DNA from: Moniliella sp. 'wahieum'
Taxonomy: Eukaryota
Assembly (NCBI GenBank): GCA_003971905.1
Contig: RSEE01000025.1
Location: 372,001 to 436,000 of the forward strand
Direction of reading: 5' to 3'
DNA length: 64,000 bases
Shown: positions 1 through 64,000 of the stretch, one piece after another
How the letters are laid out: each line of letters starts with the position of its first letter
Numbering within the stretch: the first letter of the stretch is position 1
Program-made: the position numbers and the translations under genes
Notes under the pieces: generated by a model
The model's input: only the letters and a program-made list of their open reading frames with translations
The model's database searches: none
What the model was told of the DNA's origin: nothing

Positions 1-410
1 ACCTCAGCTTCAGGCCTCACTAGTCACTGCAGCTGAATGAGGATATAGCGCAACGTTAAGGGATCGATAAATTATCACCTGTGGGAGACGTCAGAACAAA
101 GCACTTGCACTTTTTTGGGACAGACAGAATACGTTGCTGGTGTCATTAATCATTGGCCAGCTGGGTGGGCTCCTTAGCCTTAGTACCCCGTGTATGGCAC
201 CTAAGATGCGATAATGTAAAAGGACAAATCATGCGGACCATTATGTCTGCAATAGTAATTCACTTCCCAAAAGAACTTCCACGAGAAAATGACTTCAGCA
301 GTGTAGACGATCATCCGCTTGCATGTGGTGGGGTGTGCAGCAGAGTGCGCGAGTGGGCTGTGCAGAAACAAGAGCACGAGATGGAAGGTTCGTGGGGTGG
401 GATGGGCCAG

Positions 411-2231
411 TCAAAGTAGATTGAAAAGGGACGATTGAGCTAGTAGAATTGGATGTTGTTGTTGCCCATGCGGAAATGGCGTCGGCAGGATGCCACTCTG
501 TTTTTGGTATCTGGAATGGGCGTACTGCTCCTTGTCAAGCCCGACTCCGACTCTGAAGCGATGGGGGGGAGATACTATGGTTTCTTCTTGGCGGTTGGGG
601 AGAGGGAGGGGAGAGACTTGGGTGGGGGAAAGAGAACCATCATCATGGTCAAGTCTTGGGGGAAAGCCCGAGATGGATGAGGCGTCCGAGCTGTTTTGTT
701 GCCGTTTGTGCTGGCCCTTTTTGCCCTGCGCCTCTATAGAGGCAGTCGACTTCTCATCTGAGTTTGCAGGGGAGGGTGCGAAGGCGTCCTTGTTTCCAAT
801 TTCACTTGAGCTTGTTGGTTCATCGGGGGCCGGGAAGACACGAGCCGCAGGGGGGGTACCCCCATGCCTTCCCCAGCTTTTTCTTGGTTCCATTGGCAAA
901 CCTTGCTTCCCAGTCCCGTCCTGGCTCACCGGGCGCCCTTGCATCATGATCGGCGACGCGCCGTTTGGCATCAGTAACGAAGTCGTCGAGTTTCCGTTGC
1001 TCGGACTCATCAGCACATCGCCGTGCTGGTGACGGCAAATTAGATCGGCCATGCCCTTGAGTTTTTCGATCCCAGCCGAGGAAGCCAAGTTCGGATGCTG
1101 GGCACGGAGAGTGCACAAGTTGCGCACATATTCGACAATGTCACTAGCTGACACGCCAGCCTTAGGTACCTGGCGTGCCTTGGCATGCCGTTCCTTACAG
1201 TCTTGCAGTAAACACCCGTGTTGGTCTATACTCGATGTTAAGGGTGGCAGGTTGCAGAGCCAAGGATGGGCCAATGCCTCGACAGCCGTCATGCGCTTGG
1301 AGCCTTTGCAGAGACACCTGCGTATGAAATCCTTGGCAGTATCGCTGATGCCCGACCAGTATTCGGGCTCGAACTCAAAATGCATCGCGACAATCTGGCG
1401 AAAGAGACCCGGCTGGTCGGGAGCATAAAACGGGGTGTAGCCAGCCAAAAGGCAGTAAGTCACCACGCCAGCGGACCAAATATCAACCTCGGGCCCATAT
1501 CCTGCACCAAGAAGCACCTCCGGTGCTACGTACTGCGGGCTGCCACATGCAGTGAGCAACAGGCCGTCACCCGGGATGAAGCGGGAAAGACCAAAGTCGC
1601 TAATAGCAATGTTGCTTGGCTCCTGGCGGGTACGAAGAAGAATGTTCTCAGGTTTAATGCGATGGATGATGCCGTGTTGGTGGAGATAGGCAATCGCTTC
1701 AAACATCTGACGAGTAATGTGTCGTGCGTCAAGCTCAGCGTAGTGGACTTTCTCCACCAGGCGGTCAAAAAGTTCTCCGCCGCGGCAGTAGTCCGTCACC
1801 AAAAATACTGCTTCCCTTGTCTCGTAAATGTCATAAAGGCGGATGATGTTGGGGTGGCAGACGCTTTGGAGGATACGGATTTCATCCATGAGCATGCGCT
1901 TGCAGGAGAGAGAGGAAGGAAGAGTCAGGCGGAGGCGCCAAATGCTGGATAGAGAGTGGAGCGGGGAGATAACAGGGGGAGTCGACAGGGAAGGACATAC
2001 CTCATTCTTGTCGTTAAGAGGCCGTTTTGCAATGACCTTCATGGCGCGTTCCTCGCCTGTGGCACGCACGACAACCCGGCGGACCACGGCAAAGCTGCCT
2101 CGTCCCAGAACACCGAACTGGACTTGGTACTTCTCAGTGAGTGCAACAGGCGCGGCTGGTCCGCCGTCGGGCCCAGTTTCGTTGAACCACGTCTGGAAGG
2201 CGGAGGAGATGGGAGGGTCCGATCGCGGCAT
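411..2231 (-). CDS. Ca2+/calmodulin-dependent (CaMK1-like) Ser/Thr protein kinase with a disordered C-terminal tail
   Basis: Kinase motifs LGRGSFAVV, AMKVI, GGELFDRL, DFGLSRF, TACGSPQYVAPE, DIWSAGV, HPWL. Likely start MPRSDPP at 2231. Intron GTATGT..AG at 2000-1899. The catalytic loop reads HRIKPEN (Asp missing). Confidence 0.9.
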   Translation of the reverse strand: MPRSDPPISSAFQTWFNETGPDGGPAAPVALTEKYQVQFGVLGRGSFAVVRRVVVRATGEERAMKVIAKRPLNDKNEVCPSLSTPPVISPLHSLSSIWRLRLTLPSSLSCKRMLMDEIRILQSVCHPNIIRLYDIYETREAVFLVTDYCRGGELFDRLVEKVHYAELDARHITRQMFEAIAYLHQHGIIHRIKPENILLRTRQEPSNIAISDFGLSRFIPGDGLLLTACGSPQYVAPEVLLGAGYGPEVDIWSAGVVTYCLLAGYTPFYAPDQPGLFRQIVAMHFEFEPEYWSGISDTAKDFIRRCLCKGSKRMTAVEALAHPWLCNLPPLTSSIDQHGCLLQDCKERHAKARQVPKAGVSASDIVEYVRNLCTLRAQHPNLASSAGIEKLKGMADLICRHQHGDVLMSPSNGNSTTSLLMPNGASPIMMQGRPVSQDGTGKQGLPMEPRKSWGRHGGTPPAARVFPAPDEPTSSSEIGNKDAFAPSPANSDEKSTASIEAQGKKGQHKRQQNSSDASSISGFPPRLDHDDGSLSPTQVSPLPLPNRQEETIVSPPHRFRVGVGLDKEQYAHSRYQKQSGILPTPFPHGQQQHPILLAQSSLFNLL

Positions 2232-2707
2232 GGCGGCAGGGAAGAGTAGACCGAGGGAGGAAGGAAAGAAGGAAGAGGTGGCGCAGGGGCGAGTGCTGGC
2301 GGAGGGAGGGACTAGTGCGGGCGGGAAGACGAGAGAGGCGCGGTGGAATGGGGGCGTGGCAGGTGAAGCTACGAAGAGAGATGGTATGACCTCATCGACA
2401 TTGATCGATGATCGATGATCATTGATCATTTCGATCAGTGGTGGCTGATGGTGCTGTTGAAGCCGATGATCGATGATCGAGATGCACGCAGGGTCACTGA
2501 TTCGATTGAGGCCATGTAGGTGTGACATCATTTGAGGTTCAACTTTCAAATGTTGGCGTTTCCAATCGGCTGGCCGGGTTGGCTGGACACCGAGATCGCT
2601 AAACGATCACGCTTCAACCAACGCCTGGCGTCCCCCCCCGCCCGCTCTCGCTGCATCTGCATCCCCCCGCCCCCACGATCATCGCAACACTTTGCCATTC
2701 TCCTCGT

Positions 2708-4386
2708 CTATGCATCCAAGCCAATAAGCTCCTCCGTCGCCGCCGTCCCCCACACATCCCCTGCACGCTCAGCAACCACCTGGTACACCTCGAAGTGGTG
2801 GTTGACAGACGCCTTTTCGTGGATCGCGTATGGGCCACCCGCTTCTCCGCCGCTTGGCCGCTCTGCGTCCGGCTCGGCTGCTCCGCTTAGCCCCCACTGT
2901 GTGGAGATGGCCGCAAGAAGAAAACCTGCCGTACGCGACTGTGCACCACGCCATGGTGCAAAACGTACAGGGTTCGTGTGTCGTAAAGAGCCAGATTGGT
3001 CAGCAAGTAGTCTGCTCCGTTGCTCTCAGCCCGGCGAGGGCCATCCTCCGGGATCTCGGATGCCTTGCGCGCCTCGGCCACCCCGGATCACATTGAGCAC
3101 CGCATGTCGCAACGGATGCGCGCCGCCACCCGCGTGTCGTGCGCACTCGCCGACAGACCCCCATCATCCCTCTCCTCGAACACGGGGCACACAAAGGCAC
3201 CTACCGGTACTGCCCCTCTTCCTGGGCCGTTGAGCGGCCATAACCGCTTGGGAAACCCCATGGCGTACCCATGCCCTTCGTTCAGGATCAGACCAGAGTA
3301 ACTTTTCTGCTTGGCGATCTACCCACTTGTCCGTCCCAGCTCGGACCGACGTCGGCCATACGCGCTCCATTCGGCCAGACGCGCCTTATTGGGCGCTGTG
3401 GCTGGAATTGTTACGGAACGCAAGTTGTGCCTCATGAACCAAGGTGCATGCTCCTGTAAGCTGGATAGGATCTCGTTTCGGCCAGCCCCTGGACGATCAA
3501 GGCCGATCACAATATCGAGGAACCCGCGTTCTTGCGACGGACGCACCATCTTCAAGTGGCGTGAAGATTCCCATCCATCTTGTGGCGAAGATGCTCCCAA
3601 CATATTTCCAATTGACCGAGTAAATGCGTGACTACTCCACTCAAATTGGCCGGCACAGTCACAATCCACGCCTGCCTCAGTGGCACGGGCATCGTATTTG
3701 GGTCCTGTGCAGCGGTTATCGCCAAAGTTGGAGTGAGTCCCAATCCAGATGGGAGACTTCCCCCTCCTTGTCTCGCCCACGTCCGCTGATTTCACATCTT
3801 CGTTTTCAATCGAAGCGCCGGGACTAGAGGGGCAGCTCTGCTCGCCGCCAAGGGCCGCCAGCGCTGCCAGTTCACTTTCTTCGGTAGGCGGAGGCGAAGC
3901 ACGGTCGTGGTCAGGTGGTTCCCACCACATTCTCCCGACACCATAAGAAATACACAGTTCCTCCCCCGCAGCGATGGGTCTGGCGGTAGTGAAGGAAATG
4001 GTGTTTTGCTCCATGTTGCGCCGCCAGGAAACATTGGGCTGAGTGTGGTGATTAAAAAGAGAGCCCATTCCGAGAGCAAGGGCCATGTCCGACTTGCCCC
4101 CGGCTCGTTTAGACCAGATAAAGGTGTACGAGTCGAGCTGGGTGTACCGCCCATGTTCGTCATACTCGTCGCCATCAAAAAGAAGGATCGGGCTGATCTC
4201 GACGGTTGTGCCGGCTGGCAAAGGACGCGAAGCGTACACGCCGCGACCCGAGGTGGGCGAGGTAAGGACGACGAGGCCATGCCGGTTCATGTGCGGAGTG
4301 CGGGGAAGAGATGGAAGCACCGCCTGGGCCTGGTCTGGCACAGGCTCCAGCCCTGGCTCGGGCGTGGACGCGCGGGCAGGCGCCAT
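2708..4386 (-). CDS. TAD3: SET domain fused to tRNA adenosine-34 deaminase subunit Tad3/ADAT3 (frameshifted in the assembly)
   Basis: SET motifs GRGVYA, SLFNH..PNV, GEELCISYG. These are followed by Tad3 N-domain-like HLKMVR and P..P....EW..YWP, then, across frameshifts, HPLRHAVLN (~3090-3118), YLLTNL, HEPCTFCTMA.VHSRV (~2935-2978) and IHEKASVNHHFEVY. Stop at 2708-2710. Confidence 0.8.
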
Positions 4387-4800
4387 TGGTGGTGGTCAGG
4401 CTGGGCGGCGCACCCAGGAGGAGCGGACAAGCAAAAGAGGACAAATTTGGCTCCCCAAAGAAACATTTCAAAGCCGAAGGACGACGCCACGTGACACTAT
4501 GATCACCGGTCATAACACTTCGGTGATCTTTAGTCGTTGATTGTCAGCTGCTCTGCGCTTACCTCAGCTGGGCATGAAGCATTGCAATTTTGCCATAGTC
4601 GTGTGGCCAGCCGAGGACGTTTTGTGGAGCACTGGCCCCACGCCACCCGTTGCGGGGGTCAGGCTGACCTAAGGCCCAGTAAAATAGGATCCGACAGAGT
4701 GTGATTCAGCGGTGATGTGCGCGACTTCTTCTCTTCCTGCTGTTTCGTCTTCTGCCCGCGGCAAGGAAGTTCGCACGGCACCCACACCACACCGCACTCG

Positions 4801-6260
4801 ATGCCGCTGTGCCCGCCCTGGCCCGCCTCTCGCTCGGCGGCGTGCCCGCGGCGCGTGCCTTCTCCACCACCGCTGTCGGCGCCGCGCCGCGTCCCCCCAG
4901 CTCCCGCCCTCGGCGCGAGAAGCAGCTGCGGCCGCTGCGTGTGTACCCCGTCTTTGAGGAGTGGATCGAGTCGGCGGATGCGGAGCGCTACAAGTTCCCC
5001 CAGGGCCGCGGGCCCCACTGGCTCGGGCGCACCCCCTTCCACTCAACCCGGCTTTCAACCCACCCCCGCCTCTTGGTCAACGCACCCGCACGGAGATGTG
5101 GGACAAGCACCGCAAGGCCCGTCACTTACTCCATCCGCGGCCTCGCCTACATGTACAACCCCCCTCGACCGTGTCACTGCCATTCTGCGCCTCAAGGCTC
5201 TCGAGCAAGAGATGAAGTTTGAGGTGCGTGTCCTTCTCTCGGGTTGCTCTGCCTACTGACACACATGATCTGGTAGGGCCATGCGCTTCAGACCGAATTT
5301 GAAAAGGGTATGGAATACTCGCTCGGGGCAATGGACAAGAAGCCCCATTACCAGATTGAAAAGACCTCAACGCCAAGACCATTACCGGTCCAGAAAGCCT
5401 ACCATCGGAGGTCTTGGAGGAGTCGACGGACCCACCGCGGATCAAGCCACCGCTGTACGAGAACCACCCCGACGATGGTTCTCTCGAGTCGGTCTTGGGC
5501 CCGGCCATGAAGCGTGCGACGAAGCATAGCCGGCAGCAGCGCGCTGATTTGCCTTCTTTTGGTCCCGACCTGGCGACGGAATCCAACGAGCGTCTCTTCC
5601 GCTCGGCTCACCCCGACCGTTATGCCATCAACTTTAAGGACTTTGGCGGTGACTCGTATCTCATGGCCGGTGAGTCGTGCGGGCAATGCGGCACCAGATT
5701 CACAATATGAACTTCCGCAAGGAGCGCATCCGCACTAACAGCTTTACACGGCTGAACCTCAATACGACGAGGAGGGCAACGAAATCATCCCTGTCACAGC
5801 CGCCGACGGCATCCCTCGTGCCGGTGACCGTGGCTGGACAGTGTTGCAGCGCAAGTTTGAAGCGAGTAAGAAGGTGCGCAAGGCCAAGCTTGCCGTGCGC
5901 TACGAGCGCAAGGGTCGTCGTCTCACCATCGACCGCCGGCACCGGGCCAAGTGGGCGGCCTTGCGTCTTGCTGGTAGTCTCAACCGCCATTTCCGCTGGA
6001 GGTTTGGGAAGCATGTCACCAAGAGGGATTCGACCTCACCAAGGCACTCCCGGACCACCTCGACAAGATGCTCATCCTCAAGGCTCTCGACGGCGCCCCC
6101 GCGGTGCGCGAAGAGGCGATCAAGCAACTGGCCGGAGCCAAGCCTCTGCTGGAGAAGGCGATCAAGGAGCACGAAGAGCGACTGGCTCTGCGGCAGCCAA
6201 GAAGGCCAAGGCGCGCCACCCACCCAGGAGAAACCAAAAGAGACTGCCGAGTCTGCATAA
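4801..6260 (+). CDS. MRPS35: Mitochondrial ribosomal small-subunit protein mS45 (Bot1p/Mrps35 family), frameshifted
   Basis: Presequence-like N-terminus (ARAFSTTA); PLNPAFNPPPPL; SIRGLAYMY and RVTAILRLKALE, typical of the Bot1p domain. Intron 5224-5276 (GTGCGT..CTGAC..TAG). The 3' end is uncertain. Confidence 0.7.
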
Positions 6261-6399
6261 CCCTTCGTTCTGTTTGGTTGTCTGCTGTCCCGGCCTGTTG
6301 GGACAACCATGTGCAGAATGTCTGCAACCACACTATGCACGCTATAGTATACTCGCTGCTGGTACCATAGTTCTTTTTCCCATTTTTCATCCGCGCAAC

Positions 6400-8722
6400 C
6401 TAGATGTCCCATTCTTCCTCTTCTTCCCAATCCTCGTCGTCGTCGCGCCCACTCTCAGCCGGGCATCCGGAGCAAAGGCTTGCTCGTACCCTTCGGGCAG
6501 ACCTGCCTCGTATGCCTCCAGTGCGCGCTCGAGGTGTTCATGCACTTCCTTGAGGCCATCCCGCCCGCCCACAATGCCTTCTTCGGCGCCTGTGCCCAGT
6601 CCGTACTGCCCCAACAAGGCTTCAGGACGATTGCTGGCAGCCTTCACAACCGATTGGGCACAACGGAGCATGTATGCCGTCGGCGCCGGAGCTGTAGTGA
6701 GTCCGCTGGCCATTGGAACTGACTGAGGCTGTGCCCGTTCGTCTGCACAGCTGCTTGGGGGGCCATAAGCTTCGCCAGCGCTGCCGGGTCCGACAGGTCA
6801 ATGTTTTTAGGAACGTCCATCACCCCAAATGGCGCGGCTGAATTGACGGAGGCTTGAGCGGGGCGCCGGAACGATCCAGACCACTGAAGATGGCAGGGAA
6901 GCCTTTGGATACATGCCAGTCGGTGGCCAAGCCCACGTAAGAGGAGAACGGTTCTTGCAGCACTTCTCGCTCACCGGACGAAGCAAGATGGCGCAATGCA
7001 TAGATCGCCCGTTCCGTTCTGGTGTACGGGCATCGCGGATGACGAAACTCTGGGAGAAAGGGAGAGCAGTGGTAGCGAGTTCGTTGGCCTTGGATCCATC
7101 GGGAGCACGGAGTAAACCATTGCTCATATCGATCCAATGAGGGCGGAGATGCTGGGCGGCACGCTCTGCCTGCCGCTGAGCTGCCACGTGCGGGGGTAGG
7201 CGCTCAGCCTCATACTGCGCCTCCTTACTGCTTCCCAACCCACGCCGGGCACGGAATTCAGCCAGAGCAGCCTCGACTGGGTCGTTGAGGGCCGCAACTC
7301 GTTTGTCCACAGGTAGGGCGGGCATCGGCATCGCTCCCGCCAAGTTGGCTAGGTGAGTATCCTGACGCCAATTGATCCGAGCCACCAAAGACCCGGCGGA
7401 TGCAGCCCCCACGTTGGAGGAGAACAAACGGGTAGGCAAGGTCGCCGTTTCGAGTGAGCCGCGAGTAAAGAAGCAACGTCGAACATGCTGTTGGGATGGT
7501 AGAATCCCAGTGAATCCTCCTTCACGGTGGGCGGTAACAACGGGGTAAAGACCCCATTCTCGTGCGCGGCCAACATACCCAGTGTAAGGGCAAAGTTATC
7601 GAGCGGGTCATTCCACGACGCAGGGCCCATGGACTCAGTTGATCAATGTCAAAGAGTGTTGCGGGGGTCATACCAAACCGCCAAGGAAGGCGCCAAGTAG
7701 CTCCCCAGCCCATCACAGGCACTTTGGCATATTCGTCGGAAATGTGTTCCATGTAAGCATAAGATAGACCACTGAAGGCGTCAGTGGTGGTGGTTGTCAT
7801 ATTGAATGCCTGGGGGGGTGTAAGAGTCAGCTAAACTCATTCAAAGGAAGGGGGTCGCATACCTGGAGAGAATCGCTGTCTTCGGCCAACCAACGGACTC
7901 GATCCTCAAACACATCGTTTTCGGCGTCCATGTCCTTGGCCACGGCGTAGCCTGCCTCGAACCCATTCATAACCAGAGCCCCCGAGTCATCCTCCTCCTC
8001 GTCCTCATCACTCTCTGCGCCCTGGGATAGTGAGGAACGACAGACTCGGCGGATTTGGCGAGCAGTAGAGCCAGCCATAGAGGAGCACGAGCCTTGCATC
8101 GCTCCCCCTTTCACGGCCACCACTGACTTGGGGTGGAGATAAAACTGTTGGTAATCTGACCAGAGCAAATCTGGCGCTCGGCGTTTTCGTGATCGTGTCA
8201 CTGCAGCGGGTAGAGTTTCCCTCCCCTCCATCATCTTCCTCCCCGCGTTCCGTCATCAGGATCGAAGTCGAGGTCATATTGTTCAGGAACTCTGCGCAGC
8301 TGGCGCGGCACGGGAGAATGCTCCAACTCGTCGTTGCTCGGAAGAAAGGTACGGAAGTCAGGGACAGTGTCAAATAGTTCAGCGCCGATGGCAGCACTTG
8401 CGTTGTGATCGTCCAAGAGCGAATCCTTTTCGCCTGGGCCCACTCGGCCGCGGCTCGACAAGATCATCATCGTAGTGACGCCCGTGCGCTGTGACAATGA
8501 TCCGATCTGATCCTGAACGTCGAATAAGATTGCGCGCGGGTAGAGCTGGGGCGCAGAATCCAGCCCTGTGCTAAAACTGGGGCCCTCGGCGAGAGCGACA
8601 GCCGAGTCGACGATCTCATCGTCCTGGGAGCCGAGGTAAGCGGCCTGCTCGTTAAAGAAGGATGTGGTGATGTGGTTGGCGAACGTGCCAAACGAAAGGT
8701 AGATGGTCTCGTGCGTCGGCAT
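6400..8722 (-). CDS. DML1: Misato/DML1 tubulin-like protein (mitochondrial inheritance), frameshifted
   Basis: N-terminus MPTHETIYLSFGTFANHITTSFFNEQ; YPRAILFD; LWSDYQQFYLHPKS; VFEDRVRWLAEDSDSLQ|G; DAFSG. Intron ~7810-7862. Acidic C-terminus ending WDI*. Confidence 0.85.
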
Positions 8723-8933
8723 GGTGTGGATCCCAGCGCGTGAGCCCCAAAGTGGAGGAAGGAGGAAGGCCGTCGATAGGATTGGCGGAGCGCAACGGGG
8801 GTTCTTGAAAGAAGCGGACAATAGAAATTTTGCCCAGCTCAAAACTAAGCTTCAAGCTTCAATGCATCAGACACGTTCAACAGCGCTTTCAATCAGGGAC
8901 CACCACCACCACCACCATTGCCTCTCTGGTACG

Positions 8934-11900
8934 ATGGGCGACGTGTCCATCGATGCTGGCGCACGTCAAGCGCTCCTCACTGTCATCAAAGCAACATCTT
9001 CCAGCCCCGCTTGGCTGGATGAGGCGCGTAATCAACTAGATGAGTGGGAGACCAACCCTGGCTTCTGGCGGGTCCTGCTGGACATCTGCTTTGATCGCCA
9101 ACTCGTCTTGCCTGTCGAACTAGTGCCCGAAGTGGCGGCTTCTGCTGAGGCAATGCAGCGCGCCAGGCGAGTGTGCGGCTCTCGGGGATGATCCGCTTCA
9201 AGAACGGATTGAGCGCTTCTGGCGCATGCGCGTCGTCCGCCGCGTGACCATCACGATTTCTACGGAGGAGAAGGACGTGCTACGCAACATGCTCTGGCGC
9301 GCCCTCGACGAGCCCGATCGTGCCATCGCGCTCCAGGCCATCATCTCTATTGCTAAAATTGCTCGCCACGACTTCCCCCGCGCATGGCCCGACCTGTTTA
9401 CCCGGCTGCAAGAGTGCATTGTGGAGGCCCATGGCCAACTGAGCCTGCTCGGCCCCGAGCCCATTGCAGATCCCGAGGCCCCTGAACTGGCCTCGCGCCG
9501 CCAGCAGCATTCCCTCCGACTGCTGCGTTCGGTGGATACACTGCAGCGCACGTTTAAAGAACTCTCTACAGTCCGCATCATGGCAGGCAAGGTCAAGATG
9601 ACCGAGGTGTGTCCCCCTTCCCTCCCCTTCCCCCTCCCCTATCGTTACATGCCTCTTCCCTCCCCTTCCACCTCCTCCATCGCTACATGCCCGACTGTAT
9701 CCTGACTTGATTTTTCTCAGCTCGCCAACGCCCTGCTGCCGACGATCCAGCCCATGTTCTCCCAGTACTTTACCGAGACCTTCCCTGTAGCCGTCTTTGG
9801 TTCGGGCTCGCCCCAGCAAGTCGCTGCCTGGTCCCAAACACCAACCCGTGCGGCCCAAGTGCGCACGGCACACCTGTTCCTCAAGTCGCTTCGCTGGCTT
9901 GTCGTTTCTGACAGTGGCATGCTGAGTGCCCATGCGGTTGGCGCGCGCGCATCGGATGGCGCCGCATCGGTCAACTTGGCCCAGGCATTTATGCAGTCCA
10001 CCCCCCAGTTTCTCTCGACTCTCAGCGAGGCTAGGCGCCAGTACATTGCTGTCCTTCGATCTCAGGGAGCGGGTGGGGATTCGCTGCTGGCCTTGCTCAC
10101 CAAGCATCTGCTTGCTTTTGGCAAGATCTTCCTGGCCCTCCTTGCGCCCCCCCAGAGCAAAGCCGCCGCCTGGCCTGGCTGGATCGACATCGTGATGTGG
10201 TACTGGGGCCAAGCCCGCCAGGTCGCACTCACCTCGCCTCATCCCTCATTGACCAACGTAGATCCCAGTGCGTTGTCCGAAACGCCGTCCAAGTTTGTGG
10301 TACAAGCCTTGCTGCTGCTCAAGGAGAGCCTGGGACGATGGAACCATGACTTGCCGTCTGAGGTGAACAATGGAGAGTTTGTCACCGACGCTGTCCAGTT
10401 GCTGGTAAGCAAGCTGATGCTTCTCAGTCCGTCGGAACTCGAGGAGTGGCAAGCCGACCCGGAGGCTTGGCTCGTTGGCGAGGCTCAAAAGCAGAAGAGT
10501 TTACCCTCGAAATTCGTCCTTCGGCCGAACGGCTGCTGATGGTACTTGCCGACAAAACCAAGCCCAAGTACTTTGTTGGTAGACAGGTCCTGTCTCTCTT
10601 TGAGCAGTCGGTTTCTCTGGGTACCGACTTGAACTCGATTCTGACCCGGGATGCCATCTATGCCGCGTTGGGCCGGATGCGGGACTACCTCCCGATCGTC
10701 ATGCCGGGATGGGAACCCGACCCGGACGACGAAGCCGAGCTGATGTTTGATGTGTCCAAGGTAGTTAGTTCGAGGTTGATTCAAGAACTGTCCATCGGGC
10801 CCGAAGCTGGAGCATTGTGGGTGATTGTCCGACGGAGGATCACATGGGTGCTGGATACGTTTAGCGACTATGTGGGGGCAGCGGATCGGGTGGGGATGTA
10901 CCAGGTCTTGGTTGGGCTTTTGGGCGACGTGCCCGGCGTGACCGACTTGGCTGTCCGTCTCTCCTCGGCCCGCTGTCTTGGCTCCTGGGCCGACGCGCTC
11001 GAGTTCAACCCCCAGGACTTTCTGCCCTTTCTCGAGCCGGCCGTGCTGCGGCTTGTGGCCCTGGCCGCATCCGAGGAGCTGGCCGAGATGGATTCGGTGC
11101 AGGTGTGCACCAATGCGCTGTCCATGTTGATTGAACGGATGGGAGCACGGGTGGCACCTTTGCTCCCGCAGCTGGTTAGTGTCGTTCCTCAGCTGTGGAA
11201 CCAACCTGACCCCGAGGTCAAGGTCAAGCCCGGTCTGCTTACCTTTGTTGGCAAACTGGTCCGGGCCGTGGAGCTGGTGTATGCTGGAGGCGGGATAGAT
11301 GCCCAGTTGGAGCCAGTCCACCTACTTGTCCGCGATCTGGTTCGCAGCAGCTTGGCGCCCGACTTGGCCGCCGAACTGGTCAAAGATGCCTTGCTGCTTT
11401 GGTTCCGGGCGGTGCACAGTGCGCCCCAGATGAGCGCACCGCTGTTTGATCTGCTGGCCTTGGCACCGTCGCTGCTGGAGAAGATTGATGAGGCACCGGA
11501 CACGTGCCGGATCATTGAGCAGTCGGCCCTGCTGGCGCCGCAGGAAGTGTTGCAAGCGCATGGGCTCGACATTTTCCGTGCGTTTTTTACCATCCTGTCC
11601 GACGCCCACTCGCCGGTTGTGCTGGCGCCACTCGGTACCATCGATCTCATGCTCCAGGCGGCGAGTGCGGCTGGGTGTGGAGTGGAAACGTGGTTGGGTC
11701 CGTTGCAGGAATCCAAATTGTTCGGCGTGCTGGTCGCCTCGTTCCTGCGCATTCGCGAAACCCATGTGGTGGCCTCAACGTTTGCCAGTACGCTGGCGCG
11801 GATTGTCGTGTTGATTCCTTCGCCCCAGCGCGTGCTTGCGTTGCAGTCGGTGGCGCCGCTGCTGGACATTGCCCCTACGGCGGATGCGGTGGGGGCAAAG

Positions 11901-12396
11901 TTGCTGGTACCGCTGCTGGACCAGACGAGCAAAACGTTTGAGCACACCTCTTCGGCCAAGAAACGCAAGCTGGGTGCGATGGTGTTGGCCGCGTGGCTGG
12001 AAGGCGTGGCAGATGCTCCGCCCAGCCCGGAGCTGGTCCAAGCCTTCTGTTCCCACCTGGCGCTCGTTGTGCCGATCTGGAGCGATGTGATGGGCGAAGT
12101 GCGGGAGCATCGGGGCGAGGCACAGGCCAGCTACCTGGCCCAGCTCACGTCCCCACTGAGCTCGGCGGGGTGAGCTGGAGGAGGACGAGGAGGACTGGTT
12201 GGAAGATACGAGTCCGGGCGCGGCGCGCCTGCGCAACTTGGCCGCGGCAGATACGGTGGTGGTGCAGACGGACTTGGTACAGTACCTGCGCTTTGCGCTT
12301 CAGCATGCCCAGGCCGCCTATCCCGAGCTGGTCCAGGCGGGGCTCAACGCGTTGGACCCTACGATGCTAGAGGTGTTGATGCAGGACCTCAATTAG
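8934..12396 (+). CDS. KAP120: Importin-11/Kap120-like karyopherin beta (HEAT repeats), frameshifted
   Basis: IBN_N-like start (QLDEWETNPGFW, FKNGIERFWR); IAKIARHDFPRAWPDLF; ELEEWQADPEAW; IRPSAERL; RDAIYAALG; VRRRITWV; DLAVRLSSA. Intron 9607-9720. Confidence 0.85.
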
Positions 12397-14052
12397 CGCC
12401 GGCATCTAAACTACTTCGCGTAGGTCACCAAATTCATATATACCTCACCTCTTTCCTACCCCAAGCAGACATGTCCAATGGGCCCGGCTACAAACCACAA
12501 ACCAAGAAAAGCAGGCAAAGATGGGTGTGCTAGTGCAGCAGAGGAAGACGGGAGGGGGCAAGGCGGCAGGTTGGATTGAGTTGGGTTCGGTCCAGGGATC
12601 CTGCAGATAGGAATGCCCAGGGGCCAGGGCCAGAGACCAAAGATGGATATAGCGATGAAGATGACGACAGAGATGGAGGTGGGAATGGAGATGGAGATAC
12701 GGATGAGCAAGGGGCCAACAGCCATGCGCCGGGACGACTGGATCGGGTGGCAGATACGCCAAGCAAGCAGGTTAGGAGATGTGGATGCCACGGTCGTAGG
12801 CCGATACGGCAGCGTGACGGTGTCCGCGCGTAGAACGGTCGAGATGATCGAGTCCCAAGACGAAGCTTGGCCGGGTCCCATCCCAGTTTCCCCCCGATCT
12901 GGTGAGCCAAGAGGTCGTACGAAAGATTGCGGTGCAAGGACAGGTTCAACTGGGTCGTACTCGTCTGCTTGGCCGCCGGCTTGACCACTAGGTTGTTGAA
13001 TAAAGCGCACTTGCTCCAAACTTTGCGATTGTTTGAGCCAAGATACAAGCTGCCTCAAACTTATTTGAAACTGGTTTCGGGGTATGCCTCAGACCAAACC
13101 TAGCATCCGTTCCCCTTTCTATTGCGTTTCTATAGAGAGATACTCTAGACCCCTTTTGTTACATGCTTTGGTCCCATATAAGGGCAAAGCCAATCCATGT
13201 TTCTTTGGGACCCACCGGTCCCGCGCAGTGAGAAGTGCCTGTGTGGTATAGCTTCCCCTTCACCAACTCTCTCGATCACCCTCGACATCTCAACATAGGT
13301 CAACCTTGTTGGCCAAAAAGTCATAAAACTCGAGCGCGGTAGTGTAACGACCTTGGGCGTGAGCCTCCTCCACCTCGGATGGTGGCATGAATTCTTGGAA
13401 GCAAATGATGTCTCCAGACTGGATCTCGGCCTCAGAAAAGCTGCTGGTATGTTCATTCATTGCCTCAACCATCGTTGGCTTGGTCTCCTCATACAGCCAG
13501 AGCGGCGCAGTGAGAGGTCGCTGGATCAGTGCGTTGATCACAGGCACCAATGAGCCCACGGGATTGCTCTGCTTGACATATGTGCTTGAAAATCCGAGGA
13601 GCGTTTGGTCCTGGACACTGAAGCGCTTGAGGAAGACCAAGGTCCAGTCCGGGTCTTGCTGCAGCGCCTGCGGCGGAAGGGTCGGGAGGTCAAACTCGAT
13701 AAACAACCGCAGCTCTTGCGACCGGCCCGCATACCGTTCCCGCACTTTGTCAATCGTCAGCTCCGTCTTGTCCGGCACGATGCATTCTGGGCGAACGGTC
13801 TGGTTTTGCCGGTTAGCCAACACCCATACACGGAAGTCGGATGCGCGAACATTAAAATGCTGGGCAATCTGCTCTTTGACCGCTTGGAACAGGTCTGTCT
13901 TGCGCACTTTGAGACTGGGTACGTCTACAAGCGACTGGGTGCGCCGGTTGTTGAGTGCCAAATCAAGCCCTGGTATTGACGGAAGGTAGCCTCTGTGATC
14001 AGGCGAACGTTGAGGAAAAAGTGTTGCTCGTGCAGCTCCCGCCCTTGGCCTC
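12388..14052 (-). pseudogene. Degenerate duplicate of the USP7/UBP15 3' region (UBL domains plus 3' UTR)
   Basis: Near-identical direct copies: 12388-12861 = 16489-16970; 12858-12993 = 17795-17930; 13296-14052 = 17926-18681. Carries an internal 828-bp deletion and an LTR insertion. Confidence 0.9.
12994..13295. mobile_element. Solo LTR (302 bp), copia-like termini
   Basis: Starts TGTTGA and ends TCAACA (TG..CA inverted termini). Flanked by the 5-bp direct repeat TAGGT (12989-12993 and 13296-13300). The empty site with a single TAGGT is present in the intact copy at 17926-17930. Confidence 0.9.
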
Positions 14053-15549
14053 TCCTGATGGACCACTGCCAGACCTAGGTTGGTGACCAGGCTTCTTGGC
14101 CGCGACCGACTCGCGGTACGAAGGAGGCGCCTCGTCTGTGCCGGGCGGCGGGGGGTAAACGGGTTGAATTCATCGGGGCCACCAGGGCATCCAGAGGCGG
14201 GGGCAGGGGCTCGAAGGTGGAGCTGGTAGTGGCATTGGCCACCGGTGGCGATGAGGGGGGGACGGCGCTGTAGGGTGTGGGGAGCCCATGATGTGGTGAT
14301 GGTCCTAGGGCACGGGGACGAGGGTGGAGGGTGTGACTGGGGCGGGGGGAAGAGGGACTGCTGGTGCTGGTGCGGACGAGAGGGAGCACGAGGGGGATGG
14401 AGATGCAGAGCACATGTGCACGGCGGCTGCTCAAGGCCTAAATACGGTGCGATCCAGCGTCACGCGTCACCAGCTCACCCGCCATCGAGCCATCCTGAGG
14501 CCTCCTGAGGGCCTCAGGCCTGAGACTGAGGCCTGGGCCTGACCACTCCAGCCGTGCCGGCACAACCAGCAGGACTGCGTCGGCAGGCGTCGGCTGCTGG
14601 CGTCGCTGCGCCCCAAGTCGGCGGGACGTGCCAGGAGTGCGGGGGCTGCTTGGCAATCCAGGCACTCCCAGCCGCTCGCCCGCCCTCTCGCTCGTCGCGG
14701 GGGTTGTGAAGGTTCGGTATCAACATGCTAGGGTCCTCAGGTACTGCGTTCAGTACGTTTAGTCCTTCAAGCTTCAAGCTGTACTTTCCTATAATCGACT
14801 TCCTCCAGCACGAACACACAACCTGGGCCGGTAAGCCTGGGGCTGGCGGCCGCACCCTGAGGCCCAGGCTGGCCCCGACTGCCCCAGGTCGCGTAGAAGG
14901 CCGAAATGACGTCACCGTCTCGCATCCCTTCAGCGTGCCACGATCTATCATTCATCAGCCGATGCATGATGCATGGTTAAATGATCAAATTGATGATCGA
15001 TTGTCACTGATCGCGCATATATAATGCATGATGCCCGTCCTGGGTGCCTGTCGATGCGGCGCCGCTCCGCAGCCATCGCTCCTCCACACCGCAGCGACCA
15101 TCCTCCAATCCATTCCCTCTTGCCGCGGCCGACCACAATCCGTGGGGACGCAGCCACCCCTCGGCTCGGGGCAGCCGCAAGCCACGTCCCTGTCCACATC
15201 GGCAACCCGGCGTAGGGGCCAAGGTCTCATAGTGCATTTGCGTAGCGGTGCCTGGATCGCAGTCAACGGCTGCGCCGAGCATGTTTATTGGAGCCGATCT
15301 CGGCCGTGAGCGACAGGATTCAACGGCGTCTCGTTGGCCGCCAGCATTGCCACCATCCGGAAACACCCCTCGTGGTCTGGCCCTTGGCGCGAGGTACTTT
15401 GATCGCGTTGCGCATTCGCGTCGCCCATCGTATTTCCCCCCACACATCTTGCGCGAGAGAAGATAATAACGCTCCCACTGGCACCCGTTAGCGCCTGTCG
15501 CGGTCGTATGCAGTGCAACTTGGCGGCCACCGTTTTCATCTACTCCATC

Positions 15550-16480
15550 CGCTAGTTAGACGTCGCGCCCGGTGGGTTGGACACGGGTTCCTTTAACGCC
15601 CTGGCCTTGAATATGATACAGCTACGTTGTCTGCCCTGCTGCACAGTTCACGCTAATACTGCTGACCGTTCTGGCGCTACGTCTTGACTGGCCCGTTTTC
15701 ACTTGCAATATGTGGTGTCCGCTTTTCGTTATGCCGACCTCCAACCAATCGAATACGGGTACATGGAACCGCCAAAGGATTTCGGAGGGGATGATGGTAA
15801 GGCGTGGCTGCTAAAGAAGGCCCTGATGTCCAAACCATCGGCTGAGGCTACACTATCATGGCGGACCCGTGCGTGTTTACTCGTGTACGGGTTGCGTGCA
15901 GAAGATGTGGCCATTCTCTGGATATGGGTCGACGATGCTTGCGTCGCTGCCTCATCTGCAGAGATATACTACTACAAAACTTCTTACGGGACCAACGTCA
16001 AGATGTGGATGTCATGGACGGCGGTCCATTCGCATGCTTCTTTGGTGTGGGATTTGTCTTCCAAACCGGAGAGTGCCATGTCTCTCAGGATGACTGTATT
16101 AAAGTGAGCATGAGATGGCTTGGGCGTGAGGGTGAGCCGCCCCATCGCCAGCCCCTCTCCCTACGGGTCAGCTCGGCCCCCGAGCCGCAGGCGAGCAAAA
16201 GTGTTTGGAAAAGGGGGTTTCGTCAGTGAAGTGGGAACACTGGGCTGTATGGATCGCGTCCTGCACCAGACCGGACACTGTTTTTGCTGTGCGGCCCCTC
16301 AGCCAAGAACTGCTGCGCAAACCCTGGTCCCCAAAAACATTGGACGGCTTTGACGGGTGTATATGGGGCTACTTGGCTAACACTGCTGGTCTACTAGTAC
16401 TCAGGCTCCATCGTACCGTTGGCCCACCGCAGGAATTGTATACTGACAGCAGTTACAACGAGCGATGGGACAGCAAGGTT
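15550..16480 (+). mobile_element. Degenerate Ty1/copia retrotransposon pol fragment (RT to the start of RNase H)
   Basis: Decayed copia motifs across frames: RRARWVGHGF (KARLVAKGF), VSAFRYADL..YMEPPKDF, WLLKKAL, ADPCVF, LWIWVDD (YVDD), IASCTRPDTVFAV..LSQ, LYTDSSY (YSDADW). Confidence 0.85.
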
Positions 16481-16880
16481 CAGGACGGCTCAATTAGCGC
16501 CGGCATCTAAACTACTTCGCGTAGGTCACCAAATTCATATATACCTCACCTCTTTCCTACCCCAAGCAGAATGACATGGGCAATGGGCCCGGCTACAAAC
16601 CACAAACCAAGAAAAGCAGGCAAAGATGGGTGTGCTAGTGCAGCAGAGGAAGACGGGAGGGGGCAAGGCGGCAGGTTGGATTGAGTTGGGTTCGGTCCAG
16701 GGATCCTGCAGATAGGAATGCCCAGGGGCCAGGGGCCAGAGACCAAAGATGGAGGTAGCGATGAAGATGACGACAGAGATGGAGGTGGGAATGGAGATGG
16801 AGATACGGATGAGCAAGGGGCCAACAGCCATGCGCCGGGACGACTGCATCGGGTGGCAGATACGCCAAGCGACGAGGGGG

Positions 16881-20622
<3,742 letters not shown>

Positions 20623-22805
20623 GGCAGCAAGCCGTTTGCACGAGACTCGCAGGAAGCAGTAGCAATAACAGCAGCAGCAACACCGGCGGCGGTGGAGGTG
20701 GTGGAGGTGGTGGAACTCCGAGAGGCGCACTGGCCGGCGGATGTCGTGTCGACGTCGCCCGCTGGGGGGGGGCAGAGGCACGGGGGCAGTGTATCTGCGC
20801 CATGTTCAGCTGGCCTGGGCGCCGCTGGCTGCCCCTGTGCCTCGCAGAGGCCTGGCTCTGGCAGCGGCCGCCCGCCCCGAGCCGGCAGCGGGCGCGGTCG
20901 GCAGGGTCGCCTCTGCGCCTGCGGCCACGCTGAGCGGCGTGCCGGCCACGCGCTCGGGGGACAGCAAGGCGCCGCGGCCGAGGCCGAGGAGCATCGGTAT
21001 CGAGCATCTATCTCATTACAAGGCCAGCGTTCCTGCTCCTCGTACCCGTTATCTTGTTCCGGGTCCCGGCGGGGTGGCTCCAGCGCTCATCAGCACCAGC
21101 AGGCATCAGCTCAAGCGCTCCGATCCTATCAGATCGCAAGATGCAGACTCTTCGTCCTGCCTCCGTCATTGTCATTGTTGTTGTCATCGTCATCGTCATC
21201 GGCCTGACCTGGTACGTCACATAACCCAAGTACGGAGCAGTGGTGATTGAACATTGAGCCGCTCAAGCTGAGCACACAAAAATGGTATGCACGATTCTGT
21301 ACTCAGTCTCAGTACTCAGTCCGAGTGCTCATTAACTCTCGCCCGCGCATGGGCAATTCTACCTTCATGTCGACCACCGAGGCGATCAACGGAGGAGGGT
21401 CGATGCAGAATGCCTTGGAGGTAGGTCTAGTCAGGCACGAGGCAGATAGCACAATCAAAGCTGGAGCAAGAAGCCGGGCGTATAACCCTCCCCCGCGCTG
21501 CCTCCAAATCTAGCAAGTCCCTCAGGGAGTACTCGATGAGCGATGAGCTTTAACGTTGAGGGCGTGCTGGAGGGCGCAATGCGCAACAGCACGCCCGTCG
21601 GCAGTTGAGCAGCGGCGTTGCAGCTGAGTTGTACTCGTACTCGGTGCAGTCGGCTGGGCCAACTTGCCAGCGTTCGCTATGGCAGGCAGCATGGCCTGGG
21701 CGCGTCCGTGGGCTCTGGCCAGGGCCAAGCGGTATGTCATGGCGACACGTGGCCAGGGGGCGCACTAGGTTATGGCATCGACGATGCATATTGCATGGCG
21801 ATCATCGATCACGCATGGTGGCAGATGATCGATGTGTGCTTATGTGCTTATGCGCTTATGTCATCAATTGCATCAGCCAGCTGCGGAGGCTGAAGCAATG
21901 ATCGATGATCGATGATCGATGAGCGCCGGAGCAGCGACAGCTGACACGCAGGGCACACTGCCCCCGCTCCGCCGCCACATTCCTGCGCGCCCGCCGATCC
22001 ACCGCAGAAAAGCGCACCGCCCACAGCCTGCGCGCTGTGTCCCACGCTTGCGCCCTGCCTGCCCCTGGACGAGCTGGACGCAGCACTGAAAATGCTGGAC
22101 TAGTGACTAGTGAGTACTGAGTGACTGACTACCAGGGCTTCGTTCAGGTTGAACGTACGGAACGTTGACACGAATATTGAACGTTTTCAGCAACGCCAGG
22201 TGCTGGGCAGCCACACTGGTACAGGTAACACCATGCCACCCCAGGCGCCATGCCACACCCCTGCCACTCCGCTGCCACTCCGTGCCACTCCGCTGCCACT
22301 CCTCGCGCGGCGGCAGAGGAGGCGTGGATTGCGGTCAGCGAGATGATGTCGATGATCAGTCATGCATCGGGCTGGTTGCGACAGGCTGCGACCGCAAGTG
22401 CAACGCAGCTGCGACGGACTGCGACTGCGACTGCGGCTGCGACTGCCAAGTGCTGGTCCAGCTTCAAGCACGGGCAGCCGACATGATGCATGACATGTGA
22501 CACACGATGCATGATCGTCGTTTCGGCGCGTGGCCCATGCCAACCAAAATGCTCCACCAGTGCGGGGTCGCGCCTCGCGCTCAGGCCGCCGCCACCGCGC
22601 CAGTGTGCCCAGCCAGCCCGCCACGCCTCGATTCTCGCCGAGAATGGCTTTCGGCTGCTATACCACTGCTACTGCTACTACTACTTGTCCTGCCGCACCC
22701 CTTCTTCTCCTGCGCGCCCCCTCTCTGCTCCGCCCTCCTTCTCGCGCCCCTCCTCCATCCCTAGTACCACCCCACCTCGCCTCGCCTGGTCCCGCCGTGT
22801 GCCTA

Positions 22806-24538
22806 TGCGCCTGGGTGCGTCTGCGTGTGCTCGATGATGCTTGCTGCTGATCGCCTGCCGGTGCGCCGCCTACGCCCTGCCCCGCTGCCTGCCCCGCCGC
22901 CTGCCCCGCCGCCGATCGTGTCCCCAGCCCTGCTCGCCCAACGCGTGCTGTGCGCGCCCTCACCGCCCTGCTCGCCGTCGGTGCCCTGCTGCTCTTTGGC
23001 ACCCTCGTCGTCCTCGGCACGGTCTGGGCCTTCTTCCACACCGATCCCCGCGCTCTCCTTACCCCAGCGAGATCACCCTCGTCTACCCGCCTTCCACTGG
23101 TCCGACTCTCGTTTCGATCACGCCCCCTCCTCCACCGGCCTGGCCCGACGCAATCTTGCGCCCCCTGGCTCGGCCCAGGACGACCACCAGCTCAACTGGC
23201 AGCGCAATTACCCCACATTGCCCAGCTCTTCTCCCTCCGATCCCTCTGGTCCGTGCTGCGCTGCATCCAGCCCCGCTTCCGACGTTGCCACACCACCTCG
23301 GCGGCTCCCCACCCTTCTCGGCGCGTGTCGCCCGGTAGTGGGCTCCCACATACAATGCAAGTGCCTACTTTGGCCACTTTGAGCCTGGCCGCTACAATGG
23401 CACCCGTCCTCGCAAGCAAGGGGAGCAGATCCCGCGTCTGATCCACCAAACGTGGAAGACCGCATCGGTGCCGGCCAAGTGGAAGGAGAATGCGCAAGGG
23501 TGCCGCGCCATGCACCCGGACTACGATTACATTCTTTGGACCGACGACGATGCACGGGCCTTATTGCGGCCGAGTACGCTTGGTTCCTGCCACGTTTGAT
23601 GCCTACCCTTACAACATTGAGCGCGCCGATGCGATTCGCTACTTTGTCTTGCACCGCTATGGCGGCATCTATATGGACTTGGACATGGGTTGCGTCCGGC
23701 CCATGGACCCTTGCTTCAGTTTGAAGTGGTGTTGCCCCAAACCAAGCCGGTGGGCGTATCCAACGACCTGATGCTCTCCGCCCCGGGCCATGCGTTTTCA
23801 CCCACGCGATCCAGCTGATTGGCCAGTGGAACAAAAACTACCTGATCCCGTATGCCACCGTCATGTTCTCGACTGGGCCCATGTTTATCAGTGGTGCCTA
23901 TGGCCAGTACACGCGCTTGCATGGATCGGCGCTGCCTTCGACCGTCGAGCAGCCACGACGCGGCACACGGCATTCGCATCTTGCCGCAGATCCTCTATGG
24001 CAAGTTGCAGAAACCCGCCTCCCGGCTGCACATCCAACCGGGCGCGTTTTACAGTCACTACTACGGCTCCTCCTGGCACGCGGGCGACGCTAATTTTATC
24101 AAGCTGCTCGGCAACAGTGGCTGGATCGTCGTTGCTGCTGCGCTGGTGCTGGTTGGCGTAGCAGCTTCGCGGTCGTACCGTGCTTCTCGTACTGCGCCTA
24201 CGCGTCTGCCTCCTTCCCCCTCGGATGTCGGGTCGTTGTTCAAAGGTCATTGGCTGGCGCCTCCAGCGCGGATGCGCTCCAGCTCGCCCCTCAGCTCGGC
24301 TGCCAGCTCCTCTGCACCCTGGCCCCAGGGGCCAGCGGGCGAGGGCTGGACGACCGAGTCCGAGTGGGACCAGGACGAGTCGCTGGACCTGGTGGACCTC
24401 GAAACGCTTGGCGCAAGCCGGGAAAAAACGAGAGTCCGAGGAACTACGCGAGGCGTATGCGTATGCGCGTGCGTGCGATGCCAATGTGCTGGGGACCAGC
24501 ATGACCCTCTTGCCCCTACCCCGAGGGAGGATACATGA
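22806..24538 (+). CDS. Glycosyltransferase family 32 (Sur1/Csh1-like mannosyltransferase), frameshifted
   Basis: N-terminal TM helix; IPRLIHQTWK; ILWTDDDA; YPYNIERADAIRYFVLHRYGGIYMDLD (DXD); PYATVMFSTGPMF; HYYGSSWH; C-terminal TM. Start and end are uncertain. Confidence 0.85.
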
Positions 24539-25437
24539 GGCTGAGCCTAGCCCAGTGTCCCTCCCCCATCTTACCTTCTGCCTTCGTTCTTGCGGCCCGG
24601 GCGGGCGCGAAGGGGCAGGGGCGTACCGCTCCTGACCCATCTCCCCTGACTGGCGCTGCGCCCCTGTACTTGTACCCACCTCTTACGACACTTTTGCCGC
24701 CTATTCTGCTATTGGATGGTACAGTAGGACATCTCTGTCTTCTTCTTTTCTGCGCCCCCACCTCTGGCCCTCAACCAACATGCGCGCCACAGAACCTTGT
24801 CCCTCTCTCTGCATCCTGGGCGTTTCGCCTATCCTTGGGATTTCTCCTGGTCTACGATAGAAGATTGGGATTTTCATGCATCATGTAGGACACACAGGAC
24901 GCACTGGGCCTCGCGCCATTCTGGACGGCCCGCCGTGGGATGGTACGATAGCGGTGGATGGACTGGCTGGTGTGATCCGCTCCTGGACTTAGTAGCACTG
25001 TCTCGTCCCCCGCCGGGCAGTGCCCAATGGCATTGAGCATGTAGCCTTCATGCTGTGGGCCATGTATTCTGTGTTTGGCCCAATCCGAGCGCTTATCAGC
25101 TTCATCCCTTGGATATACGTTCCTGTCTGTTCCTTCTTCCCAACCTCACTTTCCCGCCGGCCATGTTGAGCGTCGCACCCCCGGACAAGAGCACAGCTGT
25201 AGAATGCACCGGACCTCTTTCTCAGCCCCTTTAGTTCTGTGACCACGTCCACATGGTCGAATCGAGTAGTGGTACAAGGACACGCGAGCGAATGGCCTCG
25301 CCAAGCTCGGACAAGCCGTTTTGAACGTAAGCCACTCCAACCTGGACTGCGGCCCGCCGACAGAGCGCAAATTCGATTCGGGATGAACTGGCGCATCGGC
25401 CCTGCCACCACGATGGCCACGCCTGGGCCACGGTGGA

Positions 25438-26715
25438 TCATTGGCCCAGCCGATCCAACTGTTGCAGGAACTTCTCCAGTCCACACGTCCACCGAAGTAG
25501 GCGGGCCTGGCTGGCGGGTTCCAGATGCTTGCGCAAGGTATCCAGTCGTCGGATGGCCGTGCGGCGGCGCTCCTCATCGTCGGGCGTGTCGGTTTGCTGG
25601 GCTTCTCTCCGCCTCAGCCAAGGTCTTGGCCAACAAGGGCGGCAAGTTGTACACCTCCTACGCAAAAGTTGTATTAGTACTCGCAAACTTTCCCTGGAAG
25701 CGTAACAAGGGGGGAGGGGGCGTACATCGACATAAGTCCACGCGGGGAGGTAGGTGCGCAACGGCACTGGTCCCAACTGCGATGGGGTCTGGGACGAACG
25801 AGAGGGCGAGGATTGGGCCTGCTGCTCCAACTGGGCATTGAGGTGGTGTACCGAGCTGGGTCCACCTACGATCTCCCGGAGCGCTTCGGCTCCGTTCGGG
25901 CATAGACGCCCTGATGAAGTTGCTCGTTATCGGGCGGGGGAACAATTCGCTCAGCCACCGTCGGGGCGGTCCGAGTGCTGCAAGCGGTCCAGGCAAAGTC
26001 TCCGCTTGCTCGGCAGACATGACATCCACACGGCCTCGGGCGGGCGGTAGCCCTCGGGCGCAATGTGTTGTGCCTGGCGAGACCAATGTCGTGGCTGAGG
26101 AACGGGGTGGGGCGCATAGCTTGCGTCCCCAGGCGCAGGCCCGCCGCCTCCACCACACTGGTCATACTTGCGGCACAGCCCCATGCACCTGTTCTTCTTC
26201 TCGAGAAGAGCAAGAAAGTCCTCGTCGGTCGGGCGGGCAGGGGCAGGACGGAGAGCGGGCGGCGTGGCTGGCTCCGGGCCCGTCACCCCACTGGCACCGC
26301 ACCAGCCCAAGCATGGTCCCACCCGGCTGATGGGAGGCGAAGGCCTCCGCGCGAGGCTGGTCCCGAGGCCGGCGTGGCAACGCCGTATACTCATTGTCGT
26401 GGGCGAGGCGGGGAACGTGTGGCGCTCTGACCGGAACGCCGCACCGGGCGGCAGCCGACGCCGAGGTCGAGGGCGCCTGGCCGCCGGTATACATCTGCGC
26501 GCCTTCCCAGGCTGCAGCGGAGCTAGCAGCAGCAAATTGCGGAGCCTTTGCGTTGCACTGAGGCCTTGAGCCAGGTCCTGCAGCATCCCGGCGCCCGAGG
26601 GGAGCAGGCTAGAGGCCAGAGAGGGCTTGTTTGGCAAGGGGCGGCGCAGAGGGCCTTGGCCTTGCCATTCGATGGCCCCACCAGGCGGCGGGGGGGGCAC
26701 AGGCGGGGTGGACAT
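25438..26715 (-). CDS. Hypothetical protein (frameshifted, family not recognised)
   Basis: ATG at 26715 after a pyrimidine-rich leader. Protein-like segments in alternating frames (PTDEDFLALLEKKNRCMGLCRKYDQ; LDTLRKHLEP..LLRWTCGLEKFLQQLDRLGQ*). Confidence 0.45.
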
Positions 26716-28116
26716 GGGAGCGCAACGGCAGAGGGAAGGCGGGGGAAGAATGAAGCGCAGACCAGCCCAGCGTCGCTCCCCGCACCAACGCGGGGAGCCG
26801 CCCGGCTTGCAGTCGGCCGGTTAGCGCGGAGAGCGGACAGAGCGGAGCTGGCACGGTCTTGAACATTGCAGGTAGGCCCGTGCTCGTCACCGGTCAGGTG
26901 GTGAGCGATATTACGGTACTGGTGATATTGAATCCTGGCACAGGATAGGGTTGTGTTGGAGCTACTGACATACGATAGGCCATGCTTTCCCTATAGCCCG
27001 AGAAGTACCATTTCGTGCCAAAGGCCTGTTAAAGCGTACCTTTTTTGGCCCCCTACATATGAGCTCTGCATCGGTCCTATATGCATCCCGTCCAACGTAG
27101 TCCTGTAGGCCGGGTGGCACGTCGGCGTCGATTGAGAAGGGGTATTAGCACAGAATAGATGATCAGCACATGGAAAGCACCTCAACTCTCATCTCTCTTT
27201 CTCTCTCCCCAAAAGCCCGTCATCACCAACTGCATACCTTCCCACTGTTTTCATACTTCCCATTTCACTCTCTATGTCCTTAGAGATGCGAGCGAGGGAG
27301 CCTACCAACAAAAAGGAAGATCAAGAACAGTCAATGTATGGCAACTAAACAGATCCGGAATCCACGCCACACAGCATGGTGCGATATGAGGGTTTTGTAG
27401 ATGAAGCAGCCAGCTGCGGGAAGCGAGCCAACGGTAAGACGATGGCGAATGATGGGACCAAAGGGAGGAACCAAAAGGCGAGCGCAGCAAGATCCAAGGT
27501 GAAGCCAAGACCCAAACGGCTCATCCGGATTGTCCTGACTTAACGATAAGCCCACATAGTCCAGACCATTTCGGGCTATTGTTTAGCGCAGCGCCCAACG
27601 ATCAAAACACCGCCCAATCGGCTCAGCTGATCTGGCCTCTGAGGCATCCCACGGTCGGGAGGCGGTATGGACAAAACGAGTGAAAGCGACCAACCTGCTG
27701 CCAAACGCGAGGCTCAACAGACGAGCCACATGAGGCAGGGGCACAGAGGCAGAGAGAGAGAGAGAGGAGAGAGCGTGTGTGCGGCAGCGCTCCCGTAGGG
27801 AGACAGACAACGCCGCAGGAGACCCGATACACAGTCGGAACGTATAGAGCAAAGAGAAGTGTGAGGCGGGGGATCAAGCAGGAGAGAGAAAGGGGGAGGG
27901 GACGATTAGGATCCGCTTTCTCCCATCAGGACGTGAGCCTGGGGGGGCAAGCGAGGATCAGCCTATCCCCGAAATGAGTTCATCAGATTCGTGAGAGCGC
28001 GTGAGGATTACGTGAGAGGAGGCGCGAGACGCGGGAGGTAAAGGCAAGGGAGTGGCCGTAAGGAGGATGCAAAGGTCCGTGGTTATGCAAAAAGTTGAGA
28101 CGCCAACGCAGAGACG

Positions 28117-29795
28117 TTATAAACTGCGTTCGGGCGGAGCGGGTTCTTGCCTCGCAGGCAAGCCCGCAGGAACAGCCGGAGGCTCAGTCGAGGATGGCAC
28201 CGCAGACAAGTCTTTTCTCCGTGTTGCCGAGAGGGACTTGAGGTCCTCTGGCAAGTGCTCGCGGCAGCGCGGATCCGATTTCCAGTGCCGCCGTAGCGCG
28301 TCAGACCGTGGGAACGATTTCCCACATGGTTCGCACACGTAGGGTTTATCCCCCGTCTGTAACGGGTAAGGTCGTAATGTGGCAAGGTCAGCGTAAGGTC
28401 TCGGATCGCAGTTCCGATTTTTCACTATGCCACGTTAGTGGGAGACGGGAGGAGGGACGTACGTGGCTGCGCACATGGCGTTTGGAGGTCGTGTTTGCGC
28501 GAGAACGTGCGGTTTGCACCGGGTGCAGAGGAAAGGCTTGAGGTTGAGTGACTGCGCAAGGGGCCTTGAGATTGTAGGTGCGGTTCTTGGGGAACACCTT
28601 GGTACAGTTCGGGAATGGGCACGGCGTTTCGCTGGGCATGTTGCGCGAAGGCAATGCCAAGAGCGAAGCAAGCATCATCCCATCATGTGCCGTCAGCCCG
28701 AGCAAAGACCTGCTGCTTTCCGACTCAGGTTGGGCCGAAGACGAGAAGGAACCGAGCTCGAACGTAGATGAAACGGTGCCGAGGGTTTGTGAAGCCCTGC
28801 CATGGCGGACAAAAGCGCATCGTGGGCTACGATCTGGGCTTGGCCGTCGCCTGTGGGGATGGTCTGGGTAGGGAAAAAAGGGTGTCCAAGGAGGGGTACC
28901 GGGCTCGGTTTGAGCGCCAAGAGCGGGTCGGACGGAGCGGTATTGGACATCATGTTCATGCCCATCTGTGGCCAACCGGGCGATATTTCCGCCGGCGAGG
29001 TCGGATAGGGCAGTGTGCTGGAGGGCATTCGCCATGTGGGCGCCACCGTCGGAGTGGCCGGCACGGTTTCCTGCAGCGATACAGGATGGAGGTGCATTGG
29101 TTCGGATACGGGGTCCCGCTTCGTTGTGGCTTTGCCGCCTCGGCGGGGATGAACCGAGGTGCGAATGGTTTGTGCTGGTGTCCGTGCGACTCGGGGGGGG
29201 AGCGAACGGTATCGTCTTGGGCGAAACCGAGGGAAGGCGGTACCGCTGGTACCCTTCTCGCAAGGCGAGCGGGCTTCCGAGGAGTGAAGACTCGGAGTCT
29301 GCGGAGGCGGGGGACAAGCCGGGAGGGGAGACGTGGGAAGTCGATTCGGGATCCGGAGAGGGGTCCGACGACTCTTCCGACGGGTAAGCCGAGACCATGG
29401 GTGACTCGGACAAGAACCCCGTCGGGGACCGCAGGTCGGAGGGGCTAGTAGTGAGGAAGGGAGGGCTGTTGATGGGGAAGGCAAAGGGAGATGGATGGTG
29501 TCTCCGAATGGTGCGGTGGCACCAGCAGTTTCGAAAAGTTGGAGTGCGATTAGATCTTGAGCGCTGGGCACATCGTGCGGCAGCTACATGATGCGAAGGC
29601 AGCGTGTGTGATGATGGGTCAGCTTGGGCACCGGAGGCCAACACAAAGGGAAGGGGCAGAGATGCGTACCAGATCCGGCAGCTGGTGGTCTGAGGGGTGG
29701 GAGGGGAGGTTGGGGAAGGGGGCTAGAACGAGGGCCGGATCGATAAATGGAGCAAGTGTAACGCGGTTATCGAGTGGGAAGAGGCTACTGGTCAT
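28117..29795 (-). CDS. C2H2 zinc-finger transcription factor (three C-terminal fingers), frameshifted
   Basis: CPFPNCTKVF..YNLKA.LRSH, KPFLCTRC.RTFSRKHDL.RHVRSH, then intron ~28461-28358, then TGDKPYVCEPCGKSFPRSDALRRH. Ser/Pro-rich N-terminus; intron ~29669-29584. Confidence 0.85.
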
Positions 29796-31235
29796 CAGAG
29801 ACGGGGCCAGTGGAGGAGGGCATGGGCAAGAAGGAAAAAAGCAGCGGCGAATGGCGTTCGCAGCTAGAGGGGAGAGGTGGAGATGGTGGTGGAGGAGAGG
29901 GAGACACAGATTGCCCAACTTGTGGCACAGGCCCGCGGGGGAGCGTGGGAGCAGTCGCATTCAACTCAGGACTCAGGGCTGCGTATACTCATCCGCGACG
30001 GGCTCGGCAGCCGAAACGGCCCAGGGGCTTATGCGCTTAAGCCCACAGCTGTTCGGCTCTGTGGCCGCGCAAGCTTAACCAGCGGCACACGGAGGCGAGT
30101 GCGCTGCTGCCGCCTCTGGCCACCTCACCGTGGCCACCGCGCCCCTTTGGGTCCACCTTTCCCCACAGGGCCTGCTTTTGAGCGCTGGCTGCCCCACCAG
30201 CCACCACCGTTGGCTCCAGGCGGCGGAGACGAGGATCGATGATGATCGGAGAAAGACGAGCTGCAAGCTACAAAAGGTAGGTGCATGTGAGCACAAAGGT
30301 CACGAGCATGAGCTTGAGCACGAGAGCGAATACATATCAATCCGTCGTGCTTACGGGAAAACTTTTGGCTCCCAACTCCTGACAGGAAACGGAGTATGAC
30401 ATGTGAATGGGCAGGAAGTGGGGGCCGTGTTAGCGGTGCCCCCCTCCGACGCTTTTCCTAATAAAACCCTCGCCCCCCACCCCATCCCTTTCCTCTCGTA
30501 TGCCTTAACAACAGCCCCCCAAGCCGAGGCGGTTAGCCACTGCCATGGGCACCACCGCCAGAGCGTAGCTGCATACCCTTTCAACTGCCCCCGCATCAGA
30601 CACATACATAGGCTCCCTCAGGTGGATGACTATCGCAAGCCATACGGTCCGGCGGCCAATCCGCGCGCGCGCGACCTTACCAGCCTCACCCTCCTATCGT
30701 TTCACCGGTGACCGTTTTCCCATCCCAGCTCTCCACGCCCGCTCTCCGCAGTGTCAGTGTCAGCGCGCGCAGCCTAGTAGGCCACCGTAGTGACTAGTGA
30801 CTAGTGAGCGCTGAGCGTGAGCAAGAAAAGGGACCAGTTAGCAAAATTTGCACGCCCAGCGTGCTCTAGGGCTCTCTGCCACGTTGACCTTCTGCCATAC
30901 ACGACCGAGCAACCAGCAAGGCGCTGTCCGCCAGCTGCCAGACCAAGATAAATGTGGCCTCGGAGGCAAAGTGACAGACTGCCAATGGATCGTTGCCGCA
31001 GGCACAAGGAAGAAAGGAAGGGGAGAAAGAATGAAGTAAGGAATGAAGGAGGGAAGGGAAGGGTGGGGGAGGGCAGGGAGGAGGAGAAGCATTTAAAGAG
31101 AAGGGGGCCGTACAGGAAGTGGACAGGTATAGATAATCTGGCTCAAAAAGGGGTAATCAACCGAGCAGGAGAGAGGAAGAAGGGCAAGGAAGGGAGAAGG
31201 GAGAAGGGAGAAGGGAAAGGGGCGGCGAGAGGGCG

Positions 31236-32976
31236 CTAAGTAGGTTTGGACCCACTCTGGACCTGACGCAACTCCATCCCGTCCCGCGCCAGTTCTTGCT
31301 GGAGCAACTGTGAGAGCGAAGGACGATCGGCTTCGCCCGCCGAAGATGCGGGGAGGGCAAGGATGGTACGCACACTACGTCCCCTCCAACGCCGGCTGGA
31401 ACGACGGCTGTCTCGCTGTGCGAGCCATGGGCGAGACCCAGCCCCAGACCTCGTTCCTGCTCCCGCCAGGGCCGAGGTGGACGTGGAAGGCGCGGCGACC
31501 AAGGCGGGGGAGGAGCCCGATGCGCTCTATCGGCCAACACAGAAAAGGAGGGTTGGCGCAACGCGTTGCGGAACGCATCGGCCATCCGACTCGCCTCGTC
31601 GGACCACAACGTCTCTTCATGCGGCGTTGCAAGGCTGGTACCGGAGACCTCGGTAGGCGTAGTGTACGAACGGCCAGGGCGAGAGTGAGAGGTGAGCGGG
31701 GTAGGGAGCATTCCAGGAGAAGCGGGCGAGGCTTCTTGCACCCAAGGTCCTGATACGGGCGACCGTGGCGAGAGGAAGGGAGGAGGAAGGGCGTGGCTCG
31801 TGCTGTGGGGAATGATCACTGGGGCGAGCATGGGCGAGGTGGACGCATGCTGGTCCCTGTCTTTTCCTTGGACGCAGCGCCTGGCTGACGCCGGCATTTG
31901 CGCCAGATCAGGTACCCCCCAGCCAAGGCGAGAAAAAGGGCGAGCGAACCAAAGACGACGATGAGGGCAATGGCGTACCGTGGGAGCGTGTGAGAGGCTT
32001 GCATGTGCTCGTTCAATGCTCCACCGTCGGCTTGGGCGGCTGTAGCGGTGGCAGTGACCGTGTGCCCATCGGCAAGCGTGGTGGTCCACGTGGCGAGGCC
32101 AGTTTGGGTCCCGCTAAACCCCTCGGATCGCAGGGACGATTCGATGGAGACGCTGATTTGCGACACGACCGAGGCCGTCTCCGAGGCACCCAGGGAGGAG
32201 AGGTAGGAGGACAAGCTCGCCCCTGAGAGGGTGTGGGTAGCGGACCAAAGAGAAGAAGCGATAGATTGAGCAGCGAGGGAGGAGGCAGAGCGGGAAGAAG
32301 CGGCGGCTGCGCTGGAGAGGGAGGCAGAGACGAAGAAGAAGAACGGGCAAGCAAGAGCAATGGAAGTGGGCAAGGCGGTTTGGATGGCAGTAAAAGTGCT
32401 TTGGCGGGTGATACCCGAAGCAGTACCCATACCAGCTGGGGTGACGACAAAGTAAAAGGGCCAAGAGACGTTTTGGCCGGGTTGGATGGTGGCTGCCTGT
32501 GGCAAGTCTTGCCACCATAGGTCCCGGACTAAAGGAAATGCGGCCAAGGTGGTTGTTGATACTGGTCCAGGATGTCTGCAACGTCCCCATCATCACGAAA
32601 GAGGTAAATGTCGACGGCGCCAATCTGGATGAAGCGGGGATAGTTGTTGTTCCAGATGAACTTGGACCATTGGCCTGCACCACCTGGGTGTCGGCGGTGG
32701 GGTAGCAGGAGAGGACAGCGTTGCCTACCCAGCAGGCGTCTTCGCTCGCGTTTTGCCGCGCTGCCAGCGCGGGGCAGCGGGGTGGACAGGGTGAGGGATG
32801 GGCAGGGCATGGCGACGGGCATGTTGGACGAGACGCTTGGCTGCCCACACGTCGTGCATGGAGTGGGCAGCAAAGGGGCCGTACACCTGCGGTACATCTG
32901 ACCGTGGCTGGGGCTGGGACGGGGGGGAGAAAGGGACGGGAAGGAGGCGAAGCGCCGGCGCTCCAGACGCGACCCA
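31236..32976 (-). CDS. Single-pass Ser/Thr-rich membrane protein (Mid2-like topology), frameshifted
   Basis: Extracellular domain (SCYPTADT..QWSKFIWNNNYP..VDIYLF, WPFYFVVTP), Ser/Thr-rich stalk, TM LPRYAIALIVVFGSLALFLALAGGYLIW followed by RKCRR, cytosolic EASRMADAFRNALRQP. Start uncertain. Confidence 0.6.
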
Positions 32977-34443
32977 TCGGAAGGATCGACGAGCAGGGCA
33001 GGCGCGGCAGTAGGCCTGGCGGAGACAGAGGCAGAGGCAGAGGCAGAGGCAGGCAACCGATGGCGGCAGCGACAGCGGCATGGGCGGGAGCGTGGCAGGA
33101 CCCGGGCGGCGCAGCAGACGCGGCTGGCGGGGCGGGGGGGGGAGGTGAGCGTGAGCCGCAGCGGCAGTGGCGAGGCGAGGCGGGGAGAGGAGAGGAAGGG
33201 GATGCAAAAGAGTGTGGCGGCAGCAGAGCGCGGGAGGGGTGGGGGGGGGGACACGGCGTGGGATGGATGGATGCCAGGGTGGATGGGATGGATGAGCGAC
33301 GGGGGCCAGCGACGACGATCACCGATGGCGTTCATCGGCCGAGCGCCCATTTGCATCCACCATGCGCTGCCCCAGCACTCAGTCTGGCCGCTCACCCGTT
33401 GCTCACCGCTCGGCCGACGCGGTGAGGCACCCGCAGGCACCAGCGCAGCCTTGCGCCGCCACGCTGCCTGCCAGAATGCGCCAATCATTAACGCAACGTT
33501 CAAGTTGAACTTCAACATTATACGTTGAACGTTCAACTTGAACTCAGACTCAGTAACCAGCAGCTCAGTAACCCTGTACTCAGTGTACTCAGTTACTCAC
33601 TCAGTACCGACCGCATCCCCGCGCTCCACCCGTCGGTCCAGCGCCGAGTTCCCGCTTCAAGCTTCACACTTCCACATAGCCCCCCTCGCCGGGGAGAGTA
33701 TGCATCATGCATCACATGTCACATGCCACATGCCACATGCCACATGCCACACCGTGCGGCACCACGGGGCATGCTCCATTGGCCATGCATCATGTGATCA
33801 TGCATCCCATGTCACACACTCCCCCAGGCACGGAAGCGCCGGGGGTTTCGCAGGCTGCAGGCGCCGCCCCTCCGCCAGGGCGCTGGCAGCGGCGTGTGGC
33901 GCAGTAGCGCGCAGGGCCGGCAGCCCGCGACAGGGGCAGTGGAGATGCATGCGCCCGCGCCAGTGCCCCCCTGCTGTGTTTGCGCAGATCATGCCGCCGG
34001 CCCTGGCAGGCGTGAAATTGAGGATCCAGGCGCTTTCTAGGCGCAGACGCAGGGGCATGGAAAACAGCAGGGCGTCTAGGTCTAGTAATAGTAACTAGTA
34101 ACCAACGTGCTGAGGGACGCTCAACCGCCCAGGCTGAGTCGCAGCAGGCCAGCTGAGGGTAGGGTTGGGGCGTAGGGTTGGCCCTGCTTCCAGCGAAGCG
34201 CAGCCCCCCGCAGCCGCCTCGCTGCCGCCGTCGGCCCCCGGTGGCGCAGCTGCGTACGTAACGCGTAATGCGTGCCTGCGGGGGCCGCGCTGGAGGCGGC
34301 GGGCGGGCGGCAGCGGGCGAGTGTGCGGTGGTTTAAGTGCTGCCGGCCGGCCGCGTCGCAGCCGTTACGTCATGCGCCGGGCGTGCGGCACTGCCATTCG
34401 GCTGTGCGGCGGCGGCGCTGCTCGACATGGCCGTCTGCCACTC

Positions 34444-37400
34444 ATGCCGCCGTCCAAGGGGAGCGCCCATGCGCCCCGCTCGTCTGCCCGCCCACCGCCC
34501 CACATGCATCTCCCTCCGCCCCTCCCCCCGCCGCTCCCGTCGCCGTCCCTCCTGCCGCCCCCGGCCCCGACGACGCCGACCCACAGCTGGCCGAGGCCCT
34601 GCGCCTGTCCGCTGCTGCCCATGCCAAACGCATCGAGCTCGAGCGCGAGCGCGACCATGGGCTAAGCATGCCCCTCGCCCCCGGCCCCAGCTACGATCCA
34701 GACGCTGCGATGCGCATGGCCATTGCTGCCTCCCTGGCCGAGAGCGAGCAAGAAGAGGCGCGTATGCGAGAGCGGCGCCAGGCCGAGCAGGCGTGGCTCA
34801 AGCTCTGCCCAGTCCGCTCACGAGGAGGCCCAGCGCCTTCAACAGCAACAAGAGGCCCAGCGTCTTCAACAGCAACAAGAGGCCTTTGCCGAGAAACAGC
34901 GGCGTGACGCACACGATGCCGCCATGGCCATTGCCATTGAAGAATCGCGCCGGGCGGCACAGGAGGAGGCACGCCAGGCTACCTTGAGGGACGAGCTGGC
35001 GGCGGCCCTGGCTGCCTCGCGTGCTGCATCGGATGCAGCTGCGCTCGAGCGTCGTCGTGCCTTGGAAGAACAGGAACAACAGGCCCTCTTAGATGCTGCG
35101 CTGGAGGCTTCGCGTTCCGAGGAGGAGCAACACAAAGCCGAAATGGAACAGTTTGCCCAATCCCTGGCCCATGCCATGGATCTGAGCCAACGGGAACACC
35201 AACAATACCTCGCCGAACGTGAGCAGCGCTACAATGACGAGGACAACTTTTGGGCTGATGTCTGTGCACCCAGTTCTTCTCGCTCCAGCGCTTCCTTCCC
35301 GAGGCAAGAGGAAGATGACAGCTTCCTTCACAACCTGCAGCTTGTGGGCCAGTCCGACTCTGACAGGCCTATGTTCATGCCGCCCAGTCGCTGCACAACT
35401 CGGACTCGATCCGAGACTGAAGGAGGATTGCCTCTTCCTTCGATGCACCTCCACGAGGACCCAACTGATGAACCGCCGCCATACTCGGCACAGGCGCCAA
35501 CGTGGCAAGCAGGCGGTGCGACCACCCACGTCACAAGACACACCCGCGCCAAGACCTTTACCTCCTCTTCCACGAAGTTCTGTGAGCTCCACCACCAGCT
35601 CGACTCTCCCACCGCTTCCTTCTTCACTTTCCTCCCCTCCCTTGCACCCCCCGCCCGGAGTTAGGAAGCACTGCTCTGCCCCCCCTCCCCACCTCTGCTA
35701 CTTCACCCCCTCACAACATCGCCCGCCCCACCCCTCCCAAACGGGCACCACTCCCCCCCGCTCCCGTGCTCAACACCTCCGCACCCGCCCTCATCCCGCC
35801 GAACGAGGATGGGGATACGACCCCAACCGAAGGCCCGACTCGTAGCCAAACCCTTGCTCACGGAAAGCGGGAACCGTTGCTTGCTCCCACCTTGGTCCAA
35901 CGGGCCAATACGGACCATAACCCACGCCATTCGCGTCCTTCGCCCTTCGCGTCCACCTCCGCCTCCTCCGCCCAAGACGGAGCGGAGGAAACCCCCACCC
36001 CCCTCCTGTGGCCATTCATCATCCGCTTCTGGCTCCGCACCCGCTTCGGGGACCGCAGTGCAAGTCGAAGCTGAGCCGGAACCCCCTGCAGCAGTGAGCG
36101 ATGCGGATGTAAGTGTCGTGCAGCCTACCCAGCTTTCCGAGCCTTCTGAGCCTTCTTCGCCGTCTTCGCGTCTCGCCGTCTGCGCCTTCTGTGCCGTCTG
36201 TGCCTTCTACACCTTCTACGCCTTCTGCGCCTTCTGCTCCTTCTGCTCCTTCTGCTCCTTCTGCGCCTTCTGCGCCTTCTGAGCCTTCTGAGCCTTCTGT
36301 GCCTTCTGCACCTTCTGCACCTTCCAATCATCCAAATCTTCTAAGCCTCCTGAGGTTCCTGAGTCATCTTCTCCATCTCAACCTGCAAAGGCCACGGGAG
36401 CGAAAGCTACGACAACGGGAACAACAGCTGGCTCTGCCACGCTCTGGCGGTCCATTCCTGGCTTGGAATGGGGCTGGGCTTCTGCCCCATTTGATCAGCA
36501 TCTCTTCTCCTCTCCCCCCGACCAGAAGGGCACTGAGGCAGCGTTTCTGGGTCCGCAGAAGGGGGCAAATCGTTCGATTGGTTCCCGGCTTGTATCCCAC
36601 TCATGCCCGATCCCCGGTTTGGTACAGCCAAATCTGGGGAAGGTTCCTTCTTCGTGGCTCGCGCCGAGAGCTGGGAACCTTTGTTGTATGCATTAGCTTG
36701 GCTGGGCAACACGGTGATTGACCTTTCGCCCTCGGCGCCTGGACCGCGCAAGGGCGCGGCCCTGCGAATCGATGTGGAGTTTTTGACGCCGACAAAGGCA
36801 GCGATCAATCCCGATTCCACTACGGCACGGCTATCCGCTCCCATGTTTGGCCTTGCTCCCCCACCTCGGGAAACGGGTGTGCGCTCACATCGTCCCAGTC
36901 TCTACCTAGCAAGAGCAAGATCCCGAGCCAGAGCAAAAGCAAAAGCAAGGGTCCACATAAGGGAAAGCAGAAAGTGTCCGAGGTGCGTCCAAGCATCGGA
37001 TCTGTCTCTCGGTCTTGCCTGCCGCTGCATGCCCAAACGGCCAACCCCACCGCGCTAGCCCGACGAGCCGCGACATTTTTCCGAGCCCAACAGGGCGAGC
37101 TGGACATGCGTGCGTTCCGTGCCAAGCATGAACGCAAACTGATCACCTTGCCCCCGCGTTCGAGTGTGTATGGGAACGTGCTGCACCCCTTGTTGGAAGG
37201 AAAGGCACCCAAATCCTTGTTGCCCGTCCCGCTGCGTTTGTCACAATTGGCACTGGCGTTGCATGGCAAGCTTGCCGAGTCGGCGACTGCGCTCCCCGCG
37301 TCCTATGCAATCCGGCTATCGCCACTGGACCGATCGCACGGCTCCGCGCGATTTGGAAAAGACGGTGCGGGCGCATAGCAAACAGCTGGAGCTGTGGAAC

Positions 37401-37760
37401 GAAGTTCACGCTCCCTCTGTGTCCGCTTCCGCCGTCGACGTCAACTCCCGCTCGGCTTCGGCTTCAGCTTCAGCTTCGGCTTTCGGCTTCAGCTTCGACC
37501 TCTGCGTCTGCTTCCCTCTCTTACTCAATCCCTGTCCCTCGTGCGTCCACACAGCACATCCTCCCTGGACTTGGGCGACGATACAGCGATCATGGGCGGG
37601 ATGACCGATAGGTTTTGGGCGGCACGCAGAAGAGTACATGACCGGGTACGACAAGCGGTTCAAACGCCGTCGCGATCCGGGTGCCTATGACGACCAACTG
37701 ACCAATTGGATCACTCCGTTTCGTACGTCTGTCCTTTTCTTCCCCCTCTGGCCCTTGACC
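34444..37760 (+). CDS. Multi-UIM (ubiquitin-interacting motif-like) protein with a PPxY motif and an unrecognised C-terminal domain, frameshifted
   Basis: About six acidic-L/M-xx-A-xxx-S helices at 34570-35190; DEPPPY at ~35470; globular-looking C-terminal region 36600-37380; ends near NWITPF with an intron donor at ~37723. Boundaries approximate. Confidence 0.6.
36135..36325 (+). repeat. 9-bp coding minisatellite (consensus GCnCCTTCT; APS/EPS/VPS tripeptides)
   Basis: About 20 tandem copies of ccttctgcg/ccttctgag/ccttctgct inside the UIM-protein locus. Confidence 0.9.
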
Positions 37761-38455
37761 CTTTTTTTCTTCTCCTTTTACCTTCCCCCTTTGGTCTTGG
37801 CTTCTTCCTCGCTTGGTGGAGGGATGGTACCGTCGGTGTGGTACTGGCCGGGACGGGGGTGGAAGGAAAGGAGAAGGTGGTGGGAACGAGACTAACCCTT
37901 TGTTTGCTTCTGTGTTTGTTTGTTTGTTCGGCTTGGGTTTGGTTTGTTTGCGCTGGTCTGCCCTGCCCGATTAGCGCCCCCCGACTCGGCGGAGTACCCC
38001 CCGAAGAAGAAGAGGCGCCTCCTAAACCGCCCGAATGACCGTCCGCGTTTGGATCCCATGCCTTATCCCTCTCTAGTCCCCCGTCCTCTGTAATTCTGTT
38101 GTTGCGCTTCGTATCTTGGACTTACGCGTACCCCACTTCCGACTGGATTCCAATAGATTCATGGCTGCAGGAGGCAGGGATGGAGGGATGGGTTTGGAGG
38201 GGAACGACGTAGCCGTAGCATGGATGGCTTTGCTGGTGTTGGTGGCGAGGATAGGCAATGTTTCCAACGATGCGAGAGGTCTGATGGTGGAGGAGTTTAC
38301 ACGTTGACCGCTCGCATGTAACAAGCACCCTGGCCTCCGTCTCTGTAAATCCGATGGGCGCAACCGAGGCGATCGATGATTGGTCACCGGCTGATCACCC
38401 CTTGGCCTACTGGCTGGCCTGGCACGGCCCTCAACCAACGTTCCTTTCCAACTCC

Positions 38456-39377
38456 ATGTCCGCTTCGTCCAGCCCCCGTCCGACGGCGCGGTGCTGCAGC
38501 AGCTCGGGCTGACGGTCGAGCCCGCGCGCCGCGCCTCCCTTGCCACCACGCTGGTCCAGTGGCTTGTCTCGCCGATCGATTCGCTGGTGAGCCTGTTTGT
38601 GTGGGGCGTGCGTTCGGCGGTGGTAGCGCAGTGGAGCAGGTTGGGACTCTCTGCTCCGTTCTTCTGCTCCGCTCTCGGATAAATTGCTTCGTGTCGCCAG
38701 CACGCTGCTCAATCCTTACCGGTGGCACAGCTTGATCCTGGCCGCTGGCTTGCCTGTCCTGTTGGCTGGCAGCGATGAGAACTGGGCGCACGTGAAGCGG
38801 CCCTTGGTCGCGTACGCCAAGGGCCGCGTCGAGCTGGGCGCCGGCGACGGCAAGACGATTGCCTACTACGCTTCGTCCGAGGTGAGCGAGTTGTACCTGC
38901 TGGAACCGTTTGTGGATCTGCACGATGGGTTGCGCGCGTCGCTGCGCGCGGCGTCGCTGACGCCCCAAGGCCAAGGCTTGCAAGCCAAAGCGCACATCCT
39001 GCCCTTTTCCGCCGAGGACCACGAGGCGCTGACCAAGGCCGGCTTGACGGACGGACGCTGGATACGGTGGTGTGCGTGCAAGTGCTGTGCTCGGTGCCGG
39101 ATCCGAAACCGATCTTGGCCTCGGTCGCACGGCTGCTCAAGCCGGGGGCAAGCTGATCCTGTTTGAGCATGCGCGCTCAGCAGCGCGCTCACGCAAAAAG
39201 TCCAACAGGAATGGTGTGGTGTGGAAACCGTGTGTGGGAGGATGCACGCTGGGCCGACCGGCTCTTGCTACGGCAGGCCAAGCTACCGGCTGGTCGCACG
39301 TCGTGGCTGGTCACCCCACCACCGAAACCGATGCCGATCTCTTCCCGCACGATGTCGCCATCTTCACCAAAGCCTAA
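38456..39377 (+). CDS. Class I SAM-dependent methyltransferase, METTL7-like, frameshifted
   Basis: KRPLVAYAKGRVELGAGDG (motif I), LYLLEP, DTVVCVQVLCSVPDP, LLKPGGKLILFEH, WKPCVGGCTLGR. Confidence 0.85.
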
Positions 39378-39699
39378 GCCGTCTGCTTCGGATTGCCATT
39401 CCCTCTCGCAGTACGCATGCCGTACTCAACGGCCTAACTTGCCCTTCGAGCGATCAATCTTCCATCATATATTCAATGGGCTCCCTTGAGATAGGCTTTG
39501 CTTGGTCATGCATCATGTCACGTAAAGCGTCTCTTGCAATCCCATTCATTTCCCTCTCACCTCTCACTTCTCACTTCCCACCTCCCCACAGCCCTAACTA
39601 GAAGCCTTGTTCCCCGCCTAGCCAGCCAGCCCAGCGCCAACTGCAACAGCCCAATACCGCGAGCTATACAAGGCGCAACAAACAGATCCGAATCGAACG

Positions 39700-42600
39700 C
39701 TAGCATAAATTGGACCTAACCGCTGCAGCCCTCCCTCGCCCCCCCCCGCCTTCCTTCAACGCAACGGGGTACTTGGCGGGGACAAATCCGGTGGGGAGGC
39801 GAGAGGGCACGAGATGAGGGCGCATAGGAGCTGGCGGCTCGACTGCCGCTGGCGCGAGAGCGACGACTGGATTTTCGGCGCAAATCATGTTCCGCGCGCG
39901 CGGTCAGCCGACGCACGGCAGACCAGCGTCGAACCGTGGCTTCGTCTTCCTGCCCCTCTTGGGCCGACGGGAACAGCCATCTTCCTCCTTGGCCCGCACG
40001 TCCCGCTCCACCACATCCTCCACTTCCTCCCGCTCTACGGCATCCGGCGCGACCCCGACGGCCGCGGCCGCGGCCCGCTCAGGCTCGAACGCGGACTGGG
40101 ACTGGTGCTGCTCGTGCTGGTGCTGGGCGGTAGGAATTGGCGACTGAGGACGCTCCACGTTGCTGCCCACCTTCTTGGGCGACCCGGTCCGACGCACCTC
40201 CTTGTTCGGCGACGGACTGCGCGGCAGCGACGGGCTCACCCGGACTCGGCCGCACTGCCTTCTTGGGCGAGGCGTGCGCGACGGGCTCTTGGCCAGCGGC
40301 GAGGAGCGCACCGGTTTGGGGGGCGAGGCGGAGCCCGCTTTGTCGGCGACCGCGGCTGGGCGGGCAACGGGCTGCGAACGGACTGAAGGGAGATGGGGGG
40401 ACCAAGGGGTGGAGCGTCCGCGGCGGTGGGCCGAGGGGACGCGGCCGAGTCCACCGGAGCCACGGCCTCGTCCAGCTGAGGCTCCTTGCCCTGCGCGGCT
40501 GCCGTCGTGGGGATACCGGGCTCCGCTTCGGTCGCCTGGGACGGCTCCTTGGCCTTCCGTGGCGTCGGTTGCTCCCTGGGCTCTGCCGAGGGCGCCCCCG
40601 AGGCCGGCTGCTTCGCCGCTGCGTCCGCCGGCTGGACGCAGCGGCTTCCCGTTTCCCGAATCGGGTTCCTTCTCCTTCTCCGCCCGAGTCTCGGCCTCAG
40701 TCTCGGTCTCGGTCTCGGTCTGAGGCGCCGAAGAGGTGGTTGTCTGGGGGCAGTACCCGTGGCGTCTCCGCGTCGCTCTCCTGGTCTTCCTGCGAGCGGA
40801 GAGATGCCCAGCCGTCGGCTACGCGAGTGGTAGATTCGGACCAGAAGCCGAGCACACGTTCCGCCAAGGGCGTTTGAGCCCACGCATCTCCAATCGAGTC
40901 GAGCGCAGCCTGACCTCGCTGGCGCAGCGACGGTTGCCGTTTGACCCCACTCGAGGGAGGACGAAGCGCATTCGCGTCAGTTTGCAAGCTGGGGATTCGA
41001 GGTTTGGAAGAAACCATCTCGTCCTTGGGCAGCGACGCAGGTTCCGCCGACGGACTCTGTGCGAGCGGGGAGAGAGTAGTAGTTGTGCTCCAGCAGGGGG
41101 CACGAAGTTGCTTCCCCCGGCTGGGCCAAGGGCGGGGGCGTAGCAGGCCGCGTACGACGAGGGTGACTGAGAGCCTGTTGAGCCTTACGGCGATCGGCCT
41201 CGGAGCTGCCAAAGCCCAGGAAATCCTTGTCTCCTTCGCCTCCTTAACGACCGGCGCCAAGGTGCGGTCGTACCGCACTATCAAGTCCAACGCCAACAGC
41301 GACGGGTGGCGTGCGGTACGTGTGCCATTTCGTTCTTGCGGAGGACGAAGCAAGGCGCGGCCGAGACTGATGCCGATCTTTTGCGCATACAGCGGGTCGG
41401 CGCCCTTGTCGGCCTGGTAGCGTAGCCAGAGGCGAAATGATCGCATCGAGACAGGCGATATGCACCTTGGGCAGTTTGAGCAGCACCGAGCGCAAATCCG
41501 ATTCGGTCGCTGCTTCGATCTCCTTTGCATCGGCATCACTCAGCGCAGCCGGCTCCTCCTGGTCAGGGAGCCTTGCGTTTCAGGTCCGCTTGGTCCGAAG
41601 CGGCCGGTAGACGGACCACACCGTGTCCCACAGTGTCTGAGGCACAAGGGACACCGCCAGCTCTTCTGCCCATGTGCGAACACAAGCAGCCAAGACGGGC
41701 GGGTCGGCAACGTCCAACACGCGAGCAAAGATGACCGAATCCGGTTGCGCACGACTCAGCGCAGCAATCAGACCAAACCGGACCCGATGCACAGCCGAGC
41801 GGCACATCGTAGATCCACGCCCGACGACGTTCGGCCTGACGTGCCTTCTCTGCTTCATCCGAGTCCGCCTCACCCTCCGTCACGGGCCAGCGCGTGGTCG
41901 CATACGCCCGCGTAAGCGCAGTGAGCAGCATCCGGAGCGCCCTTGGCGGCTGGGGCAGACCCGAGCTCGCCGTAGCCAGCTCGTCCAAGTCCCTCCCCTG
42001 ATTCGGAAGGGAGCGCGCCCAAGGCCGACGCGCGGGTCCAACGGACCAGGTCCATACCAAATCCCATTCCCATAGCCCGCCAGGGTAGTAGGGTCATGCG
42101 GGTAGAAAGGCGCAAAGACCGGGGGGTGAGGGAGATAGGGAGCCGAGCCATACGCCCGGACCAGGGCCAGAACATCCGCTGTGGAAGAGTACGAGGCAGG
42201 CAAGTTGGCCAGTTCAACGCAGCAGGCGTACCCGACGGCAAAAGGGCGGCGAGGGCAAATGCGTACTTGCCCAAAGCTGCCTTGAGCGCCCGCCCGCGCT
42301 GGGTTTCCCAGCCTTGCATCTTGCCGAGTGTCAAAGCCCATCACGGTCCCACTCGGCCCTGGCCAAATCCACATGGGCCACTTCGCTGCGATACTTGTTC
42401 TCCAGCTGGATGGCTTCCCGGCGCAGTCGCACCGCTCTGGGTTCGGCAAGACCGACCGCCTGCCGAAGGTTGGACAGCATAGGGTTTGCTTGGGCCGATG
42501 CCTCCAAACGGTGCACCAAGGAAGAAAGGGTGCCCTGGCGCTGGGGTTTGGCAGGCTTGGGTTCCACGGGTGCCTCTGTGCCCGAAGGCTCGTCAGGGAG

Positions 42601-43314
42601 GAGGGAGGCTTGCCCTCGGGGGAGGCGGAGTTGGGCAAGTCGGCTTCAGGAGGGACCGGTTCGGAGGGAGACCGAGCCTCATCGTCTTCGGCTTCGTCGG
42701 CAGCGCGGCACTTGGCATAGTAGTTCTGCCGCACGCGCTCCAAGGCATCAGCGCTGTCACAGAGCTGGTCCAGCTGCGTCTCGAGTTTCTCCCAGGTCTG
42801 CTTGATGCGCGTCGCATGTTCCTCGGTCCACTTGGCCAGCGGAGTGATGACGGACTGATCTAGTGCGCTAGCGGCCGCGCGTGTTGGACGGAGAGCGGCA
42901 CGGTGGCGGCCGTCTGGCCGAAGCGATGGAAGGCGGAAGCGGCGTGGCGGCGGGGCACGCGCTCTGCTGCGAGCGCGGCAGGGCCAGGCACCAAACGCTC
43001 AGCCGCCGCAGCGCCCGGGAAGACAGGGGAGGCAAACACGGTGGGTGCGGCGGGGGCCGAGAGGGCGTGGGCATAGGCATGCTCAGCCTCGGCGCGCTGC
43101 TGGACGTGCTGGACAAAGCGGGTGTTGAGATCGAGCCCGGCCTGGAGGGCGGCAAAGGCGCGTTCGACGGGAGGCGGTACGGCGTGGCGGACCAGGGCGG
43201 CAGGGGGGCTTCGGGGCTGGGGTCGGGGTTGGCCTGGGCGCCGACGCTGGCGGGCCAGAAGCTGGTGCCGAAGGTGGGCGGGAGCGTGATGGTGAGCTCC
43301 GAGGGCAGACTCAT
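39700..43314 (-). CDS. F-BAR (FCH) plus RhoGAP-like protein (Rgd2/Rga8-like), frameshifted
   Basis: N-terminus LPPTFGTSFW; QQRAEAEHAYAHALS; ERVRQNYYAKCRAADEAED; LENKYRSEVAHVD; GAP-like RRRAWIYDVPL, LAACVRTWAEEL, LLKLPKVHIACLDAI, KIGISLGRALLRP; low-complexity tail. The 3' end is uncertain. Confidence 0.75.
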
Positions 43315-44250
43315 GCGCGCAGGCCAGCGGAGGTGGTGAGGTGGTGGGGGCAGGCAGGAGAGCGAGCGAGGGAGCGACTCGGCTGATGCTCCGACCGCTC
43401 GCGGGGGCATCCAGGGGGGGGGCGGCAGAGAGCGCACTGGGCGCACCCGCCGGCGGCCACGTGGTGGCTGCCCCCTGCCGCATGTGGCGCCAGGGGGAGC
43501 ACACTGCCCCTGCGCTGCGCCCAGCGAACGCTGACGGTGAGCGTAGACGGTGAGCGCCTGAACGTTTGAAGGGTTGACGGACATCCGGGGGGAGAGGCTA
43601 TCCGCAGCGCGCTGCCCCAGTGCCGCCCTGTGCTGCCGTGCCGCGCCGCGCACGTCCCACCCTACCCGGGGTCACGTGCCCACCTTGTCGCCATCAATCA
43701 GGACGGTCTGATTCTCAGGTACTCGGTCCAGTGAAATGAATCCCCTGCCACTAGCACGCCCCCGTCGCCAGCGCACCGCACGACAGCACATACAGCCTGG
43801 CACAGCTTACAGCAAGGGTGGTGGGAGGGTCGATCATTAAAAAAAAGACGCAGACAGCGAAGGTGGGACGGGTATCGCGGCTCGCCTTTCGTGGCGGCCC
43901 AGGCCTGGCCCGTGCCCAGGCCACCAGGCGGGCAGGGCAGGGCAGGCCAACGAATGGCAGAATAGGGAGACAAAACCAACATCACCAATAGGATAACAGC
44001 CAGCGCCAGCTCCAGCTCCTCCAGCTCCACGCCAACGCAACAAAGCTGAACAGCGATCCAGCCATGTGGCTCCATCCGCCATCTGGCTCATCACAAGTCT
44101 CGCTGCTAGGACAGAGAAGCAGATCGCATAGGGTCGCGGCCAAACGTCCCCCACCCTCTCATCTCGTACCGCAACCCCCAGCCAGAAAGAAAAATCCAAG
44201 GGCCGCACAAACCAAACAAGGTAGCAGCCCATCAGGGAGGCAGGGCCGGA

Positions 44251-45621
44251 TCATCGCAAGGCGCGTTCCCGCAGTTTGATCGCTCGCACCTCGGAGCGCA
44301 GCTCGCGGATCCGAGCATCGTACCGTACTTTTGCCTCGACTGCAGCAGCCCCTGCGCTGGGTGAGTAGCCAAATTCGGCTCCCTTGAAGAGGAGGGAGGA
44401 GGGGAGGGTACAAAATGGGTACCCAGTGCATCCCTCGCCGCGCTCAACGCGGCAATATGTTTTTCCAAGGCGAGACGCTGCGCACGCGCAGCGCTGCGTG
44501 GACTCGCCGGCCGATCTGGCGTGGGAAGCCCATTGGCAGAGGGGTAAAGTCCATGGTATAGGCCGACCCCAGTCGGCACCTGGGGCAGGCGGGGCAGAGG
44601 GTAGAGGAAAAAATGCTCGAACGAGCACTGGAGAGCGAAGCGCGGGACGTAGTGTGCATACTACTGCTTCCGCGGGGCGGTGGGGACCCCCATCCCTGCG
44701 TATGAGAGCGGGCTGGGCACCGCTTCGGCTGGGCGAACGAAACGGGTGCAAGAGCGAAGGCGAGCGAGCGCCGTCTTCGCTCCCCCTCGCTCTCCCTGGG
44801 TCGGGAGGAGGACGCACTTGGGTGCTAGCCACATCCCATGGAGAACTATCTGAGACGGAAGGAAGCTCTTCCCTCGGGGCGGGACCAGGTGCTGCCAGAC
44901 CAACGTTTGGACGTGTTCTGGGTCAAGAGCCGGCGCCAAGAACTGTGGCGCTTGGCCGGTTCCGAAGGGGGCGCAGTCTGGATGGAAGGCAGCCCGGAAG
45001 GCGTGGGGGGAGGAGACAAAGGAGCCGCGGTGGCCTGAGCGGTCGTCGAGCCTGGCGGCATGCACAGCGGAGCGGGAGAGGGAGGTGGGGCGGGGCCAGG
45101 GCAGAGGGTGGTGGCGGCATGTAGAGCATGGGGGTGGGGGCAGAAGGGGGTGGGGCGGTGCTGGGGCGGTGGCACGGGCAAAGGCACTGGCGCGTAAGGT
45201 GCGATAGGCATCGGCGGATAACACCCCGGCGCGCAGAGAGGCGAGTTGGTCGAGTGCTTGGGCCAGGGGGACATCCAAGGGGGGCAAATTGGTTGGATCG
45301 GACGGATGGGAGACGGCGCTAGGCGGTGGGGGGAAGGACGCGGGGGGTTGGGGAGGAGGGGTTGGCTGAGGGGGGCCCGAGGCTGAGAGACACGCGGTGG
45401 TCGCAGCGCGTCGTTTCGGCTGGGAGGAGGCAGGAGGAGCGGTGGTGGTGGAGCTGGTGTTGGAGCTGGGTTTGGAGCTGGCGCGCGAGGGAGTCTGTGG
45501 ATGCGCGGAAGGAGACGTGGCCGATCGCGGCGTGGGAGGAGGGAGAAGCGCATGGCGGGGAGCACCGAAGAAGAGAGGGGGGGCGGGCTAGCAGGGGGGG
45601 GGGGCGGGGGGGCTGCGGCAT
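44251..45621 (-). CDS. Hypothetical protein with a Pro-rich N-terminus and C-terminal coiled coil, frameshifted
   Basis: Protein-like segments LAQALDQLASLRAGVLSADAYRTLR, LALEKHIAALSAARDAL, VEAKVRYDARIRELRSEVRAIKLRERALR*. Confidence 0.5.
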
Positions 45622-47107
45622 GCGGGTGGGGGGTGGGGCTGGAGGGGGGGGGCGTGTGGGCTGGCTGGCATCCAGCAGGCGCGCCTGGACGATCGCCTGG
45701 CCTGGGCTGGGTGAGGTGCGGGTGCTAGCTGGGGGGGCAGAGCCAGCGGTGCCTTCCACTGGCGCGCTGGGGCGGCAGCGGGCCGGTCTGTGGCGCCCCG
45801 CCCGCCCAAGAGGCCCCGAGCGCAGGAGCGCATAAGTAAATCCCGTGCTGATACTGACTGCAATCCGCGCAGCACTCGCGCTGAGCTCAGCCTGCGCTGC
45901 GCTGCGATGTGCTCCAGCATGTGACATGTGACATGCGTCCTGCGATGCATGATCAGCATGCGCAGGCTGAGCTAATACGCACCCACAGGCATTGTCTGCT
46001 GCATGTCGGCCGCACATACACAGCCCCTTGCAACTTTCACCTTTCACTTCCCCTTCGCCCAAGGGCCACTGGACGTACCACGTGCAGCCCAAACTGATTA
46101 CCTCCTCGAGCACATGGATCAGCCGCGACGAGACGAGGGAGACCACGGTGATTGCAGGCCACGGCAAGACCGGGAAGCAAGAGGCATCGGCCATCAGGAG
46201 AAAAGCAAACGGGAAAGGGAAGAGCGAGATCCACGGAATGCACCACCGGAAATTGGAGCGGGTTTGGTCATTCGGTGACATCTCCCGCCAGTACATCAGT
46301 AGTCACTGGCCGCGTACCCCAGACACGGGCGTCGCTAGGTGGACGCTGGACGTGGAAAAAGACACGAGTCATACTTCGGCTGATAAAAAGTTGCTTCCCG
46401 ATCATTGGGTATGTCTTCTGCAATGCACGTTCCACCCATCTACCTTCCGCCTGTCCGTCTTTCCCAGATGGGGAAACGGGATCGGACCTGGGCTCAGAGG
46501 TACCAACCGTCTATTTGATAGATCCAGACGCATGTATGGATCCCCGTGAGCCCTGAAGGGCCAGCAAACGTACTAAAGTGCAGTATGTCGTACAGTCAAA
46601 TACAGCAGACCATAAACGTGCACAAACGATCCACCCCAAATGGTGTGTGGCGACGCATCAGACGATGAGGGACAACAGCATTCCGCATTTCATGCAAGCA
46701 TCGCAGCCTAGCACAGCATTCTAGTCTATGAACATATTAATGGCAGTAGGACACGAACGGCGAGGATCGCACCACAGGCAGGGGGGGGGGCACCAACAAC
46801 TGCAGAAAAGAAACCAAAAGGACAGCCAAGCAAAAGGGATGGAGGTCTGATAGAGAACAGGTGTGGGCAGTGAGAACTATCGCTACACCAAAGGCAATGC
46901 AATGCCTAGCATGGGGGGAGGGGGAATGCACTGATAGAGCGACAACAGAAGCGAGAGGCAGGGCCCAGTGCATATCAGGGCCCAGCCGGGCGAGGAGGGA
47001 AGGGGGGTCCGGGCGGGCGGAACGAGGTTCGGATTCGAGCACCAAGGGAGACACGCAAGGGGTCGTGAGGGTGCTCGCGCTTGGATTGAAGATGGGGACT
47101 TGTGGAC

Positions 47108-48958
47108 TCAGCAGGGGCGACCCACCCATTTCAGCCGAAAGGTACGGCGGTGCAGTTGACGTCGAAGGGAGGGGGAGGAAGAGGTCGTTCCAAATGCACG
47201 CGGAGGATCGTCAAGACCCGAGGGGGGGGGCAGAGGAACCGCAGCCGCGGGCTCCCGCTCCCTTGCAACAGGAGAGTCGGCAAACGCAAACGTAACCGGC
47301 GACGCAAGAGGTAGAGCATTGCCACTTGTCCTACGCTCCGACGATGCGTGTTCGGGTGAAAGAAGCTCTTCTGAAATGCCCGAATAATGGGGGTGGTTTC
47401 GTAGGGGAGACAGGGTCCGACATTGCGACCGCATAGACAGTGGCCTTGTTGAGGTACGAAATGGTAAAGGGGAACGAACAGAGTGCGAGTCGGCATTGAA
47501 GGAAGGCACATCGCTCATCGTGGGTTTGGCAGGAGAGATAGAAGTCACATCAGCCTGCGAGGGCACAACCGCTAATTGGGCGGACAGTGGTGGGGGGGCA
47601 GCCGGAGACCAAGGCATTGGCGAGAAGTAGATGCTAGCGGGGGACGTGCTGGTGGGAGAGGAAGTAGGGGTGCCTTGGAAGGCCTGGCTGAGCCCCGGCC
47701 CAAATCCAGGAGTAGGAGGTGGGACAGCGTCGGACCTGGAGCTGATGGTGGGAGCGCTGGCACCGGAGAAACCGAGGTTAAAGCGGCGAGATGGCGCTCC
47801 CACTCGACCAGCTGGTACAGAAGGGCGCAATTGGGCGAAATAGCTGGTGAAGCATCTTTGACACGCGTATATGCGTCGTGCATCCCACGTAGCGAGGCCA
47901 GCAGGGCCGGATGATGACCCAGTGCGGCCGATTGCATTACATAGGCAATCACCGCTGTTGCCGAGCGCGAAATACCACATTGACAGTGAACCAGTACAGC
48001 CGGCTTGCGTGGTGGCTCCGTAGGCAAGACGGGTGCCATGTCCAACTCATCGCTGGCCGGACCGGTGAGGACGCCTTGACTATCGACAGACAAGCCCAGG
48101 CCATCAGCAATCACACCACATGCGGCCGAAAACCCGCCTTGGGGTGCAGCCAGGTCCGGTTGATCGTGGGTCCATGGGAGAAGAACACATCGAATGCTCC
48201 ATGGCCGTGACGAAGCTGGATCAGGAGGGAGAGTAGCTGTGCGCGTACCAGCAGGAAAACGTTCCGCCTGTCGCCGAAGGCGCAAGGGACGCGCGTAGAT
48301 TGGGTGTGGACGAGGCGAGACGGAGAGGGGTGTGTGGGCTGCGCGGGGTTATGGGAGAATGCGGGGAAGGCACACAAGCTCCTGAAGCTGGATTAAGACC
48401 TGATGTGCCTGGAAGATTTGTTGCGTCTGTGGGAGAGCGGGCTGGCGCCAAGACGGGTGGGAACTTACACTCGCATGCGACTGTGAGGATGGTGGTGATG
48501 CCGCAGCGCGCGAGGACAGCCGGGTCATGTGCCGTTTGCTCGCCAGAAAGAAATAGACGGGGGAGGATTTGTACGGGCCCGGAAGCATACGCGCTAGTGG
48601 AAAGAGCCAGAGCGGCGTCCTCCCCTGCTTCGATGGAGAAGGCGGGTGTGGCAAGGCGACCAAAGGAGGAAGGGGAGACGCCAGCTGTGGCCAGGGGCGC
48701 CGCAATTGGTGCATGACTGCTAATTCCGGGCGCTAGCACGAGACGTGGCGGAGCGCGGCGGCGACGGCGGAGGCCAAGCAGAGTGTTGGATGCGTGTTCG
48801 CCGGGGCCGCGGTGCGGCGATGGAGAGCTGGGGGCGGGTGGGAGTGTGGACGTGGGCGTGGCGGTGGGAGTGGGAGTGCCGAGGGTGCCAGTTCGGGTGC
48901 CTAGTGGCAGCGAGGGACGGTGTGCGGCACGCGGGGGAGGCGGCGATGGGGCGAGCAT
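47108..48958 (-). CDS. Dual-specificity protein phosphatase (MAPK-phosphatase-like), frameshifted
   Basis: PVQILPRLFLSG, GITTILTVA, LPWTHDQ, catalytic VLVHCQCGISRSATAVIAYVM, AYTRVK..SPAISPN..LLYQLVEWE. The 3' end is uncertain. Confidence 0.9.
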
Positions 48959-51209
48959 GGGCGCCAGAGCAGGGAACGAGCAGGAGAAGGTGGTGGTGGT
49001 GATGGTGGTGATGGTGATAGCCGTGGCAAAGCCACTCGGCCCGGGGTGGTGTGTCTGGGTTGTGGGTGGTGGAGTTGGTATTTGACTACCTGGGTACGTA
49101 TGGGGACTGGCCTGTACGTAATGCGTAAGCTGCACTTGGGCCGGGGGGTACGCGGTGGGGTGGCAGATCGGAGCCAGTAATTCGGAAACGTGCAATGTAT
49201 TGTCAATAGCACCAGTAACTAGTAACTACCAGCTGGGAACCAGGAACCCTCTCGGATCTAACCACCGAAAACTGGGCGATAATCGATAGCCGGTGGCCGT
49301 ACTAGCCCCATAATGGTGCCGGGCAGGCCAGGCCCCTCGTGTCCGTCTCGTGCGCTCGAGCATCCCGAGGGCCCCCCTGCACTCCAACGCCGGACTGGAC
49401 CGGATCTGCCACATGCCCACCGCGGCCAGCTGGTTGCGTCTCTCGTCTTCAGACCGCGTGAGGCGTGCACGCGTGAACAGCGAACGTTCAGGCTGAACGT
49501 GCTGAACGGCTCAAGCCGAACGTTGAACGTTGAACCTCAGTTATATGGCGCAAGCTTCGGCGCCACAGCAGCTTCCATAACGCGTAGCTAGCGCCGCCCC
49601 ACAGGCCTCGGCACCATCACGCGTCACGCGTCGTCATGCATTGCGATCAATGTGGGCCAGAGCATTGAATTCACTATTCAGGTCGTATATTTACTCTGAG
49701 TAACTGATGAGACTATGCTCCACCCCGTTTTTTCATTTCCGAGGTACCTGTGGCACCCCGAGCAACCTCCGCGGATCTATTCCACAAGGCAGAGCGCAGA
49801 GTCACTGATCATCGATCACCTCCCATCTCTTGCTATAGCCGACTTCTCCCAACATCTCTCTGGTCCATGTTGAGTGGACGAACTCTCAAAAAACCCACAC
49901 ACAGCGCACTCTCCACGAACACAAAAGCTCAGCTGCAACTACTGGCATATTACGTCGACCGGTTCCGGCGACCATATATCGGCAACTGGCACACCAAGCA
50001 GTGTAGCCAGCAAAACATGCCCCACGGGCCATGTCACAGCTCCGCAATCTCCAGACTGGGGCAGCAGGCCGCCAGCTTGGGTGTACACCACAGAGAGAAG
50101 GGACCTCTTCGAGCCCCACCACCAACCCACTGCGTATAGCATCACTATTACGCAGAGCCTATACCGCCACACCTTGCTCCACACGCAACTGTCACACTAA
50201 AATTTCTTGTCTTGTGGGGGCAGTATTTAATCCCTTCTTTCATCCTCTTTCCGTCCATTTTTCCATTTTGCCAGCTCTGCAGCCCGCACTTCGGCCGTTT
50301 ATCTAACTCACCGGCGTGTGCATTTTCAGCGAGATTGTGGCATGTGACCCAGCTATCCAAAACCCAGAGTGGATGAGCCACAGTCCCACCCTATCAACTC
50401 CTCATAGGGTATAGTATATAGTGTCTAATCTGCAAACGCACGCGGTCTGTTGTGACCAATATATATAGGCATTAATCTGTTTTGGTACTGAGAATGCAAC
50501 GAGCGTTATGCTGGGGGCGTATGGACAGCAGCCCCCATCCGTCGTGCGACACCCCCGTGGTTGTTGGCAACAATGATGCATGATGAGGTCACGTCTCGTG
50601 TCTTACGCATGGCCCTATATACCCCCTCTTATCATATGGAGAAAAAGGTTATATTTAGCAGGCTTATTCCCCACGAAAGGATGTTGTGGATTACCTGCGC
50701 TTTATCATACTTACTACCTCACTAAATATTCAGTCCGTCTCAATGGGAGCCCATTCATTGTTGGCACTGGTGTTGTTATGCCTTTAGCCGTGGGTACAAA
50801 AACAGGCCCTAATATTGTAGTCATGTGGTACGGAAAAGTAGAGAAAGAGAACCAAGTATATCGGTGAGGAGAGAAGTGCAAAAAAGCCCATATATCGTGA
50901 CCAAAATGTGCCTAGTACATTTTGTATGTACAGAACAGAGAGGGTATAAAAAACGTATGAATGATGACATGAGCGCGATAAAGATGGGGGAAGGTAGCCC
51001 AGACGATAGACCTCGCCAGGATGAGCATTCTCTTCCTCTTGATTTCTGATGACCGATGTGAAAGAATTGTGGATGGACAACGTCAGGAGGAAGATCGAAA
51101 AAAGGAGTGTGTAGACATTTCCCCACCCTTCACCACGTTGATTTCTTGTTGGATGAGAAAAGCCCAGAGACTTGCAGCAAAAGAGGTTGGTCGTGTGAGG
51201 TGTCCCTCA

Positions 51210-52264
51210 TCACGCCAAGACAGCAACTGCCACACCCACTATGCAGGCCGTTACCGCCGATATGTAGAGCGACCCAGCCGAGCTCGCCTTGGATGAAATG
51301 GTAGCGGCGTCGGAGGGAGCAGCGCTTGTAGTGTCAGTCCCTGCTGCCGGCGGAGGGGTAGGGGATGATGGGGATGATGGGGACAGGGTCTCCTGCGAAG
51401 ATGCAGAAGGGCCTGAGAAAGAGGATTGGATGGAAGAGGGGTCTGAAGTAGAGGGGGACGATGCCGACGACGGTTTAGAGGGTGAAACCGGGGCAGGTAG
51501 TGCGGCAGTGGAAGAGTGGTGGAGGTGCGGGTGATGATGATGTGGTGGGGTCCACGTGGAAGAAGGATGGTAATGGTGATGGAATTGGGGGTGCGAATGG
51601 AATGGGACGAAGGCCAGGAGAAGTATGATGATGGTGATGGCTGTGATGGTGGTGAGAAGTAGACTGTTGGGTGTTGTGGCTGGAAGAAGAGGAGCTGGGG
51701 CTCGCAGTAGAAGAATTGTGGGTTGGGGGAGAAACTTGGCTTGAGGATGAAGATCCCCCGCACGTGTTAGGCAGGACGGCCGGAGTAGCACCCGACTGTG
51801 CCACTGCACCCGTGGAGTCGGTCAGCTGAAACTCAAGTTGAATGTTGGGCTGGCTGGGAGTGAAGGTATAGCTGGTGCCCTGCAAGTTGGGAACCATTTG
51901 GAGCACGTTATTGCTGGCGGCGCCGTTCGCGTAGGTGTGGACGCTGAGCGTGTACGGTCCCTGCCCGCCTGTCCAGGTGAGCATGACAGGAACGCACTGA
52001 TGATGGACGCAGACATCATGAAACAGGAACAGAGGGGGGTCAGCGAGTCGATCTCTGGAGAGTGTAGTTTGATCCTGGTGTGACCCTGCCAGCGCAAGCA
52101 TGAAAGAATGCATGCACACCCTCGAAGACGAGAGCGACTACTAATATGGCGCAAAACAACGAACGTACCTGGAGCAGAGCAGTGGTGGGGGTATTGATGG
52201 TGAACGACTGCGCCACGGTGGCGCCGGTGACGGCGAGCATGGCAAGGATGGCACGACGCATCAT
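51210..52264 (-). CDS. Secreted Ser-rich, probably GPI-anchored cell-surface protein
   Basis: Signal peptide MMRRAILAMLAVTGATVAQ; FTINTP..LLQ, intron ~52168-51998, then CVPVMLTWTGGQGPYTLSV..FQLTDSTG; Ser/His-rich stalk; hydrophobic C-terminal tail after SSAG. Confidence 0.8.
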
Positions 52265-52763
52265 GGCGTCTGTTGGCGAGGGAAGAGAGGGGCAGTCTGG
52301 ACGGGGAAAGCGAAGGTGGTGGTGGTGGCGGGTAAAGCGAGGTGCGTATATACGGAGAGCCAACATGCAGGCCAATAAACAAGCCCACCGGAGAGCACAG
52401 CGGCTGTGTGCGGCGGTGGGCAACCGGAGGGGGCGGCTCGACAGAGGCGGGCACGGGTGGTGCAGGCAGGGGGGCGCTGTTAACGCCAGCGGCAGAAGAC
52501 GGCAGCGCGGCCGGCAGACGATCCACGTTCTGTTGGTTTCAAAATGTGGATCCCAGTGCCAGCAAGCATCACTAGCACATCACCTCATCGCCCAGCTGAG
52601 CTCAGCGGTTGATCGTGATCACCGATCATCTCTTGCCGCTTACCGGCTACCCCACAAGCTTGCGTTTGCGTGCTCGTTCGATTGGCCAACCGCTTCCCAC
52701 CCTCGGCACTATCCAAGCTGTGTTTCTTTCCTCCACGTCCAGCACATCCGCCTTGTTTGTGCC

Positions 52764-53435
52764 ATGGCAAGCGCTGCCCCTGAGCAAGCAGCAGCAGAAC
52801 CCAGACGCTGGTGGCGCTTCCTTTCGCCGCCACAGCTAGCACTCGAATTGGAGAACAAGGGCTCGGTGGCCCGCGACCACTTGGCGCTGGAGCGTACCTT
52901 TCTCGCCTGGCTCCGCAGTTCGGTCGCACTTGTCTCGGCGGGAATTGCCATCACACAGCTGTTCAAGATCCCCGATCTTTCCTCCTTTGACTCCACATGG
53001 GGATCGGATCCTGAAGCGGAAGCTGCCTTCGCCTCCTCCCTCGCCCTTTTCGCCCAGAGCCTTACCGATCCGCTGGAACAGCAGCGTGCGCTCCAACACC
53101 TGTTATCTGTCCCTCCTCCTGCCCCGTCTGGGTCCTGGCCACTGGAAAGGATGTACGTCTCATTTCTTCCTGTTCTATCTTTGGGCCCGAGGAAGGAAGT
53201 CTGACCCACCCTGTGGTGCAACGTTCAGCGGCAAGCCGCTCGGCGCTTCGTTTATCGGGCTGGGCATCGTGGTCATGCTGCTGGGTACTGCCCGCTTCTT
53301 CCGGGTCCAGGCACAACTTACTCGGGGTAGATTCTCCCCAGCCGTGTAGAGGTATCCATCAGTGCGTTGATCACGTTTACTCTGCTGGTCTCGACGTTGG
53401 GGGTACTGTTGGGCCTGCGGCTGTCCTTCTCTTAA
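52764..53435 (+). CDS. DUF202 (YidH-like) membrane protein
   Basis: ENKGSVARDHLALERTFLAWLRSSVALVSAGIAITQLF; GKPLGASFIGLGIVVMLLGTARFFRVQ..L.RGRF. Intron starts ~53153. Confidence 0.9.
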
Positions 53436-54071
53436 TCTCTCGCATGTGCATGGGCCCTTCTTTCTTGTCGATCCACTTGGACAGTGCCACCACTATCTCT
53501 TTGATGTGATGCTACCTGTATTTGAATGCTTAGAGGGAGAAGAGCTCAGAGGAGAACCAGCAGAGAGAGAGAACTCTTCCGTCTACTGAAAAAGGCGACA
53601 GAGAGGAGCCATTAATCAGGCACTCAGCTCAAGTGCCATGTCCAAACAGTCGAACAGTGCTGTTTTCCGAAGTGAGGACGTTAAGAGATTCGGTATATGT
53701 TGGTTGTGCATGAAGCTAAATACAAGCGAAGTAATGGTTATGGCTTTATTTATGAAGTCGAGGGAGGTTACCCGCGGATAAGAGCGTGCGTCCAGGTGGA
53801 GAGGGGGCGACAACTGCGCTTTGGGGAAGGAGATGCGTGATACAGACTCACCACCATCTGAATCGTGTGTGTTGAAGAATAAACTAGAACGTCAGCGCGC
53901 CAGCGCCATCATTAATACAGACACGATGTGAACGCGATGACCCATACAGTCGCATATGCCCCAACCATACCATACATTGCTGATCACGGCAGAGACCACA
54001 GTTACAAAACGCGTACAGTAAAAGAACCATTGATAGCACGGAAAAAAGTGAGATGAAACACCCCACGTTTT

Positions 54072-55588
54072 CTACTCGAGCTTGAGCCCAGCGTTGTTCC
54101 AGGTTTCCAACACGGACTCCCTCAAACGCAGCAGGCCCTTCTCGATTTCGTCGAGTGGGACCAGCGAAAACGAGAGGCGGACGTAAGGACTCGTTTCAAC
54201 GTTAGGCAAGAACGAATAACCCGGTACGGCCAGCACGCCTTTATCGAGCGCAAGCTCCGCAATCATCGCGTTCGAGTCGCCCTCGGCCGAAGTAGCCGTA
54301 GCAGGCAGACGGCACTTGACGAAGAAGAACATGCCCGCATTGGGCTCAACCCACTCTGCCACGGCCACTTGCTTGCCTCCGTTGCTCCCTAGAATTTTTT
54401 CAAGTGCAGCAGAGAACACTTGACGTCGCTCGAGGTAGAATTGGGCAACCTTGTCGCAGTGTACGAGGAAGGTGTCCAGACCCCACTTGGCAAGGATAGT
54501 TTGCGCCACGACCTGGGCAGTGTACGATGGTTGCAGCTGGTAGCAGGCCGTCACCCCATCAATGGCTTCAATCAGTGGAGTGGGACCCGTAGCAAAACCA
54601 ATACGGAAGCCTGCCGCCATAATCTTGCTGAGCGAGTCAAAGCGCAGCACTCGTCCGTCTCCCCAGGTCGCGACATCTTCCTGCTCCAGAGCAAGGTAAC
54701 TCTTGGGCCGTGGGCGGGTAAGGGGATCCCCGCCCAAGTTCTCAAACGAGAGGAAGTAATACGGGTCGTCCTCAAAGAGAATTAACCCAAACTCACGAAC
54801 GATTGCTAGAACTTCACGCTTGCGCTCCTCGTCCGCACTTGCCCCACTCGGGTTGCCACCGGTGGGAATCGTGTAGATCACCTTGGGGAAAGCAAGCTGC
54901 TTGGTGCTCTCGGCTTGGTGCCAGTTCTCCAGCGTCGCGCGCAGCACCTTAGCCGACAAGCCACGAGAGTCGGTCGGTACACTGTGCACCTTGGCGCCCA
55001 TCGTACGAAGTGCACCAATAGCTCCTCTGCCAAATAGAAGACGTAGACCAACTGTCAGAAATTGATCACATGCAAGTAGATATATAAAAGATGAACACGC
55101 ACGGAAACGTGGGACCCTCAACCAAAACCGTGTCGCCAGGGTCTGTGAACGCCATGAAAGCCTTGCAGATCAGGTCCTGCGAGCCATTGCCGGTCATGGT
55201 GGACCAGGGAGTGTGGACACCAGGGTTCTTGGGGTCTACATCGGGCTTGCCATGGAGCTTCTGTTGGAAACCCCTCAAAATCTGGACAAAGGGAGGCATG
55301 CCGCCAGACATGCCGTACTGCAAGCTGGCCTGCAGGTCTTTGGTGGCAATTTCGACCCGTCTCAGAGGCACCAGTATGGGGGTTAACAACGTCGACGGTC
55401 ATTCCGCGCACTGGGAAAGCGTCGGGGTTGGGCTTGCCCGCAAGGAAAGAGACCATATCTGGCACAAACTCATAGTGGAACAAACCACGGATAGCGGGCT
55501 TGGGCCATGCTTTCATTTTGGCCGAGAAGTAGTCGGCATAATTGAGGTGGACAGCAGGCGAGGGCTTGCGAGTCGAGGAAGTGGACAT
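54072..55588 (-). CDS. PLP-dependent class I aminotransferase (Aro8/2-aminoadipate transaminase-like)
   Basis: SFLAGKPNPDAFP, LQYG, GNGSQD, YTIPTGGNPSG, EDDPYY, PLP-lysine motif DSLSKIMAAGFRIG, AGMF, YVRLSFS. Intron ~55102-55027. Confidence 0.93.
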
Positions 55589-56400
55589 GATGGCGGTAGG
55601 AGGAGAGGCTGATCCTGCGAATGTGGGAGGAGAGGGGGGTAGAGGTCGTTTGGGAGCGGGATACGGCCTTTATACGGATGGCATAGATAGTTGTCCTGAT
55701 ACCACGCTACCGGCTCAACAGGTGGCTCCGATCGTTGTCTTTTCGTCGACCTCACCCGCACCAGATTTTTCTCCGTGCCGTGGCCTGCCGCGACTAGCGA
55801 GGCATTGAAGATGATTAATGACTACTGGGGAACCTGGGGGTGGCTGGCTGTCCTGTCACAGGGCAGCTGCTAATCGATAACGCATGAGCATGGCATGAGC
55901 GCTCACTCAGTTGGCCTGTCGCCCTATGGGGCTTTTGTGGGCTCGTTCGGCGTGAGCGCCTGAGGCTGAGCGCGCTCAACAACTCGGGTGCCTGTCTGGG
56001 AATCCAGCCCATGCGCCGCTTCGACTTGGGCGCAGCGCCGAGGCTCAGCAAGTGAGCCTCACTAGTGACTGCTCCGCCTGGCGCATCCGCCGGCGTGGCG
56101 TAGCCGAGCCATGATCCGAGAGCGTGGCGGAGAAGCACTCCCGGAACGCTTGCCGCCTCCGTCGGGCCGACTGTGGCCGCGGTTTGCCGCGAATTGAACA
56201 TTACATCTGCTTACCTACGCACACAGCTTGCACGGGCGGCCAGGGCGGAACACGCGACGCGCCACATAGGACTGGGATTTGACATCTGCGTGGGCGAGGC
56301 GTCTGACGCGACTCAACCTGGACTGCAACAGCACTCGTCTTGCTTTACGTCGACCACGAGTGAAGAGCCCCCATCCTGCCACCCCCACCCACCCCCCACC

Positions 56401-59318
56401 ATGGTCCGACGCAGTGGAAAGGACAAGGCCCGGATGATCAAGGCCCAAAATGTCGCCAGATCGGCCGAGAGCATGGCCCAGCGAATGGCCGAGGCACGCC
56501 GCCGCTTGGGCCCCACCGCCGAGTCGCTCATCAGCGCGCCCTTGCCAGCGACCACGCCAGCCATCGTTACTGAAGCTCCCACTCCTAACATCATGGCTGG
56601 ATCAGTTCCAGAGCCAGCACCAGCACCAGCACCAGCGCCTGCGCCAGCGCCTGCACCAGCGCCTCCGCGTGCACCGGTACATGCGCCGACGCCTTCACCT
56701 GCACTTGCGCTACCGTCTCCATCGCCACCAATTTTAGCCCCCTCTGCGCCAACCCCTGCCCTCGCCCCTTGAAACGAGCTAGCCTCGGCGCGTCTCACGA
56801 TAACTCCAGACCTCCTTCCAAATTGCCCCGGAATAGCACGGGGCCAAACGCGTTTGACGTGCTCGACCCAGCAATTCAGAAGCGATTTGGACTGCATGCG
56901 AGCGTCGAGGACTGGCTCGATGCCATTGCTTTAGGGCGTGGTAGCAGCAGGTTTCTCCTTGCTCAGGTTGATCGCAGTTCAACCGATGGACAGACTTTCC
57001 AGCTTACAGTTCGCAGCCTAGATCCCGATGGATCAAGTGACTTCCGAACTCTTCCTCTGTTCTTCCAGGGCGGCATGGTTGGCCGATTGTCCGCTTGGTT
57101 CAACCACATCACCGATGTCCATGGCGGTCCTCAAGCGCCTGATCCCCTTCATGTTATCATCTGTGGCTGGTCTGCCGCCATTGTGAAACGCCAAGACAAG
57201 TGTTCTTTGGCCGTCACGTCTTATTCCCCGGGTGCACCTGCATCGGCTGGATATCGCGCAACCAAGCCAAACCGATCATTTTTGAAGACCCACTCAACGA
57301 ACGGGGTCGTATTATCTACGACAGCGACGATGCTGCCTGGGCCGCCTTTCGGAGGAATGCCAATCCGAGTTTGTCATCGACACATGCAAACCGAACCCCT
57401 CCCTATTGGTTCGGCCCATAATCAGCGCACTGAATCCTCCAGTGAACCCTTTGACTTTGACACTCCGGTGAGTTCTGGACGAGTTCATAAGGGATCCATC
57501 TCTGAGATGCAGCAGCCACCGTCCCCCATACCCGCAAATCGTTCTTTCCTGGGAGGGTCCCAACCCTCATACCCTGCAACCACAACACTTGGACAGCCCT
57601 CATACATTCCAAAACCTTTCTGTCCTTGTTGATATCCCGACGAAGAATCACTTCTGGCAGGGGGCGTAGAGCCGCTCAGCGACGATCCTGAAATGCGGTC
57701 CATAATATTGAGTCCTGTACGTTTTCCATTCTTGATTCGCAACTGCTCGGCAACTGACCTGCTCCTATAGACGAGGTCGTACATGCCCTTCAGCAAGTTT
57801 GTACCCGCCAACGGTTGAATATCATGGCGTGGTTGAATCAAGTAACGAGATCACCCGCGCCAGCACGGGAAGCAGGGTGCGTGTGTGATCTTCCATCCAC
57901 GTGTTGCGACACTATTCTGACTATTACCCTCCTTGCACTGGTGCCCAGACTACAATCTACAGTGCAGGTACGTGACAACTCTATGACCACCATCGAGTTC
58001 GTGCAAATCTGGCGCAAAAGCGTCGAAGACCTCAAGCGCCCGAAAGTGGGGATGTAATTATCGCCATTGGTGCCGTTGTCAAGGTTAACAATAAAGCATC
58101 ATCAGGGCGCATGCTCCAAGCCACACTGTACAGCGACTCCGTGCCCAAGCCCGCAATCTAATTGTGGGCCATTCTATCTGTCGCCCCTGATGGCCAGCTT
58201 GCATGGAGCAAGAGCAGCAAGGTTCTGGTTTTGACAGAGGGGAGAAGGTGCACGCCAAGAGTCTCGCACTTTGGGGGCGCAGAGCTTGGCGGAAGCATGT
58301 TTGACAATGCTCACTAGGCCACATTCGCCAGTCCGTCACGCTCGACAAAGTACTCCGAGACCACTTTACACTCACAGTTGAGGTAATTGGACTCCAGGAA
58401 GGAGCAAAAAGATTGGGTGACAGATTATTGCCTAACGTCCACTTTGAAAAGCGCACGATCAACATCTATACTCTTTCCTCAACGATGGCGCCCCTCCACC
58501 TCCTCATATCCAAACCATACGGATGGTGTGGGTGGCGGCGAGTGGCTGAGGTGATTCTGTATGCAGACTCGATGTTCCTGCTTCACAATGACGTGGTGGC
58601 AAGATCTTTTACCTCACCAACGCCCCGTTGCCGACTAGTGGCGCCACCAATGTTGGAAATCACGCTTGGCAACTTTGCTCCGATGGGGCCAAAACACCCG
58701 ATTTGATGCCCATGTTCTTACTAGTTCTCACGAGTCCTACACAACGGCTAAAGGAGTGCGTTTCCCTCTCTGGTTTTCCCATTCGTTGGCTGACTTTGCT
58801 TGTAGGCGCAACGCGAGTACCTAAAGGGTGAACGAGGGTGTGCTGGATCAACTGACTTGGCTCGCTTGCCCAAGTCCCCTCCTGCCCCGCACCCACCCCA
58901 CCACAGCCGCGCTTGAGCAATGATCTAGTGGTGACCAAACGGCAAGCCACCGCGGGCGCACTCCTCGGGCACGCCCTTATGGAATCCTAGAACCCTCTCC
59001 ATCTCCGCCCACATAATGGGAACATGCTGCCCCGTCCTCCGCTCCGGGCTCTGGCGCCCCAGGTCCACCCGCGTTCTACCGGTGGAGAAGGCCCTGCGAA
59101 GCAGGGTCAACCTGCACACCCTGCCTTGGCCAGTGCCGCTTCCTTTCGGGATGCAAGTTTTACGGCCAAGAGCAAGAAACCTCTTCCGACTGGAGGGGCT
59201 TCTGTCAGGCAATGCTCCGGGCGTGTTGGATATGATTGACCACTCTGATTTGGCCCAGCATTTCGACTCTCAATCGCCCATTAACTTCCCTTCAACCGTG
59301 CCTTTCGTCCGGATCTGA
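56401..59318 (+). CDS. POT1: POT1-like telomere ssDNA-binding OB-fold protein (multi-exon, frameshifted)
   Basis: After removing introns (~57717-57769 and ~57877-57948) it reads YMPFSKF...LNIMA.VES...STGSRDYNL..QVRDNS...VQIWRKSVEDL..PESGDVIIAIGAVVK, matching the POT1 OB pattern (N(V/I)xGVV..G.DY..I.D.S..IFR..LP..GDVI). Ends uncertain. Confidence 0.55.
56610..56665 (+). repeat. 6-bp coding microsatellite (GCACCA/GCGCCT; Pro-Ala repeat)
   Basis: ccagcaccagcaccagcaccagcgcctgcgccagcgcctgcaccagcg. Confidence 0.8.
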
Positions 59319-59938
59319 TGGGGAAAGGCGGGAGATGGACCGCGATGTGCCTCGGCTATCTTTGTGTGTACATCTTGTTGTTTTTACGTGACGCGCATGT
59401 CAGGAGCATGGCTGTGACGACGGGCAATTGCAATAGTGACCATGGGCGCGAACATGCAACGCTGCCTTCTTTGGGTTCCACCCGTTTTCCCCGCCATCTC
59501 GACCGTTTTTCTACCTTTGATGTGGCACGTAGTTCCAAATTCCATGGGCGAGACGGCTATCCTGTCGACCACCAGGGAACGGGAAGTGACTGGCCGACAT
59601 TCGCATCAATGTAGCCGCGTCTGTCAGGGTGGGTGGATACAAGTGGTGGAGCACTGCCGGGAGAGTCGCATTGCCATCACGCATCATGCATCAGCATCAG
59701 CATTCAATAATTCAATATTCAATTCTGGCGTTTAAACTTTAATCAGCCGCCCCAGCTGGCAACATTCACAGCATGGACTACCCAATCCGCCCGGGCGCAA
59801 TAACGCAGCCCGAGTGAGATATAGGGTTGCAGGTACTGTGCCCCATGCCTTCAAGCCCTACCCACACAGGCTCGGGCGTGTTGGCAGGCTTTCGGGGCGA
59901 AGGCCCGGCGGTTGCTTAACCCCCTCACACCACCCCCA

Positions 59939-60940
59939 ATGGCCACGACGGTCCCCTCTCACGAGTTCGATCCTGCGCCCCGAGGCCATCGCCAAGAAGG
60001 CCGCCGCCGAGGACGCAGTGAAGGCTGAGCTCGCCGCCAAGGCCGCCGAGGCCAAGAAGGTACGTCGCTTCCATCCGGCCTGCAGGGTGGGATCATTGAC
60101 GGGCACACCTCCGTCCGATCATCCGGGAGCGGGCAGCTATGATGCATCACAACCACTTTGATGGCTAGCCCTTACTTTGCGATGTTGCCTCAATTCATAC
60201 CATCTTTCGGGTCTGAGCAGCCCGCTCCCGGACCATGCCCGTCATTTGTCCCAACCCTGCCCTCTGCCAACGGCAGCATACGATGACTTGGGAACTGACG
60301 TGTTGTTGCCGCTTTCCAGGCCGCCCAAGGAGACCCGCGAGAAGATCTGAAGCGCAACGAGGCGTACATTGCCGAGTACGCTGCCGCGGACGCGGAGGAA
60401 ATCAAGAACCGCGTGTGGCTAAGGCCGCTGGCGACTTCTACGTCCCGGCTCAGCCCAAGGTGGGTGTTTTCGTTCGTCTTCGCGGTATCTGCAACATCCC
60501 TCCCAAGCCCCCAAGATCATGCAGCTGCTCCCCTCATCCAGGTGAACAACGGTGTCTTCGTTAAGCTTACCAAGGCGACTGCCCAGATGCTGGCAGCAGC
60601 TGATCGAGCCCTACGTCACGTACGGCACGCTTCGCTCGCTACGATCCGCCTGCTGTACAAGCGTGGCTACGCCAAATCAACGGCCAGCTCCCCCATTTCG
60701 GAACAAGGTGATCCAGTCCCAGCCTGAGCAAGCTTGGCTTCCTCTCGGTTGAAGACCTCGTCACGAGATCTACACGGCCGGCCCTCACTTCAAGCAGGTC
60801 ACCACCTTCTCTGGCCGTTCAAGCTGTCCAACCCTACTGGCGGCTTCCGTGCCCGCAAGCTCAAGCACTTTGTCGAGAACAACGGTGACACGGGTGACCG
60901 CGAACACTTCATGCCTGCCCTCATCAAGCGCATGGCGTAA
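59939..60940 (+). CDS. RPL7: 60S ribosomal protein L7 (uL30), frameshifted in the assembly
   Basis: [97 protein letters not shown]. Intron 60060-60319. Confidence 0.97.
60135..60220 (+). ncRNA. Intronic box C/D snoRNA (snR39/snR39B/snR59-related guide for LSU rRNA)
   Basis: C-like box ATGATG (60139-60144), D box CTGA (60213-60216), guide ACCATCTTTCGGGT complementary to the conserved LSU rRNA sequence ACCCGAAAGAUGGU. Enclosed by a perfect 13-bp inverted repeat (60122-60134 / 60220-60232). Confidence 0.9.
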
Positions 60941-63900
60941 GTTGGAGGTTGGTTGGACACCCCTTGTTGGTCGCGGTTTTGACTGTGAGCGTGCTCTTGT
61001 GTCGCATGCATTGTGGCGCAAGCCGACCCTGGATTTGGCGCTGAACCGGGGCGCAAGGGTACTCACTTGGCTCCCCGACTCTGAAAATAGGCCTGGTTTC
61101 CTCCCGCCTTGACCAGGCTTAGCACTCCATGCCACATCAGCTATGGGATTGTCATGGCCGTCTGAATATGAATGTAGAGCCGTAGTTGAACCCGCTTGTG
61201 TTCGTGTGTGCTGGAGAGGCCTTCGAAGCGAGAGATTGAGCAAAGGGGCATCAACGTCAACATCAACATCATTAACCGTCCACCCGTCGCAGGTTCTACC
61301 AAAGGCACTAGTGGACGAGGTACGTTGCATGGGTCAGTTTTTGTGCGTTGGCCCCGCTAACGGGCATGGAGAAGTGTGATCACGTCTTAAGAGATAGATA
61401 CACTTTGAGCTGGCCCAGACCACCTTACCTGATTCGGCAGCCAACCCTTGTCTTCAGTCAGTTCAGTCGTCTTCACTGCAGCATTCTCTTCTGCTCCTAC
61501 TCAATTCGTCATTGTGCCCAAGCGCCCAGCACCGGTTCCTGCACTTATTCCACACACATTCTATAGTCCGACGGCCCCGAACGCCCAGGGCTGAAGCTGC
61601 TGAAGTGAAGGAGGGGAGGGAAGCGCGGTGACAACGAACCAATTGAGTCGGTTGCTCATATTGCTATTCTCGGAGATACTCTACTAGCATTTAGTTGTTG
61701 CAGAATGTACAACAAGGACAAAACAACTCTGGCGCCATCCAAAAGACAAACCCTCCTCTGGCAAGGGGTGCAAGGGGTGAAACACGTCCAGAACGCAGGC
61801 CTGAAAGCGACGCTGTCCGTGCTCACCGCAACTTTACCTAGCTGCTGGTTGGTATCACCTGTGGAGTGCATCCGTACAGTCCAGAGGCCTATTAGGAGAT
61901 GCCGACCCGCACCGCATGCCTACCTTTTTGTCGCAGATGTCTGGTCCTATACAATCAGAGTCGGCCTCTCTTCTGCGTCTCGCAGTGATAATCCTCTACT
62001 TTTGGAGGAACGCCCTTCCCCCCCCCCTCGAAAGAGAGGGGAGCAAAAGAGTCAACATGAAGACACAGCAAATGAAAGAGGAGGGGACAGGAATATGAGA
62101 AAGAGAGGGATGAATAAGGCTCGCACAACAGCCAACCGCGGTATGCAAGAAGCATTATACAATGCAGGCATGCTGATCCGTGCCTTGGCACCGGCCTCTG
62201 GGCATAATTTGAGATGCCCGTCGACAACGGACGATATGATGATTGGCGCCATGGTTCTCACGACCAAACCCAACGCCGGTATTGAGAGCATCTACCTCTT
62301 CTTGCCTTTACTTCAAGGCCACAGTGATGATGAGTGGTTCTCCTTTTCTCCCAAAATTACCCAATCGTGCCCGCGCTTTTGCAATGACCCCTCAAAATAT
62401 ATCCCAAGGAATACGATGTAAAAGGAGTCAGTCAGACTTCACCCCCTCTACCCGTATTTCCCCGTGGTTCCCCAAATGGCCAGCTCTACGCCGCTTTCTC
62501 CCCGTTTCGTTGCTGCCGTTGGCTGGATCTAGGGAGACTTGGTCGGCATTTGTGCTTATTCGCCATGACGCCATCCTCATGAAGTGAACACGCCTTCGAA
62601 AAAGTACCGTAACGCCGGAATGAAAAAAGTCACTCCCGCTCAGGCAGCCAAGTCGATAATGGGCGTTGAAGAGGTTGTGTTCAAGCTGCTTAAGCATGAC
62701 TTAAAGAAGCGATGTTTTCACAACCCACACCACTCCGTTTTCCTACTTACTACTCAGAAAACATCCGATAGTACTTCTCTCGATCGTGTGTCAGATCTGA
62801 GATATGTCGATGAAGCCGAGGCAGCTGGAAGTAAGTCCTGGTGCATTAGTTTATCCGGATCATTGCATGTGTATAGCAGGCCTATGGAATGTATCTATTC
62901 CGTTGATTTGCCGAAAAGATCTCAAGATCGACGTAAAACACACATTGAAAGCAGAGTGCCAGGCCGAAGTTGACCTTGTGTCGCGTATATGATAGGGCAG
63001 CGGGCCGTGAGCCACCCGTGTGTCAGACTTTGGCGTTCCTCTTAATTCTTAGTTGGTACCTGTCTTTTTCTTGACGGCTGAGTGGTAGATACGTCTTCGT
63101 CTCCTATAATCGACGTTTAGTTTACAACGGCCCCATCCAGTGGTACTAGTAGAGATATAGGATGGCCAAAACAACTGATTGGAACGTGAATAAGAGAGCT
63201 GTCGCATGTGAGATCTGAGATGCAAGAGTTGGTTGCACATGTGGATTATCCGCCGGATACCATGATGAAGAGACAGGCCACTAATTAAGGCAAAGGGTAG
63301 TGAATATGCTGGGTAACATGTAACAGAGTGAAAGATTGGGGGCTAGGGTGAAGTACTAGACCGGGCGATCAATGGGTGAGCGCGATGAATCGGTCACACC
63401 AGTGAGAGCCCAGAACCGCGGTTGTCCGTTAACTGAGAAGTAGCTACGCTACCAAGCTAAGGACGATTGCACTGTGCAGGGTGGGAACAGTCAGAGAAAG
63501 CTTCTTGTAAGCTCCTGACGCTAGTCCAACCTTCAATGCAACAGGGAGAAGAGGAAGGAGGGGAACGAGGGCGCGACGGTAACCAATCCGGAGCGCGCGA
63601 GTCGCGGAACTCTATAGCCAGTTCCGCTTGCAGCGACATGGCCGACCCAGCCATCACCACCAAGTGGTGCCACATGCCACCACACTCCAACACAGAGGCC
63701 TGTTCACCGCCGCGTTATCGACTATCGATCATGTTCTAGCGGCTAATGTACCCAGCTGGACTCCTCTATGCCCTGATATTTTCGTGAGGGTATAAAGTTG
63801 GAGGTGCATGTGGGACCTGTGGAAAAGAGGCAAAATGGAGATGGGTATCCCAGAAGAACCTGTTACGCTGGCTCACCCGGGGTAGCTAGTAGGTCCGCTT

Positions 63901-64000
63901 GGCCAGGGAAGCTGGAGACCATCGCACCAACCCTGCACACCGCCGAGCATACACGTGTGCGCAAGCGTGTGTCACATGTCATGGATGAAATAGTTTGTCA

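Follow-up and report, generated by a model that had tools for sequence, protein, structure and literature searches.

The window, a stretch of 64,000 nucleotides from contig RSEE01000025.1 of Moniliella sp. 'wahieum', contains a gene on the minus strand that is, with a probability of roughly 78%, explained as a whole as a basidiomycete-type Tad3 (ADAT3) gene, in which a SET domain, a linker and Tad3 are encoded in one polypeptide of about 560 residues. The predicted protein would start with a Set7-family SET lysine methyltransferase domain, from which a flexible stretch of about 50 residues leads to a complete Tad3. The Tad3 part would comprise an N-domain that presents the tRNA and a deaminase domain that binds zinc but is catalytically dead. 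The initial annotation had read the region as a SET-Tad3 fusion, and this reading was borne out when orthologues with both domains were sought and found (25 of 37 homologues). The gene is laid out as follows.

2708..4386, minus strand: whole SET-Tad3 coding region, 1679 nt, from frameshift-aware alignment to the homologues P0001, P0002 and P0003
4384..4386, minus strand: start codon ATG, giving an N-terminal extension like that of P0002
3940..4248, minus strand: predicted SET domain, Set7 family (Pfam PF00856 and PDB 5h6z match)
4048..4053, minus strand: Asn and His of the NH motif in SET (28/28 fused proteins share the Asn, 27/28 the His)
3943..3945, minus strand: Tyr of the EELxIxYG motif (28/28 fused proteins)
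3767..3939, minus strand: SET-to-Tad3 linker, equivalent to P0001 residues 118-169, modelled with pLDDT <50
3272..3766, minus strand: predicted Tad3/ADAT3 N-terminal domain (P0001 230-365 aligned to mouse ADAT3 69-204)
3558-3550, minus strand: HLK motif of the Tad3 N-domain
3358-3353, minus strand: WP motif of the Tad3 N-domain
2711..3271, minus strand: domain with the deaminase fold, followed by the C-terminal tail (from the Pfam match of P0001 333-470, E 4e-9)
3271-2914, minus strand: PF00383-equivalent part of the deaminase domain, mapped from P0001
3098..3118, minus strand: HPLRHAV, with the putative zinc-ligand His and with Val where active deaminases have Glu
3106-3104, minus strand: zinc-ligand His of HPLRHAV, on the path aligned to P0001
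3100-3098, minus strand: Val at the catalytic-Glu position
2958..2978, minus strand: HEPCxxC zinc motif
2969-2967 and 2960-2958, minus strand: the two Cys of HEPCxxC, on the path aligned to P0001
2708..2710, minus strand: stop codon TAG

The Tyr of the EELxIxYG motif is the residue that we take to be the usual catalytic Tyr of SET enzymes. The coordinates were obtained with our own protein-to-DNA alignment, which allows codon matches, gaps, frame changes of one or two bases and GT..AG introns of 45-400 nt. The closest relatives, P0001 (563 amino acids, 62% identity) and P0002 (619 amino acids, 52% identity), are uninterrupted across both halves. Of the 509 codons aligned with P0001, 359 are identical, a similarity that is far above chance; the SET part contributes 126 of these (159 aligned) and the Tad3 part 233 (350 aligned). 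The window is colinear with fused homologues of 563-619 amino acids, and neither a stop nor an intron lies between the two domains; the spacer between them is coding-like and only about 170 nt long. A scan of this spacer for promoters and terminators of the bacterial type returned 0 sites, such bacterial signals not being meaningful for a fungus. The divergent upstream neighbour (4705-6723, plus strand) was searched with Pfam on seven ORFs, and no family was found at E ≤0.01.

The start codon opens a stop-to-stop ORF of 358 amino acids (3319-4395, minus strand; ATG at 4386-4384), and the motifs GRG, NH and EELCISYG were all found in the SET domain of this ORF. Pfam assigns residues 50-152 of the ORF to the SET family (PF00856) at E 6.4e-15, with 55.9 bits against a cut-off of 22.4, in keeping with the compact SET domain that had been proposed from its motifs. 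Fission yeast (S. pombe) Set7 (PDB 5h6z/5ww0) matches the SET part at E 2.4e-35 and covers the entire domain, whereas the next-best match in the PDB, PBCV-1 vSET, reaches E 4e-10 and the remaining SET classes E values of at least 0.17. An AlphaFold model of P0001 can be superposed on 5h6z by Foldseek with a TM score of 0.82 and 2.1 Å. Judged by sequence, the SET half is thus a Set7-family enzyme that is nearer to Set7 than to other SET classes. Like S. pombe Set7, it is a minimal SET domain without pre- or post-SET zinc modules, and GRG, NH and EELCISYG are common to both; the fission yeast protein is, however, free-standing, with a PDB chain length of 169, whereas the SET domain in the window is fused to Tad3. 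The viral vSET (1n3j, 3kma) has the same minimal SET fold (TM 0.85) but is a free-standing H3K27 methyltransferase and much farther away in sequence than Set7.

In SET enzymes the motifs GxG, NH and ELxxxY serve AdoMet binding and catalysis, and all of them are present in the window. Across the 28 fused proteins, N80, E111, L112 and Y116 are invariant (28/28) and H81 is found in 27/28; where at least 90% of these proteins agree on a SET column, the window retains the residue in every case (33/33). The SET half therefore looks catalytically competent, as far as conserved residues can tell. Conservation in the 28 fused proteins likewise indicates that both halves are under constraint.

The Tad3 half shows all of its hallmarks, HLK, WP, HPLRHAV, HEPCxxC, VHSR and NHHF, scattered over the three minus frames. 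The HAV and PCxxC deaminase motifs had been described as following across small frameshifts, and they do so: HPLRHAV lies at 3118-3098 and HEPCxxC at 2978-2958, in a gene with 9-10 frame changes. Mouse ADAT3 (7nz7_B) matches P0001 at 4.9e-16 in two stretches, one in the N-domain and one in the deaminase, followed by T. brucei ADAT3 (3.8e-11) and yeast Tad3 (2.9e-9); ADAT2 matches more weakly (1e-6), and the mouse ADAT3 match is also better than that of TadA. With the P0001 model as query, the top six Foldseek hits are ADAT3 chains from mouse, yeast and T. brucei. At the position of the catalytic Glu (396), 21 of the 28 fused proteins have Val, three have Ile, three Ala and one Ser, and none has Glu; the window has the Val (3100-3098) to which the initial annotation had pointed. 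The zinc ligands are kept, with H394 in 28/28 and C452 and C455 in all 26 of the 26 rows covering them, and in the N-domain of Tad3 the window retains the HL and WP columns, which are invariant. Since the catalytic Glu is always replaced and ADAT3 chains are the best matches in structure and sequence, the deaminase half is to be classed, by homology, as Tad3-type.

The ADAT3/Tad3 proteins of mouse (7nz7/7nz9), yeast (7bv5) and Trypanosoma brucei (8aw3) match the window gene in both the N-domain and the deaminase domain and share with it the Val at the catalytic-Glu position and the zinc ligands. They differ in having no SET domain. Unlike them, the basidiomycete proteins have stretches of low complexity inserted into the deaminase domain (P0001 415-436, pLDDT <50). 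In a review on fungal editing, the Fusarium protein FgTad3 is described as made inactive by an E-to-V change (PMC11156358), and short stage-specific isoforms of FgTAD2/3 go with mRNA editing in sexual development (PMC11156358).

A search with the 358-aa ORF returned 37 proteins. In 25 of them PF00856 and PF00383 are carried in one chain of 439-619 amino acids; four more are long as well (524-605 amino acids) and were flagged for SET only, although one of these, P0028, has PF00383 at E 3.6e-5. The other matches are four short stand-alone SET proteins of Mortierellomycota type and four weak matches; alignment A1 was built without P0032 and without the weak matches P0034-P0037. Named hosts of the fused proteins are Malassezia, with several proteins annotated as Tad3, Armillaria, Mycena, Panaeolus, Agrocybe, Pisolithus, Arthromyces, Termitomyces and Meredithblackwellia. 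The best named matches of the SET-Tad3 gene and of a USP7-type gene in the window are from Basidiomycota (Malassezia, Ustilago, Ceraceosorus and Agaricomycetes) with 37-54% identity. By the distribution of these homologues, the fusion is conserved across Basidiomycota.

A search with the SET part only, for proteins of 96-307 amino acids, gave 42 matches; the named ones are from Mortierellomycota and Mucoromycota, with one labelled as a liverwort, and no named stand-alone basidiomycete Set7 was found among these 42 short matches. An unrooted tree of 60 SET domains, which was calculated with a quick method and includes 33 of the 42 short matches, places 29 stand-alone rows in one group (SH-aLRT 94). 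The other four short proteins are nested among the fused ones, so that the label fused or stand-alone needs three changes on the tree, two of them forced by well-supported branches. For three of these four the contigs measure 953-4028 bp, for the fourth 54.8 kb. One of the four carries the name ADAT3 in its source record, and all may be pieces of fused genes. The picture fits a single early fusion in Basidiomycota but is no proof of it.

The AlphaFold model of P0001 was built with a 28-sequence alignment and has a mean pLDDT of 72.8. It falls into four parts: the SET domain (1-117), residues 118-169, the Tad3 N-domain and the deaminase domain, with the three domains all modelled confidently. 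The second part is a stretch of 52 residues with pLDDT <50, and the model thus has a long linker of low confidence and no sign of a fixed contact between SET and Tad3. A complex prediction of the SET part against the Tad3 body (P0001 1-135 versus 170-563) scored 0.00, a value that was obtained without controls and weighs neither way.

By analogy with ADAT2/3 of yeast, mouse and trypanosomes, the Tad3 half would act together with Tad2 to convert A34 to I34 in tRNAs. The SET half would, going by its family, be an active Set7-type enzyme that methylates protein lysines with AdoMet. Being part of the same chain, it would be held in a ratio of 1:1 and within reach of its tether to the Tad2/Tad3-tRNA complex. 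Its target might tentatively be sought in a lysine of the editing complex, or of a protein that comes into contact with this complex. Histone H3K37, to which the homology to S. pombe Set7 points, is a somewhat less probable target.

The latter target belongs to an explanation in which the fused gene is intact and its two halves nevertheless serve unrelated pathways: SET would act on H3K37 like fission-yeast Set7, and the fusion would mean mere co-expression. The SET half is indeed very close to S. pombe Set7, as the sequence match and the superposition of the model indicate, and the long low-confidence linker without a fixed contact would suit two independent halves. S. pombe Set7 is reportedly an H3K37 methyltransferase required for gametogenesis, as the title of a 2019 report by Shen et al. 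has it. However, every named basidiomycete match is fused, with records of the Ustilaginomycotina type, from Agaricomycetes and from Pucciniomycotina, and the short matches include no named stand-alone basidiomycete Set7. Such a pattern is not what would be expected of a functionally neutral linkage. This argument is one from conservation, and we regard two unrelated pathways as possible, though doubtful.

As assembled, the Tad3 half cannot be read in a single frame. Alignment to P0001 requires 10 frame changes and alignment to P0002 or P0003 requires nine each; all of them are located between 3792 and 2888, in the Tad3 half only, and for seven sites the three alignments give positions no more than 12 nt apart. 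On the path of P0001 they are:

3767..3768, minus strand: frame change 1, one base missing; P0002 puts a single change at 3792, P0003 at 3765
3717..3718, minus strand: frame change 2, one base missing, required by the alignment to P0001, the closest homologue, and by neither of the others
3625..3626, minus strand: frame change 3, one base missing, back to the ATG frame
3359..3360, minus strand: frame change 4, one base missing, immediately before the WP motif
3226, minus strand: frame change 5, one base too many or two too few, at 3217-3229 depending on the homologue
3122..3123, minus strand: frame change 6, one base missing, immediately before HPLRHAV
3082, minus strand: frame change 7, in a G run, one base too many or two too few; P0003 puts it at 3034
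2991, minus strand: frame change 8, one base too many or two too few, ahead of HEPC
2947..2948, minus strand: frame change 9, one base missing; a conserved Leu between PCxxC-MA and VHSR is lost
2888..2889, minus strand: frame change 10, one base missing

At these junctions at most one homologous residue is missing per site in the alignments to P0001, P0002 and P0003. The initial annotation had let SET run in one ORF into the Tad3 N-domain. This is correct in so far as no stop lies between them, but the continuity is partly accidental, with three frame changes located inside the 358-aa ORF. Between the changes at about 3768, 3718 and 3626, some 46 codons of the Tad3 N-domain are out of frame, and the ORF stays open only because the third change restores the ATG frame and the wrong-frame stretch happens to have no stops. 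Two candidate causes of the frame changes were tried and rejected: introns (GT..AG, 45-400 nt) were permitted and none was used with P0001, P0002 or P0003, and base composition and homopolymers do not account for the cluster, since the GC content and homopolymer density of the Tad3 half are no different from those of the SET half or of the control genes. In a GC3 frame plot the signal was too weak for tracking frames.

We consider that the frame changes are very probably errors of a deletion-prone assembly, and that the real gene is probably intact. Four observations lead to this assessment. On the homology-guided path the 358 codons of the Tad3 half contain 0 stops, against 13 and 7 in the other two frames. 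The window retains 46 of the 49 Tad3 columns that are conserved at 90% or more in the 28 fused proteins, and the three misses are an L to V and a V to I substitution and the Leu that is lost exactly at a frame-change site. Amino-acid change in the Tad3 half is not accelerated: with P0002 as outgroup, 22 changes are unique to the window and 25 to P0001 (p 0.77), and with P0003 as outgroup 14 and 18 (p 0.60). The corresponding counts for the SET half are 12 versus 8 (P0002) and 5 versus 8 (P0003). This relative-rate test considers amino-acid change only, and its power is limited, with 47 and 32 informative sites. Lastly, conserved control genes in the window are frameshifted as well. The USP7-type gene (16884-20471, minus strand) has four frame changes in 3.6 kb and no intron; 810 of its 1183 codons are identical to P0038, and its UCH domain is split between abutting ORFs. 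An importin-11 gene has two frame changes with a 71%-identical homologue and four with a full-length one (2.6-3.4 kb). The behaviour of the frame changes in controls, rates and conserved columns shows that the earlier advice to polish the sequence was apt.

The density of the frame changes speaks for a different explanation, that the Tad3 half is a genuine pseudogene with real indels, that only SET is still made and that the genome has an intact Tad3 gene at another place. The Tad3 half has 9.2 frame changes per kb (10 in 1.09 kb) compared to 1.14 per kb in the two controls, an excess of about 8-fold (Poisson P about 8e-7). Neither the SET half nor the adjacent 2.2-kb kinase ORF contains any, and given 10 events in the gene, the chance that all of them fall 3´ of the SET domain is 0.014. 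A decaying gene would accommodate this clustering, which composition does not account for. It would, however, hardly be expected to have an ancestral path that is free of stops, to keep nearly all conserved Tad3 columns, with one of the few misses being the frameshift site itself, and to show no rise in lineage-specific amino-acid change; and the conserved controls are broken by the same kinds of 1-2-base indels. Furthermore, TAD2 and TAD3 of F. graminearum are described as essential in the editing review (PMC11156358). Decay of the Tad3 half is in our view improbable, and for the local excess we would guess at a patch of poor coverage or polishing. That SET and Tad3 are adjacent genes with separate transcripts, the fusion being a read-through artefact, is very improbable, since the reading from SET into the Tad3 N-domain meets no stop in the window, the spacer is short and coding-like, and P0001 and P0002 are uninterrupted while 25 of 37 homologues carry both domains.

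The frameshifts also carry a warning about this assembly, in which conserved genes have about one frameshift per kb and local clusters reach up to nine per kb. With such a load, apparent pseudogenes, missing catalytic residues and split genes of the assembly should not be taken at face value.

The SET-Tad3 architecture is already known: it has been in print since 2011, and public proteins from Malassezia and Agaricomycetes carry both domains. The fusion in basidiomycetes was reported computationally by Iyer, Zhang, Rogozin and Aravind (2011, NAR 39:9473; PMC3239186), with Cryptococcus CNBC2910 as example; this bears out the initial annotation, which had mentioned a computational report of the architecture in basidiomycetes. 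In that paper the fusion has an N-terminal SET followed by Tad3, the same distribution at the level of the phylum and a Tad3 without the Glu of HxE, and no architectural difference to the window gene is apparent there. The window copy is accordingly a further orthologue, broken as assembled by 9-10 frame changes. Iyer et al. proposed that the editing proteins are methylated, or that an amine-bearing base is methylated to yield a modified base (PMC3239186). The link between methylation and I34 editing that had been suggested for the window gene is the same hypothesis (PMC3239186). In the literature searched, no functional study of the SET-Tad3 fusion was found.

What is added here is the identification of the SET half as a member of the Set7 family together with the conservation of its catalytic motifs in the 28 fused proteins, the distinction between fused basidiomycete forms and named stand-alone relatives from Mucoromycota-type fungi, and evidence that the frameshifts are assembly errors, with a local excess that is unexplained. 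Naming the domain as Set7, a family with a solved relative, turns a vague 'SET domain' into an enzyme that can be tested concretely. The fusion might even be a Rosetta stone for the whole Set7 family, whose members would then act on the Tad2/Tad3 machinery or on a protein meeting it. We consider this broader reading improbable. If it were true, free-standing Set7 proteins, as in fission yeast and Mucoromycota, would also work on the Tad2/Tad3 machinery, and histone H3K37 would serve as a substrate only secondarily or in vitro. Set7-type enzymes would then tune the formation of wobble inosine, or RNA editing driven by ADAT, for example in sexual development. A reciprocal prediction follows for fission yeast, in which Set7 and Tad2/Tad3 may interact.

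The coding sequences of this assembly carry about one frameshift per kb, as seen in the USP7-type and importin-11 genes, which have no intron or one and served as controls for frame changes (shifts of one or two bases needed to align the DNA with homologous proteins). Within SET-Tad3, the minus-strand fusion gene, the density of such changes between window positions 2888 and 3792 was about eight times that of the controls (P about 8e-7). This cluster is explained neither by GC content nor by homopolymer density, both of which were compared.

Genes and gene copies in the window
4705-6723 (+): divergent upstream neighbour of SET-Tad3, several overlapping ORFs in different frames
8952-12402 (+): importin-11 gene, conserved, 2-4 frame changes of 1-2 bases
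12858-12993 and 13296-14052 (-): partial second USP7 copy, matching 17795-17930 and 17926-18681
16884-20471 (-): USP7-type gene, conserved, 4 frame changes of 1-2 bases

A CAMK-type kinase adjoins SET-Tad3 and reads HGIIHR-IKPEN at window positions 1644-1676 (-). Its HRD catalytic motif is without the Asp, as though three bases had dropped out, and this may be another assembly deletion and not the mark of a pseudokinase. Short runs of palindromic T-N-A heptamers, with TGATCGA and TGATCAT as the type, occur at 2395-2480, in the spacer that separates the stop codon of SET-Tad3 from the beginning of the kinase.

On the upstream side of SET-Tad3, a Pfam search with seven ORFs of the divergent neighbour gave no match at E 0.01 or better, and this region is probably one more gene, of unassigned family, that is broken by frameshifts.

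The minus strand carries an incomplete second copy of the central part of USP7, 97-98% identical to that part over about 0.9 kb. A stretch of about 300 bp splits this copy, which has a stop within it and is without the UCH domain. It represents either a pseudogene fragment from a recent duplication or a region that the assembly has duplicated.

At such a frameshift rate, a gene that looks split or a residue that looks lost in the present assembly of the Moniliella genome is unsafe to interpret before re-sequencing.
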